64,000 bases of DNA, from contig CAVXVB010000009.1 of assembly GCA_963765205.1 (NCBI GenBank), positions 448,001-512,000 of the forward strand. Reading direction: 5' to 3'. Position numbers and translations under genes: made by a program. The stretch is from an uncultured Verrucomicrobiae bacterium (GTDB taxonomy: Bacteria > Verrucomicrobiota > Verrucomicrobiia > Opitutales > JABDGR01). Below, piece by piece: positions 1 to 64,000 of the stretch; position 1 is the stretch's first letter; the number at the start of each line of letters is the position of its first letter. The notes under the pieces are model-generated. The model saw nothing but the letters and a program-made list of their open reading frames with translations. It ran no database searches and was not told the origin of the DNA.

Positions 1-368
1 ACAGCAAGCCGGCCCGCGTGCTGGCCTGGATCAAGTCCGCGGCGGCGCCGTTTCCCCGGCCCGTCATTGCCTGCCTCGGCCTGGCCTTTAAGGCCGACGT
101 GGACGATTTGCGCGAAAGCCCGGCGGTCGGGATTGTCGAGCAATTGGCCAAGGATTTTACCGGCGAAATTCTGGCCGTCGAGCCGCACATCCAGGCGCTC
201 CCCGCGGCCTTGGCCGCCAGCGGCCGGGTAAATCTGGTTGATGCGGCGCTTGCCCTGGCGCGCGCCGATGTGGTGGTCCTGCTCGTCAACCACCGCGCGT
301 TCAGCGAACTTGACCGGCGGAAGCTCGTAGGCAAGGCGGTCATTGACACGCGCGGATTTTGGCAATGA
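1..368 (+). CDS. wecC: UDP-N-acetyl-D-mannosamine dehydrogenase, C-terminal part (5' end outside window)
   Basis: IACLGLAFKADVDDLRESPA motif and terminal IDTRGFW typical of WecC-type nucleotide-sugar dehydrogenases. Confidence 0.85.
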   Translation, partial: SKPARVLAWIKSAAAPFPRPVIACLGLAFKADVDDLRESPAVGIVEQLAKDFTGEILAVEPHIQALPAALAASGRVNLVDAALALARADVVVLLVNHRAFSELDRRKLVGKAVIDTRGFWQ

Positions 369-2299
369 ATTTTTTTCGGAAGACGCGGCTTATCCTGAAA
401 TTTCTCGGCCCCGGCTGGGTGGCATTCCGGCTGCGCTACGCGATGGAACGGCGCACCGGCGCGCTCCGGCGGCGCTCGCCTTGCGGAAAATGGGAGGACA
501 TCCCTTCTGCTGCCTTGCTGCCAGACTGGGTCCAGGCTCTGCGCCTGCCTGCATCAGCAAAAAAATGGGGCGAGCGCTGTGTTACCGAGGCCGACGGCAT
601 CGCCCTTGGTGAATTTGTGCTCTTTTCGCACCACCAGAAATTTCTCGGCTGCCCGCCGGACTGGCACCACAACCCGTTCACGGGCGAATCCGCGCCCCGC
701 CACAGGCACTGGTCGACGCTCGGCGATTTTGCTTTCGGCGACATCAAGGCCATCTGGGAGCCGAGCCGTTGTGGCTGGGCGTTTACGCTGGCCCGCGCCC
801 ACGCCCGCCTCGGCGAAGCGCGCATCGCCGAACTGTTCTGGAAATTATTGGCCGACTGGTGCGCGCGGAATCCTCCGAATGAAGGCGTCAATTGGAAATG
901 CGGACAAGAGGCGACCTTTCGCCTGCTGGGGGCGACTTTTGCCATCGCTGAATTCGGCCGTCTGCCGAGCGCGACCACGGAGAGAATGCAATTGTGGGCG
1001 CGTTTTGTCACGGCCACCGCTCGGCGTATCAACGCCAATCTCGAATACGCGCTCAGCCAGTCCAACAACCACGGCATCAGCGAATGTGTCGGCTTGATCA
1101 CCGCCAGCCTGCTCTCAGCGGATACCGTCGAAACGCGCTCCTGGCGCGAGCGCGGCCTCGCGCATTTGTTCCGCCAACTCAACGAACTCATTTACGCCGA
1201 TGGCGGTTTTTCGCAACACTCGTTAATCTACCATCGCGTGCTGCTGCACGATTTGCTTTGGCTCATCGCGCTTTTGCGCCGGGCGGGGGAGGTGCCGCCG
1301 GATTGGCTGCTGAACAAATCGCGCGCCGCGCTCCTATTTTTGACCGCCCTAGTGGACGCAAATTCCGGCCGCGGCCCGCTCTTTGGCGCGAACGACGGCG
1401 CGAATGTGCTGCCTTTGGACGAATGCGCCTTTGATGATATGCGTGGAGTGATCCAAGCCGGCTGCGTTTTGCTCGACCGCGTGCGAATTTATCCGCCCGG
1501 CCCGTGGGATGAGGCCGCGTTTTGGCTGGCGGGAACCGATCCGTCGCAATTTCCCCTGCGCGCTCCCGAACAAATTCCTGAGCGCTGGCATGCGCCCAAT
1601 AGCGGTTGTTTCCAATGGCGTTCGGGCGACGTGCGACTCTTTTTCCACTGCCCGACTCATTTTCGCCATCGGCCCAGCCAGGCGGACATGTTGCATGTGG
1701 AAGTGTGGTGGCGCGGGCGGCCGCTGGCGCACGACGCCGGCACTTATTCCAACAATATGCCCCCCCCGCTCGGCGGCGCTTTCGGTCAGGCCGCAGCGCA
1801 CAACGTCCCGATGCTCTTCGGTCGTGAACCACTTGAAAAAGCCAGCCGCTTTCTTTACCTGCCCTGGCCGAACGGCACTGCGCAGTGGTCGGACGCCGAA
1901 AAATGTTTTCACGCCAGCCACGATGGCTATCGCGCGGACGCCACCCTCCAGCGCGCCATCTCCTCTCCTCAAACCGGCGTGTTTCTCGTCTCCGATCAAG
2001 TTACCTTGCGCCAGCCCGGGCGGGTGCGCTTGCACTGGCTGCTGGCCGATTTGGACTGGCAACTTGACGCCGCGGCGCAGACCATCACAACCCAGGTGGA
2101 TGGAAGAAATTTCGTGATTTCCTGGGACAGCCGAATCTCCGCGTTCTCGGCCAGCCTTGTGCGCGCCGATCCGGCCTCGGCGCGCGGTTGGTGGTCGCGC
2201 CACTATCTGGCGGTCGAGCCGGCCGTGTCGTTCGAGCTGCTGTTCGAAGTGACGGATCAACTGGAAGTTGCGACGCGCTTTGCGCCGGGAGGCGCGTGA
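365..2299 (+). CDS. Heparinase II/III-family protein of polysaccharide clusters
   Basis: ATGA overlap with wecC stop; motifs GDIKAIWEPSR, NPPNEGVNW, NNH, GANDGA, QADMLH, DAGTY. Confidence 0.8.
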   Translation: MNFFRKTRLILKFLGPGWVAFRLRYAMERRTGALRRRSPCGKWEDIPSAALLPDWVQALRLPASAKKWGERCVTEADGIALGEFVLFSHHQKFLGCPPDWHHNPFTGESAPRHRHWSTLGDFAFGDIKAIWEPSRCGWAFTLARAHARLGEARIAELFWKLLADWCARNPPNEGVNWKCGQEATFRLLGATFAIAEFGRLPSATTERMQLWARFVTATARRINANLEYALSQSNNHGISECVGLITASLLSADTVETRSWRERGLAHLFRQLNELIYADGGFSQHSLIYHRVLLHDLLWLIALLRRAGEVPPDWLLNKSRAALLFLTALVDANSGRGPLFGANDGANVLPLDECAFDDMRGVIQAGCVLLDRVRIYPPGPWDEAAFWLAGTDPSQFPLRAPEQIPERWHAPNSGCFQWRSGDVRLFFHCPTHFRHRPSQADMLHVEVWWRGRPLAHDAGTYSNNMPPPLGGAFGQAAAHNVPMLFGREPLEKASRFLYLPWPNGTAQWSDAEKCFHASHDGYRADATLQRAISSPQTGVFLVSDQVTLRQPGRVRLHWLLADLDWQLDAAAQTITTQVDGRNFVISWDSRISAFSASLVRADPASARGWWSRHYLAVEPAVSFELLFEVTDQLEVATRFAPGGA

Positions 2300-2302
2300 T
2301 CC

Positions 2303-3556
2303 ATGCACGTCCTTTATTTTCACCAGTATTTCAACACGCCGCGCGGCGCGGGCGGCATCCGTTCCTACGAATTCGCGCGACGGTTGCTTGCGCGCGGGCA
2401 CCGCGTCACCATGGTCTGTGTGATAGATGATCGGGACCCGCTCGATTTGCCCGGCCCGCCCGGCGCGCCGGTGCGGCGCGGTCTGATTGACGGCATCGAG
2501 GTCATCCAGTTGGGCCTCGCTTACTCCAACCACCAAAGCCTGCCGCAGCGCGCGCGGATTTTCCTGCGTTACGCGGCCCGCGGGATAGGCCTGGCGATGC
2601 GCATGGATTATGACTTGGTTTTTGCGACCAGCACGCCGCTGACGGCGGGGCTGCCCGGAATTTTTGCGCGCGGCCTGCGCCGCAAACCCTTTGTCTTTGA
2701 AGTCCGCGATTTGTGGCCCGAACTACCCAAAGCCATGGGCGTCGTGACGAATCCGGTGGTGCTGGCTGCGCTCAGCGGTTTGGAATGGCTGAGTTATCGC
2801 GCTGCTTCGGCCTGCGTCGGCTTGTCGCCCGGCATCGGCGAAGGCATCGCCCGGCGCAGCCGGAAACGCCTGCCCATCGCGGTCATTCCCAACGCCGCAG
2901 ATTTGGACCTGTTTCAACCGGGCCGGCGCGGGGACTTGCGTCTCCCCGGCGTCGGGCCGAATGATTTTGTGGCTGTATTCACGGGCGCGCATGGCCTCGC
3001 CAACGGCCTTGAGGCAGTGCTTGATGCCGCCGCCGAGTTGCAACGCCGCGGCCGGCGCGGCATCGTGCTGGCCCTGATTGGCGAGGGCAAACTAAAGCCC
3101 AAACTGATGGAGCGCGCGCACCGCGAAGGCCTCGATCAGTGCCGTTTTTTCGCGCCCATGCCCAAACAACAACTTAACGAAATCATTAGTTGCGCCGACG
3201 CGGGCCTGATGATTCTGGCCAACGTGCCGGCATTTTATTACGGCACGTCTCCCAACAAATTTTTCGACTACCTTTCCGCCGGTTTGCCGGTGATCAATAA
3301 TTATCCCGGCTGGCTGGCCGACCTGATTCAAACCCATCGCTGTGGGCTGGCCATCCCGCCTGGCAACCCGGCGGCGTTCGCCGACGCCCTTTGCCAATTG
3401 GCCGACGACCCGGCCCTGCGCCACACCTTCGGCCAAAACGCCCGGCAACTGGCCGAAACCAAATTTTCCCGCGCCCGGATGGCCGACCAATTTGTGGACT
3501 GGATCGAAGCCGTCCAGCAACGCCGCGCACCCGCCGGCTTGCAGCCCTTTGCCTAA
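2303..3556 (+). CDS. Glycosyltransferase family 4 (WbuB-like)
   Basis: HQYF..P...GGIRS, FVFEVRDLWPE, SPNKFFDYL motifs. Confidence 0.9.
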   Translation: MHVLYFHQYFNTPRGAGGIRSYEFARRLLARGHRVTMVCVIDDRDPLDLPGPPGAPVRRGLIDGIEVIQLGLAYSNHQSLPQRARIFLRYAARGIGLAMRMDYDLVFATSTPLTAGLPGIFARGLRRKPFVFEVRDLWPELPKAMGVVTNPVVLAALSGLEWLSYRAASACVGLSPGIGEGIARRSRKRLPIAVIPNAADLDLFQPGRRGDLRLPGVGPNDFVAVFTGAHGLANGLEAVLDAAAELQRRGRRGIVLALIGEGKLKPKLMERAHREGLDQCRFFAPMPKQQLNEIISCADAGLMILANVPAFYYGTSPNKFFDYLSAGLPVINNYPGWLADLIQTHRCGLAIPPGNPAAFADALCQLADDPALRHTFGQNARQLAETKFSRARMADQFVDWIEAVQQRRAPAGLQPFA

Positions 3557-3566
3557 TGGGCACCCC

Positions 3567-4208
3567 ATGAATCTTTATCGCCAGGGCGGCAAGCGTTTGT
3601 TCGACGTGGCGGCTGTGATGCTGGCCGCGCCCCTTTGGTTGCCGCTGGCGCTGATCGTGGCGGTCCTCGTGCGGTGCAAACTCGGCGCGCCGGTTTTCTT
3701 CCGCCAGCAGCGGCCCGGCTGGCGCGGGACGATTTTTGCCATCCACAAATTCCGCACCATGACCGACGCGCGCGACGCCCAGGGAAACCTGCTGCCGGAC
3801 TTGGCGCGCCTCACCCCGTTTGGCCGCTGGCTGCGCCGGACTTCGCTCGACGAGCTGCCCGAACTTTTTAACGTCCTGCGCGGTGACATGAGTCTGGTCG
3901 GCCCCCGTCCGCTTTTGATCCGCTACCTGCCGCGCTATTCGCCCGAGCAGGCCCGCCGCCATGACGCGCGTCCAGGCATCACCGGCCTGGCCCAGGTCAG
4001 AGGCCGCAACGACATCACCTGGGAGGAAAAATTCCGCCTCGATGTTTGGTATGTGGACAACCTGACCTGGTGGCTGGATGTGAACATTTTGTTTCTCACC
4101 ATCGGAAAAGTAATCGCTCGCGAAGGCGTCGTGGAACCCGCCACCGGCCTCCACCAGGAGTTCATGGGCAGCCCGCCGTCCACGCCGCCAGCTGACACCC
4201 AAAAGTAA
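3567..4208 (+). CDS. Bacterial sugar transferase (PglC-like initiating phosphoglycosyl transferase)
   Basis: KRLFD, KFRTM, SLDELPELFNVLRGDMSLVGPRP, RPGITGLAQV; start placed at the in-frame ATG 3567. Confidence 0.9.
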   Translation: MNLYRQGGKRLFDVAAVMLAAPLWLPLALIVAVLVRCKLGAPVFFRQQRPGWRGTIFAIHKFRTMTDARDAQGNLLPDLARLTPFGRWLRRTSLDELPELFNVLRGDMSLVGPRPLLIRYLPRYSPEQARRHDARPGITGLAQVRGRNDITWEEKFRLDVWYVDNLTWWLDVNILFLTIGKVIAREGVVEPATGLHQEFMGSPPSTPPADTQK

Positions 4209-4287
4209 CCTAAATTAGCCGGCAAGTTTTCGGTTCCCCGGCCGATAAGGGGGTTGCCCCTCGGTTGCCCTTCCGACCTCCTTCACC

Positions 4288-5403
4288 ATGTTTTGGGACG
4301 ACATCATTGACGCCACTGACCCCCGCTGGGAGGAAACTTTGCGCCGCTTCCCCCGGTATGACTTCCACCATTTGCCGCGCTATGTCGCGCTGGAGGCCGA
4401 CCGCCGCGATGCCAAGGCCGTGGCCTACGTTCTTCAGTGCGACCAAGGCGCGTTTCTGGTGCCCATGCTGGAATCACCCGTCCCCCTGACTCTGCAACCC
4501 ACCGGCGTTTCGCCGGAGGACGCCCTGGCGCCCTACGGCTATGCGGGACCGCTCATCATCGCCGAGGGCGACGAAAACCAGCGCACCAAATTTGCCGCCC
4601 TGGCCCTTGCCCGCCTGGCGGAATACCTGCGCTGCCGCAACATCTGCGCCCTCCTGCTGCGCTTTCATCCGCTGCTCCCCGTGCCCCTCCAGCCCTTTGC
4701 CGATTTGGGCCACCTCGTGTTGCACGGTGAAACCGTCAATGTGGATCTGCATCAGACCACCGCGCAATTATGGTCCGACACCCGGCGTGACTTTCGCAAC
4801 CCCATCAACCGCATGGAGCGCCAGGGCTTTCGCTTCGAACTCGATCCCGCGGGCCGCCAGCTCGGCGAATTTGTCAAAATCTATCACGAAACAATGCTGC
4901 GCGTCCGCGCCGACCCCAATTACTTTTTTTCCGAGGAATATTTTTACGGGTTGCAGAGCGCGCTCGGCGCCGGTTTCATGCTGGCCCATGTGCGCAATCC
5001 GGCGGGCGAAATTGTTTCCAGCGGCATTTTCACCACCTGTTCACGCATCGTGCAATATCACCTGTCCGGCAACAGCCTGGGTGGCGCGGGCGCGGATGGC
5101 TCCAAATTCCTCCTGCATGGCATCCGCCAATGGGCCCGGGAACAAGGCTTCGATTATTTCCACCTCGGCGGCGGGGTGGGGGCCAAAAACGATTCATTGT
5201 TCATGTTCAAGAGCGGTTTTTCCTCGGGCCGCGCCACCTTTCACACCTGGCGCCTGGTGGTGGATGAACCCGTTTACCAACGTTTGTGCCGCAAGTGGGA
5301 GGCCCAGCACCAAATGCTGGCGGATTCTCCCCGGGGCTATTTTCCCGCGTATCGCAAGATGCTGCCCCCGCCCGTGGTGCAGACCCAACGCCAATGCGCC
5401 TGA
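4288..5403 (+). CDS. FemAB/GNAT-family acyl or aminoacyl transferase
   Basis: PYGYAGP, RFHPL, YHLSG, HLGGGVG..DSLFMFKSGF, terminal YFPAYR. Confidence 0.75.
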   Translation: MFWDDIIDATDPRWEETLRRFPRYDFHHLPRYVALEADRRDAKAVAYVLQCDQGAFLVPMLESPVPLTLQPTGVSPEDALAPYGYAGPLIIAEGDENQRTKFAALALARLAEYLRCRNICALLLRFHPLLPVPLQPFADLGHLVLHGETVNVDLHQTTAQLWSDTRRDFRNPINRMERQGFRFELDPAGRQLGEFVKIYHETMLRVRADPNYFFSEEYFYGLQSALGAGFMLAHVRNPAGEIVSSGIFTTCSRIVQYHLSGNSLGGAGADGSKFLLHGIRQWAREQGFDYFHLGGGVGAKNDSLFMFKSGFSSGRATFHTWRLVVDEPVYQRLCRKWEAQHQMLADSPRGYFPAYRKMLPPPVVQTQRQCA

Positions 5404-5534
5404 AGTATATGTTGAGTGACACTTTTGGGGTCAGAGCTTATGGTGTTAAGAATATGTTAACGCTTGCCTTTCCATAACTGATTTGAGATTATGGCATTTA
5501 AGCGACAATTGTTTCGCCGTTCCGCATTTTTCCG

Positions 5535-6290
5535 ATGCACGAATCCCTCGAAGTGAAAGACGTTCCGCGCCCGCTGGTGATTATCGGCGCCGGCGGCCAC
5601 GGAATGGAAGTGCTCTGGGTCGCCGCCCGGATGTCCCTCGAACCGGTTTTTGGCAGTTGGAACGTCTTGGGTTTCGTGGATGACCGTCCCAGTTTGCGCG
5701 GGCGCTTGGTCGAAGGCCTGCCCGTGCTGGGTTCCGTGCAGGAATTTTTGGCATCCCACCGCGGCCAGCCGCTCTACTTTCATTGCGCCATCGGCAATAA
5801 TGCGCAACGCCAGCGCCTCGCGGAGCTGTTTGAGCGCGAGGGCTTTCAGCCCGCCACCATCATGGATCCCATGACCGTTGTGTCCCCGCGTGCCATCATC
5901 GGCCCGGGCTGCTACATTGCCCCGCGCTGCTACGTCGGGCCGCACGCCCGGCTCGGGCGCTATGTGCTGGTCAACGTCGGCGCGAGCATCGGGCACCATA
6001 GCGTCATGGGGGATTATTCACAGGCTTGCCCCGGCGTGCGGGTCAACGGCCACTGCGTGGTCGAGAAGCTGGCCTTTCTCGGCTCTAACTCCGTGGTGCA
6101 TCCCGGCAAGCACGTTGGTGCAAACGCCACGGTGGCGGCCGGTTCCTTCGTCGTGCGCGACGCCCTGCCCAACACCCTTGTGGTCGGCATTCCGGCCATG
6201 ACCGTGCATCACACGACCGTGTTCGACAGCGAGTCCATTGACGACGAAAGCCCGCCGCCCGCTCCGCTCCCCGCCCATTCCCCGGCCTGA
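5535..6290 (+). CDS. NeuD/PglD-family sugar acetyltransferase
   Basis: LVIIGAGGHG N-terminus, GFVDD, AIGNN..R, hexapeptide repeats, VGIPA. Confidence 0.85.
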   Translation: MHESLEVKDVPRPLVIIGAGGHGMEVLWVAARMSLEPVFGSWNVLGFVDDRPSLRGRLVEGLPVLGSVQEFLASHRGQPLYFHCAIGNNAQRQRLAELFEREGFQPATIMDPMTVVSPRAIIGPGCYIAPRCYVGPHARLGRYVLVNVGASIGHHSVMGDYSQACPGVRVNGHCVVEKLAFLGSNSVVHPGKHVGANATVAAGSFVVRDALPNTLVVGIPAMTVHHTTVFDSESIDDESPPPAPLPAHSPA

Positions 6291-6511
6291 TGAGCTCTGA
6301 CGAACAGATCCGCCTCCTGGTGGCGCGGGAACTGAAGGTTCCGCTCGAACTCCTGCAGCCCGACACCGCCCTGCATTCCCTGCCCGGTTTCGATTCCGTG
6401 CAATTGCTGATGCTCATGGTTGCGTTGGAGGAAATCGGCGTCAAAATGCCCGTCGCCGAGGCCGCCAACATGCGCACCTTCGGGGATGTCCTCGCCCTCG
6501 AACGCACTTGA
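6290..6511 (+). CDS. Acyl carrier protein
   Basis: 73 aa, acidic, GFDSV phosphopantetheine-attachment motif, terminal TFGDV. Confidence 0.8.
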   Translation: MSSDEQIRLLVARELKVPLELLQPDTALHSLPGFDSVQLLMLMVALEEIGVKMPVAEAANMRTFGDVLALERT

Positions 6512-6537
6512 ACTCCGCCCCGCCTTGGCCCCGGCCC

Positions 6538-7620
6538 ATGCCGCGCGCCGCCCTCACCGCCCTCCACCATTGTCTGCCCGTCCGGCGTTTGACCGAGGCG
6601 GAGCTGGAGGCGCGCTTTGGCGCAAAAAACATCCAGTCCATCGCCAAACTCTCCGGCATTCGCGAGCGGCGCGTTGTCGAGCCGGGCATGACGGCGGCGG
6701 ATTTGGCTTGGGCGGCGGCGGACCGCCTGCTGTCTGCTCGCGGGACGTCGCGCAAGACGATTGACCTGCTCATCGTCACGACGCAGACCGGCGATTATCA
6801 AATTCCCGGCACCGCGTATATTTTGCATGAACGCCTCGGCTTGTCGAAGAACTGCGCCGCCTACGACCTTAACCAGGGTTGCGCGGCCTATCCCTATGCG
6901 CTCGCGCTCGCGAATGGTTTATTCGCTACCGGTGTGGCGCAGCGGGCCCTGATCCTCAACACCGACGCTCTCTCCGGCGTAATTCATCCGCTGGACCGCA
7001 CGCTCGTCACCCTCCATGGCGACGGTGCGGTGGCGTCCTTGCTGGAGCCGACCATGGGTGACGAAGGACTCCTCGGCTTTCATTTCGGCACGGACAGCTC
7101 CGGCTGGCGCTACCTGTGCATGCCCGCCTCCGGTGCGCGCCAGCCCCGCGGCGAAAACACCCGCCGCGAAATCGCCGACGACACGGGTTGCGTGCGCACC
7201 GCCGAACATTTCCAGATGAACGGCCAGGCGATTTTCCATTTCGCCATCCACCAGGTGCCCGTTGTCGTGCGAGAGGCGCTCGCCAAATTCGGCGTGACCG
7301 TGGCGGATTTGGACCTCGTCATCCTGCATCAAGCCAACCGCTTCATGATCGAGCAAATCTACAAACAGCTCGGCGTGCCGCCGGAAAAACAATTTTATTA
7401 CCTCGAAAACGTCGGCAACCTCAGCGGCGCGGCCACGCCCGCCGCGCTCTCCGAAGCTGCGCGGCAGGGCCAAGTAAAGCCCGGCACGCTCATCCTGCTC
7501 GCCTCGTTCGGCGTCGGATTGTCGTGGGGTGTGGCGCTTGTGCGTATTGGCGCGGGCGGCCTCGCGCCCATCGCAGCCTCGACGGACCTGACCCTCGCCG
7601 ATTTGCCCGCCTCGCCATGA
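6538..7620 (+). CDS. 3-oxoacyl-ACP synthase III (FabH-like), cluster-dedicated
   Basis: SGIRERR; catalytic Cys (NQGCAAY), His (HQAN), Asn (VGN); FGVGLSWG. Start could be 6508 (TTG) or 6538 (ATG). Confidence 0.88.
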   Translation: MPRAALTALHHCLPVRRLTEAELEARFGAKNIQSIAKLSGIRERRVVEPGMTAADLAWAAADRLLSARGTSRKTIDLLIVTTQTGDYQIPGTAYILHERLGLSKNCAAYDLNQGCAAYPYALALANGLFATGVAQRALILNTDALSGVIHPLDRTLVTLHGDGAVASLLEPTMGDEGLLGFHFGTDSSGWRYLCMPASGARQPRGENTRREIADDTGCVRTAEHFQMNGQAIFHFAIHQVPVVVREALAKFGVTVADLDLVILHQANRFMIEQIYKQLGVPPEKQFYYLENVGNLSGAATPAALSEAARQGQVKPGTLILLASFGVGLSWGVALVRIGAGGLAPIAASTDLTLADLPASP

Positions 7621-7847
7621 CCCGGCAAGAAAAACTCGGCCGCCTCCAGGAAATTTTCCGCGACGTGCTGGATCAGCCCGCGCTGCGGATTACCGAGGAT
7701 TTTGCCACCACCGATTGCCCGGAGTGGGACTCGGTGGCCACGGTGCAAATCGTCCTCGCCGCCGAGGCTGCTTTTAATGTGCGCGTGCCAGTGGAAACCG
7801 TCGCCCATCTGCGCAGCGTGCGCGAACTGCTCAATTTGTTGCCATGA
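7617..7847 (+). CDS. Acyl carrier protein (second)
   Basis: ATGA overlap with the FabH-like stop; MTRQEKLGRLQEIFRDVLD...EWDSV...; 76 aa at the end of ORF 7116..7847. Confidence 0.85.
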   Translation: MTRQEKLGRLQEIFRDVLDQPALRITEDFATTDCPEWDSVATVQIVLAAEAAFNVRVPVETVAHLRSVRELLNLLP

Positions 7848-9670
7848 GCGATCCCGCCGGCCAGCGTTTTTTTGCCGACGCCCTCGCGCGCGCGCGCGCG
7901 CGACGCGCGGACGGCGACCTGCCCGCCGCCTGGCGCGAGTTGCGCGCCGGGCTGGATGCTCCCGCCGATTATTCCACCTCGGTCGCGGCGGCCAAATTTT
8001 TGGAAAACACCGCGCCGGACGCGCCGCCGCCGGGCTGGCCGGTGCGCCGGGTTGCGCTCATCGGGGCCGACACCCTGGCATTTTTGCGTCCCATCATCCG
8101 TGCGCTGGCGTTTCGCGACGGCTGGTGGCCGGTATTCCATGAAGCCCCGTTCGGCGTCTGGCGGCAGGAGATTTTGGAGCCGCACTCGGCCTTGCGCCAA
8201 TTTCAGCCTGAGGTCACACTTGTTTTACGCGGTTGGCGCGCGGTCGGGCAGGGGAGGGTGGAGCTTGACCGGCTCTTCGAGGAGGAATTGAGCCTCGCGC
8301 GTAGCGCGACCGAGGGTTTGGGCATGGTGCTCTGGCCGGCATACGATTTGCCTGCCGCGGATGCCGAATTGCGCGCGGCCTTGACTGAGGTGAATTCGCG
8401 CCTGCGCGCGGCGCTGCCGCCGGAAATTATGTGGGCCGATCTAGCCGATGCACAAGCTGCCGTCGGCGAGAACTGGACGGACGAGCGCTTGTGGGAGGCC
8501 GTGTGTCAGCATCCTTCGCCTGTCGGCAGTGTGGCCATCGTGGAATTGTGGCTGGCGTTGCTCCGCGCGCGCTGGGGCCAAACCCGCAAGGTGCTGGTCA
8601 CGGACTTGGACAACATCCTGTGGGGTGGCGTCGTCGGCGAAGATGGCGTCGAAGGCCTGCGCGTCGGCCCCGGTTCACCAGCAGGCGAGGCCCATGCTTC
8701 TTACCAGCGGTATCTCCTCGAATTGAAGGAGCGCGGCGTGCTGCTGGCCGTCGTTTCCAAAAACAACGAGGCGGACGCGCGCGAGGTTTTCGCGCAGCTT
8801 GTAATGCCCCTGCGTCGCGAGGACTTCACCGGCTGGCTGGTCAATTGGTGTGACAAGGCCGAAAATTTGCGTGCCCTCGCGGCCTCGCTGCAATTGGGCC
8901 TCGACAGTTTTGTCTTTGTGGACGACCAGCCCGCGGAACGCGCCCGCGTGCGCTCGGCTCTGCCGGAAGTTGCCGTGCCCGAACTGCCCGCCGACCCGGC
9001 GGAGTTTGTCTCCTGTTTGCGCGCGCGGCGTTTTTTTGACGCGCCGGTCATTTCCGCCGAAGACCGCGGGCGCGCCGCCGCCTACCGCGCCAACGACCAG
9101 CGCGCGGAACTGCGCGCCGGCGCGGCCTCGCTCGAGGATTTTTTGCGCGGTCTCGACATGGTGGCCGAGTCCGGCCCCTTTTCCGACACAACGCTCGACC
9201 GCGTCGAGCAACTGCTCGCCCGCACCAACCAGTGGAACCTCACCACCCGCCGCCATTCCCGTGCCGAGATCACGGCCCTCCTCGCGCGACCCGGCGCGCT
9301 CGCCCGCTGGTTCCGCCTAGGCGACCGTTTTGGCGACCACGGCCTCGTCGGCCTCTGGCTGACGTTGCCGCGCGGCGACGGCGAATGGGAAATTGACAGT
9401 TGGGTGATGAGCTGCCGCGTCATCGGGCGCGGCCTGGAAGATCTGATGTTCAACGAACTCGCCGCCGCCGCGCGTGCCGTCGGCGCACTCCGCCTGCGCG
9501 GCGTTTACCGCCCCACGGCGAAAAACAGCTTGGTCGCCAAGTTATTCCCGGATTTAGGTTTTGCCGCCGAAGCCGAAACTCAAGCCAGCGAACAAATCTA
9601 TACGCTCGAATTGACTAGGGCGTCAGAGCGCCCGCACTTCATTCGTGCTGGTATCGGCGGTGCGCACTGA
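7844..9670 (+). CDS. FkbH-like HAD-IIIC phosphatase / glyceryl-ACP transferase
   Basis: KVLVTDLDNILWGGVVGEDG, SKNN, FVFVDD, RTNQWNLTT, DRFGDHG, MSCRVIGRG. Confidence 0.9.
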   Translation: MSDPAGQRFFADALARARARRADGDLPAAWRELRAGLDAPADYSTSVAAAKFLENTAPDAPPPGWPVRRVALIGADTLAFLRPIIRALAFRDGWWPVFHEAPFGVWRQEILEPHSALRQFQPEVTLVLRGWRAVGQGRVELDRLFEEELSLARSATEGLGMVLWPAYDLPAADAELRAALTEVNSRLRAALPPEIMWADLADAQAAVGENWTDERLWEAVCQHPSPVGSVAIVELWLALLRARWGQTRKVLVTDLDNILWGGVVGEDGVEGLRVGPGSPAGEAHASYQRYLLELKERGVLLAVVSKNNEADAREVFAQLVMPLRREDFTGWLVNWCDKAENLRALAASLQLGLDSFVFVDDQPAERARVRSALPEVAVPELPADPAEFVSCLRARRFFDAPVISAEDRGRAAAYRANDQRAELRAGAASLEDFLRGLDMVAESGPFSDTTLDRVEQLLARTNQWNLTTRRHSRAEITALLARPGALARWFRLGDRFGDHGLVGLWLTLPRGDGEWEIDSWVMSCRVIGRGLEDLMFNELAAAARAVGALRLRGVYRPTAKNSLVAKLFPDLGFAAEAETQASEQIYTLELTRASERPHFIRAGIGGAH

Positions 9671-10409
9671 GGAATCCGCCGTCGGCGGCAATTTGGAATA
9701 AATATCGAAGGTGCGGCTGAGGCTGTCCATCAATTGCGTGAAGTCGGGGTTGGTCCGACAGGTCTTCGAAGGCCACATTCGACGACAGACGAATGACGAG
9801 TTGTTCCTTGCGCTGGTCGAGGCCGAAATGTTGGAAATCCTCGACCAGAATGGGCAATCGCTCGATGCGCCCGGTGAGGCCATTATTCCACCCGGACATA
9901 TCGTAATGCATGGGCACGCCGCCAACCAGATGCCAGAAAATCACATGAACCTTCTCACCGTCTTTTTCAAAAGTGCCCGTTTCCATCGGCTTTAGCGTGC
10001 CACCAGCCATCGGTTGGGCCTCGACATGGTCGCGCAAGACCGTCTCCCAGCCATTATGCACCCAGCAAGTGTCGGGCGAGTGGGCGCCCACCTTGGCGGG
10101 GCTGACTTTGCCCGGCAGCCAATGCGCGATATACACGCCGACATTCGCCCGCCCATTGGCGTAAATGCGGTAAATGGCATCGTCGAAATGCAGGACGGCC
10201 TCGGCTTGCTCCTGCTCTTCGGGCGTGTCGGCAATCGGCAAGTCCTTGGTCTGCCAGCCCGCCGGCGCGGCCGGCAGCAGATTTTGCAAGGGCTGGTCAA
10301 TCTTCGGTTTTGGCGCGGGCTTGAGCGTGATATACAAGTTCAACCCCAGCAACGCGACCACGATCACGGCACCAAAGCTCAACATTACACGCATCCAACG
10401 GGGAGACAT
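9623..10409 (-). CDS. Exosortase-associated EpsI-family protein; probable 1-bp frameshift near 9757
   Basis: N-terminal TM helix; VYIAHW.PG, HSPDTCWVHNGW, VIFWHLVGG; removing one base at CTG TCG GAC gives FEDLWTNPDFTQLMDSL..., continuing to the stop at 9623. Confidence 0.65.
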
Positions 10410-10440
10410 GGCAGCAGCATATCGGAAGAAGCAAGAAATT

Positions 10441-10607
10441 AGAAGCTAGAAGTTGGAAGGTGGAAGACAGACGATGGCTCCTAAGCCGAACACGAGCCAA
10501 CGCTCAACGCTCAAGTCAGGAGGCAACCAAATCCTCCGCCTCGTCATCACTTGGTGGGGTTCTCTTATTTGAGCGTTAAACGTTAAGCGTTAAAAGTTGA
10601 GCGTTTT
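10441..10607. repeat. Degenerate heptamer arrays with an inverted pair
   Basis: agaagct agaagtt ggaaggt ggaagac; then aacgctc aacgctc and complementary ttgagcg ttaaacg ttaagcg ttaaaag ttgagcg. Confidence 0.65.
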
Positions 10608-10709
10608 TACGCGCCTGCCTCGGCTAAAAATACTTATGGAAGGAGGACGGCAGACACCCCTTTCCGATTGCCGCGCTCGTGTTTTCAATTAGACTGATCC
10701 ATCCCTTTC

Positions 10710-11846
10710 ATGCCCCCGCGCATCTATCTTTCCCCGCCGGACATCGGACCGGACGAGCAGGCCTTGGTCGCCGACGCTTTCGCCTCGAATTGGATTGCCC
10801 CACTCGGCCCGCATGTGGACGCCTTCGAGCGCGAATTCGCCCAGCACCTTGGCGTGGCGCACGCCGTCGCGCTCAGTTCCGGCACGGCGGCCCTGCATCT
10901 TGCGTTGCGCCAGCTTGGCGTCGGCCCGGGCGATGAGGTATTTTGCTCGACCCTGACGTTCGTCGCCTCGGCCAACCCGATTGTTTACGAAGGCGGCACG
11001 CCCGTCTTCCTCGATTGTGAACGCGAATCCTGGAACCTCGACCCGAATATTTTGGCCGACGCCCTGCGTGACCGCGCGCGCGACGGCAAAATGCCCAAGG
11101 CCCTCGTCCTCGTCCATCTCTACGGCCAAAGCGCCAACCTCGACCTTATCGCCGCCTTGTGCGCGCAATACGGCGTGACCCTCGTCGAGGACGCCGCGGA
11201 AGCCCTCGGTGCGACGCACGGCGGACGGCATGTCGGCACCCGCGGCGTCACGGGAATTTTTTCCTTCAACGGCAACAAGATCATCACCACCTCCGGCGGC
11301 GGGATGCTGGTGACGAATGATGCCTTGTTTGCCGCACAGACACGTTTCCTCGCCACGCAGGCGCGCGACCCCGCCCCGCATTACGAACATTCGCAGCTCG
11401 GCTTTAATTATCGCCTGAGCAACGTGCTCGCCGCGATTGGCCGCGGGCAATTGCGCCACCTCGCGAAAAAAGTCGCCCGCCGCCGCGCGCATTTTGATTT
11501 TTACCAGGCTGCGCTCGGCGATTTGCCCGGCATCAGTTTCATGCCCGAAGCCACCTGGGGCTGCGCCAACCGCTGGCTGACCTGCCTGACGATTGACCCC
11601 GCCGTCGCGGGCGCCGACCGCGAACAAGTCCGCCTTGCGCTGGAAAAGGAAAACATCGAAGCCCGCCCGGTCTGGAAGCCGATGCACGCGCAGCCGCTTT
11701 TTGCCCGCGCCCCGCGTTTTGGCGGAGCGGTGGCCGACGAGTTGTTCGCGCGTGGCCTGTGCCTGCCCTCAGGTTCCAACCTGTCCGATGCCGACCGCGC
11801 GCGCGTCGCGGCAACCGTGCGGGCCTGCTTTCCGAGCGCGCGTTAA
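10710..11846 (+). CDS. DegT/DnrJ/EryC1/StrS aminotransferase (PglE-like)
   Basis: RIYLSPP, SSGTAALHL, EDAAEALG, SFNGNKIITTSGGG (PLP lysine), RPVWKPMH. Confidence 0.92.
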   Translation: MPPRIYLSPPDIGPDEQALVADAFASNWIAPLGPHVDAFEREFAQHLGVAHAVALSSGTAALHLALRQLGVGPGDEVFCSTLTFVASANPIVYEGGTPVFLDCERESWNLDPNILADALRDRARDGKMPKALVLVHLYGQSANLDLIAALCAQYGVTLVEDAAEALGATHGGRHVGTRGVTGIFSFNGNKIITTSGGGMLVTNDALFAAQTRFLATQARDPAPHYEHSQLGFNYRLSNVLAAIGRGQLRHLAKKVARRRAHFDFYQAALGDLPGISFMPEATWGCANRWLTCLTIDPAVAGADREQVRLALEKENIEARPVWKPMHAQPLFARAPRFGGAVADELFARGLCLPSGSNLSDADRARVAATVRACFPSAR

Positions 11847-11944
11847 AGAAGCGCAAAAATCGGCCCGATTCGATATTTTTCCTGAGCGAATTCTTGCCAT
11901 GATTTCCGGTGGACGATATTCTGTCCAGTTTTGCTAAAAGCGCC

Positions 11945-13868
11945 ATGCCTTCACCCTCCATCCATCGGATTTTCTTGCGGCACCTCCTCGTGCTGTGCTG
12001 CTATGCCGGTTCGCTCGCGGCCTGCCTATGGTTTTCCTACGAGCTGCGGTTCGAGTTTAATTTGAAAACGGGTGATGGAGCGCTGTGGGTCAAACCGCTG
12101 CATTACCAGTTGCTCTGGCTGGTGCCGTTGGAGCTGTTTTTACTCTATATCTTCGGCCAGTTCCGTGGTTTTTTATCCTATTTTCGTCTGCCGGATATGA
12201 TGAAGATTGCCTGGGCCTTTGGCTGGGTTTCGGGAATCCTGGGTGTCTTGTGGCTGCTGTTCACCTATTTTCAGGGCTTTAACTATTTTCCCGGTTTTAC
12301 CGGGATTACCAAAATTGCGCCGCCCTCTTCCGTCATCATCCTCAATTACCTCCTTTCCACCCTCTCGCTGGCCGCCTTTCGGATTAACTTGCGCGCTTAC
12401 CGCGAGGGCCAGCCCTCCGGCCCGCGCGGAAATGGGTCGGCCAAACTGCGGCGGGTGGCGATTGTCGGCGCGGGCGAAGTGGGTTCTGCCGTTGCGGCGG
12501 ATTTGCTGGCCAAACGCGGCCTCGGCCTCAAACCCGTGGTTTTTTTCGACGACAATGCGGCCAAGCACGGCCACGATGTCCATGGCATCCCCGTCGCCGG
12601 CCCGCCGGACCAGATGGCCGCCGCCCGCGAGGCCTACGATTTTGATCAGATCATCATTGCGCTGCCCGCCGCCGCGCACCGGCGCATGCCTCGAGGTCGT
12701 CAGCCAGGCCAAAGCGCTCGGGTTGGAAACGGAAATCATGCCCTCGATGTGGGACTTGGCCTCCGGCCGCGTGCAGGCCTCCCAAATCCGTCCGGTCGAA
12801 TTGGAGGACTTGCTCGGGCGCGAGCCGGTCGGCCTGGACTCAGAGCAAATCAAGGACATGCTCCAGGATCGCGTCGTGCTGGTGACCGGTGCGGGCGGCA
12901 GCATCGGAGCGGAACTTTGCCGGCAAATTGCCAACCGCGCGTCCAAACGCCTGATTTTGGTGGACCATTCCGAGGTGCAGCTTTTTCAAATCGAGCAGGA
13001 ACTCATTGGCCTCGGCCACAGCTCAGTGATCTTGCCCTGCATTGGGACGGTGCTCGACCAGGAACGCATGGGCTGGATCCTGCGCACCTACCGGCCTGCG
13101 CTGGTCTTCCACGCCGCCGCGCACAAGCATGTGCCCATGATGGAGCACCAGCCCGTCGAGGCGCTGAAAAACAACACCTTCGGCACCCTCCGCCTGGCGC
13201 ATCTTGCCTCCCAATACCAGGTGGAGAAATTCGTATTTATCTCCACGGACAAGGCCGTCAACCCAACCAGCGTGATGGGCTGCTCGAAACGCCTCGCCGA
13301 AATCGCCGTGCAAGCCCAGCAGCAAAGGCCCGGCAACACGACCAAGTTCTGCGCGGTGCGCTTTGGCAACGTCCTCGGCTCCTCCGGCAGCGTGATTCCC
13401 ACTTTTAAGCGCCAGATCGCCGAAGGCGGTCCGGTGACGGTCACGCACCCGGAGGTCATGCGCTATTTCATGACCATTCCCGAATCGGTCGGCCTCGTTC
13501 TGCAGGCGGCCTCCCAGGCGGACGGCGGGGAAATTTTCGTCTTGGACATGGGCCAGCCCATCAAAATCGTGGACGTTGCCCGCCAACTCATCGAGCTAAG
13601 CGGCTTCCGGCCCGGCGTGGACATCGAGATCAAATACGTCGGCCTGCGCCCTGGCGAAAAACTCTTCGAGGAATTCCAACACCACGGTGAACAATTTCAG
13701 GCTACACCGCACAAGCGCATCTTCCGGTTTGTCTGCCAGCCCGCCACGCCCCCCCAAGTCGAGGAGTGGATGAAGCAACTCAGCGAACGCCTCGTTCCCG
13801 GCTCGCGTGATGAAATCAAGCAATTCCTCACCCAGATCGTCCCGGAATACGCGCCCTATTTGGATTGA
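11945..13868 (+). CDS. Membrane-bound UDP-GlcNAc 4,6-dehydratase (PglF/CapD-like); 1-bp frameshift near 12689
   Basis: N-terminal TM helices and IVGAGE in one frame; VLVTGAGGSIG, FHAAAHKHVP, STDKAVNP, RFGNVLGSSGSV, GLRPGEKL in the next; join HRRM|LEVV. Confidence 0.9.
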
Positions 13869-13901
13869 AATCTCGTTCCGCAAAAGCTCCCGCCAAAGCG
13901 A

Positions 13902-15058
13902 TCACTGCCAGCCATTGCGCTTGGCGGGAATATCCTCCAGCAAAAGCGGCGAAAACAGATTATTCGTGACCAGGTATAGTTTCCCGGCAACCAGGAAAAA
14001 TTGTGCCGAAGTATCTCCGCGCAGGGGAATGGAAGACCACGTCCCCGCCCGTTGGCCGGTGGCGAGATCCAGGGCCACGAGAGTATAGCCCGTGCTTGCA
14101 GGTTCACACAGCAACAGATAACCGCCGTGGATAATCGAGTCCCCTTTCACGGGCAGACGGCTGGCGGGATCGCCCTCTGGCGCGGGCACGTCCCACACGG
14201 TGGTATTTTTTTCCAAATCCACCAGTTTGAAATTTTCCGCGGAGGCGCTGCGATAGGAAATTAAGGCGGTGGAGGAATCGGGCATCCAATGGTCCACGCG
14301 GGCCGTTGTTCCGGCGCTGGAGTAGTGGACGGATCCATCTTGCATAAAATACTTCCATTGGTTCTCCAAGTTTTCGGCGCCCGTCCCCTCACCACGGCTC
14401 CCCGCCCGTCCGGCGCCACGGCCAGGATCCGCAGATAGCCCGGACAGTCGGCGGCGAAGGACAGCTTGCCGCCCGGCGCAAATACGAGCAATCGCGGTGC
14501 ATTGCTTTGGGACTCCTTCCGCACCAGGAGGGCGAGGCTGCCATCTTCGCCAAGCATGAATTCCTGCTCCGCGTATTGAAAATACGGTCCAATCTGAGCC
14601 GCCAATTTTCCACCCCTGTAGATTTCAGCCGAAATCAGACCGTTGTTTTCCAACGGGAGCACCATCGTGGAGCTGTCCCGCGTGGCCAGTAGCGCCGGGC
14701 CGGTGCCAGGGACATCCGGTAGGGTTATCGTCCAAGACGCGCCGGTTGCATAGACCGTCAGGATCTTGTCATGCTGGGTCATCACCAAGCCGGTTTGCGA
14801 GACTGGATTTGCGTCACGCAACTCACGCACGACCGAACCATCCGGCGCGAACCAGCGCACCACCCTGATGAATTCCCCGCCCGTGATGCCCATACTGGAA
14901 AGGTTGACATACGGAGCCAGCCATTTTGATTCTTGTGCGCCGCCCACCGGTCCCGGCATCTCGAAAATCGGTGCGGGCGCATGGCCCTGGCCCGCCAACC
15001 GGGCGGCTTCCGCCAAAAGCCCCCAGAGCAAAAACTTGACCATGATTTTGTTTTTCAT
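13902..15058 (-). CDS. Secreted hypothetical protein, possibly beta-propeller; 1-bp frameshift near 14390
   Basis: Signal-peptide-like N-terminus; propeller-like segments (LAVAPDG, LVALDLATG); adding one G joins ORF 14261..15058 to 13902..14369 (VVEGTGAENLENQW). Confidence 0.55.
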
Positions 15059-15082
15059 CGCTGGCTCGGCGGTTTCGCGCCG

Positions 15083-15661
15083 TTACTTCACGCCCTGTAA
15101 CTCCACCTGGAAGATGAGCGTGGCATTGGGCGGAATCGGCCCTCCCGGCGTGCCGTTCGGGCCATAGCCCAGTTGCGGCGGAATGGTCAATATGCGCTTT
15201 TCGCCGACTTTCATCCCTGCCACGCCTTCGTCCCACCCTTTGATAACCAGGCCCTTCCCGAGCGGAAAGGAAAAGGGCGTGCCACCATGATTGTCGGTTG
15301 AGTCAAACACCGTGCCATCCATGAGGGTGCCCTTGTAATAGACGGACACGATTTCGCCGGGCTTCGCCTCCGCCCCCGTGCCGACGGCTACAATCTGAAT
15401 TTTCAACCCCGAAGCGGTGGTGATGTTTTGACCGACCGCTGCCGCCTCCACCATCGCCGGCCGGGCGGGAGTGGGTGCCGGTGTGGGCCGGGGGATGGCT
15501 GCGGAACCGGTGGCGGCTGACGGTTTCGGCGCCGGTGCGGTCGTGACAGGCACATCCAGCGTCGCCACGTTTACGGCAGATTTTTTATTCATGATTTGCA
15601 GGATGATCCCCACGATCAACAGGACGATGAGGGCGACGACGATTCCATCTTTAGTTTTCAT
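15083..15661 (-). CDS. FKBP-type peptidyl-prolyl isomerase with N-terminal TM anchor and P/A/T linker
   Basis: [45 protein letters not shown]. Confidence 0.92.
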
Positions 15662-15760
15662 GGGGCGACGGGCCATCATCGTGGTGCGGGCCACGCCGCG
15701 TGGCAATACGAATGATGGAGCGGTTATTTCGAGGTGGACGGGCCGCCGCATTCCCCATCC

Positions 15761-16207
15761 CTATTTAATTTCCAAAAGCTGCACCTCGAAAATCAAGGTC
15801 GAGTTGGGCGGGATGTTGGGCAGGTTCTGCGAACCATAGCCTAATTTTGCGGGGATGATGAGCTTGCGCTTTTCGCCAACCCTCATGCCCGCCACGCCCT
15901 CGTCCCAGCCGGCGATGACTTTGCCCGCGCCGAGCGGGAAGATAAACGGGCCTTTTCCATCCGTGGAATCGAACACCGTCCCATCCGCCAGAGTGCCTTT
16001 ATAATACACCGCGACGGTGTCGCCGGCCAGGGCGATCCGTCCGTTGCTCGGTTGCAAAATTTGGAACATCAGTCCCGACGAGGTTTTGACCATTTTGCTG
16101 ACGTCCCCGAGAGAGACCGTGGGCAAAGCGTTGGCCGAACTATCACAGCCGTCGGCGAGGAGGCTGACAATGGCAACGCCCAACGTGATCCATTTTGTTA
16201 TTTGCAT
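15761..16207 (-). CDS. FKBP-type peptidyl-prolyl isomerase, possible lipoprotein
   Basis: Same FKBP motifs; hydrophobic N-terminus ending LLADGC. Confidence 0.9.
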
Positions 16208-16300
16208 GGGTGGAGGTGAATTCGCCCAAATTAAAGGGCAGTTTTTTAGGAATGCCAACCAAACTCTTTTCGGCTAAGCTCCACCGTTTATTATTGCCTC

Positions 16301-17260
16301 ATGAATCTTCCCCCCGACCTTAAAATCTTCGTCGCCGGCCATCAAGGCATGGTCGGCCAGGCCCTCCTGCGCGCCCTGCACAAGCGCGGCCACCCCGCCG
16401 GCCGCGTGCTGACGCCCAGCCGCGCCGAGCTGGACCTCGGTGCTCGCACCGCCACCGAGCAATACCTCGCCGCGCAACGCCCCGGCTTGGTCATTATCGC
16501 GGCTGCGCGCGTCGGCGGCATTTACGCCAACAACACCTACCCGGCGGAATTCATCCACGACAACCTCGCGATTGCGCTCAACCTCATCCACGGTTCCTAT
16601 CTGGCGAAGGTGCCGCGCCTGCTCTTTCTCGGCAGTTCGTGCATCTACCCCCGCCTGGCCCCGCAGCCTATGGCCGAGGACTGCCTGCTCACCAGCGCCC
16701 TCGAGCCGACCAACGAGCCGTATGCCCTCGCCAAAATCGCCGGCCTGAAAATGTGCCAGTATTACCGCAAGCAATACGGCGTGCTCTTCCATTCCGCGAT
16801 GCCCACCAACCTCTACGGCCCGCGCGACAATTACCATCCGCAAAACTCCCATGTGCTGCCCGCCCTCCTGCGCCGTTTCCACGACGCTCAGGTGGCTGGC
16901 GCGGCGGAAGTCATCTTGTGGGGCACCGGCACCCCAAAGCGCGAATTTCTCCATGTGGACGACTGCGCCGACGCGCTCCTCCACGTCTGCAGCCTCGCCA
17001 ATCCGCCCGACTGGATCAACATCGGCACCGGCCAGGATGTGACCATCCGCCAGGCCGCCGAACTCGTCGCCGAGACCGTCGGCTTCACCGGGCGCATTGT
17101 CCAGGACACCGCGAAACCCGACGGCTCGCCCCGCAAACTCCTCGACATTTCCCGCCTGCGCGCCACCGGCTGGGCACCCAAAATCACCCTGCGCGACGGC
17201 CTCCGCGACGCCTACCAACATTTCCTCGCCGACCAGGCCGCCGGGAATCTGCGCGAGTAA
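16301..17260 (+). CDS. fcl: GDP-L-fucose synthase
   Basis: [56 protein letters not shown]. Confidence 0.95.
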
Positions 17261-17344
17261 CCTCCGCGCCATTATAAAAATAATTTTCCTTTAGACTTGT
17301 TAAGTTTTTCACGGGCGCGTAAGGACAGGGCAACCCTCTTACCC

Positions 17345-18346
17345 ATGGCCATTCTTCTCGGATGCATTGTTGGCTTTATCGCGTGGTTTTGCGTTCGTTA
17401 CGTCGCGGCCGGCCTGTATACCGTGAACCAAAATGAACGCGCGGTGAAAACCAGTTTTGGCAAGGCCGAGCGCGTCGGCACGGCCACGACCCTCGAAGAC
17501 CCCATCGCCGCGACCTTGTCCGCGGAGGAAAAACCCCGCTACTCCTACCCCCAGGTGCGCGTGATTCCGCCCGGCGGCCCCTATTTCAAATTGCCGTGGG
17601 AGCGCGTCTATCGCGTGTCCGTCGCCACCCAGACGATCAACATGGCCGTGGACCCCGAAGACCGGAACGCCAACAACCAGGGCACGATTCTCGAAGCCGT
17701 CACCAAGGACCAGCTCAACACCGGTCTCAAGGGGCAGATCCGCTACCACGCCTCCGAAAAAAATCTCTACGCCTATCTCTTCGGTGTAAAACACCCCATC
17801 ACCCACGTCATGGGGTATTTTGTTTCCATCCTGCGCGAACGCATCGCCACCTTTGACGTGCCGCCGACCGCCAAAGACCCCAACGACACCTCGCCCCACA
17901 TTGGCGCGGCCACAGCGGTCATCGGGATTTCCATCAACGACCTACGCAAGAATCTGCGCGATATCAACGACCACATGGACCGCGAGTGCGCCGGCTCGGC
18001 GGCGCGCTACGGCATCGCCCTTGACGCCTCGCTCATCACGGAAATTGATCCGCCGGAGGACGTCGAGTCCGCGCTCGCCGCCATCAACACCGCCTACAAC
18101 GAAGTTTCCTCCAGCATCAGCCTCGCCCAGGCCGGGGCCGACCAGAAAATCGTCCTCTCCCGGCGCGCGGTCGAAATCGAGACACTTAAGGCCCAGGCCG
18201 AAGTACAGCCCCTCGTCGCACTCGCCGCCCAATTAAGCGATTTGAAGAAAAGCGGCGTTGGCGCGCTCAAGGCCTACATCCGCAACGTGCGGTTAAAATT
18301 ATTTAGCGAGGCTAAAAGTGTGATTATGGAGGCCCGCCATGATTAA
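17345..18346 (+). CDS. SPFH/band-7 domain membrane protein
   Basis: N-terminal TM, YTVNQNERAVKTSFG, GPYFKLPWE, ITEIDPPEDVESAL, coiled-coil tail. Confidence 0.8.
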   Translation: MAILLGCIVGFIAWFCVRYVAAGLYTVNQNERAVKTSFGKAERVGTATTLEDPIAATLSAEEKPRYSYPQVRVIPPGGPYFKLPWERVYRVSVATQTINMAVDPEDRNANNQGTILEAVTKDQLNTGLKGQIRYHASEKNLYAYLFGVKHPITHVMGYFVSILRERIATFDVPPTAKDPNDTSPHIGAATAVIGISINDLRKNLRDINDHMDRECAGSAARYGIALDASLITEIDPPEDVESALAAINTAYNEVSSSISLAQAGADQKIVLSRRAVEIETLKAQAEVQPLVALAAQLSDLKKSGVGALKAYIRNVRLKLFSEAKSVIMEARHD

Positions 18347-19286
18347 CTTTCTCATCGCCGCGGCTGTAACCTTTTTCGGCTTGTTCATCGCCGTCCCGGT
18401 TTTGCTTGGCCTCCTACAGGTGTTCGGCCTCTACACGATTGTCCAGGAGCGCCAGTGCAAAGTCTATGTGCTCTTCGGCAAAGTCCTGGCCGTGATTGAC
18501 CAGCCCGGCCTGCATCTGCTCATCGGCAAACTTGGCCTCAAGGCCCCCGTTTGCGCCATCCTCGGCCAGTGCCATGTGCTCGATTTGCGCATGGACCAGG
18601 TGTATCTGCGCAGCACCCCCGTCAATTCCGAGGAAGGCGCGCCCATGGGCATCGGCATCTGGTATGAGATGTTCATCAGCGACCCGGTCGCCTACCTCTT
18701 CAAAAACGCCGACCCGCGCGGCTCCCTCGCCGCCAACGTCGGCAACTCCACCGTCCGCTGCCTCAGCAACCTCCGCCTGGCCGACATGCTCCAAAACCGC
18801 CACGCCATGAGCCAGACTGTCCGCGCCGAAGTCTCCCCGCAATCGCAGGACTGGGGCTACAGCCTCGGCTCGGCTTACATCCGCAAGGTGCATTTCCGCG
18901 ATGATATGATGATCAAGCAAATCGAGGAGAAAGTCGTCAACCGCCTCCGCCAGGTCACCGCCGCCATCAAGCAGGACGGCGCCAACCAGGTCAGCATCAT
19001 CACCAGCACCGCCGAGCGCCAGGCCGCGATCGAACTCGCCAAGGCCGCCGTGATGCGCCCGCAAATCGTCGGCGCCGCCTTGCAAAAAATTTCCGAGGAC
19101 CCCGAGATTTCCGACGCCCTGTTCCAAACCCTCGAAACGCAAAACATCATCAACGGCCAGGTGGACATCACCCTCATCCCGAAAAACTCCGGCCTGCTCG
19201 GCCAGTTCCTCACCGCCCTCCAAAGCGGCCAACTCTCGTCAGCAGGTGGTTCTGGTTCGGCCACTCCACCCAACGTGCGAACGTAG
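18339..19286 (+). CDS. SPFH/band-7 domain membrane protein (partner)
   Basis: 8-nt overlap with previous gene; TM, YTIVQE...LFGKV...PGLH, coiled-coil C-half. Confidence 0.8.
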   Translation: MINFLIAAAVTFFGLFIAVPVLLGLLQVFGLYTIVQERQCKVYVLFGKVLAVIDQPGLHLLIGKLGLKAPVCAILGQCHVLDLRMDQVYLRSTPVNSEEGAPMGIGIWYEMFISDPVAYLFKNADPRGSLAANVGNSTVRCLSNLRLADMLQNRHAMSQTVRAEVSPQSQDWGYSLGSAYIRKVHFRDDMMIKQIEEKVVNRLRQVTAAIKQDGANQVSIITSTAERQAAIELAKAAVMRPQIVGAALQKISEDPEISDALFQTLETQNIINGQVDITLIPKNSGLLGQFLTALQSGQLSSAGGSGSATPPNVRT

Positions 19287-19317
19287 CGCCTGGTCGGTGA
19301 AATCGCGGTTTTCGTTT

Positions 19318-19400
19318 TTAACCACATAACACGCAAAAACTCAGAAAAACCGCCCCTCTTGTTTTTCGCTTTATGTGTCTTTTGCGTTTTTTGTGGTTAA
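19318..19400. repeat. Inverted pair of degenerate nonamer arrays
   Basis: ttaaccacataacacgcaaaaactcagaaaa ... tttatgtgtcttttgcgttttttgtggttaa. Confidence 0.65.
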
Positions 19401-19415
19401 AATTCTTTCGTTAGT

Positions 19416-19715
19416 TTGCCTAACCGCACTCGAGCCACTTTGGAATCCGCCTCCCTCAAATTGCGGGTCGCGCCCAAGTCAGCGCAAGACGCCATCGTGG
19501 GCTGGCACGGCGACGCCTTGAAAATCAAAGTCCGCGCCGCCCCCGAAAACGGCCGCGCCAACGCCGCCGTCGTGGAACTCCTCGCGGAAACCCTCGGCCT
19601 GCCCCGCGCAGCCATCGTCCTGGAAAGCGGCCACGCCTCGCGCGACAAACGCGTACGTGTGCTCGGCCTGCCAACGCATGCCATTCATGCCCTGCTCAAG
19701 GCAGCGATGAAGTAA
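19416..19715 (+). CDS. DUF167 / YggU-family protein
   Basis: LRVAPKS...LKIKVRAAPENGRANAA...SGHASRDKRV; start uncertain (TTG 19416 or 19440). Confidence 0.85.
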   Translation: MPNRTRATLESASLKLRVAPKSAQDAIVGWHGDALKIKVRAAPENGRANAAVVELLAETLGLPRAAIVLESGHASRDKRVRVLGLPTHAIHALLKAAMK

Positions 19716-19866
19716 TGTAAAATCGTCAAGACGCGCAGGGCTCAAAAAATAAATTCTGTCAATTTTGTTCACCCAGGCACGAAGTGCCTGGAGTGATTTT
19801 GCCCAAAAATCTCTCTTTGCGCCCTCCGTGCCTTTGCGGTGAATTTCCACTCCTCCCCGCCGCCCC

Positions 19867-20637
19867 TCACACCTCGAACACCGTGATTTCCGGCGGGCAA
19901 TTGAAGCGCACGTCGAGGTGCAGGTAGCCCAGGCCGGGGTTGACATAGAGCGGCCCGGACTTCGTGTGAAAGAGGCCCATGTCGTAGGGTCCTGTGCCTT
20001 TCGGCAGAATCACCGCGCCGTAGAAGGGCACGCGCACCTGGCCGCCATGCGAATGTCCGGCCAGCATCAGGTCGAAGCTTTTGTCATCCAGTCTTTCCAC
20101 AAAATCGGGATAATGCATCAGCACAATGTTGGTCGCGCCGGGTAGCGCCTGCACCATTTTGGGATCGTCGCAGACCGCGCCAATGAGATTAATCCGCCCG
20201 TTGGCGAGCACCATGTTTTCATTCAGCAGCCAGCGCCCGCCGGTCTCCTTGAAGGCGGCATTGATCGTTTCAAAGTTCGCGTTCGACGTGTAGTCATGGT
20301 TGCCGGGCACGCCATAGAGCGGCGATTTGAGGCCCTTGAGCACCTCCAACGCCTCCGGCAGGTGCTCGGCCTTTTCGACCAGATCACCCGTGAAGCAGAC
20401 GAAATCCGGCGACAGCGCGTTGATTTTTTTCACCGCTTCCGCCAGGTAGGCGCGGTCACCTTTATGGTGTATGTCGCTGATCTGCGCGATGCGCTGGGCG
20501 GGTTCGCCGTGCGGCAGTTGGACAAAACGCGTCTTGATCGCCGAAGGCTCGATCCAAAGTGCGTCCGCGGCCAACAGCGAGGCCGATCCCGCAGTCATTC
20601 CGAGGAATTGACGCCGGGTCAGTTTCGTGGTTTTCAT
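19867..20637 (-). CDS. Tat-exported metallophosphoesterase (YkuE-like)
   Basis: TRRQFL Tat motif; SDIH, TGD, GNHD, GHSHGGQ metal motifs. Confidence 0.9.
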   Translation of the reverse strand: MKTTKLTRRQFLGMTAGSASLLAADALWIEPSAIKTRFVQLPHGEPAQRIAQISDIHHKGDRAYLAEAVKKINALSPDFVCFTGDLVEKAEHLPEALEVLKGLKSPLYGVPGNHDYTSNANFETINAAFKETGGRWLLNENMVLANGRINLIGAVCDDPKMVQALPGATNIVLMHYPDFVERLDDKSFDLMLAGHSHGGQVRVPFYGAVILPKGTGPYDMGLFHTKSGPLYVNPGLGYLHLDVRFNCPPEITVFEV

Positions 20638-20680
20638 CGTGGTTCATGGCGGGGTAGGCTTTGGGGCCTGAAGGAGATTG

Positions 20681-20700
20681 TTTTAACGGCTTTTTAACAG
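20681..20700 (-). promoter_or_regulatory. Candidate OmpR/PhoB-family binding site (11-bp-spaced direct repeat)
   Basis: Minus strand CTGTTAAAAAG-CCGTTAAAA about 45-65 bp upstream of the phosphoesterase start. Confidence 0.35.
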
Positions 20701-20963
20701 CATTTTCTGTTCCAGGGTGATCGGGGCCAAAATGAAGGTGTTGCCGAGGCAGCATCCGCTTGGCCCTGAAGGGATTTCATCATTCGAGCATGGAGGGAAA
20801 TGAGTCGAAAATAAGTGAAATGAAGCTGCCAAATTGGCTCGCAAAAGGCAATAGCAATCCGGCATGGTAGCATTCTCTCGTCCATGTCGGACAAACCAAG
20901 TTGCTTACTAATAACATATTACACAAATCTTATACCGGCCAGCAACGGCGGAAATAGCCGCCA

Positions 20964-22160
20964 TCACCGCAATTCCACGCTCCGCCCCTCGGCTGCGGAA
21001 AGATACGCGGCGTAAATGACGTTCACGCATTCCACTGCGAGATCTATACCCGAGCGCGGCTCCCGGCCTTCCCGGATCGCGCCCACAAAATCCGCGATTT
21101 CCTGCGCGAAGCCGCGAAACCAGTCCTCGTCGCAACTCGGCCGGTTCCAGCCAGCTTTGGTTTCGAGCTTTTCGGTGAAATACTCGCTTTCGAAAACCGC
21201 CGGGGTGGGGGCGTAGGTTTCGATGGCATCGTTGGCCGTCAAGTTGGCCTTGATGACCCCGTCGGTCATAAACGCGGTGACGCGGGTGTTCAAACCGCCC
21301 AGTCCCGCATCACTCACAATGACGCTGGCCCGCGTGCCGTCCTCGAACCGGATGACGAGGTTGGCCCAGTTTTCCACGTCCACCGGATTCGCGCTGATCC
21401 ACGCGTGCGCCCCCGCCTGGCGCGCCAGCGCGGATGCCTCGCTTTGCATCAGGTCGGCCGTGTCCGCCAGGACGGACACCGCGCGGATGCCCCGGCCCCG
21501 TCGCACCTGGCCCTCCCATTCTTTGAGATGCAGGCATGCGCCCACGGAATGCACCCCCATCCGCAGCAGCGCGCCGCCGCCGGTGTGCTTCCACTCGCGC
21601 GAAAACACCGAGTTGGAACCGGAATGGTTTTCCTCCGCGCGCAGTTCGAGGACCGACCCCTTGGCCGCCGCAATCAGCCGGCGCATTTTGTCAATCGGCG
21701 GGGCGTAAACCCAGTTTTCCGCGTAACAAAAGCGCACTCCCGCCCGTGCGACCGCGGCCCGCACCGCCTCGGCATTGCGCCACGCGCCCTCCCACATCCG
21801 GCGGCGCGGCACCATCCGCCCGATCGGTTCGGGGTTCCCCGGCTCGCCAAAATAACCCGTCAACGGCTTCTCCATGATAATGTGCTTGCCCGCCTCGGCG
21901 GCGCGAATCGCGAACTCGTGGTGCAGCGCGGGCGGCACGCACAGGTCAACGACCTCAATGTCCGGCCGCGCGAGCAACGCGGCAAAATCCTCCGTGACAA
22001 AGTCCACGCCGGCCTCCTGCGCGAGCGCCGCGGCGCTGGCTTGGGTCCGCGCGCAAACCCCGCGCACCTCGACCAGGCCCTTGGGCAGCTTGGCGTAATT
22101 AGCCAGATGCATCCGCGCCCCATAACGGGCGCCCACCAGGCCGATGCCAAGAGTGTTCAT
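20964..22160 (-). CDS. Gfo/Idh/MocA-family oxidoreductase
   Basis: IGLVGA Rossmann start, AGKHIIMEKPL, GGGALLRMGVH, DVEN. Confidence 0.9.
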   Translation of the reverse strand: MNTLGIGLVGARYGARMHLANYAKLPKGLVEVRGVCARTQASAAALAQEAGVDFVTEDFAALLARPDIEVVDLCVPPALHHEFAIRAAEAGKHIIMEKPLTGYFGEPGNPEPIGRMVPRRRMWEGAWRNAEAVRAAVARAGVRFCYAENWVYAPPIDKMRRLIAAAKGSVLELRAEENHSGSNSVFSREWKHTGGGALLRMGVHSVGACLHLKEWEGQVRRGRGIRAVSVLADTADLMQSEASALARQAGAHAWISANPVDVENWANLVIRFEDGTRASVIVSDAGLGGLNTRVTAFMTDGVIKANLTANDAIETYAPTPAVFESEYFTEKLETKAGWNRPSCDEDWFRGFAQEIADFVGAIREGREPRSGIDLAVECVNVIYAAYLSAAEGRSVELR

Positions 22161-22336
22161 GGATAAATTTCGAGTCTCGCGTGAAATCCCACCCACGCAC
22201 GTTTTCCCGGGAAAGGCAATCGTCGAGATGGAAGGGTGGGGTATTTCGCAATCGGGTTTGGATGCGGGAAAAGCGCAACTCGATTAGGTTTTGTTTTGCT
22301 CTGAGGAAAACACCCCAAAGTCTGCAATTTGCGAAT

Positions 22337-22465
22337 GAGACACAACCTGCTGGGCAAAAAATATTTCTGAGCCTCCACAGCAACATAATGGGCATCCCCC
22401 TACTTTGCATACGCCGCCTGGGCGCCTTTGATGTTGCGTTTGGGGACCCAGGGCATGAGGGCGCG
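22337..22465 (-). repeat. Displaced ilvC 3' tail, copy A (22400-22465), plus shared 63-bp downstream sequence
   Basis: 59/66 nt identical to 27179-27244, all 7 differences synonymous ([21 protein letters not shown]); 22337-22399 is about 80% identical to 26857-26919. Confidence 0.92.
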
Positions 22466-22629
22466 CCGAACACCTTTAAGCCCGTTGCGTCCAGTACGCT
22501 TAACCCCTCGCTCAACCCCTCGGCTGGACATCTCTAAAAAACAACTTCCCATCCGTTTACCTGCCACCCGGGCATAAAGGGTCGTCTACTTGGTGGCCGA
22601 TCGGACCAGGCCGTTGCAGACTTCACTCA

Positions 22630-23901
22630 TCATTCAAAAGCATCCACATACCAAGTGCCATTGATTCTCTTCCAACGCACCATGGTTTTGCCATCCGTCG
22701 GTTGCGAAAGCTTGTAGGTGGCCAGATCGCCGGTCGCGTCATATTCCGGCGTCTCTGTCTGGGCGGCGGACGTGGCATCAATCATCATTTTTATCGTGTT
22801 CGGGAAATCAGGGTTTTGCTGAAGCGTCTCCATCACTTGTTGGCCCGACATCGTCGGGGGCAATTGCAGGTAAGAATCAAAGGCCAAGGGATAGTCACCG
22901 GATTGAAGCAGGTTGACAAAATCATTCATCGCCGTGCCGATTTCGGAACGAGGGTCACTCGCCACCGCCTGCGTTGCGATGGCCGGAGTTTCCACGACTG
23001 CCTCCGACACCGGGGCGGGCGGGGCCACCGGCGCGACCACTTGCGCGGGACTCTTGGTTGGGACCGGGAGAACCGCAATGGCGGGCGCAGGAGGCGGACG
23101 CGGAACCTCAGAGACCGGCCGCTCGTTCACGTCCTGCCATTTAATGGCGAAGTTAAGGACGAGAAGAACAAGGACGACACTAGCGAGTGCAATTTTGGTC
23201 TTGGTGCTCATAAAAAACGCCAAAAATAAGGCCTGCAATGTTCCCCCAGCGAGGCTGGCGCCGCCGCCTGCGAGCGAGATGGCCGTAGCCTTTTTGGCCA
23301 GCCCAACGGGGGCGGCCTGAACCGAGTTCATTGTGAGGGCCGAGGCCAGCAGGGACGCGGACGTGGTGACCCCGCGGGAAACAAAATGGGCGCGCAGTTT
23401 TTCCAAGGCGCGCTCCACGCGCTTGTTGGCGGAATTTTCACTCAGGCCGAGGATGGCGCCGACTTCCTGATGGCTCAGGCCGTTGAAAAAACGCAGCAAA
23501 ACCGCCTGGCGGTCGCGTTCGCCGAGCCGCTCGACCGCTTCGTCGAGCAGCGGGCCGATTTCCGCCCAGTGGGCCGGCGGGGTGATCTGGTCATTTTGCA
23601 TGGTGACGGCCTCCTGTTCGCGCGCGCGGCGGCGGGCTTCGCCGCGAATCGCGTCAATGGCGCGATGCCGCGCATTGATGTGCAACCAGCAGACGGGGGT
23701 GATGTAATGGCGCAGCCGCCCGGCCTCGCGGGCGAACTTGGTGAAGACGGCCTGGGTGACATCCTCGGCCAAATGCGGATCCCGGCTGACGCGCAGGGCC
23801 ACGGAATAGACCAGATCAGTCTGCCGGCGGACGAGTTCGGCAAAGGCCGCCTCGTCGCCCTGCTCGACATACTGGCGCAATAACTCGCGGTCGGTGGTCA
23901 T
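22630..23901 (-). CDS. ECF sigma factor with C-terminal TM helix and extracytoplasmic extension
   Basis: DRELLRQY...DEAAFAELVRR, AEDVTQAVF, sigma4 region LRFF..SHQEVG..LGLSE; TM helix IALASVVLVLLVLNF. Confidence 0.88.
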   Translation of the reverse strand: MTTDRELLRQYVEQGDEAAFAELVRRQTDLVYSVALRVSRDPHLAEDVTQAVFTKFAREAGRLRHYITPVCWLHINARHRAIDAIRGEARRRAREQEAVTMQNDQITPPAHWAEIGPLLDEAVERLGERDRQAVLLRFFNGLSHQEVGAILGLSENSANKRVERALEKLRAHFVSRGVTTSASLLASALTMNSVQAAPVGLAKKATAISLAGGGASLAGGTLQALFLAFFMSTKTKIALASVVLVLLVLNFAIKWQDVNERPVSEVPRPPPAPAIAVLPVPTKSPAQVVAPVAPPAPVSEAVVETPAIATQAVASDPRSEIGTAMNDFVNLLQSGDYPLAFDSYLQLPPTMSGQQVMETLQQNPDFPNTIKMMIDATSAAQTETPEYDATGDLATYKLSQPTDGKTMVRWKRINGTWYVDAFE

Positions 23902-23918
23902 CGTTTGTCTTTACCCAT

Positions 23919-23946
23919 ATACGACACCCGCCGCAAAAACCTGACA
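23919..23946 (-). promoter_or_regulatory. Candidate autoregulatory ECF promoter
   Basis: Minus strand TGTCAG-N16-TCGTAT directly upstream of the ECF start. Confidence 0.3.
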
Positions 23947-24207
23947 AAAATCGTCAATTTACCCCCTCCCGGCCCCCGGTAACCTCAAAAAAGCGATTCC
24001 CTTTCAGTTGTCAAAATCATGATGAGTGCAAGCCAACAGAGTTTGCGAACTACCCCTGTCTGGCTTTCGTCAACTACAAAACTTAAAACCTGACCCCTTC
24101 CGGGTTCCCGAATGGCTGAAAAAACAAGTCTTGTTCTGGCAATGACGTTCGTCAAATACTTCGGCAGCATAAAGCATGGGCGCTGGCGAATGCGGCGAAA
24201 TAATAAC

Positions 24208-24810
24208 TCATTGAGAAATTGGAGGTAGTTCCGCGCGCATATCAGCGTCGTGCGCAATCAACTTGGCCTTTGCGGTCTCGAATACATCCCGCATAGCATC
24301 AATATATTCTGCGCTTTTATTTTCATTTCTAGCCATGGACAGTTGGCTCATTTCGTCGGATGAAAAATCTGCCTCGTCAGAAGTTAATTGATTATAGAAA
24401 TTTTTAATGTCACCCGGCAAAGCTTGTGCCGCAAATTCGTTCGTTTCTGCAAGGGCGACATCTGATTTAAGGTTTTTGAAATCTAAATCACGCAAGTCAC
24501 CCATCTGGCTAAGACGTAAAAACTCTTCTGCGTCTATGCGCCCCTGATCATGATCCGAAACTTTACTCGTTTCGGCAACCTGCTGAACGTTTTGATTGTG
24601 CCAAAAAATTAGGGCAATTACACCAAATAAAACGACAAGCCGAATCATCCAGGATAAAAAACTGGTTCTCTGACTTTCTATGGGTGGTGAATTCTCTTCT
24701 TTGCTTATGGGCTTGGGCGCGTGTTCTTCAAAAGATTCACCATGAAGTTCACGGTAGCTTTCCTGGTCGTCTCGGGAAAGGCGCAAAAACTCGTCGTGAG
24801 TAAGTTTCAT
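24208..24810 (-). CDS. Hypothetical single-TM protein (low GC)
   Basis: 200-aa ORF in AT-rich DNA with one hydrophobic helix (WMIRLVVLFGVIALIFW). Confidence 0.6.
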   Translation of the reverse strand: MKLTHDEFLRLSRDDQESYRELHGESFEEHAPKPISKEENSPPIESQRTSFLSWMIRLVVLFGVIALIFWHNQNVQQVAETSKVSDHDQGRIDAEEFLRLSQMGDLRDLDFKNLKSDVALAETNEFAAQALPGDIKNFYNQLTSDEADFSSDEMSQLSMARNENKSAEYIDAMRDVFETAKAKLIAHDADMRAELPPISQ

Positions 24811-25583
24811 CGCGATTAGAATGGGGTAACGTTAAGATAGCATAGCTCGCATGGCTGTAAAAACAAGCTTTGTTCACGCCAGCTTGGGAGCGCATTAAGG
24901 GTTAGGCTCGAAACTTTTCAAGAACTCAATTGTGTTTGAATATTTCCTTTTATGGTCTTCATTGTCTGTGGAATTTTCCATTTTTTCGAGTGCTTCCAAA
25001 TAGGGATTGCCTCCGACAACCGGCATTATTGATCCTGGCCCCATGAGATACGCTACAACATCCTCCCTTTCAAAAGTATGATTTTTCCGATTCTTGAATT
25101 CTGCGTTCCATCGCCTGTAGTAGAGATCGCTCAAGGGCTGATCAGTCTCAGCCATTCTTTTTAACGCTGAGGGGTGCAGCACAAAGCCTAACCAGTTAAA
25201 TTTTTCACCATATTCGCAAGCCTCGACGAGGGCTTTCCCAAGAAAAAGGCTGTTTGCCTTATCCCCATAAAAATCACCAAAAGTAACTGCCCCGCGTGAT
25301 GGGATTCCGGCGATGGTGAGTTCGTCGAAAAAAAATCTCGAAAATTGGGCTACGGTGCGAAATGAATTTTTAGAGTCGTCCGATGAATAAATAATGATGG
25401 TATCCGAGAACCAGGCAAACTCTGCATGTTGATTAAAATGTGACTCCCTCCGTGCAGTTTCCAAGTAAACGCAAGTGTCATGAAACACACTGATCAGGTT
25501 ACTTTTCCTTGTATAATCTCCGAATCCCAATCGGTCGAAATATGCGACCCATCGCTTCCCGCCCATCTTGGAATTATAATCTA

Positions 25584-26796
25584 GGGCACTTCTAACAACT
25601 TGGCTTGGGCCACACAAGGGTAATTTTGCGTGATTTTCTAGCGGCATCCGGGAGGGAAGCGCCCGGCATGAGTTGCCCGCGGTGGTTTGGCGGGATGATG
25701 AGTGGGTTTCTTGCTCTGAACCGGCAGCGGGGCGCGATTCGTCCGGCTCTAACCGGCACTTTGCAGCCAGGCGTAGCGGTCAAGGTTGTAAACCAGGTTG
25801 GCCAGGCCGATTTCAAAACGGGCGCGGGCCAAACCTTTGCGGCGGAACCAGTCTGCCCGCCAGTGGGCCAGCCGGGCGAAGACGTGCTCGACCCGGCTGC
25901 GGACGGCGCTTTGGCGGCGGTTGCGTTTTTCCTGCGCGCGGGTCAGCGGATGGCCGCGCCGCGCTTTTTCCAGGATGCGCCCGGCGAGCTTTTTGGTCGC
26001 GAGTTGTTTCGCGATGGGCCCGCCGCTGTAGGCGCTGTCGGCGTAAATGACGCGGTCGCCGGGCGCGGCCAGCTCGTCGAGTTTTTGGCTGTCGTGGGTG
26101 TTGGCGGGGGTCACCGTGTAGTCCGCCACGAGCTTGCTGCGCGCGTCGGCCTTGGCGTGGTTTTTGTAACCGTAGTGCGCCTGGCCGCCTTGCTCGGTCC
26201 AGCGGGCGTCGGCGTCCTGCTGCCGCGCGGCGGGGGGATGCTCCGGCTGGCGCGCGGCGCGCGGGCGCGGGGCCTCGACAAACGTGGCGTCCACGATCTT
26301 GCCCTGCTGGCCGATCAGCCCCCGCGCGGCCAGTTGCGCGTTGAACAACTCGAACAACGCCCGCACCCCGTCCGGGCCGAGGCGCTCCTTGAACACCCAG
26401 ATCGTCTTCTCGTCCGGCGCGGCGTCGCCCGCCCGCAGGCCCATGAACCGCTGGAAGCTGAACCGATCGAGGATTTGAAACTCGGTCTGCGCGTCGCTCA
26501 GCCCGTGGAACTTTTGCAGCACCAGCACCTGGAACATCAGCACCGGATCCCACGCCGGACGCCCGCCTTTGGCCCCGTCCTCATAGGCCAGGTGGCGCTC
26601 GAGTGGGGCGCGGAAGGCTTCCCAGTCCACCGCCGCCTTCAGCCGGTCCAGACTCGTGCCCCGCGCCGCCAACCCGGCGCAATGCTGGTGATAATCGAAC
26701 AAACCTCCTTGCGACTCGGATTTTCGGTAGTGCATGTCACGTTCTGTCACCTTGTCTTATCAATGTCAAGCGGCTTGGGGGTTAATAGAGGCGCCC
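25584..26796 (-). mobile_element. IS5-family insertion sequence (1213 bp)
   Basis: Imperfect terminal IRs GGGCACTTCTAACAAC / GGGCGCCTCTATTAAC (12/16); TCTA duplicated at 25580-83 and 26797-800; empty site restores a reading frame. Confidence 0.9.
25749..26735 (-). CDS. IS5-family DDE transposase
   Basis: GGRPAWD, LSDAQTE..ILDRFSF, PDEKTIW, IVDAT, YGYKNH, ADSAY, RSRVEHVF. Confidence 0.93.
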   Translation of the reverse strand: MHYRKSESQGGLFDYHQHCAGLAARGTSLDRLKAAVDWEAFRAPLERHLAYEDGAKGGRPAWDPVLMFQVLVLQKFHGLSDAQTEFQILDRFSFQRFMGLRAGDAAPDEKTIWVFKERLGPDGVRALFELFNAQLAARGLIGQQGKIVDATFVEAPRPRAARQPEHPPAARQQDADARWTEQGGQAHYGYKNHAKADARSKLVADYTVTPANTHDSQKLDELAAPGDRVIYADSAYSGGPIAKQLATKKLAGRILEKARRGHPLTRAQEKRNRRQSAVRSRVEHVFARLAHWRADWFRRKGLARARFEIGLANLVYNLDRYAWLQSAG

Positions 26797-26856
26797 TCTA
26801 GTTGTTCCATCGATGTTAGTCATCTTCGGAGTTTGTTTTGAACTGCAATGAACATA

Positions 26857-26958
26857 GATACCCAACCCCGCTGGTCAAAACAGATTTTTGAGCCTCCACT
26901 GCAATATAATGGCATCCCGCTATTTTTCATAGGCCCCCTGGGCGTTTTTGAGGTTGCG
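26857..26958 (-). repeat. Displaced ilvC 3' tail, copy B (26920-26958), plus shared downstream sequence
   Basis: RNLKNAQGAYEK* vs ilv[13 protein letters not shown]; 32/39 nt identical to copy A and contiguous with the 63-bp shared flank. Confidence 0.8.
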
Positions 26959-27123
26959 GCGGCTGGCTTCAATCAGGGTCACGGCGGCATCGAGCCAGTC
27001 CAGACGTTGCGCCGGGGACAAGCGTGCAAATTCCGTATGGCCGTCGTAGTCCTCGGGGCGGGAGCGCGCGATGGCCTCTCGCACCGCCGCGAGATCAATA
27101 TCTGCGAGGTGGTCGTTTTCCAT
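26920..27123 (-). CDS. Small 67-aa hypothetical protein whose C-terminus is the ilvC tail copy B
   Basis: ATG 27123 preceded by AGAAGG; MENDHLADIDL...LSPAQRLDWL...NAQGAYEK. Confidence 0.6.
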   Translation of the reverse strand: MENDHLADIDLAAVREAIARSRPEDYDGHTEFARLSPAQRLDWLDAAVTLIEASRRNLKNAQGAYEK

Positions 27124-27131
27124 GCTGCCTT

Positions 27132-27162
27132 CTACCTCCTGCCTCCCACCTGCCACCTCCTC
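27132..27162. repeat. Degenerate heptamer array just downstream of the ilvC stop
   Basis: ctacctc ctgcctc ccacctg ccacctc. Confidence 0.55.
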
Positions 27163-27178
27163 CATTCCGTCACCCCCC

Positions 27179-28210
27179 CTACTTCGCATAAGCGGCCTGG
27201 GCGCCTTTGATATTCCGTTTCGGCACCCAGGGCATGAGGGCGCGGAGGCGCTGGCCGGTTTTTTCGATGGGGTGCTTTTCTCCTTCCGCAAGGAGGCGTT
27301 TGTAATTTTTCAGGCCGCTTTTGTATTCGGCGACCCATTGTCTGGTGAATTGGCCGCTTTGGATTTCCTTGAGGATTTTCTTCATGGCCGCGCGCGAGGA
27401 TTTGTTGATGACGCGGGGGCCGCGGGTGATGTCGCCATATTTGGCGGTTTCGGAAATCGAGAATCTCATGCCGGAGATGCCGGATTCGACCATGAGGTCC
27501 ACGATGAGTTTCAATTCGTGGAGGCACTCGAAGTAGGCCATTTCGGGCTGGTACCCGGCGGCGACGAGGGTCTCGAAGCCGGCCCTGACGAGTTCGGTGG
27601 CGCCGCCGCAGAGCACGGCTTGCTCGCCGAAGAGGTCGGTTTCGCATTCTTCCTTGAAGGAGGTTTGCAGGACGCCGGCGCGGGTGGCGCCGATGCCTTT
27701 GGCCCAGGCGAGGGCGATTTTCTTGGCGTCCTTGGTGGCGTCGGTGTGGACGGCGATGAGCGCGGGGACGCCTTTGCCTTCGAGGTATTGGGCGCGGACG
27801 ATGTGGCCGGGGCCTTTGGGGGCGACCATGATGACGTTGACGCCGGCAGGGGGCTTGATGAGGCCGAAATGGATGCTGAGGCCGTGCGTGAAGAGGAGGG
27901 TCTTGCCGGGCGCGAGGCTGGGGGCGATGTCCGTCTCATAAACGCCGGGCTGGCGCATGTCGGGGACGCCGACCATGATGACGTCGGCGCGGCGCACGGC
28001 CTCGGCGGTGGGATAGACGGCGAAGCCTTTTTCTTCGGCGACTTTCCAGGACTGGCTGCCGGGATAGAGGCCGATGATGACTTGCGCGCCGCTGTCCTTG
28101 AGGTTGAGGGCGTGGGCGTGGCCTTGGGAACCGAAGCCGATGATGGCGAGGGTCTTGTTGTTCAACACGCCGAGGTCGGCGTCTTTGTCGGTGTAGACTT
28201 TGGCGGGCAT
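27179..28210 (-). CDS. ilvC: Ketol-acid reductoisomerase
   Basis: [53 protein letters not shown]. Confidence 0.97.
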
Positions 28211-28224
28211 AAGAATTACGGGTT

Positions 28225-28292
28225 AGTTTCGAGTTTTGAGTTTCGAGTTTCGGGCTTTAGTTTCTTGGCGTTCTTTGCGTCTTCGCGGTGCA
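28225..28292. repeat. Degenerate heptamer and nonamer arrays between ilvN and ilvC
   Basis: agtttcg agttttg agtttcg agtttcg; ttcttggcg ttctttgcg tcttcgcgg. Confidence 0.65.
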
Positions 28293-28296
28293 AGAT

Positions 28297-28776
28297 TCAC
28301 GCGCCCCTCGGGAGGGCGAGGTTGCCGGTGCGGGCGAGGTCCTTGATGCCGAAGGGGGTGATGATTTCGAGGAAGGCTTTGATTTTATTCTCGTTGCCGG
28401 TCAGTTCGAGGGTGATGGCCGCGGGGGTGACGTCCACGACCTTGGCGCGGAAGATGGCGGCGATTTCGATGATTTCCGAGCGGGTCTCGCGCGTGCAGTC
28501 GAGCTTGATCATGACGAGCTCGCGGGCGACGAAGGTCTGACCGCGGGAAAAGTCGGTGACTTCGAGGACGTTGACGAGTTTGTCGGCCTGCTTGACGGCC
28601 TGGTCGAGCGCGGTCTCGTCGGCCACGATGGTGACGGTGATGCGGGAGAGATCGGGGTTCTGGGTGGGGCCGACGTTGAGGGTCTCGATGTTGAAGCCGC
28701 GGCCGGAGAAGAGGCCGGCGACGCGGGCGAGGACGCCGAACTTGTTTTCAACGAGGATGGAGATGGTGTGGCGCAT
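28297..28776 (-). CDS. ilvN: Acetolactate synthase small (regulatory) subunit
   Basis: MRHTISILVENKFGVLARVAGLFSGRGFNIE ACT domain; RELVMIK; ARTG. Confidence 0.95.
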   Translation of the reverse strand: MRHTISILVENKFGVLARVAGLFSGRGFNIETLNVGPTQNPDLSRITVTIVADETALDQAVKQADKLVNVLEVTDFSRGQTFVARELVMIKLDCTRETRSEIIEIAAIFRAKVVDVTPAAITLELTGNENKIKAFLEIITPFGIKDLARTGNLALPRGA

Positions 28777-28797
28777 GGGGGCCGGGTCCGCACGGGG

Positions 28798-28871
28798 TGG
28801 ACGGCACAGGACTCGAACCTGTGACTTCCTGCGTGTAAAGCAGGCGCTCTAACCAACTGAGCTAGCCGTCC
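28798..28871 (-). tRNA. tRNA-Val(TAC)
   Basis: GGACGGC acceptor stem, TAGCTCAGTTGGTTAGAGC D-arm, CCTGC-TTTACAC-GCAGG anticodon arm, GGTTCGAGTCC T-arm; CCA not encoded. Confidence 0.96.
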
Positions 28872-29151
28872 GACACGGGGCGAAGGGGGCCATTGTTGCG
28901 AGTCGGCGCGCGGAGGCAAGCGGATAAGCGGGTCGGGGGGTGGTTTCGATGAGGCAGCAGGAGCGGCGCAAGTCCGCCCTACCCAACCCAGCGCAGTTCG
29001 CGAGGGCGGGCGTCTTGATGACCTCGGTCCGTGACGGTTGGCTAATTCTGTCGGCCCACATTTCCGGCCCCATTTTGTTTTGCCACGGGCACGGCTACCC
29101 CATGACAATGAAAGGCCGTCGGCTTTGGCCCGGCCAAGGCTCCAATGACGT

Positions 29152-30150
29152 ATGAATGAAATCCAAGCCATTCTCGACCAATTGGAACGGGCGCCGAAGG
29201 TGGCGCACGCGCTGGCGACCTTGGTCAGCGTCGAGGGGTCGTCGTATCGCCGGGTGGGCGCGCGGTTGCTGGTCAATCAAGATGGCGGCGGCCTCGGCTC
29301 CATCAGCGGCGGCTGCCTCGAAAGCGATGTCATCGCGCGTGTCCATGAGGTGCTCGCGGACGGCTTGGCGCAAGTGGCCGTTTATAATACCACGGATGAA
29401 AACGACTTAGTGTGGGGCACGGGCACGGGGTGCAACGGCATTGTGCGCATTCTCATTGAGCGCCTGCTGGCCCGGCCCGCGTGGGCGCGCACGCTGCGCG
29501 GCAATCTCGCTGCGCGAAAAACCACGCGCCTCGGCGTCGTCTGGCAGTCCACCGATGCAAAATTTTTGGGCACGCACGATCTTAACGATATTACCGGCCG
29601 GCTCCCGGCGGAGTCGGTGGTGTTCGAGGACGAAGTCGCGCCCCCGGTGCGCCTGCTCATTTTCGGCGCGGGCGACGACGCTCAACCGCTCGCAAAATTG
29701 GCCAAAACCCTGGGCTGGACGGTCGAGGTTTTCGATTCGCGCCCGGCCTTCGCCACTGCCGCGCGCTTCCCCGAGGCAAACCGGGTGGCTGTCGTTCGCC
29801 TGGCCGACGCGGCCTCCACCCCCCTCGATGCCGCGACCGTCGCCGTCGTCATGACGCATCGCTATCGCGAGGATGTGGAACTGTTGCGCGCGCTGTTGCC
29901 GCGCGAACTGCCTTACCTCGGCCTGCTCGGCCCCAAAAAACGCGCGGAGAAAATTCTGGCGGAATTGACTGTGGATGGATTCACGTTCACGGAAGAAATG
30001 CGCGCGCGATTGCACGGGCCGGTCGGCCTGGATTTGGGCGGCGATACGCCCGAAGCCGTCGCGCTGGCCATGCTGGCCGAAATCCAAGCCGCTTTTGCCG
30101 GACGCGATGCCCGCCCCTTGCGCGAACGCAATGGGCCGATTCACGCGTGA
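29152..30150 (+). CDS. XdhC/CoxI-family molybdoenzyme accessory protein
   Basis: ATLVSVEGSSYRR.GAR, GSISGGCLE, GCNG, IFGAGDDA, YLGLLGP, GPVGLDLG..TPE. Confidence 0.9.
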   Translation: MNEIQAILDQLERAPKVAHALATLVSVEGSSYRRVGARLLVNQDGGGLGSISGGCLESDVIARVHEVLADGLAQVAVYNTTDENDLVWGTGTGCNGIVRILIERLLARPAWARTLRGNLAARKTTRLGVVWQSTDAKFLGTHDLNDITGRLPAESVVFEDEVAPPVRLLIFGAGDDAQPLAKLAKTLGWTVEVFDSRPAFATAARFPEANRVAVVRLADAASTPLDAATVAVVMTHRYREDVELLRALLPRELPYLGLLGPKKRAEKILAELTVDGFTFTEEMRARLHGPVGLDLGGDTPEAVALAMLAEIQAAFAGRDARPLRERNGPIHA

Positions 30151-30185
30151 ATGTTGAGCATGCTCCGGCGACGAATTCTTTCTGT

Positions 30186-31413
30186 TCAGGTCGAACCAGC
30201 GGGCGGCGTGAGTGTGGTCGTGACGGCTGGCCGTCGTCGCCGCAAGAGTGAGACCACCAAAGCCGAACCGCCGAGCAGCACGGCGGTCTCGCCGGGCTCG
30301 GGCACGGCGGCTGCCTGGGGCACAAACGTGAGACCATGAAAGTCTTCGTTCCCGCTGACGGAGACGTTGGCCAACAAGGAAGCGGTGAGGCTGCTAATAC
30401 TGCCATTAAAACCGGTTGAGTCGGTTAAATCGAAAATGGAGCCCAGCGTGGTGCCATAGATGGTCACGTTGCTGCCGTTGACCACCCCCGTTATGTCTTC
30501 CGCGCCGACCGTTCCATTGGTGAGGCTGCCAAGGCTCGCGTCACCATCGGAGGTCCAAGTGCCATTCACCAACGAGAATTTCACGATCGCGGTTATGTTG
30601 GAATTGTTATTGGCCACGTACAATTCGTTGGGCGTGCTCGAGTTGACGTCCGCGAAGAAAAAACCTTCGATGTTGGCGGCGGTGACGCCCGGCAGAGCCA
30701 CGCCCAGATTCCCAACCACGGCCGTCGGGTAGCCGGTGCCAATGGACAGAATGGCGGTGGCGTTCGAGGCATAGAGCTGGCCATTCGCGCCGTTGACCGT
30801 CTTGTTGCCGCCCATCGTGCCGTTGGTAATTTCCAAAGAGGTCGTGCCGTTGGTATACCGAGACGTCGCCGGTGGTGGAGTTTGCGCCAGTCGTCCAAAT
30901 GTTCGTGCCATCGCTGGTGAAGGCGCTGCGGATATTGTTGGCGCCATAGGCCGTGGTGCCCAACGGATCAATGGTCAGGGTGCCGTTCCAACTCAGGGTG
31001 GCCGCCTCGCGTTCGACCGCCGTGGTGGCGGTGCCCGAGGGCGTGGGTCCACCCACTGCTTCGCTGTAGCCGGCCAGGGCGACATACTCGCCGTTGGGCG
31101 AGAGCGTCAAGATGCCTTCACTCGCCGCCGTGCCTCCCTCGGTGATTAAATTAGCGCTCAAGTTGGCGCCGGATGAGGGCATGGCGACGCTCTGGATTAG
31201 CGCCCCATTCGTCGGGTTATACTCGTCGAGAATAATCGGCGCGGCGTTGCCGGCCAGCGCCGCGGTGCCGTTGCCGGTTTGCAAAACCAGGAGATCGCCC
31301 GCGGTAAATGGCTGGGTGAGGGTGAGCTGGACAGAAGTGTCAGATTGCCCGCGGGCGACGGTGGCCAGCAGGGCGAGGGCAAGGGCGGAGGAAAGTAGGC
31401 GGCGGAGGTTCAT
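30186..31413 (-). CDS. PEP-CTERM sorting-domain protein; 1-bp frameshift near 30861
   Basis: Signal peptide; PFTAGDLLV; C-terminal AVPEPGETAVLLGGSALVVSLLRRRR; removing one base joins the two ORFs (GDVRYTNGT). Confidence 0.85.
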
Positions 31414-31773
31414 GAACGAAAGAGTGAATGGACAAATGTTTCTGGCAGGCTCCCTTTTACAGGAGCAATGTGGAAAACTCGTCACGCCTTCGTTAGAATT
31501 GGGTTAAGCCTGAATTTGCGGTCAAACAGGCCGCAAACGGCGGGTTTGCGGGAATGAACCGGGCGGGAATCTCACAGCAGCGTCTGTGAATTTAACCAAA
31601 TAATATCTCTAAAAATCAAATAATCATTATAACGGTTGTGTGACAAGTAAGGCTTTTTCGGCGGCAGGGTAAACTTTTTGCAACGAGCAGGGGCGGTGGT
31701 TGACAGTGGGTGCGCGATGCACTTTTACGTTAGATGACCGCCGTTTTCTCATCCACGCTGGAACTTTTTCACT

Positions 31774-33246
31774 ATGAACGCCCACTCTGCTCTCAATTGC
31801 TCGATTGAATCCCGCCGGCGCTCTGCGCGGGGCGCTGCACGTTCTTCGCGCCGCCTCCTGGCCGCGGCTGCTGCACTGTTCGCCCTCGCCACTCCCGCCT
31901 TGGCCCAAACCGCCTTTACCCCGGGCGACCTGGTGGTCAGCACCTACGGAGTGGACGGCGGCTACCAAAATGGAACGCTGCAGGCGACGAGCATTGATGG
32001 CGTGCCGACGCCGATCAGCCTGGAGGAATTCACGACCACGACCAACGGCACGCCGGTGATGATTGATACCCTGCCGACGACCGACAGCGGCAACAATTTC
32101 GGGATCGTGGGCGAGTATGGCTCCTCCTCCGAGGCCAACATTCAACTCACCGCGAATGGGCAAGACCTGCTCATCGGGGGTTATCAAGCCGATGCGGCCA
32201 TCGCGGGCACCGGGTTGGGCACGGGCAATTATTACAGCAATGAAGAAGGGACCGCCCTGGCGCAATCCACCGACACGGCGGTTCCCCGGATGATCGCGGT
32301 GATTGGGGCCAACGGCGTGGCGAACACCTCCACGCAGTTCAACGACATTTACAGCGAAAACAATCCCCGCAGTGTCTGGAGCGCCAACGGCTCCTTGCTC
32401 TATGTCTCCGGCCAGGGCAGCAGCACGGATCAAGGCATTTACACCATTCAGGAGGGCAACAACACCGTCACCGGCAGCCCGGCGCCCACGCCCATCTCCG
32501 CCAACACCTCGCTCGATACCCGGGTGGTTTCAGCCTATAATGGGAATTTGTATTATTCGATTGACGTCAAGACCAAAGCGACGGGGATTTTCGAGTATTC
32601 CGGTATTCCCACCGGCGTGGCCGTGGCGACGCAGCTCACCCCCGCCAGCGGCCTGTCGGGCAACAGCGAGAACATCACGGTCAACTACAGCCCCGACGGT
32701 TTCTACTTTGCCAATACCACCACCCTGTATGTCGCCGACACGGGCAAAGCCAAAAACAAGGGCATTGGCGATGGGGGGATTCAAAAGTGGAGCCTCGTCG
32801 GCTCGACCTGGGACCTTGATTATACACTGACGCCGACTAATTTCCTCCAGAACTACAACGATAGCAGCAACACCAGCACCAACGTCAGCGGCAACGTCCA
32901 AGACGGTCAATCCGGTTTCGAGTCCGTGACCGGCCAAGTGGTGAATGGCACGGTGGACCTTTATGCCGTTTCCTATACGGTGGGCGATTCCGACGCGGAC
33001 GGGCTATATGCCATTGCCGACAACCTTTCGGCCACCAGCGAAAACGGGGAAACCTTCACCGAACTGGCCACGGCGCCGGGGATTGGCAATGTTACCTCGC
33101 TCACCGCGCAAGGGGGCGAAGTGTTCAAGGCCGTTTCCTTTGCGCCCGCCGTGTCAGTACCGGAGCCGGGCACTTATGCGATGATCATGGGCGCCTTTAG
33201 CGGGATGCTCGTGGTGTTCCAACGACGGCGCCGGGCGAAAAAATAA
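31774..33246 (+). CDS. PEP-CTERM sorting-domain protein
   Basis: Signal peptide; AFTPGDLVV; T/N/S/G-rich body; VPEPGTYAMIMGAFSGMLVVFQRRRRAKK. Confidence 0.92.
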   Translation: MNAHSALNCSIESRRRSARGAARSSRRLLAAAAALFALATPALAQTAFTPGDLVVSTYGVDGGYQNGTLQATSIDGVPTPISLEEFTTTTNGTPVMIDTLPTTDSGNNFGIVGEYGSSSEANIQLTANGQDLLIGGYQADAAIAGTGLGTGNYYSNEEGTALAQSTDTAVPRMIAVIGANGVANTSTQFNDIYSENNPRSVWSANGSLLYVSGQGSSTDQGIYTIQEGNNTVTGSPAPTPISANTSLDTRVVSAYNGNLYYSIDVKTKATGIFEYSGIPTGVAVATQLTPASGLSGNSENITVNYSPDGFYFANTTTLYVADTGKAKNKGIGDGGIQKWSLVGSTWDLDYTLTPTNFLQNYNDSSNTSTNVSGNVQDGQSGFESVTGQVVNGTVDLYAVSYTVGDSDADGLYAIADNLSATSENGETFTELATAPGIGNVTSLTAQGGEVFKAVSFAPAVSVPEPGTYAMIMGAFSGMLVVFQRRRRAKK

Positions 33247-33314
33247 GGCGGCGACGGGAGGCACAGAATCAAGAGGCGTGGGCGACTTCGCAAATACCCT
33301 GCGCCAACCGCCAC

Positions 33315-34001
33315 TCAATCGGTGGTGACACCGATGCCTTTTAATTTGGCAAAGTCCCGCACTACGTCCGGTTTGCCGCCGGCGGCCGTGACAAAGCCGC
33401 TCTTGATCAAGCTAATCAGAATCTCCTGAGCTTGGGCTGGCGGGACGTAAATGTATTTGGACTCCGGCGGCACGGGTACGCCGCTGCTGGAATCGGACTC
33501 AAAATATCCAAAAGCAGTGTCTTCAATGTTGGAGTGCGATGTTTTGTTCGCCACCCAGGCCGGATTAATGATGCCGATTTGGCCCGGATGTGGATTCAGC
33601 GTCCGGGCCGGTGCAGCGGTCGCGACCGAGCGATCCAGGGCATGGCTTTCGTTGAGCAACATGATGCCAAGGATGGCGGCGGTGAGGCAGGGCAGCCAGC
33701 CCACGCGGAACAATGGCCGGGTGACTTTTCCCACCTGCACCGCCCGCTTTTCCAGGTAATATTGTTCGACTTGAGCGATGCATTCCGGCAGCAGCGAGAG
33801 GGGTCCCAGGTAGCTGGCCTCCGGGATTCGCTCGGTTCCCAAGGTGATAGGCGCAATTTGCGCAACCGGCGCCGGCGGGGGCGGATTGGGCGCAAGGCGC
33901 GGCAGGCCCGGCGGCGGCTGGCCCCCCGGTCGATCAAAAGTGTTCGGATACGTCGCGTTATCCAGGCGCGATTTGAATTCGGTGAGACCCCAGTCGCCCA
34001 T
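33315..34001 (-). CDS. Hypothetical membrane protein
   Basis: 228-aa ORF with a Pro-rich segment and one hydrophobic helix; no recognised motif. Confidence 0.45.
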   Translation of the reverse strand: MGDWGLTEFKSRLDNATYPNTFDRPGGQPPPGLPRLAPNPPPPAPVAQIAPITLGTERIPEASYLGPLSLLPECIAQVEQYYLEKRAVQVGKVTRPLFRVGWLPCLTAAILGIMLLNESHALDRSVATAAPARTLNPHPGQIGIINPAWVANKTSHSNIEDTAFGYFESDSSSGVPVPPESKYIYVPPAQAQEILISLIKSGFVTAAGGKPDVVRDFAKLKGIGVTTD

Positions 34002-34176
34002 GGTGATTGGCTCCAGCTATTTGATGGAAAGTGGCGTCAGCCCGCGAAGTGAGCCGACCGTTATTTAACTACACACAACTGAATGCCATTTAAAGCCGCC
34101 GTCAAGCCAACCTCGGCGTTGTTGCCAGATCTTGACCCAACGCGAACATTCGCCACCCGGCTGTCACGAATTTCTT

Positions 34177-34638
34177 TCAACCTTCCCGATAATCCTCGCC
34201 AGTGAACTGGCGGCTTTGCGGCGTGTATTCCTGCAACTCAATCAGGTTGCCGTCTGGGTCGCGCACCCAGGCCTGGCGCGAACGGTCATTGCCCGTCTTG
34301 CGCCCCGTCACGGTCACGCCGCGTTTTTCGAGCAGCGCGACATAGTCGTCGAGCCCCTCGATTTGCAGGCAAAAATGGTTGAAGCGCGCGAGCCAGGGAT
34401 CGCGCGGGTCTTCGAGCGGCTCGAGCGGCTTCGCCGAGCCGCTGCGCCGGTGCGTATCGGCGTGGTCGAAGACTTCAATGAACGTCGTTTCCCCCAGCGC
34501 GAAGTAGTAGCCAATCGGCGTGCCGTCCTGCCGCAGGTAGCGAAACTGCACGCGCGCGCCCAGTTGGTCGCGGTAAAACCCAGCCATCTCTTCCAACCGA
34601 CTGGTCTTCAAACAAAGATGGGCCAGGCGTTTGAGCAT
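34177..34638 (-). CDS. VOC/glyoxalase-family protein
   Basis: LAHLCL...FY..LG, FIEVF, NHFCL, VRDPDGNLIELQE. Confidence 0.9.
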   Translation of the reverse strand: MLKRLAHLCLKTSRLEEMAGFYRDQLGARVQFRYLRQDGTPIGYYFALGETTFIEVFDHADTHRRSGSAKPLEPLEDPRDPWLARFNHFCLQIEGLDDYVALLEKRGVTVTGRKTGNDRSRQAWVRDPDGNLIELQEYTPQSRQFTGEDYREG

Positions 34639-34650
34639 GGGGTGGGGGGG

Positions 34651-34797
34651 AAGGCACTAAGGAACAAAGGGACTGAGGCACTGAGGGATTCGACGGATGT
34701 CAATTTGCTGGATCGTGAGGAAAAGCCAACCGTATTTTCAATCGGCATAAGTGCGATTCATGCTCAGTGCCATAGTGCCTCAGTGCCTTTGCCCCTC
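34651..34797. repeat. Inverted pair of degenerate octamer arrays
   Basis: aaggcact aaggaaca aagggact gaggcact ... ctcagtgc catagtgc ctcagtgc ctttgccc. Confidence 0.7.
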
Positions 34798-35004
34798 GCT
34801 GGCACTGTAGGGCCGCATTAGTTTTTTTCTTTTTCACTATTGGACAACTGCCAGTTTGGCCACAGAAGTGTTAGACCCCGCTGCACGGCCAGAATAGCTC
34901 TGCGGAACAAAGTCGGAACCAAACTGATACAGTGCCCCCCCGCACCCGGGCTTGACTTGGGGGGGGATTTCGGATGCTATGTCACGTTTTAGCCCCAATT
35001 TCGC

Positions 35005-36000
35005 ATGGTCTATCGTCCACCCAAAAAGAAGACAACCGGCCCCGGTTCCGACTTCGATGCCCGGCGGGTCTCCCTTGACCCGCTTAGCGGCCCGCTCCAG
35101 CGCGCCGCGGACGGCGAAGAGATCCTCCAGGGCGACGACCGGCATCTGGTGGCGGTGGATGAGAGCTATGCCGGTGGCGATTTCGAGGATAAAATGTGGC
35201 TGTTCTGGCGCAAGCAACGCGTGAACCTCGTGCGCCTGCTGGTGGCCGTGGCCGTGGCGGTGGTGGTGTGGCAGGGGTGGAACTTTTACCAGGCGCATGA
35301 AGCCGCCACCTTGCAGGCGGACTACCAGGCGGCCAGCGGCGCACCCGCCCTGCTGGCCTTCGCCCAAGCTCATCCGCAGGCGACGCTGGGCAAGATCGCC
35401 CAACTCGAAGCGGCCGATGCTCTTTACAAGGACGCCCAATTCAAACAGGCGGCCGACGCTTATGCGCAGGCTGCCACCTTGCTGGGCACGGACGAAAAAG
35501 GCCAGCGTGCGCGCCTCGGCCAGGCGGTTTCCTTGCTCCAGTCCGGCGATGCCAAGACAGGAGGCGAACTCCTCGAAGCCATTGCGAACGATGCCAGCGT
35601 CGTGGAAAGTTACCGCGCCGAATCTGCCTACTACCTGGCCATCCTGGCCGCCCAAGCTGGCGATAACGATGGCGCCGCCAAGTGGATTGACCGGGTGAAG
35701 GAATTCAAAGACGCCAATGCCTGGTCCAGTCAAGCCTCGACCCTTGGTGAAATCGTGCCTTTGCTCAAAGATATCACCACCAAGACCGGCTCCACATCGC
35801 CGCCCGCCCCGGCCGAAACTGCGCCTTCCGCCATGGCTGCCCCCGTGGAATCTCCAGCGCCTGCCGTCGTGGTCACTCCGAAGTCCGCCGCGGTTACCCC
35901 GCCGCCCGCCGCCCCGCCGCCGCCTCCCTCCAATTCCAAACCCGCCCCGGCCACCAGCACCAATCTCCTAAATGTGCCGGACTTGCCCGCCTTGAAGTAG
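35005..36000 (+). CDS. Membrane-anchored TPR-like protein (YfgM-like)
   Basis: Single TM (LLVAVAVAVVVWQGW), helical TPR-like repeats, P/A-rich tail. Confidence 0.65.
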   Translation: MVYRPPKKKTTGPGSDFDARRVSLDPLSGPLQRAADGEEILQGDDRHLVAVDESYAGGDFEDKMWLFWRKQRVNLVRLLVAVAVAVVVWQGWNFYQAHEAATLQADYQAASGAPALLAFAQAHPQATLGKIAQLEAADALYKDAQFKQAADAYAQAATLLGTDEKGQRARLGQAVSLLQSGDAKTGGELLEAIANDASVVESYRAESAYYLAILAAQAGDNDGAAKWIDRVKEFKDANAWSSQASTLGEIVPLLKDITTKTGSTSPPAPAETAPSAMAAPVESPAPAVVVTPKSAAVTPPPAAPPPPPSNSKPAPATSTNLLNVPDLPALK

Positions 36001-36008
36001 GCAACAAT

Positions 36009-36974
36009 TTGGGTGCGCGCGGTTATTCTCCCGTTTATTTTTCCGCCGTGCTTGGGCTATTTCGCGTGTTGCTGGTCTGGTATGCCGTCTGGCTGGCCGT
36101 CGGGCTGGGCCTGGCGTTCTACGAGTTGACGCAATGGCCGGTGCCTTATGCGACGGATTTATTTCCGTTTGGGCATCTGGAAGACATGGTGTTCCTCGCG
36201 CTGGCCGCCGCATTGCTGGGGTTGTGGCTGGGCGCGCGGGTCGGCGCGGCGCGGGCCTGGCTATTGTTTGGCTGGGTGATACTCGGCTCGGGTGTGGTGG
36301 AATGGGTGGGCGTCCATCACGCTTGGCCGTTCGGTGAATACCACTACACGGGTCACCTCGGGCCGGAGTTGGCGGGAAGCCTGCCGCTGGCGGTGCCGCT
36401 GGCCTGGTGGGTGATCATGCTGCCCGCCTATCTGTCCGCGCAAGCCGCGCTGGCGCTGATTTTTGCGCCCCCAAAAAAATCCGCCGGAGACCCGCCTGTT
36501 GTTTCCCCCTGGCCACGCCGGTTGCTGGCGGCGGCGACGGCCCTCGGGGCGGTGGCAATGGACTTCGCGCTCGAACCGGCGGCGGAGACGCGGCGCTACT
36601 GGAGTTGGGTGTCGAGCGGGCCGTGGTATGGCGTGCCGGGGCGGAATTTTCTCGGCTGGGCGGCGTTGGCCTTCATACTGGCGCTGGGGATGCAGCTCAT
36701 CGCGGGGAAGAAATTGCGCGAGGGATTCCGGTTGGGCGGCCCGGCGTTGCTCTGGCCGATGCTGTTGCCCGTCACCGTCCTGCTGCCCTTCTGGATTGAC
36801 CTCACGAACGCCGCCGCCGCCAACCTCTGGGTCAGCGTTCTGCTGATTTCTGGGTTGACCCAGACGATGTTGTGGACGCGCTATCTGCCGCCAGTGTGGG
36901 CCCGGGCGCTGTGGGCGGGGCCGCCGCGCGACGCCAGGGCCGCCAGTCCCGGAATGAATATGCCAAGTAAATGA
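36009..36974 (+). CDS. CruF-like (carotenoid biosynthesis protein family) membrane protein
   Basis: EWVGV...WPFGEYHYT..LGP...LPLAVPLAWW, D.ALEP, YWSW, YGVP..NFLGW. Confidence 0.75.
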   Translation: MGARGYSPVYFSAVLGLFRVLLVWYAVWLAVGLGLAFYELTQWPVPYATDLFPFGHLEDMVFLALAAALLGLWLGARVGAARAWLLFGWVILGSGVVEWVGVHHAWPFGEYHYTGHLGPELAGSLPLAVPLAWWVIMLPAYLSAQAALALIFAPPKKSAGDPPVVSPWPRRLLAAATALGAVAMDFALEPAAETRRYWSWVSSGPWYGVPGRNFLGWAALAFILALGMQLIAGKKLREGFRLGGPALLWPMLLPVTVLLPFWIDLTNAAAANLWVSVLLISGLTQTMLWTRYLPPVWARALWAGPPRDARAASPGMNMPSK

Positions 36975-37455
36975 GCACGCCGACGGTGATCCCGGAATCC
37001 GCCACGTTGAACGCGGGATAACGGTAGCCCGGCAGGTGGAAATCCAGGAAATCCACGACCGAGCCGTGCAAGCCGCGGTCAATCAGATTGCCCAGGATGC
37101 CGCCACACATGATGCCAAAGGTATATTGCAGGAGCGGCCGGTGTAATTCGAGTTGCCGGCGGAAAAGATACACCGCCCCGAGCGCGACCGCGCCCAACAA
37201 CGCCAGCCACCGCGTGTAGTGCTCGAACATGCTCCAAGCCGCGCCGGTGTTCGACACGTTTACGAAATAAAAGAATCCGTCAATGACGGGAATCGGCGGC
37301 GGGGCAAAATAGGTGCCCGGCTCGAGATGCCCGCGCACCCACGCTTTGCTCGCCTGGTCCGCAACCAGCACCGCGAGAAACGCGGCCCAAAAACGCGCGT
37401 AGCCGCGCAGGCCGCGCGCTTCCGTGGACGAAAAACTCTGCACAGGGCTGGTCAT
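36832..37455 (-). CDS. lspA: Signal peptidase II
   Basis: DQASK, NTGAAWS, GNLIDR, VVDFL, PAFNVADS. Confidence 0.95.
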   Translation of the reverse strand: MTSPVQSFSSTEARGLRGYARFWAAFLAVLVADQASKAWVRGHLEPGTYFAPPPIPVIDGFFYFVNVSNTGAAWSMFEHYTRWLALLGAVALGAVYLFRRQLELHRPLLQYTFGIMCGGILGNLIDRGLHGSVVDFLDFHLPGYRYPAFNVADSGITVGVLIYLAYSFRDWRPWRRAAAPPTAPGPTLAADSASTTSSGSTQKSAER

Positions 37456-38456
37456 GTCGCATCCGCGTCGTCCTCGGCCAGCGCCGCGGCGTCCTCCGTC
37501 GTCGCCTCGCCAAAGAGGCCGACGGCGTTGCTGCGCTGGACGCCGTAACGGCGCTGCTTTTCCAGTTCCTTCTGGCCGTCGAGGGAATAGCGCGTGAACG
37601 GCACCGCGGCCAGGCGGTCGGCCGAAATCGTCTGGTTGGTGATTTCGCAGATGCCGTAGGAGCCTTTGCGAATGCGTTTGAGGGCTTCCTCGATTTCATA
37701 CAGCAGCTCCTGCTCGCTGGAAACGAGGCTGAGGGCGAAGTCGCGGTCAAAAGTGTCCGTGCCGGCGTCGGCCAGGTGCTGGCTGTAGCCGGACAGGTCG
37801 CCGGAGTCCTCCTTGGCGGAGCGTTTCAGCGTTTCCGAGGTGTGCAGGTCGAGGCCCTGGCGGATTTCCTCGCGCAGCTCCACGAGCATCCGGTAATAGC
37901 GGCGGTATTTTTGTGGGATGTTTTCATTTTCCATCATTTGCGCCACCGAGACGGGCTTTTGCGTCTTGGGCGGGATGGTGACGCCGAGGATGTCCGCCAG
38001 CGACGCCGCGCCGAGGACGCGGGCCTTGCCGGGTTTGGCCGCGGGAACCAGGAGCTTGTTTTTGCCGGTGGCGTTCTTTTCCGCGATTTGTTTGGCGGCC
38101 AGAAACGCGGCCTGGGTGTTGCCCGGCTTGGCCGGCTTGTCCTTCTCCAGCTTGCGGTTCTTGATGAGGTCGCGCACTTCGTCGAGCGTGAACACGATGG
38201 GCGTGCTCTTGCGCGAGCGGATTTTGAAAATCGCCGGCGTGCTTTTGCGTTTGCGCGCGTTGAGCATGATGGCCGTGGCCTGGGGATCCGGCGCAACCAC
38301 GGCGATGGGTTTGACCGGCGCTTTGGGCGCCAGAGGTGCCGGGGCGGGCTTCGATGCGGGCGCTTTGACTACGGACGCGGGCTTGGCCGGCGCTTTGGCC
38401 GGGGCCTTGACTTTGTTGACGGCCGGCTTGGCGGGGGCGTTTTTGGGCTTGGTCAT
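37452..38456 (-). CDS. DksA/TraR-family regulator with K/A/P-rich N-terminal extension
   Basis: QHLADAGTD coiled-coil tip; IEEALKRI..GSYGICE...RL.AVPFTR. Confidence 0.85.
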   Translation of the reverse strand: MTKPKNAPAKPAVNKVKAPAKAPAKPASVVKAPASKPAPAPLAPKAPVKPIAVVAPDPQATAIMLNARKRKSTPAIFKIRSRKSTPIVFTLDEVRDLIKNRKLEKDKPAKPGNTQAAFLAAKQIAEKNATGKNKLLVPAAKPGKARVLGAASLADILGVTIPPKTQKPVSVAQMMENENIPQKYRRYYRMLVELREEIRQGLDLHTSETLKRSAKEDSGDLSGYSQHLADAGTDTFDRDFALSLVSSEQELLYEIEEALKRIRKGSYGICEITNQTISADRLAAVPFTRYSLDGQKELEKQRRYGVQRSNAVGLFGEATTEDAAALAEDDADAT

Positions 38457-38555
38457 TGGGGATGAGAAGTGAAAGGACGGCGGAAAAGCGGGAAAGGTGG
38501 AAACCTGAGCAGGGGGAAGACAACAGGAAAAGGAGCCGGAAGGCGATACTTTCCC

Positions 38556-41435
<2,880 letters not shown>

Positions 41436-41628
41436 GAATCAGCGGGCGGCGGGCGCGGGAAAATTGGAAATTTAGTCCAACGAAAAATGCCGGGCGCAGG
41501 CCGCCCAGCATTCCGAGGGAAAGCGTTTATGATGAAGGCGTTAAATTCTGGGCTTTTCCGGGGGCAAGTCAAGGGGGGAAAGGCGAACTTGGGTAGTGGT
41601 ACAGTTTGAATTTGGGAATTCTGGCTTG

Positions 41629-41771
41629 CGCCCCAACGGGGCGCCGGATTCCAGCCCTGGGTTGCTTCCGCTCTGCGGAGGCTACCCAGGGTCTGCTGCC
41701 GCAAAACATATTCCGCGCCCTGTTGGGGCGCAGGAGTCGGAAACCCATTCCTCCACCCCGACCGGGCGGGT
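41629..41771. repeat. Composite palindromic REP-like element
   Basis: cgccccaacggggcg; ccctgggt...acccaggg; cgccctgttggggcg; accccgaccgggcgggt. Confidence 0.6.
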
Positions 41772-42063
41772 CTTTTGCACCCAACCGATCAAACCCAACC
41801 AACCTACCCAACGCAGCCAACGCATCACTGGTCAAATGGCTCGTCTTCGATTATACTCTGCGCCATGCACTCCCACTACCTCTCTGGCCCCGCGTTTTCT
41901 CGTATACTTCCACCCGGTCCGACCAAATCAAAGTAAATCAAACCTAATCAGGCCAAAAATTTAAAAACTGCGTCGCCCCTATGGGTTGCCTGGCTGCCCA
42001 ACCTGCAACCTCATTCCAACGATTCCGCTTGCCACCTTCCCCCGCTTCTTCTGCCATGCCGCC

Positions 42064-42471
42064 ATGAGCGAACCCCCTCCCTCCCCCCCCTCCCTCCCCC
42101 CCGACAAGCTCGAAGCCATCTTCGCGCTCCAGGCCGCCCTCAACCGCCGCATCGGCGTGGACACCGCCGCGCTCGACGACGCCGGACAAATCCAATGGAC
42201 GCTCAATTACATCCGCGCCATGCAGCAGGAACTCGCCGAGCTGACCGACTCCGTGCCCTGGAAATGGTGGGCCAAATACCAGCAGTTCGACCGCCAGAAC
42301 GCCCGCGTCGAAGTCGTGGACCTTTTTCATTTCCTTGTCTCCATCGCCCAAACCCTTGGCCTCAGCGCCGATGACATCTACCAGGCCTACCTCAAAAAAA
42401 ACCAAATCAACCACCAGCGCCAGGACTCGGGCTACGTGAAGAAGGACGCGGATGACTCGCGGGGTGTGTGA
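42064..42471 (+). CDS. All-alpha (dimeric) dUTPase-like NTP pyrophosphatase
   Basis: QELAEL..SVPWKWW, EVVDLFHF, YLKKNQINHQRQ.SGY. Confidence 0.88.
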   Translation: MSEPPPSPPSLPPDKLEAIFALQAALNRRIGVDTAALDDAGQIQWTLNYIRAMQQELAELTDSVPWKWWAKYQQFDRQNARVEVVDLFHFLVSIAQTLGLSADDIYQAYLKKNQINHQRQDSGYVKKDADDSRGV

Positions 42472-42560
42472 ATTAGTGATTGCTCCTTCTTTGACAACAT
42501 TTCCGGGTTGTCGGGGTTGGGGAATGAAGAATACGGTCCGGCCGACAGACCCCTCCCCCC

Positions 42561-43556
42561 ATGACCACGTTGCCGCTCCTTTTTGTCCGCCGGCTTGGGT
42601 GTCGGTTGCTGGCCTTGTCCCTTCTTTCGTTTGCAGGCTGTCAGTCATCACCCACGCCGCCGCCGACCTTGACCGTCGAAGGATATATTCGGGAAGGCGT
42701 CACGAAATTCGACCAAGAGGATTACGACGGCGCCATGGCCGATTACAACCGCGCCCTCGCGCTGCGGCCGGATGATTCCGACGCGCTCTATAACCTCGGA
42801 CTTGCGAAAAGCGGGAAACAGGACTTTGCCGGAGCCATCGCCGAATTCGATCAGGTGCTGGCCCAGAATCCGGGCGACGCCGACGCCTGCCTCAGCCGGG
42901 GCGGCGCGAAATTTTCCCTCCAGGACTACGCCGGCGCCATTGCGGATTACGACCGGGCGATTGCCCTCGAGCCGGATTTCACCGCCGCCATCTATTCCCG
43001 CGCCCTCGCGCACCGGCGCCAGGGCGACTACGACGCGGCCTTCGCCGATTACGACCACGCCATCGCCCTCGACCCGGATTACTGGCGCGCCTACAACGGG
43101 CGCGCCACCACGCACAACGCCCACGGCGATTTCGCCCTCGCCATCCTCGACTACGAAAAACGCATTGCGCTCGAACCCGACGGCGACGAATACGCCTGGT
43201 TCCAGCGCAGCCTGCTGATGCGCCGCCTCGGCCGTCCCGACGACGGCAAACTCGCCACACAAGTGGCCAGTTGGCCGGACGGCTGGCCCAAGACCGTCGG
43301 GCAATTTCTCCTCGGCAAAATCAGCGCGGACGACCTGCTCCGCCTCGCCGCCGCGACCGCTGATGCGCAGACCAAGCGCGAGCAGCTCTGCGAAGCCAAC
43401 TACTATGTCGGCATCACCGATCTGCTGGCCGGCCGCCCCGCCGAGGCGAAGGAAAAATTTACGGCCTGCGTGGCCACCGGCGTCTATCAATTTCTCGAAT
43501 CCCTTCTCGCCCGCTCCGAACTGGCCCGGATGCAGGCAGCGGCCGGCGCGCCGTGA
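42561..43556 (+). CDS. TPR-repeat lipoprotein (NlpI-like)
   Basis: Lipobox FAGC; about five TPRs (A.ADY.RA..L.P); C-terminal LCEANYYVG. Confidence 0.8.
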   Translation: MTTLPLLFVRRLGCRLLALSLLSFAGCQSSPTPPPTLTVEGYIREGVTKFDQEDYDGAMADYNRALALRPDDSDALYNLGLAKSGKQDFAGAIAEFDQVLAQNPGDADACLSRGGAKFSLQDYAGAIADYDRAIALEPDFTAAIYSRALAHRRQGDYDAAFADYDHAIALDPDYWRAYNGRATTHNAHGDFALAILDYEKRIALEPDGDEYAWFQRSLLMRRLGRPDDGKLATQVASWPDGWPKTVGQFLLGKISADDLLRLAAATADAQTKREQLCEANYYVGITDLLAGRPAEAKEKFTACVATGVYQFLESLLARSELARMQAAAGAP

Positions 43557-44062
43557 AGGGAGGGATTTATGCCAAAGCTGAATTGTTTTTGGTCTTCAGG
43601 ATGGAACTGTGAAACTTGAACCCACTTAGCCAGTTATGGATGGCAAAGCCTTGAAATGCTACAATTGAAACGAATCGAGTATCTCGAAAATTGCGGGTGA
43701 TTTGATAACCCATCCAAGTGCACTTGATTCGGATTTAGGTTCATTTCCATAGACGGTTAGTTCTGCTCTGGGTTGTGTGACAGGAACGACATGACGACCT
43801 ACGTATATTCCGAGAAATTGATTCATCTGCCCCGAGAAATTCCTTCTAAGGATTACAGGCGACCCAGATATACCACGAAGCGTAGTAGCATCTATCAGAA
43901 AGCGAGGGATGTCGTTGAAATCAGGCCCCGGGTCGTTAGCAATGTTTCCAATTTTCCAGATTGGTAAAGGGGTATTATCGTCAACCATGTTTACCAAACC
44001 AAGAGGATACCCGACGACAAAGACGGTATTCGTTACACCTACTTGCAGAGATCCAGGACTAA

Positions 44063-44944
44063 GAGCTTATCCGTAAATAAAAGTTGTTCGTCTGCAAACA
44101 ATAAGCGCGCTGGCGAGACAGAGCAAGGCTTCGTGGGAGGCGGCGGTTTTCTCAAACCGCACGAGGAGTTTGCGGTAGCGGTTGAGCCAGGAAGCGGTGC
44201 GTTCCACCACCCAGCGACGGGCTTGGCCGGTGGATCGGCGCGGGGCTGGTTTGGCTCCGCGGGCAGGCACATGCGGACGGTAGCCGTATTGGCGCATGGT
44301 GCGCAGGCCCGGTTTCCCCCAGTAACCCTTGTCGGCACACAAATGGGCCGTGCGCCGGTCGTGGCGCTGGCGCAACGTGCGGCGCACCAGCGTCACGTCG
44401 TGTTCATTGGCCCCGGCGACGATGAGCGACAGCGGGACGCCACGGGCGTCCACCAGCACGCTGCGCTTGCTCCCATTTTTTTCCCCGGTCGGTGGGGTTG
44501 GCTCCCACCGCTTCGCGCGCCAGAGGGGCCTTGACCAGGGAGCCATCGATGCTTTGCCACCGCCACGCGATGCCCTCCAATTCATCGTAGTCGGCCAGAC
44601 CGGCCCGCCACAACGCCTCGAAGAATCCGGCGGCGTGCCACTGCTGAAAGTATTTGTGCACGGAACTGGCGCTGCCATACCGGGCCTTGGACAGCGCTTT
44701 CCACTGGCAACCCGTGCGCAGCACGTAAACCACCGCCTCGAAGATGCGTCGAGGCGCGAGGGCCTTGCGGCCCGCGCCTGCGGCGCGACGGTAGCGCCCG
44801 CCCGCCTTCCGGCCGGCGCGCGCGGGAACCAAAGGCTCGACTTTGGCCCAGAATTCATCAGAGATTTCCCAGGAGGATAGTCGCGGCATCCCCGCAGTTT
44901 ATCCCGCCGCCTTCTCAACGCAATCCTTATTTACGGATAAGCTC
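44063..44944 (-). mobile_element. IS5-family insertion sequence (882 bp)
   Basis: Perfect 18-bp terminal IRs GAGCTTATCCGTAAATAA; TAA duplicated at 44060-62 and 44945-47. Confidence 0.95.
44067..44889 (-). CDS. IS5-family transposase in two frames (probable programmed -1 frameshift)
   Basis: orfA ISDEFW...YVLRTGCQW...IDG...NPTDRGK; slippery GGGGAAAAAAA at 44486-44476; orfB GSKRS..VD..G.PL, ADKGY, RWVVERT. Confidence 0.9.
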
Positions 44945-45377
44945 TAAGATGAAATTCGCAATGACATTTTGAAACGCCTTCCAGTTTCAGGACTGCAACA
45001 TCAATGCCTGCATTTGTTGGGTGAGTCTTAAATAATACATTACATGTGTTAGGGTCGTTGTCTCCATCTAGGAGTGAAGTTCGATGCTTAAACCAAAACC
45101 CATGAATTTTGACCCAATTAGGCAGTGAACGTTCGGTATGAATTATTTTATTTGTTTCTGGGTTTCTGCCTGTAAGATTATGTCTGGCTGTGACAAGATA
45201 AAATCGATGGTGTAAATCGCTAATAATAATTCCAGTCCCTGTTGCTAAGTCTGTAGCTGTGTCTTCAGAGTGACCAGGAATTTGAAATTGCATAGTTAAA
45301 CGAACAACCGCTCTTGAGAGAGGGTCAGCTTCGGCTACCGGATCGTTATAATAGAATGGAGCTGCCATTGGCGTAAT

Positions 45378-46283
45378 TCACTTCTTCGGCAGCAGCTTCA
45401 AATCCACGAGCCAGTCCTGCAGGCGGTCGTTCCAGGTGCTGACGGGGTGGTCGTGAGTTTCGAGCGCAAAACCGTGCGCGCCGTTGGTGTAGATGTGCAG
45501 CTCGGCGGGCATCTGGGCTGTTTGATAGGCGGTGAAAACTTTGATGGCGTTGGCCGCACCGGGGGCGTCTTCAAATGTGCCAGCGAGAAAGAGCGGCGGG
45601 GCGTCTTTCGGGACGGTCAAGGGCGCATCCATTGTGCCGGGGTAGAGAATCACTTCGAAATCGGGGCGCGAGCTGGCGCGTTCGATGGGGTCGGCGGCGT
45701 CGGGCTTCCCGGCGTCGAAGCGCGTGCCCGCATAGGCGGCCATCGCACCGCCGGCGGAAAAGCCCATCAGGCCGATGCGCTTCGGGTCGAGACCCCAGTC
45801 GGCGGCGCAGCTGCGCACGAGGCGCAGGGCGCGCAAGGCGTCGCCAATCGAAGTGTCGAGCGTGTAACTGGGAAAGCCCGGCGTCTTCGAGAGCCGGTAT
45901 TTCACGACGAAGGCGGAGACGCCGATTTTGTTGAGCCAGAGCGCGATGTCGCGCCCCTCGTGGTCAATGGTCAGCGTGTTAAAGCCGCCGCCGGGGCAGA
46001 CGAGCACCGCCGCGCCGGTCGCGGTTTCCTTCGGCGCGGGGAAGACATAGACCGACGGGTAATGCACGGGCGAGAGGTGGCCGTGCGGGCTGCGCGCGGT
46101 GGGCGGCGAATAATTTTCCCGGGCGGTGATGCCTTCGGAGCCGGGCGCGCCGTTGGGCCAGAGCAAAATTTCCGGGGTGCCGGGCCACGGCGGCGTCAGC
46201 GCCGGCACTTGATAATCGGCGGCGTGCGCCAGAGTTGATAAACCTAGTGCGAGCGACAATAACAAGAGGCGGGGGGATTTCAT
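45378..46283 (-). CDS. Secreted alpha/beta hydrolase (carbohydrate esterase-like)
   Basis: Signal peptide; LWPNGAPG, PGGGF, MGFSAGG, SSRPDF, HGF. Confidence 0.88.
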   Translation of the reverse strand: MKSPRLLLLSLALGLSTLAHAADYQVPALTPPWPGTPEILLWPNGAPGSEGITARENYSPPTARSPHGHLSPVHYPSVYVFPAPKETATGAAVLVCPGGGFNTLTIDHEGRDIALWLNKIGVSAFVVKYRLSKTPGFPSYTLDTSIGDALRALRLVRSCAADWGLDPKRIGLMGFSAGGAMAAYAGTRFDAGKPDAADPIERASSRPDFEVILYPGTMDAPLTVPKDAPPLFLAGTFEDAPGAANAIKVFTAYQTAQMPAELHIYTNGAHGFALETHDHPVSTWNDRLQDWLVDLKLLPKK

Positions 46284-47278
46284 GGCGTGGTGGATTTGGG
46301 TTTGGAAGGTGTGGTAGTGGACGCAGCGGCCTTCGCGGCCGCGCCGGGGGTGGTCAGGCTTTCAACCGGCGCGAAATCGTCTGTCAACAGCGGCGCGGTG
46401 AGGTAATTTTTCGGGGGCGTGGATTGGAGATTATCAAGGCGGTCAAGGAAATCGGGGAAGGTGATTTTTTTTGCGTCCACCAGCGGCGTGGCGATTTTCT
46501 TCAGCGCGTCGAGGCTGGTGGCGTCCTTCTTGAGCGTGGCGACCATGACGACGTTGAGGCTGGTCTGCGCCTGGAAGACATAAACCTGCGCGAAGACCTC
46601 CTTGAGCGTGCGGTAAATCGAGGCGACGATGTCGCTGGTGTTGTAGCCCTGGAGGATGGTGATGACGTTGTAGGCCAGCACGCCGTCGGGCGCGAGGTGT
46701 TCCTTGGCGAGCTGGAAAAATTCCTTCGTCACCAATTCATACGGGATGCTCGCGCCGTAGCGGCCCTGCGTGTAGGCGTCCATCAGGATGGCGTCGTATT
46801 TATTTTTGGTGTGGGTCAGGAATTGGCGACCGTCGAGCACGTCCAGTTTCTGCCGGTCGCCGAGGGTGTAGGCGAAATATTTTTGCGCCACGTCGGCGAC
46901 CATGGGGTCAATTTCCGCAGTCTCCATGGTGACCTCGGGATGGTAATGCGCCATGGCTTTCTGGGTGCTGGCGCCGCCGAGGCCGAGCATGAGGATGTTT
47001 TTGATGTCGGGCTTCCACAGCCAGATCGTCTGGAAATAGTCCGTGTATTCAAACGCGCCGGCAAAGGGATTTTTGACTTCCATGCGCGACTCCATCGTGT
47101 CGTCGAAATAGAGCGTGCGCACGCCGTCCTCATCCACCACGGCGATATTGTGGTAGGGCGAGGTGCCGGTATAGACGATGTCCGTCTCGAGGACAGGGGC
47201 GTTTTGAGCGGACGCGCGCGGCACAGCGGCCAGCGCAAGGACGACGCCGGCGGCCAGGCAGGAAAACAACTTAGGCAT
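46280..47278 (-). CDS. Spermidine-synthase-like SAM-binding domain protein
   Basis: SPYHNI.V, LGLGGAS, EIDP, DGRQFL, YDAILMDAY, T.EFF, LTDDFAPVE. Confidence 0.8.
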   Translation of the reverse strand: MPKLFSCLAAGVVLALAAVPRASAQNAPVLETDIVYTGTSPYHNIAVVDEDGVRTLYFDDTMESRMEVKNPFAGAFEYTDYFQTIWLWKPDIKNILMLGLGGASTQKAMAHYHPEVTMETAEIDPMVADVAQKYFAYTLGDRQKLDVLDGRQFLTHTKNKYDAILMDAYTQGRYGASIPYELVTKEFFQLAKEHLAPDGVLAYNVITILQGYNTSDIVASIYRTLKEVFAQVYVFQAQTSLNVVMVATLKKDATSLDALKKIATPLVDAKKITFPDFLDRLDNLQSTPPKNYLTAPLLTDDFAPVESLTTPGAAAKAAASTTTPSKPKSTTP

Positions 47279-47936
47279 GGGGCGGGGGTGGGGCAGGGGT
47301 GGGGGAAGGGCTGGCGAGGTCCGGCGGGCGCAGCCAACTATTGAGCGCGACGCAGGCCGCCGCCAAGACGATAATTGCGCAGCCGGTCACGTAGAAAATG
47401 ACCGTCAGCGAGGCGGTTTGCAGCAAAATATAGCCCGACACAAAGACGCCCGCGATGCTGCCAACGGTGCTGGCCGCGAAAATCAACCCGCTGGCGCGGC
47501 CGACCTGGGCGATGTTGCGCGCGCAAATCTGCGTCACATAGGGCGAGAGCATGGCCAGCAGCACACAGGGGAAGAGAAACACGACCGCGCTGCCCAGCAC
47601 CGGGTCGAGAAACTGGCGCAACGGGGTCAGCTCGACGCCCGGCGGAGTGCTGACCGCGTTGATGAGGTGGTCGGCGAAATTCGGGATGTTAAAGGTGAAT
47701 AGACCCGCGGGAAACAGCAGCCAGGCCAGGTAGCCGAGCCGCCGCCAGCGATCGGCCAGGATGCCGCCCCAATAATATCCCAGCGCGAGCGCGACCATGA
47801 CCAGGCCGATCTGGTTCACCCAGACGTAATACGACGTGCCAAAATGCGGCGCGAGAAACCGCGTGCCGATGATCTCGAGCACCATGATGGCGAAGCCGCC
47901 GACAAAGACGAGGCACGCTGCCGCAAAGGAACGCAT
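47271..47936 (-). CDS. Membrane (MFS-like) half of a fused MFS/spermidine-synthase family protein
   Basis: GFAIMVLEIIGTR.LAP.FG.S..VW...IG; G...A.STVGSI.G. Confidence 0.8.
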   Translation of the reverse strand: MRSFAAACLVFVGGFAIMVLEIIGTRFLAPHFGTSYYVWVNQIGLVMVALALGYYWGGILADRWRRLGYLAWLLFPAGLFTFNIPNFADHLINAVSTPPGVELTPLRQFLDPVLGSAVVFLFPCVLLAMLSPYVTQICARNIAQVGRASGLIFAASTVGSIAGVFVSGYILLQTASLTVIFYVTGCAIIVLAAACVALNSWLRPPDLASPSPTPAPPPPHA

Positions 47937-48021
47937 CGGGGGAACATGGATAAACACCGATGCTGAGTCAAAGTTTGTATATTGTCGGCGATGATACAGA
48001 TTGACTCGTCTTCGATATAGG

Positions 48022-48402
48022 TTACTTGCCTGGGCGGTGGCGTCTGATGATGGGGGCCGGAGGAATTTTATTCGATTCCCGGGGGCGGCGCGGGCCGGTT
48101 GGGTAGGTGGAGCGAGCCGCCAGTTCGTGGCTGTGCACGGGATTGAGATTCGCGACTTGGTTGCACAGATCACGCAGGTCGCTCACTTTTCTTATCAACG
48201 GATCCACGGTGCGGATTGAATGTGGTTCATTGGGCCGGGCGGCGGCGCTTTTGGCGAGGGGTGGCTTTTTTGGACTTTCTTTCGTCACGACTTGGGCGCG
48301 CCGGGCTTCTTCGCGCCGGGCGGCTTGGCGCACCGGCTCCATCCGGAGGAAGAAGTCCCGGAGGTCGCTCACTTCGCGGATCGTTTGTTCGAGGTTGGTC
48401 AT
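48022..48402 (-). CDS. Small hypothetical protein with an internal duplication
   Basis: Strong SD AAGGAGGG before ATG 48402; IREVSDLRDF / IRKVSDLRDL repeat. Confidence 0.5.
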   Translation of the reverse strand: MTNLEQTIREVSDLRDFFLRMEPVRQAARREEARRAQVVTKESPKKPPLAKSAAARPNEPHSIRTVDPLIRKVSDLRDLCNQVANLNPVHSHELAARSTYPTGPRRPRESNKIPPAPIIRRHRPGK

Positions 48403-48457
48403 TTGATTCCCCTCCTTCGCCAAGGCACAGAGGGCGAACGAAGGTGAGTCCGGCGGC

Positions 48458-49867
48458 TCACACGTCATAATACATATGGAATTCGTGCGGGTGCGGGCGC
48501 AGGCGGACGGCGTCGTATTCGGCTTTTTTGAGGGCGATGTAGTTGTCGAGGAAGTCCTTGGTGAAGACGTTGCCTTTGAGGAGGAAGGCGTGGTCGGCTT
48601 CGAGGGCTTCGAGCGCGCCTTTGAGGGACTCGGGGACGGTCTTGATGAGGGCGGCTTCCTCGGGTTCGAGGTCGTAGAGGTTTTTGTCCATCGGGGCGCC
48701 GGGATCAATTTTGTTTTTGATGCCGTCGAGGCCGGCCAGCAGCAGCGCGGAGAAGGCGAGGTAGGGGTTGGCGGCCGGGTCGGGGCAGCGGAACTCGACG
48801 CGCTTGGCTTTCGGGCTGGGGCTGTAGGTCGGAATGCGGCAGATGGCGGAGCGGTTGCGCGCCGAGTAAGCGAGATTCACCGGCGCTTCAAAACCCGGCA
48901 CGAGGCGTTTATATGAATTGTTGGTCGGATTCGTGATGGCGCAGAGAGCCGGGCAGTGTTTGAGCAAACCGCCAATGAAGTAGAGCGCGTTTTTGGACAA
49001 GCCAGCGTAGCCGTCACCGTGGAAGGTGGGCTTGCCGGCTTTCCAGAGCGAGATGTGCGTGTGCATGCCGGAGCCGTTGTCGCCGAAGAGGGGCTTGGGC
49101 ATGAAGGTCGCGGTCTTGCCGTGTTTGATGGCGACGTTTTTGACCACATATTTATACACGCACATTTTGTCGGCGCATTTCAGGAGCGGGCTGAAGCGGA
49201 TGTCAATTTCAGCCTGGCCGGCGGTGGCGACCTCGTGATGCTCGCGCTCGATGTCAATGCCCAGTTCCATCATGGTGAGGATCATCTCATTGCGAATGTC
49301 CACGAGTTTGTCATTCGGCGCGACGGGGAGGTAGCCCTCCTTGTGGCGGATTTTGTAGCCGAGGGAGGGGAACTCCTCCTTGCCGGTGTTCCAAATGCCC
49401 TCGTTGGAGTCCACGGAGTAAAAGGCATTGTTGCTCGCGCCGCCGAAGCGCACGTCGTCAAAGATGAAGAATTCCGCCTCGGGGCCGCAGTAGCAGGTGT
49501 CGCCAGCGTCGGTGGTTTTCAAATACGCCTCGGCTTTTTTGGCGATGCCGCGCGGGGAGCGGTCATACGGCTCGCGGGTGAGCGGGTCTTCGACATCGCA
49601 AATGAGGCTGAGGGTGGGATACTTGGTGAAGGGGTCCACAAACGCCGTGCCGGGGTCGGGCATGACGAGCATGTCCGAGGCCTCGATGCCTTTCCAGCCG
49701 CGGATGGACGAGCCGTCAAAGCCGATGCCGTCCGTGAAAATGCCCTCGGTCAACTCATTGGTGGGAATGGCGAAGTGTTGCCAGGTGCCATGAATATCGC
49801 AGAACTTGAGGTCCACGATTTTGATGTCTTTGGCTTTGGCCAAAGCGAGAACTTCTTTGGGGGTCAT
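48458..49867 (-). CDS. glnA: Glutamine synthetase type I (beta)
   Basis: [51 protein letters not shown] adenylylation site; start MTPKEVL. Confidence 0.97.
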
Positions 49868-50021
49868 GGTGTTTTTTGGTTCGATGCTGAATGGAATAAT
49901 GGGTATGGTCGGGCGCGTCAATCTTGTCAACAGCGACGCAGCCGACCCCTGCGGGAACCGGCGCAGTGTATAAAAAATGCCTGATTTGATGAAGGTGTTT
50001 TGTTGACTGGATGGAAATTTT

Positions 50022-51983
50022 ATGAAAAATGGCGAGCACACGATTTTTATTGAAACACCGACGGTATCCTGGCTGACGGTGCTGCTGGGTGGTGCCTTGG
50101 TGGCGGGTAATGTGGTGGAATTGGGTGGGGTGGAACCGGCGGCCCGCGAATGGTCGGCCTGGATGCTGGCGGGGCTGGTGGTGGTGCATGGGGTAAGCAT
50201 GGCCTGGCGGTGGGGAGTGGAGCAGGAGGATCTGCGCCTGCCACGATGGCCGTTATGGGCGGCGACGATCGTGCTTGGTCTCTGGTTTGCCTGGTGGCAC
50301 GACCAGGCGCACCCGATGCGCTCCGGCCACCTGTTTTTTTTGGCGGCTGAAGCGTGGTTGTTATGCTGGATTGTGGCGGCAACCCCCGGAGGGCGCGCGT
50401 TATCCTGGGCCTGGTTGCTGGTGGTGGTCATGGCGGCGGGGCTGGCCTTGGCGGCGGCCGTGGGCTGGCAAGCGCGCAGGAGTGGGTTGTGGTTGCCGAT
50501 GGAGCGGCAATTGCCCGCGATGTGGAGGGGAGACTGGAGCGGGACGCTGCCATCGCCCGCTGCGTTCGGGGTGCTGATGTTGCTGGCCGGGCCGGTGTTG
50601 TTGGTCATGGCTGGGTCGCGCCACCTGCCATTTTTTTGGAGGGTATTTTCCGCGATGGGAGGGTTAATCATGCTAGTGGGCGCTCTGCATACATTTTGCC
50701 TGGGCGTATGGTTAGGGGTGGTGATGGCGGTGGGTGTATCGCCGTGGGTGGTGACGAATTCCCGCGTGGGGCGGTATGTTGGGTGGGGCTGTGCTATGGC
50801 ATTTTTGGCCGGGGCGGTGATTTATTTGCATGAAGCCCGGATCCCGGGTGAGTCCTGGCTGGCGCCACTTTTGACGGGGGAAACGCCGTTGGATGCCACC
50901 CGGGTTGCGTTGGCCGAGGCCTGGCAGCACAATCCATGGCTGGGTGGGAGTGGGGAGACAGTGTCCGATTTGGCCCGCGCGGCTGATTGGCCGCTACCGG
51001 ATGGTGGGTGGAGTTATTGTTTTAGCGATTGGTTGGAATTGGCGGTGGCGTGGGGCATGGGCGGGGTGGCGCTGGCGGCAGTTGTTTTGGGTGGGTTGTT
51101 ATGGGCGGCCTGGTCAAGTTGGGCGCGGCTGCCGTTTTCCGTTGCGCCGGAAGCCGCCTATGAGATGTCCGCAGTCGGGCCAAGGGGTGGTTTGACGGCA
51201 AAAGGGACCTACACGCCCGAGGCCAAGGTGTTGCTGGCGGCCGGGGCGCTGGGCTTGTCGGCGGTGGTGGTGGCGATGACTGCGTGCCGGGCTTGGAATA
51301 TTCCGGCGGTGGTGTTCGTTTTTGCAGTGGTGGTCGGGGTGGTGGCACGCAATGTCCCGCAGCGCGGCGGGTCGGTGCGGTTGGAGGCCGAGACGCGCGG
51401 CACACTGGGACTCGGTCTGGCGGCGATGGCGTCAATGCTGCTAGCGGGGAAGGTCGCGCCAGCATGGGCGGCGCAGGGTAAGCTGGATGAAGCGCAGGAG
51501 TTCTTGGTGGAAATTGACGCACAGCCCAATGCGGAATTACTGGCGCAAGCGGCGGCAGACTTGCGCGAGGTGCTGGCCTGGCAGCCCGGCAATGGGCGGG
51601 CGCTGACCGGGCTGGCCTGGTTGGATATGGAATGGGCGCGGCTAGATCCCGGGCAATTCACTATTTACAGCGAAAGGGCGGAAAACAACGCGGTGCGCGC
51701 GATTGAATTTGCGCCGCAGGCACCTGAGCCGTGGATTGTGCGAGGGCTGGCGTGCCTGCTGGTCAACCGGGTGGCGGACGCGTGTAATCACCTCGGCCAT
51801 GCCCTCGATTTGGCCCCACACAATCCCGAGGCGCAATATTACGCGAGCACCATACTCCTGGCCGAGACGGGTGCGAAGAATGGGCCGTTAATGATGCGGA
51901 TGCTGCCGCCGCGCTATGAGCCGCCACCATCATGGCCCCCGCTGGATGGCGAGCCGGCGGAGGGCGCCCGGCCGCCGCCGTGA
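50022..51983 (+). CDS. O-antigen-ligase-like polytopic membrane protein with C-terminal TPR region
   Basis: More than 10 hydrophobic helices; [27 protein letters not shown]-like tail. Confidence 0.6.
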
Positions 51984-52042
51984 AAAATTTCGATTCTTAA
52001 GAGTTGGCTCAAGTCGGGGTGTGGTTTATAAATGAAACGGTC

Positions 52043-54532
52043 ATGGCTGCTCCCCGCCAATTTCCCCTGCGACTGGCATTGCTGCTGGCGTTAGTTCCTT
52101 TGGCGTGGTGGGGGCTGGATTATTTGAAGGTCTTTGGCCGCATCAACAATCTGGCCGAGTCCTGGATGTATCAGTTCCGCGGCGAGATTCCCGCAACGGA
52201 CAACACCAAGCCCGGCCACCCACCGTTGAAGATTATTTATGTGGATGTGGACGGCCCCACCGTCAAATTTCTCGGTGAGCGCCCTTGGTCGCGGGAATAT
52301 TACGCGAGGATCATCAACGCCTTGTTTGAATATGGGGACATCAAGGCGGTGGGGCTCGACTTTGTGCTTTCGCCCGCCGGAGTCCTGTCGGGGATGTTGG
52401 ACCAGCAAAAGGTACATAATAACGACAACCTTCTGGGCACGGCCATGGAGAAATATCCCGGTGCGATCATTGCGACTGTGTATAGTGAGGTCCCGCATTC
52501 TGCGGCTGCCGTTAAAGACCTGCCTGCGACTTCGGCGCTCAAGCAGGCGGATTTCCCCTACATTTACTTGGGGTATGTGGACCCGGCCAAGAACGGCTAT
52601 CCAGAAAGCCCGACTTTCCCCCTAATCAATCCGGATCGCATTCACACCGGGATGATTGACGTGGCAACGGATTATAATGGCGACGGCGTGGCGGATTCCG
52701 TGCCGCGCTGGGTGCCGCTGTTTGCCGAGACCATCGGCCCGGACCACACGAACAACATCGTCAGTGGCTATCTAAAGTTTACGTATCCTGATGATAAAGA
52801 CTTAAACGGTACAGATTCGCCGTCGCCCTTGCGCATGGACCAAGGCAATACGACCCTGGTGCTTGATCCGAATGGCGGGCCACCGTTCAAGATGCCCAAA
52901 ATTCAGGACGTAACCTTCTATAATCTTTCCATCAAGCTGGCGCTGGCCTATCTCGGACTGGACGAAAGGAATATCAAACGCAGTCCGAACGATCTGCAAA
53001 TTGTGGACAGTGCCGGCAAAGTGCTGGTTGACATTCCCATGCGCGAGCAACAATTGCTGGAGGTCAACTGGTTTTCCAAATGGATCAACCCTGTGCTCAA
53101 TCCACGTTACAGTTTTCTGCAAGTAATGGACCATGGCAGCAAATGGGAAACGGGCACGCCGGAACAGAAGGCCGCAGCGAAAGAATTTTTCCAGCCGTTC
53201 AAGGATGCCATCGTGCTCGTCGGCCCGGTGGATCCCATTTTGCAGGATTTGGCCCCCACGCCATTCGACGCGGAGAACCAGCCCAAGGTCGGGGTTTACG
53301 GCAATCTGCTGAAGACGATTTTCACGGGCGATTATATCCTCCGGCCACCCGGCTGGGTGCCGGTCGTGCTGCAATTCATGCTCACTTTGGTCGTGGCCGG
53401 CCTGGCGGTTTATAGCGGGCGCGGGGCGGGTCTGGCCAAGGTGGCGGCGGTGGTGGTGCTGCTGGCCTACATCCTTGGGGTGTTTGAGACGTTCGCGCAT
53501 TTTACTTTGATGCTCCCGCTAATGGTCCCCGTTGGGTCGGCGTTTAGCACGGCGTTTATCGGCGCGGTGGCGCGCTTGGAAGCCGAGGAAAAGCAAAAGA
53601 AGCGCATCAAGGGCATGTTCGCGACCTACCTGGCACCCGAAGTCGTGAATGAAATGGCCGACTCCGATCAGGAGCCGCAACTGGGCGGCCACAGTGTCTT
53701 TATCACTTGTTTCTTCAGCGACGTGCAGAGCTTCTCCGCTTTTTCCGAGGTGCTCACGCCGGCCAAGTTGGTGGACTTGATGAACGAATACCTCACGGCC
53801 ATGACCGACATACTGCAGGCCGAGCGCGGTTCGCTCGACAAGTTTATCGGCGACGCCATCGTGGCCATGTATGGCGCGCCGATTACGCTCACGGACCATG
53901 GGTTGCGTGCGAGTGTCGCCGCCTGCCGGATGCAAAAGCGGCTCGGCGAATTGCGCCAGAAATGGATTGGCGAGGGCGACAAGTGGCCCGACCGCGTCCA
54001 TAACATGCGGATGCGCATCGGCCTGAACACCGGCGACGCCACCGTGGGCAACATGGGCTCGGCCACGCGCTTCAATTACACGATGATGGGCGACACCGTG
54101 AACCTCGCCGCCCGCTGCGAGAGCGGCGCCAAGCACTTCGGCGTGTATACCATGTGTACGGAGGACACCAAGAAAAATGCGGAGGAAAAGGGCAACCAGA
54201 TTCTTTTCCGGCGCCTCAATAAAATCAAAGTCAAGGGCCGCTCCACCCCGGTCGAAGTTTACGAAATTGTCTGCTTCCGCGAGGAGGCGACGCCGGACAC
54301 GTTGCGCTGCGTCGAACTGTTTGAGCAGGCCTTGCACCTTTATTTTGCGCAAAAGTGGGACGAGGCGAAAGCGCTTTTTGCCGAGGCGCAAAAACTGGAG
54401 CCCCTCCAGCCCGGCCGCGACGCAGGCGTCGCGCACAACCCCTCCGAGCTCATGCAGGAAAAGTGCGACGAAATGAAGGCCCACCCGCCCGCGTCAAACT
54501 GGAACGGCGTCGAGGAAATGACGGAGAAGTGA
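52043..54532 (+). CDS. CHASE2-domain adenylate/guanylate cyclase
   Basis: I.YVDVD...PWSR, GLDFV, three TM helices, FFSDVQSFS, DKFIGDAI, RIGLNTG, GDTVNLAARCE, VKGR. Confidence 0.92.
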   Translation: MAAPRQFPLRLALLLALVPLAWWGLDYLKVFGRINNLAESWMYQFRGEIPATDNTKPGHPPLKIIYVDVDGPTVKFLGERPWSREYYARIINALFEYGDIKAVGLDFVLSPAGVLSGMLDQQKVHNNDNLLGTAMEKYPGAIIATVYSEVPHSAAAVKDLPATSALKQADFPYIYLGYVDPAKNGYPESPTFPLINPDRIHTGMIDVATDYNGDGVADSVPRWVPLFAETIGPDHTNNIVSGYLKFTYPDDKDLNGTDSPSPLRMDQGNTTLVLDPNGGPPFKMPKIQDVTFYNLSIKLALAYLGLDERNIKRSPNDLQIVDSAGKVLVDIPMREQQLLEVNWFSKWINPVLNPRYSFLQVMDHGSKWETGTPEQKAAAKEFFQPFKDAIVLVGPVDPILQDLAPTPFDAENQPKVGVYGNLLKTIFTGDYILRPPGWVPVVLQFMLTLVVAGLAVYSGRGAGLAKVAAVVVLLAYILGVFETFAHFTLMLPLMVPVGSAFSTAFIGAVARLEAEEKQKKRIKGMFATYLAPEVVNEMADSDQEPQLGGHSVFITCFFSDVQSFSAFSEVLTPAKLVDLMNEYLTAMTDILQAERGSLDKFIGDAIVAMYGAPITLTDHGLRASVAACRMQKRLGELRQKWIGEGDKWPDRVHNMRMRIGLNTGDATVGNMGSATRFNYTMMGDTVNLAARCESGAKHFGVYTMCTEDTKKNAEEKGNQILFRRLNKIKVKGRSTPVEVYEIVCFREEATPDTLRCVELFEQALHLYFAQKWDEAKALFAEAQKLEPLQPGRDAGVAHNPSELMQEKCDEMKAHPPASNWNGVEEMTEK

Positions 54533-54539
54533 GGGAATG

Positions 54540-54668
54540 GAAGAGGGAGAAGAGGAGACAGAAAACAGGAGACAGGTAACAACGCAGGCCAAGATATTGG
54601 TCAATTTTTCGCCTGGCGTTCTTTTAGGTTCCCGACTACTGATTCCTGGCTCCTGACTTTTGTCTCCT
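54540..54668. repeat. Inverted pair of degenerate heptamer arrays between convergent genes
   Basis: gaggaga cagaaaa caggaga cagg ... ttcctgg ctcctga cttttgt ctcct. Confidence 0.6.
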
Positions 54669-55256
54669 CACCCCCCAAACCACGGCGGCTCGTTGCCACG
54701 CTTCCATTTGATATTGCAGCCGACGCTGGCCTTTTGCGCGGTTTCGGGAACGGTGCGACCGGCGAGGGTGGCTTCGAGGGCGGCGCGCAAATCCGCGCCG
54801 GTCACGGAGCCGGGGCCGGCCGGGGCGGCTGTCATCAAAGCGCCCGCGGTAAACCAGCCGGTGGGAGGCGTCGAAGACGTAGAAATCAGGGGTGCAGGCG
54901 GCATGGTAATCGCGCGCGACGGTCTGCGTCTCATCATGCAAATACGGAAAGGTGAAGCCGAGCTTGTTCGCCACCACCGCCATTTGGCTGGGAGAATCTT
55001 CGGGATATTTTTCGGCGTCGTTGCTGCACACCGCGACGGCGGCCAGCCCGCGTGCCTGGTATTCCTTGATGAGCGCCGCCAGCGGCTCGCGGATGTGCAC
55101 GACGAAGGGGCAATGGTTGCAAATAAAAGCGATCAGCAGGGCGGGTTGGCCGGCAAAATCCGCGAGTTGGACGACGCGGCCGGACGCGGCGTCGGGCAGC
55201 GCGAAGCCGGGCGCTTCAGTGCCGAGAGGCAGCATGGTGGAATGAACGGCGACCAC
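54668..55256 (-). CDS. Thioredoxin-fold (AhpC/TSA-like) protein; 1-bp frameshift near 54812
   Basis: STMLPLG..AP.F.LPD, FICNHCPFV, AACTPDF, YRGRFDDSRP; C-terminus VTGADLRAAL...SVGCNIKWK lies in the next frame. Confidence 0.88.
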
Positions 55257-55270
55257 GGAAGGGGCGGGGT

Positions 55271-55425
55271 AGGAATTAAGAATTATGAATTAAGAAGGCA
55301 GACACAAGCAAAAGTATTCTTTGGGCGGTCAAGCTAAGAGTCTGCGTCCTTTATCGGCGGTGCCCGCTGGACTTAAGCACCCCAGCCTTGGCTGGTTTTG
55401 CTTCTTAATTCATAAATCTTAATTT
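55271..55425. repeat. Inverted pair of degenerate heptamer arrays
   Basis: aggaatt aagaatt atgaatt aagaa ... ttctt aattcat aaatctt aatt. Confidence 0.7.
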
Positions 55426-57479
55426 TTCTTAGCTGGATGGAAATACGCATTCAAAATGGCGCGGGCGACCGGGCCGGCGATTTGGCCGCCGTAGTAGTCT
55501 TCGCCGGGGACGGCACTTTCAATGGCCACCGCGACGGCGATTTGGGGATTTTCGATGGGGGCAAAGCAGACGAACCAGGCCACCGTCGTGTTTTTGTGGG
55601 GCCCCCATTGGGCGGTGCCGGTTTTGCCCGCGATCCGCAAGCCCTGGATTTGGGCGGGGTAGCCTGTGCCACCTGGGCCGACTACGGCTTCCATGCCGGT
55701 GAGAAGCAATTGTCGTTCTTCCGGCGTCAGCCCGAGCGGCTCGCCACCGTGTTGAATCGTCGCCGGGTCGAGGTTTGGATTATGGATGAGCGTCGGCTGG
55801 GTGCGGGTTTCGTCGCGCGCGATGGAAGCGACCATGCAGGCCATTTGCAGCGGGGTCACTTCCACATAACCTTGGCCAACCGCCAGATTGGCGGTATCGT
55901 CGTCCGACCATTTGCCAAAGCTGTCGGCGGAGTCGTGACGATTGGCCATTTTCCAAGCGGGATCAGGGATGATGCCGGCGTGTTCGCCCAGGCCGATGCC
56001 AGTGGGCTGGCCCAAGCCCATCCGGCGGGCCTCCTGCGTAATCAACGGCTGTTTAAGAATATTCACACCCACTTGGAAGAAAAAGACATCGTTGCTGATC
56101 TGCAGCGCCTTCACCAAGCCGATATTGCCTTGATCCGTTCGGCTGTCATCGTTGAAAATATGTTGGCTTGGGGGAAAGGTGATGGACGCGGGGCAATCAA
56201 GAAACATGGTGCCATTCAATACGCCGGCACGCAGGCCCGCAATGGTGTCAATCAGCTTGAAAGTCGAGCCGGCGGGATACAGGCCCTGCGTGGCGCGGTT
56301 GAGTGAATTGGTGGAATGCGGGTCAGCTTTACCGTCCACTATGCCGTTAAGTTTGTCGGCAAATTCCTGCGACATGCTCGGCACGGTCTCATTCAGATCA
56401 AAGGTCGGGCTGACGGCCATGACGAGCACTTCGCCTGTGCGCACATCCAAAGCGACGGCGGAGCCGATCAACGGGCCTGCGGCGGCGGGCGGGGGCGGAT
56501 GCGCTAGAGCGTTTTCCGCCGTGCGTTGCAGATTCAAGTCGAGGCTGCATTGGAGGTCGGCGCCCTTGCCAGGTGTCTTGACCGCGATGCGCTCCTGCAT
56601 TTTCGCGGAGGGGTCCACGACCCAGATTTCGCCGCCGGTTTCGCCGCGCAGTTGTTGGTCGTAGGCATATTCCAGGCCGATGCGGCCGTGCCAACTGGGC
56701 AGCGTGAAGGTGATGTGTTGGGGCAGCCGGTCTTGCGGCTGGATGCGCAGATATTGCCGCCAAAGATCGGCGAAGCTGCTGGTGTCGCCCTCCGCCTCCG
56801 CCGTACGCGACACGTATCCCAGCGCGTTAAAGGCGAGCGAGCCGTTGGGGTAGGCGCGCTGGGCCTGCACTTGGGTTTGCATCGGATTGGGCCGCTGGAT
56901 ACCCTTGCTGTCGGGAATGTCCACGGCGGTTTGGGCGTTGAAGCGGGCATATTCTTGCGGGGTGAGATGGTCAATGAGCGTGACGGGCAGAAGCGGATTG
57001 TCGTCCGCCTCGCGGTCAAAGGTGACGCGATCCAGCGTGTCGTTGCGGCCCAGGATGAGATTCGCCTGGCGCAGATACCATTGGGCGACGATAAAGCGCG
57101 CATCCCGATACAGAGTGGCGCTGTTTGGGGTGGGCCGGGCGTCCGCAGAGTCGTAGGCGAGCTGGGCGGTTTGGTTTTTGAGGGCGTAGAACTCTTGGTC
57201 GAACTCATCGCGCAATTCATTGGTGTAGAGGACGACGGAGTAGCGCGCTTCGTTGTCCACGAGCACATTGCCGTGGCGGTCGAGGATACGCCCGCGGGGG
57301 CCGGGTTCGAGCACGCAGCGGAGCATTTGCGCGCTTTCCATGCTGTCATAGTAGGGTTTGAGGAAAACCTGCCGCCAGGCCAGGCCGCCGATGAGCACGG
57401 CCAGCAACAAAGCCAGCAGAACAGTCAGTGAAAACAGCCGCGGATTGTTCCGCTGGTAAACGGCCAGTTGCGGGTTCAG
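55419..57479 (-). CDS. mrdA: Penicillin-binding protein 2 (class B transpeptidase)
   Basis: TM anchor, RGRILDR, GSTFK (SxxK), SND, KTGT; follows mreD; start codon uncertain (CTG proposed). Confidence 0.9.
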   Translation of the reverse strand: MNPQLAVYQRNNPRLFSLTVLLALLLAVLIGGLAWRQVFLKPYYDSMESAQMLRCVLEPGPRGRILDRHGNVLVDNEARYSVVLYTNELRDEFDQEFYALKNQTAQLAYDSADARPTPNSATLYRDARFIVAQWYLRQANLILGRNDTLDRVTFDREADDNPLLPVTLIDHLTPQEYARFNAQTAVDIPDSKGIQRPNPMQTQVQAQRAYPNGSLAFNALGYVSRTAEAEGDTSSFADLWRQYLRIQPQDRLPQHITFTLPSWHGRIGLEYAYDQQLRGETGGEIWVVDPSAKMQERIAVKTPGKGADLQCSLDLNLQRTAENALAHPPPPAAAGPLIGSAVALDVRTGEVLVMAVSPTFDLNETVPSMSQEFADKLNGIVDGKADPHSTNSLNRATQGLYPAGSTFKLIDTIAGLRAGVLNGTMFLDCPASITFPPSQHIFNDDSRTDQGNIGLVKALQISNDVFFFQVGVNILKQPLITQEARRMGLGQPTGIGLGEHAGIIPDPAWKMANRHDSADSFGKWSDDDTANLAVGQGYVEVTPLQMACMVASIARDETRTQPTLIHNPNLDPATIQHGGEPLGLTPEERQLLLTGMEAVVGPGGTGYPAQIQGLRIAGKTGTAQWGPHKNTTVAWFVCFAPIENPQIAVAVAIESAVPGEDYYGGQIAGPVARAILNAYFHPAKKN

Positions 57480-58012
57480 CAGGTTTCCTCGGCGCGCGGG
57501 GACGTTGCTGTCGAGCCCGCGAACGCGAGGGCGCTGACCTGGAAATCGAAAAACCATAGGGCAACAGGAAAAACGACGATTTGAGATAGGATAAAGTCCA
57601 CCGTCAGGCGTTCGAAAAACGCCGCGCCAAGGAGGGGGTTGTGCATGGCGGCCCACCCCGTGAAGGCGAGAAAATACGCCGCATTGATCAGCCAGGCGAG
57701 TCCGATTTGCTGCGTTCGCCGCACGCGGCCCAAGCGCGGGCGCACGGCCAGGATAAACATCGCGCCGGCCACAAACAAGCTCATGAGAAAGCCCGGGGGC
57801 GTGGGTAACGCCGCATCGCCGGCCAATCCGCTCACCGCCAGGCAGAGTAGCAGCCAGCCCGGACTCAGTCGCAACGCGGGCCACACGACGCATGGCCCGA
57901 GGAAAAACACGGACACACTCCAACCGGCCAGACCGTCATTGACCATGGCCGCCAGCGCGAGCAACAGGATATTGGCCGCGGCCAACACATACCAGTAGCG
58001 GTCGAGGTTCAT
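57476..58012 (-). CDS. mreD: Rod shape-determining protein MreD-like
   Basis: 178 aa, about five TM helices, located between mreC and mrdA; assigned mainly by synteny. Confidence 0.7.
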   Translation of the reverse strand: MNLDRYWYVLAAANILLLALAAMVNDGLAGWSVSVFFLGPCVVWPALRLSPGWLLLCLAVSGLAGDAALPTPPGFLMSLFVAGAMFILAVRPRLGRVRRTQQIGLAWLINAAYFLAFTGWAAMHNPLLGAAFFERLTVDFILSQIVVFPVALWFFDFQVSALAFAGSTATSPRAEETC

Positions 58013-58923
58013 GGTTGGGGAGCCGGCGGGAGGGGAGTGGAGGAGGGCGATTTGGCGGTGGGTGCGAGTGGCGGGGAGGCTGCGTCCGGTGCATCAGGCA
58101 CCAGCACGGCCACTTCATGCAAGTCCGCCAGCCGTGGGTCGAGTTTAACGAGACCCGTTTGAAAAAGTCCATCAGCGCCCGGCGTAAAACGATCCACTTC
58201 GCCCAGGGGCAGGCCGGACGGGAACACGCCGCCCAGATTGGAGGTCACCAGCAACATGGTCCCGCCGCCAGCCAGATTGAGCGTGGGCGACACATTGCGC
58301 ACTTCGCCGCGCACTTCGCCCGTGGGTGTTTGAAAGGGCGCGGTCGTCACTCCCTGGAAAATCACCGGGTTCGGGTCGCCGCCGAGATTCGCGTCCACGC
58401 GAAATGTCGGGCTGCTGGCCAGTTCGACTGTGGCAGTGAAATCGTCCACCCGCGCGATGCGCCCCACCACGCCGCCGGTGAAGACCACACCCTGGCCTTC
58501 CGCGAGGCCCGCGCGCCGGCCTTGGCGAATGACAATTTCCTGCCACCAAGCTGTCTCGTTGCGGCGGATGACTCGCGCAAAGACGTAGCGGAAGCCGGGT
58601 TCGGGCGGCATTTGCAGAAGGGCAGCGAGGCGGTCATTGTCGTCGCGCAAGGCGGCGTCCTGCTGCACCTGCAAACCGGCGGCGTTGGCCTGGCGGGTGG
58701 CATCGCGGCCGGCTTCGATCAATTCGTTTTGACTGTGATTACGCAGGCCCCAGTAATCCTGCACGTCCTTGAGGCGCGCATAAGCCAACTCCCCCGGCGC
58801 TTCAAAGAGCGAAAAACTGGCGCGGGAGAAGTTGCGCGCGGCCACCGGCGCCAGCCACCAGGCGGCGAGAAACAACGCCAGGATGAGCAAAGGGCGAAAG
58901 CGGCTGGCGCGCGGTGTGACCAA
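58009..58923 (-). CDS. mreC: Rod shape-determining protein MreC
   Basis: TM, coiled coil, ARVI.R, GVVGRI, LVTSNLGGVFPSGLPLG; start approximate (TTG). Confidence 0.88.
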   Translation of the reverse strand: MVTPRASRFRPLLILALFLAAWWLAPVAARNFSRASFSLFEAPGELAYARLKDVQDYWGLRNHSQNELIEAGRDATRQANAAGLQVQQDAALRDDNDRLAALLQMPPEPGFRYVFARVIRRNETAWWQEIVIRQGRRAGLAEGQGVVFTGGVVGRIARVDDFTATVELASSPTFRVDANLGGDPNPVIFQGVTTAPFQTPTGEVRGEVRNVSPTLNLAGGGTMLLVTSNLGGVFPSGLPLGEVDRFTPGADGLFQTGLVKLDPRLADLHEVAVLVPDAPDAASPPLAPTAKSPSSTPLPPAPQP

Positions 58924-58966
58924 GGCGGGACGGATCCACAAAATGTTAAGGCGGAAATGCCGCCGT

Positions 58967-60004
58967 TCAGTCCATGAAATTCTTTGACTCGGCCAGCCAT
59001 TCGTCAAGATCCTGCAGCACAATGCCGGTGCCGTTGGCGACCGCGCTCAGCGGGTCGTCGGACAGGATGACGGGCAGGCCGGTGGCTTCGCTGAGGAGGC
59101 GGTCGAGGTTGCGCACGAGCGAGCCGCCGCCCGCCATCACGATGCCGCGGTCCACCAGGTCCGCCGACAATTCCGGCGGGCAGCGTTCGAGCGCGGCGCG
59201 GACGACTTCGACAATCGAGTTAAAGGTGTCGTTGAGGCACTCGCGGATTTCCTGCGAGGTGATGAGCAGCGTCTTGGGCAGGCCGGCCACGGAGTCGCGC
59301 CCACGCACTTCCATGGTCAGTTCCTGGTCGAGGGGATAGGCGGAGCCGACAGTGATTTTGATTTCCTCCGCGGTGCGCTCGCCAATCATCAGGTTATAGG
59401 CGCGCTTCATGTAATTGATGATGGCGTTGTCCATTTCATCGCCGGCCACGCGCAGGCTTTTCGAGTAAACGACGTTGCGCAGGGAAATGATGGCGACTTC
59501 CGTCGTGCCGCCGCCGATGTCCACGATCATGTTGGCGGCCGGCTCGTCAATGGGCAGGCCCACCCCGATGGCGGCGGCCAGCGGCTCCGTCACGGTCAGC
59601 ACTTCGCGCGCGCCGGCATTGAGCACCGAGTCGCGCACCGCGCGGCGCTCGACTTCGGTGATGCCCGAGGGAATCGCCACGACCACGCGCGGGCTGGACC
59701 AGGCGGACTTGATGACTTTCTTGATGAAGTGGCGCAGCATCTCCTGCGTCACGTCAAAGTCGGCGATGACGCCGTCCTTCATTGGGCGCAGGGCGGTGAT
59801 GGCGACGGGCGTGCGGCCGAGCATGCGCTTCGCCTCCGTGCCGACGGCGAGAACCTTTTTCGAATTCGTGTAAATGGCCACCACACTCGGCTCGCGCACC
59901 ACAATGCCCTTGTCCTTCACATAGACGAGGGTGTTGGCGGTGCCGAGGTCAATGCCGATGTCGGCGGAGAAATACGAAAAGTATTTGGCGAGAAAGCCGA
60001 TCAT
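58967..60004 (-). CDS. mreB: Rod shape-determining protein MreB
   Basis: DIGIDLGTANTLV, EPSVVA, RPMKDGVIADF, VDIGGGTTEVA, GERTAE. Confidence 0.97.
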   Translation of the reverse strand: MIGFLAKYFSYFSADIGIDLGTANTLVYVKDKGIVVREPSVVAIYTNSKKVLAVGTEAKRMLGRTPVAITALRPMKDGVIADFDVTQEMLRHFIKKVIKSAWSSPRVVVAIPSGITEVERRAVRDSVLNAGAREVLTVTEPLAAAIGVGLPIDEPAANMIVDIGGGTTEVAIISLRNVVYSKSLRVAGDEMDNAIINYMKRAYNLMIGERTAEEIKITVGSAYPLDQELTMEVRGRDSVAGLPKTLLITSQEIRECLNDTFNSIVEVVRAALERCPPELSADLVDRGIVMAGGGSLVRNLDRLLSEATGLPVILSDDPLSAVANGTGIVLQDLDEWLAESKNFMD

Positions 60005-60111
60005 AAGCGTGGGCGGAGTGCGGAGTGAAGATGCCGAAAAAGGCATTTTTTGGAAATCAGTCCCTCCTGTCAAACGTAAATCACGCTTGGGTAAGGTCTT
60101 GCGGCAGGCTG

Positions 60112-60837
60112 CTAAACGGCCACGGCCCGCGCCAGCCAGGCCTGCCAACTCGCATAAACGCCGCCTTTGGTGGCGAATTTTTGGTCATAGGCCCGCAGGG
60201 CCGCGCGCAGTTTCCCGGCGCCGGCCACGCGACGCGGCGCGAGGCCCCCGGCATGGATGGTGCGCAACAGCGCGAGCGCGTCTAGATAAATTTCCCGGCG
60301 TTCCCAAAGGGCCTCACGTTCGATGGCGAAACCGGTGCGATGCAGTATCACGCGCCATTCCTCCAGCGAATGCCAGCGCAGCGGCGTCGCGCCGGGCAAA
60401 ACCGACTGCAATTCGTGCAGGGTGCCCGCCAACAGCACGGCGATGGCCATGCGCCCACCCGGCGGCAAGATTTTCCGCCAGCCGCGCAGAACCGCTTCGG
60501 GTTCCTCCAGCCATTGCAAAAGATTGCAGGAAAAAACCCAATCGGCGGAATCCAGGCCAGCCGGTTGACGCGCATCCAACTTGGCCCAACGGGCGGCGGG
60601 GCAGCGCACGCGGCCCAGTTCGAACATGCACGGTGCGGCGTCGGTGGCGAGGTAGGTTCCCGGCCACGGTTGCATTTCCCGAGTAAACAAGCCCGTGCCC
60701 GCACCGAATTCTACCGCGCGGCCCTGGCGTTCACTGGGCGCAATCCAGCCCGCCAACTCCGCCGCCAGCGCCGCTTGCGGGGCGCTGTGGGCGTCGTAGC
60801 CGGACACCGAGCGGTCGAAATTTTGGATGACATCCAT
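60112..60837 (-). CDS. bioC: Malonyl-ACP O-methyltransferase
   Basis: NFDRS...YD....Q, EFGAGTG SAM motif, LQW, GTLHEL; in bio operon. Confidence 0.8.
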   Translation of the reverse strand: MDVIQNFDRSVSGYDAHSAPQAALAAELAGWIAPSERQGRAVEFGAGTGLFTREMQPWPGTYLATDAAPCMFELGRVRCPAARWAKLDARQPAGLDSADWVFSCNLLQWLEEPEAVLRGWRKILPPGGRMAIAVLLAGTLHELQSVLPGATPLRWHSLEEWRVILHRTGFAIEREALWERREIYLDALALLRTIHAGGLAPRRVAGAGKLRAALRAYDQKFATKGGVYASWQAWLARAVAV

Positions 60838-61460
60838 TAGACGGAAGATTGAGAAAACATTTCACGGGCGGCGCGCAGCAAACGGCCGGGCGCGTGACCG
60901 GCGCCGGCCACGACGCGCAGGGCCGGCCACAATTTTTTCAACATGGCAGCATCGGTCAAGGAATCGTCGGTGCCCGCCACGCCCTGCCAATGCGACGGCG
61001 GTGGGGCGGGCGCGCGCAGGGTTTCCAGCCAGCCGAGTTCCTCGTCGAGCGTGGTGATTTCTTCCGCGGTAAACTTGTCGGGTGGCGGAATCGAATCAGC
61101 CAAGCCCGTGCGCCGGAAAAAATCCACCACCGCGGCCGGGGCATCCTGGCGCAAACGCCGGCGTTGCAGACTTAACTGCGCGAGCGCCATGCGTCCGCCG
61201 CAACCTTGCTCGGATGAAAAGGCAAAAATTGGCGCGAGCAAAACCACTGGGGTTTTTTCCGGAATTTTCGTCGCCCGACTGAGCAGCCAAAGCGCGCCTA
61301 AGGAGTATCCGCCAAGGGCGTCATATTCATTTTTCGCCAGCGCGGTGGCGGCGTCCGTTGGGGTCACGGCAGCGTGTTCCGCTTCCGGCCAACCGGCGCG
61401 CGCCCGCGCGGCCAGCCAGTCTGGCGGGACGGCCCAACCGGATATCCACAAAATTTTCAT
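60837..61460 (-). CDS. Alpha/beta hydrolase, putative pimeloyl-ACP methyl ester esterase
   Basis: ISGWA, GYSLG nucleophile elbow, G..D, AGHAP; lies between bioF and bioC. Confidence 0.7.
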   Translation of the reverse strand: MKILWISGWAVPPDWLAARARAGWPEAEHAAVTPTDAATALAKNEYDALGGYSLGALWLLSRATKIPEKTPVVLLAPIFAFSSEQGCGGRMALAQLSLQRRRLRQDAPAAVVDFFRRTGLADSIPPPDKFTAEEITTLDEELGWLETLRAPAPPPSHWQGVAGTDDSLTDAAMLKKLWPALRVVAGAGHAPGRLLRAAREMFSQSSV

Positions 61461-62644
61461 GGTTGGGTGGTGCGGGCGGCACGCCAGGCGTCCATTTCAT
61501 TGAGCAAGGCTTCCAAGTCTTCCCAACGCGTGTTAGCTTTGAGCGACAGGCGCAGGCGCGCCGCGCCAACGGGCACAGTGGGCGGGCGGATGGCGCCGAT
61601 GGCGATGCCGCGTTCGCGCAAATGCGCGCCAAGCGCGACGGTTTCGTGGTCGTCGCCAATCAGCACCGGCACAATCGCGGAGTCGCCCGGCGGCGTGTCC
61701 CACCCGCGCGCACACAGGTGCTCGCGCAGCCTCTGCGATTGCGCACGCCATTGGGTTGATTGGGGCACAAGTGCGCGAACCCGCCCAATCGCAGCGGTGG
61801 CGGCAGCCGCGAGCAGCGGGGAGAGGTAGGTGGAATAAATGAATTCCCCGGCGCGGTTCACAAGGGCTGCACGCAAGGCAGGCTCATGGAAAAGCGAATA
61901 CGCGCCCTGCGCGCCGAGCGTTTTCCCAAGCGTGCCGATAAAAACATCCACTTCGCCGGTGACGCCCGCCTCGGCGGCGCGGCCCTGGCCCTGCGGGCCG
62001 AACCAGCCGAGCGCGTGGGCTTCGTCGAGCATCCAGATGAATCCGTGCCGGCGTTTCATTTCCGCCAGACGCGCCAGGTCGGGGCTGTCGCCATCCATGC
62101 TGAAGACGCTTTCGGTGACGACCCAGCGCGCCGCGCCAGGCCGCGGGTTTTCGCGCAAAAGAATTTCCAATGCATCAAGATCATTATGCGGGAAACGGAT
62201 GAATTTCGCGCCCGATTGCAGGAGTCCGGCGATGAGGCTGTGATGCACCAGCCGGTCGGCAAGAATCAAATCGCCCCGCGTCGCGAGCGTGCCGAGCACG
62301 GCCTGGTTCGCGGCATAGCCGCTATTCCAGACGAGGCCGCAGGGGAATCCGTGCCACGCGCACATGGTTTTTTCAAGGATGACGTGGGCGTCTTGGTAAC
62401 CGCGCACGAGGGGAGAGGAAGCGGCTGACACCGGTCCGTCCTCGAGCGCCGCGCGCACGGCATTTTTTACGGCGTCATCATTCGCCAGATTGAGATAATC
62501 ATTGTCGGCCAGATTGACCCGCACCATCGCGGCCACGCGCAATTCGCGCCGGCGGCCCTGCGCGGCGCGTTCGTTCAAGTCCGCGCGGAGGCGGGCTTGC
62601 AGAAGCGCGGGGGAGTTAGAGGAAGTATGGGAATTAGGGGACAT
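61457..62644 (-). CDS. bioF: 8-amino-7-oxononanoate synthase
   Basis: NDYLNL, SGYAAN, ESVFSMDGD, DEAHA, TLGK, FIYST, IRPPTVP. Confidence 0.93.
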   Translation of the reverse strand: MSPNSHTSSNSPALLQARLRADLNERAAQGRRRELRVAAMVRVNLADNDYLNLANDDAVKNAVRAALEDGPVSAASSPLVRGYQDAHVILEKTMCAWHGFPCGLVWNSGYAANQAVLGTLATRGDLILADRLVHHSLIAGLLQSGAKFIRFPHNDLDALEILLRENPRPGAARWVVTESVFSMDGDSPDLARLAEMKRRHGFIWMLDEAHALGWFGPQGQGRAAEAGVTGEVDVFIGTLGKTLGAQGAYSLFHEPALRAALVNRAGEFIYSTYLSPLLAAAATAAIGRVRALVPQSTQWRAQSQRLREHLCARGWDTPPGDSAIVPVLIGDDHETVALGAHLRERGIAIGAIRPPTVPVGAARLRLSLKANTRWEDLEALLNEMDAWRAARTTQP

Positions 62645-62646
62645 GG

Positions 62647-63324
62647 CTAAGGGAATGCCCAATGCTTCAGCCATTTAATCAAAGAGGGTTCATGCAGAAG
62701 CGGCTCGATCGCACCCGCAGCCATTTCGCCCCAGAGCGGGACCATGCAAGTATCGAGGGCCGAGCGCGAACTGCCAGCCACATCCGAGGGCGGCCGGGTT
62801 ATGGCATTGAGGAAAATGCCGCAGGGCAGTTTTTTTGGAAATTTTTCCTGGGTATATTTCCAAACCAGCCGCGACTGGTTGATGGCCCCCAGTTCATCCG
62901 CCACGACGAGCACCATCGCGTTGGCGTGAACCTCCTCGGCGAACTCCACCCAATCCCAGCCCTGGGGGCCAAGCGGGACGGCGATGCCGCCGGCGCCTTC
63001 GATCAAGCGGATGTCCACCGGCGGCAAGACAGAAATTTCTTGGATAACTTCGTTGATCTTCAAAAACGCGCCGTCCGCCGCCGCGGCGGACGCCGGAGCC
63101 AGCGCCGCGCGATAACGCCGCAAGGTGTGCGCGCAATCCGGCGGAAGACCCGCCAGTTGGGACGCGATTTCGGCGTCAGTGGGTTCGCGCGGAGCCACCC
63201 CGGTTTGCACCGGTTTGATGATTTGCACCGAGCGGCCGTTGCGCGCCGCGACCCGGGCCAGCGCACCCGTCACCCGCGTCTTGCCGACGCCGGTGCCGGA
63301 GCCGGATACCATAATCGTCACCAC
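62647..63324 (-). CDS. bioD: Dethiobiotin synthase
   Basis: SGSGTGVGKT P-loop, KPVQTG, IEGAGG, LGAIN. Confidence 0.92.
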   Translation of the reverse strand: MVTIMVSGSGTGVGKTRVTGALARVAARNGRSVQIIKPVQTGVAPREPTDAEIASQLAGLPPDCAHTLRRYRAALAPASAAAADGAFLKINEVIQEISVLPPVDIRLIEGAGGIAVPLGPQGWDWVEFAEEVHANAMVLVVADELGAINQSRLVWKYTQEKFPKKLPCGIFLNAITRPPSDVAGSSRSALDTCMVPLWGEMAAGAIEPLLHEPSLIKWLKHWAFP

Positions 63325-63328
63325 GGGA

Positions 63329-64000
63329 TTAACGCGAGTTTGCGGGTTCGCAGGCGGCGGCTTGCAGTTGCCGCGTGGCCTCGGGGTCGAGGGCGTGCAG
63401 GCCGAGGCGGCGGAGGAGTTGGAAATCCTCCTCGGCGGCGGGGTTGGGTGTCGTCAGTAATTTCTCGCCGAGAAAAATCGAATTGGCGCCGGCGAGAAAG
63501 CACAGCGCCTGCGTCTCCGCGCTCATTTCCGTGCGGCCGGCGGAGAGGCGGACGATGGCCTTGGGCAGGGCGAGACGCGCGACTGCGATGATGCGCACGA
63601 ATTCAAACGCGTCCACCGGCGGGCGCTCGGCCAGCGGCGTGCCGGCCACGGGCACGAGCGCGTTGATCGGCACCGATTCCGGCTGCGGGTCGAGCGCGGC
63701 GAGTTCCGCCAGCATCTTGAGGCGGTCGTCCACGCTTTCGCCCAGGCCAAGGATGCCGCCGCAGCACACTTCGAGGCCCGCAACGCGCACGTTTTCGAGC
63801 GTTTGCAGGCGGTCGTCGTAGCAGCGCGTGGTGATGATTTGCGGGTAATACTCGCGCGAGGTGTCGAGGTTGTGGTTGTAAACGCGGCAGCCGGCGTCCT
63901 TCAAGCGCTCCGCCTGGTTTTGCGTCAACATGCCGAGCGTGCAGCAGACTTCGAGGCCCTGCTCGGAAACCCCGGCGACGGCGCGGAGCACGGAATCAAA
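63329..64000 (-). CDS. bioB: Biotin synthase, C-terminal part (5' end outside window)
   Basis: [50 protein letters not shown]. Confidence 0.95.

Follow-up and report, generated by a model that had tools for sequence, protein, structure and literature searches.

Cis-mobilisable elements and islands that occupy the 3' termini of protein-coding genes leave a displaced gene end, accrete in tandem and can persist as remnants without an integrase, and they require one fixed att core together with a cognate integrase. By what route genes without an integrase, toxin-antitoxin pairs among them, reach the chromosome is still an open question according to the part of PMC13617665 drawn on here. Among the closest described cases is the "insertion with long target duplication" of Furuta, Abe and Kobayashi (2010; PMC2853133), in which inserts of less than 20 kb without an integrase are bordered by unique direct repeats of more than 30 bp and of variable length, often lying over a start or stop site and leaving the gene intact; in the sections of that paper considered here, the cargo consists of restriction-modification genes, the tabulated repeats are near-identical (44/46) and no mechanism is proven. 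In E. coli, partial duplications of 109–950 bp were obtained in 56 of 60 clones by Amarir-Bouhram et al. (2011; PMC3240628), who, in the excerpt used here, attribute them to trimming, re-circularisation and a single crossover, a route ten times commoner than homology-facilitated illegitimate recombination (HFIR). HFIR itself was proposed, in the portion of Kirchberger et al. (2017; PMC5361080) relied on here, for the T6SS effector-immunity arrays of V. cholerae and for orphan 3' ends of Rhs genes.

The locus analysed here lies in a window of 64,000 nucleotides from the genome of a soil bacterium, where about 4.7–4.8 kb of extra genes stand between the working end of ilvC and leftover copies of that end. 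The gene itself (27179..28210, on the minus strand, as are all features given below) encodes an intact ketol-acid reductoisomerase of 343 aa with the Pfam domains KARI_N and KARI_C. As a sequence-only reading had noted, its last 22 codons (27179..27244) recur at 22400..22465 (copy A) with 59 of 66 nt identical (E=6.5e-19 in a genome-wide search); the first 20 nt of the present end equal those of copy A and are followed by seven differences, all seven at third positions and synonymous, so that the peptide is identical, an outcome with a probability of 6e-5 under neutral decay. The third copy claimed by the same reading, at 26920..26958 (copy B), is real (82% identical to copy A over 39 nt, E=3e-4) but decayed, forming the C-terminus of a small ORF and carrying non-synonymous changes (RNLKNAQGAYEK versus a 12-residue counterpart); over its last 24 nt it differs at four positions from copy A and at six from the present ilvC end. 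These three copies are the only ones in the genome and all belong to the ilvC locus. The unequal breakpoints of the displaced tails were confirmed, with left boundaries at 66 nt (A) and 39 nt (B). Both tails are followed by a block of about 63 nt, X (22337..22398) and X' (26857..26918, overlapped by a sigma-70-like site), although the two were found to be 82.5% identical and not the same sequence, as had been stated. The block occurs twice genome-wide and in none of nine family genomes (BLAST), its similarity does not extend significantly past 63 nt (p=0.057), and it is likely the ilvC-downstream spacer of this lineage. As a candidate arm of a mobile element it was rejected, an exact degenerate pattern giving no match in viral contigs.

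The proposal that copy A was once a working ilvC end is borne out by metagenome loci L052 and L056, from whose functional ends it differs at 2 of 66 positions. Furthermore, judged against the codons used in the body of this genome's ilvC, copy A scores about 1,700-fold better than the end now in place, whose fit is the poorest among 11 ilvC genes, each compared with its own body. Because of this codon usage, copy A is likely the native ilvC end and the present end likely donor-derived or foreign. The distances to L056 (ilvC body 89% identical, present end differing at 7/66 and copy A at 2/66) are by themselves insufficient to decide which end is native. The idea that older tails lie farther out is contradicted, as copy B, which lies nearer to ilvC, has decayed further than copy A.

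Downstream of ilvC, a purine-rich spacer (27124..27178), similar to a short-repeat spacer 3' of ilvC in the relative G008, precedes a small ORF of 67 aa (26920..27123), which ends in copy B and belongs to a small-protein family with homologues at L054, L060 and L175. Elsewhere this family is located after a nucleotidyltransferase-like gene, of which it is likely the toxin-antitoxin partner; that gene is missing at the ilvC locus, and a search of genome contigs gave at least one locus for the small ORF. Of the genes that the sequence-only reading placed between the two tails (small ORF, cyclase-like gene, membrane protein, ECF sigma factor), the small ORF in fact lies between ilvC and copy B. 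The reading had also missed an IS5-family element of 1215 bp (25583..26797; transposase ORF 25749–26750, Pfam DDE_Tnp_1 and DUF772) that splits the cyclase-fold gene, severing its first four codons (26798..26810; homologues start at the matching position) from its body (24895..25582, 43% GC). The element, present in six identical copies genome-wide, is flanked by a 2-bp target duplication and is a recent passenger; as an origin of the displaced tails it was rejected on account of this duplication of its own and its distance of 120 nt from copy B. The product of 24895..25582 is predicted to have a class III nucleotidyl-cyclase fold (model pLDDT 91; Foldseek matches to adenylyl cyclases, TM about 0.55); no match was found in Pfam, in PADLOC or by sequence in the PDB, and the gene is found in none of nine relatives. 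Next follows the gene for a 200-aa protein with one hydrophobic stretch and no Pfam family (24208..24810, 44% GC), flanked by a weak pair of 28-nt direct repeats (24848..24875 and 24109..24136; 86% identical, E=0.017), and then an ECF sigma factor with a long C-terminal extension (22630..23901; Pfam), which has many paralogues in the genome. Beyond X lies a Gfo/Idh/MocA oxidoreductase gene (20964..22160; Pfam), itself accessory, with a close match in one of nine relatives. Promoter and terminator counts showed no excess over shuffles.

A special role of ilvC as a landing pad was not upheld: among the matches listed, a displaced ilvC tail was present in only one of 149 ilvC-matching genomes, namely this one, by a query blind to tails of copy B's length or degree of decay. 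Two further candidates were discarded, a tail-only match in G115 where ilvC is truncated by the contig end, and a second match in G203 whose ilvC-like codons extend towards the contig start. The interval downstream of ilvC is a variable spot across relatives, as had been proposed, with six different cargos at 13 distinct family-like loci. An uninterrupted ilvC-X-Gfo arrangement was absent from the family genomes, all of other species, and from the metagenome loci compared, and a donor of the block was likewise not seen among them. Neither an empty-site nor a circular joint was present in the contigs of four runs (X1, X2, X3 and X5), which are of low depth and fragmentary, making this absence uninformative. 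The openly accessible literature that was searched held no report of ilvC as an integrase-linked genomic-island site, nor of comparable scars in housekeeping genes of Verrucomicrobiota.

A genome-wide scan for displaced ends, using gene calls from a codon model built for this analysis, identified 12 such scars including that at ilvC, six being tails downstream and six heads upstream of unrelated genes. Orphan gene fragments touched a gene end in 13 of 20 cases (0.56 expected), and 12 of these 13 have the gene-preserving polarity, tail downstream or head upstream (p=0.0017). Three further repeats (PadR, C4_117292 and C5_254846) proved to be paralogue pairs and were removed. The coding lengths vary from 30 to 110 nt, and the copies are 80–97% identical; over 16 pairs, excluding C9_761227, which may be a decayed paralogue, the differences number 52 synonymous and 57 non-synonymous against an expected synonymous fraction of 0.26 (p=7e-7), so that by sequence the scar copies appear to differ as alleles do. 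The cargo comprises toxin-antitoxin and other small genes. At fabG, the empty site is seen in G007 and G009, whose uninterrupted fabG-acpP matches the displaced fabG end and acpP, and at HAD, the HAD gene of four of eight relatives immediately precedes the gene that here follows the displaced HAD tail. Additionally, the displaced head of hemL is closer to the G003 allele than is the working head; for gltX, no match was obtained in relatives at the threshold used. Relatives G003 and G008 display the same pattern (4/1115 genes), the differences at prfB in G003 being synonymous in five of six cases, while no displaced ends were found in G004 (0/488 genes). Outside the family, the scope is G104 (0/594) and a single locus of G232, where a 162-nt displaced end lies beside the same small-ORF family as at ilvC. 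Such a scar is a simple, countable signature that gives the native end and a rough age of each event.

That the copies are different alleles and include both tails and heads points to the capture of DNA from relatives through single crossovers. We consider, at a probability of about one half, that the displaced ilvC ends were left when DNA of related bacteria integrated by a single crossover (Campbell-type) without an integrase; homology-guided recombination that needs no integrase, one form of which had been suggested from the sequence, is the best reading of the locus. The donor fragment would have comprised a short terminal part of a conserved gene, left by trimming, together with neighbouring donor genes and would have been circularised, upon which one crossover within the short shared stretch would leave the gene intact with the donor's end, followed by the cargo and then the old end. 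In the latest event at ilvC, the present end and the whole 4.8-kb block would have come in and the native copy A would likely have been displaced, whereas copy B and X' would likely represent an older scar carried inside the donor block, and IS5 would have inserted later. The repeats, their synonymous divergence and polarity, the empty sites at fabG and HAD and the lack of a recombinase are observations; the circle, the crossover, this order of events and the route by which the DNA entered the cell are inferences. Only 30–110-nt copies persist, presumably because short and diverged repeats would resist re-excision. One circle explains the tail-spacer-head duplication at clpP-clpX, which is without cargo. 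Against this reading, repeats of 30–70 nt and 85–90% identity fall short of the 109–950 bp obtained in E. coli, where the DNA was identical. As no Ku gene was found in the genome, which is 92% complete, the end-joining step is left without an explanation.

A possible though less probable route is HFIR, in which a linear fragment undergoes one-sided recombination, either with the donor supplying a new end and cargo or with a fragment of an empty site that anchors in the gene beyond existing cargo and leaves as the scar its short overhang, which is the tail or head of the neighbouring gene; if the latter form were true, the scars would be failed deletions of addictive cargo. The final structure is identical to that of a single crossover, and the junctions close outside the cargo ORFs (a few to 165 nt beyond them), with toxin-antitoxin-like cargo at fabG, HAD, hemL and ilvC. 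ComEC and DprA are present in the genome, as they are in 10–11 of 14 control genomes. The motif RNLKN also occurs in the small-ORF homologue P0002, so that junction B may have formed by microhomology; however, the stop of P0002 is as far from RNLKN as that of the ilvC tail, so that the two may be the same fusion and not independent sequences. HFIR has been suggested for displacement arrays in the cited part of PMC5361080, yet its usual outcome, as given in that of PMC3240628, is insertion with deletion and not duplication. Moreover, the overhang form predicts a foreign copy A, contrary to the codon test, and leaves clpP-clpX unexplained.

It is unlikely, but conceivable, that "gene-end capture" is a frequent, integrase-independent route in this Opitutales family, at about four scars per 1000 genes, in which circles carrying toxin-antitoxin or other small cassettes would use only the first or last 10–30 codons of housekeeping genes as a handle and would be re-excisable between the resulting repeats. 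Conserved gene ends would then serve as a cassette system spread over the genome, possibly aided by a host factor of its own.

Distinctly improbable is a stack of cis-mobilisable elements at an ilvC att site whose integrase has disappeared or works in trans, X being an att arm. Where att sites lie in coding genes, as in icd/e14, an identical block is followed by synonymous differences, and the 20-nt block at ilvC is att-like in this respect; the genome also holds at least 15 tyrosine recombinases. However, of 16 matches to tyrosine recombinases, 10 have a tRNA no more than about 6 kb away, the recombinase nearest to the ilvC block on the same contig is 246 kb off, and 11 of the 12 scar sites lack a recombinase within 50 kb on the same contig (the exception, C9_1468391, has one at 9.7 kb). 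The description of the stack as integrase-free holds in that the window contains no tyrosine or serine recombinase, and no recombinase remnant was found in the ilvC interval, but the presence of IS5 means that it is not recombinase-free. Integron integrase IntI was below the TIGR02249 cut-off (best E 2e-20). A trans-acting recombinase, which had also been proposed, is not supported, given the same kind of scar at 11 other genes and displaced 5' heads in half of the cases; to our knowledge, 3'-targeting integrases do not produce such heads. The differing breakpoints of A and B, without a single crossover core, the rarity of displaced ilvC tails and the absence of X from relatives and viral contigs also argue against such elements, and a displaced 3' end alone is not evidence of an att site.

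Similarly improbable are local self-duplications that later decayed, with cargo added by other routes. They would suit clpP-clpX, the similarity of B and X' to A and X, and those copies in which non-synonymous changes predominate (STAS, clpP, CA and C7_125250), which could be decayed self-duplications, but not the synonymous differences of copy A and prfB, nor the fact that in nine of ten tail cases the homology ends no more than 5 nt from the stop codon. An assembly chimera that joins the ilvC loci of two strains is hardly credible, since, although no single run contig spans the full interval and the ECF-to-A junction is covered by 8 nt only, the locus lies on a 1.5-Mb contig (0.05% contamination), a 417-nt run contig, differing at one position, connects the stop codon of ilvC with the small ORF, fragments from two studies agree without a difference, and a dozen similar sites exist.

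The displaced ilvC ends likely record a known kind of event, recombination with the DNA of relatives, and not the work of a special docking site. From cis-mobilisable elements this differs in its varying breakpoints, in heads displaced as often as tails and in that no such element was found. Compared with long target duplication, the ilvC insert is of similar scale (4.7 kb from the stop to copy A), and has a unique 66-nt duplication; no tyrosine or serine recombinase lies in it, but a later IS5 with its own 2-bp duplication does; empty sites are seen here at fabG and HAD and none was found for ilvC. The ilvC insert holds no restriction-modification genes (Pfam, PADLOC), and, set against the cargo and near-identical repeats in the consulted sections of PMC2853133, the genes brought in here are toxin-antitoxin-like or encode sensors, sigma factors and cyclase-fold proteins, and the repeats are alleles that have diverged at synonymous sites. 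With the E. coli duplications, as covered in the excerpt of PMC3240628, our scars share foreign DNA, a partial gene-end duplication of variable length and no site-specific recombinase; those were made with a laboratory plasmid and identical sequence, whereas the present ones are natural, diverged and shorter. The V. cholerae arrays, in the portion of PMC5361080 used, likewise have a conserved anchor that gains modules while older parts are moved downstream with no integrase known, but they are anchored at a toxin gene and keep their immunity genes whole, whereas here a housekeeping gene serves as the anchor and no more than a few codons have been moved.

The source genome (4.0 Mb, 92% complete), DNA matching which is present in soil metagenome runs, carries the window on a 1.5-Mb contig; one homologue bears the label Opitutaceae. 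On the minus strand, a purine-rich spacer (55 nt) separates ilvC from a 67-aa ORF whose terminus is a displaced ilvC 3' end (copy B); next come a 63-nt block (X'), a cyclase-fold gene split by an IS5 element, a low-GC membrane-protein gene, an ECF sigma factor gene, a second displaced end (copy A), a 63-nt block (X) and a Gfo/Idh/MocA oxidoreductase gene (Gfo). Copy A differs from the present ilvC end at 7 of 66 nt, all synonymous, bearing out the sequence-only reading, which had reported seven wobble differences and an unchanged peptide; copy B matches over 39 nt at 82% identity and carries amino-acid changes. The displaced-end feature is real, but was in part wrongly described: X and X', taken to be the same sequence, are only 82.5% identical (both being confined to this locus), and while no tyrosine or serine recombinase (as stated), nor any remnant of one, was found between ilvC and copy A, the IS5 element (1215 bp, six identical copies, 2-bp duplication), which separates the first four codons of the cyclase-fold gene from the rest, had been overlooked. 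The interrupted gene is predicted to encode a class III adenylyl cyclase-like fold. A 28-nt repeat pair (window 24109-24136 and 24848-24875) brackets the membrane-protein gene and is perhaps a third nested scar; a tRNA-Val(TAC) gene (window 28796-28871) lies upstream of ilvN-ilvC.

Among nine family genomes, none has a displaced ilvC tail and seven have cobA/hemD directly after ilvC; in G007 a low-GC insert separates the two, and in G003 different genes occupy the place. Ten metagenome loci contributed three further lineages with different cargo after ilvC, and at metagenome locus L054 this is a nucleotidyltransferase-like gene plus the small-ORF family of the window's 67-aa ORF. Other cyclase-like genes directly follow ilvC at loci L037, L053 and L052/L056, in two lineages besides that of the window. 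Relatives thus do not share a fixed gene set: cargo differs in 6 of 13 distinct family-like loci, indicating that the spot is tolerant. Gfo has a close match in only one of the nine relatives, so the variable region reaches past copy A. In the source genome the ilvC-cobA link was lost through rearrangement; cobA/hemD lies at C9:1180331, approximately 700 kb from ilvC, preceded by short tandem repeats. A 40-aa ilvC-tail query matched 149 of 221 genomes, with double matches in two and a displaced tail in the source genome alone, this query having failed to pick up copy B, so that short or decayed tails would escape it. The proposal that ilvC is a special landing pad was not upheld, given this single case and the scars at other genes.

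A genome-wide scan, in which 2792 genes (minimum length 300 nt, own gene caller) were each searched against 15 kb on both sides and low-copy matches of up to 200 nt were kept, yielded 82 matches; 62 in coding DNA were put aside, and 13 of the 20 remaining orphan fragments touch a gene end (0.56 expected). Displaced tails at genes other than ilvC, for which the sequence-only reading had proposed a scan, were found: with ilvC's own, six tails lie downstream (ilvC, fabG, rny, a HAD hydrolase, a STAS-like gene and C9_1468391), and six heads lie upstream (hemL, a carbonic anhydrase-like gene, gltX, C7_125250, C9_743769 and C9_761227), names being mostly assigned by eye, with hemL backed by TIGR00713. 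This polarity holds for 12 of 13 (one head is downstream; p=0.0017); two cases are doubtful, C9_761227 (which may be a decayed paralogue) and C9_1468391 (9.7 kb from a recombinase). Scar cargo spans 0.6-4.8 kb and is frequently toxin-antitoxin-like, and empty sites occur in relatives for fabG and the HAD gene. Across 16 pairs (11 of the 12 scars, clpP and four from relatives), 52 synonymous and 57 non-synonymous differences represent a synonymous excess (p=7e-7), while some pairs look like plain decay. Three relatives (1.54 Mb) have scars at 4 of 1115 genes (G003 1/344, G008 3/283, G004 0/488); G104, of another family, has none at 594 genes in 0.8 Mb, where the family rate would give about 2.4 (hand calculation). 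The ilvC scar belongs to a class of recombination scars that extends across the family.

Between fabG and acpP (C5:164338-164985) lies a YafQ-like toxin-antitoxin pair (by eye), the displaced, ancestral-type fabG tail preceding acpP. A 92-nt rny tail follows a PAS-like sensor gene (C5:528026-530440), and a ParE-like toxin-antitoxin pair (by eye) accompanies the 72-nt HAD-hydrolase tail (C9:964676-965557), a site that is empty in relatives. Upstream of hemL, where the DNA varies across the seven relatives examined, a displaced hemL head lies with two pairs of toxin-antitoxin-like genes (C5:259600-260825), and KaiC/KaiB-like and response-regulator genes (by eye) separate another displaced head from its gene (C7:127388-132300). 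At C9:1420846-1421193, duplication of the clpP tail, spacer and clpX head gives a 64-69-aa ORF in which all four zinc-domain cysteines of the ClpX N terminus are retained and which could be a functional small protein. In G232, of another family, a nucleotidyltransferase-like module with the small-ORF family of the 67-aa ORF (L176, contig C2) is flanked by a 162-nt, 77% duplicated upstream-gene tail.

The closest ilvC found (L052/L056, body 89%) has a working end from which copy A differs at 2 of 66 nt and the present end at 7 of 66, a distance that is by itself ambiguous as to which end is native. Scored by the codon usage of the source genome's own ilvC body, copy A is approximately 1,700-fold more probable than the present end. 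CCG, CGG and GCT, all used in the present end, are missing from the body, and among 11 genes this end has the poorest fit to its own body; the ratio falls to just 3 when genome-wide usage is applied. Copy B is closer to copy A than to the present end, yet is decayed despite its inner position. In the simplest order, copy B would stem from an early event in a sister lineage, import of the entire block would have displaced copy A, and IS5 would have inserted last.

Trimming of a donor fragment, its closure into a circle and integration by one crossover would account for displaced tails and displaced heads alike, as well as for the clpP-clpX duplication without cargo, and we assign this reading a probability of about 0.5. 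Experiments in E. coli offer a precedent: in PMC3240628, partial duplications in 56 of 60 clones are attributed to such a trimmed-circle single crossover. The main rival is homology-facilitated illegitimate recombination, to which a mirror form also belongs (DNA from an empty site would leave its overhang next to addictive cargo); we judge it rather unlikely. ComEC and DprA were found in the source genome, and Ku was not found in its 92% complete assembly. Neither a circle nor an empty ilvC site was seen in contigs of four metagenome runs. A dedicated gene-end cassette route appears improbable. Plain self-duplication is disfavoured because the copies diverge like alleles, and an integrase because breakpoints vary, targets are unrelated and heads are also displaced.

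Comparison cases for integration at coding genes are provided by CIMEs and icd/e14. The displaced-gene-end signature is not described in passages of PMC2884548, PMC13617665 and PMC13344027. In its workings the ilvC scar resembles the insertion with long target duplication described in PMC2853133, the repeats of which often span start or stop sites, but the restriction-modification cargo that defines that system is lacking from it. The ilvC scar is also paralleled by the displacement arrays that PMC5361080 presents for T6SS and Rhs.
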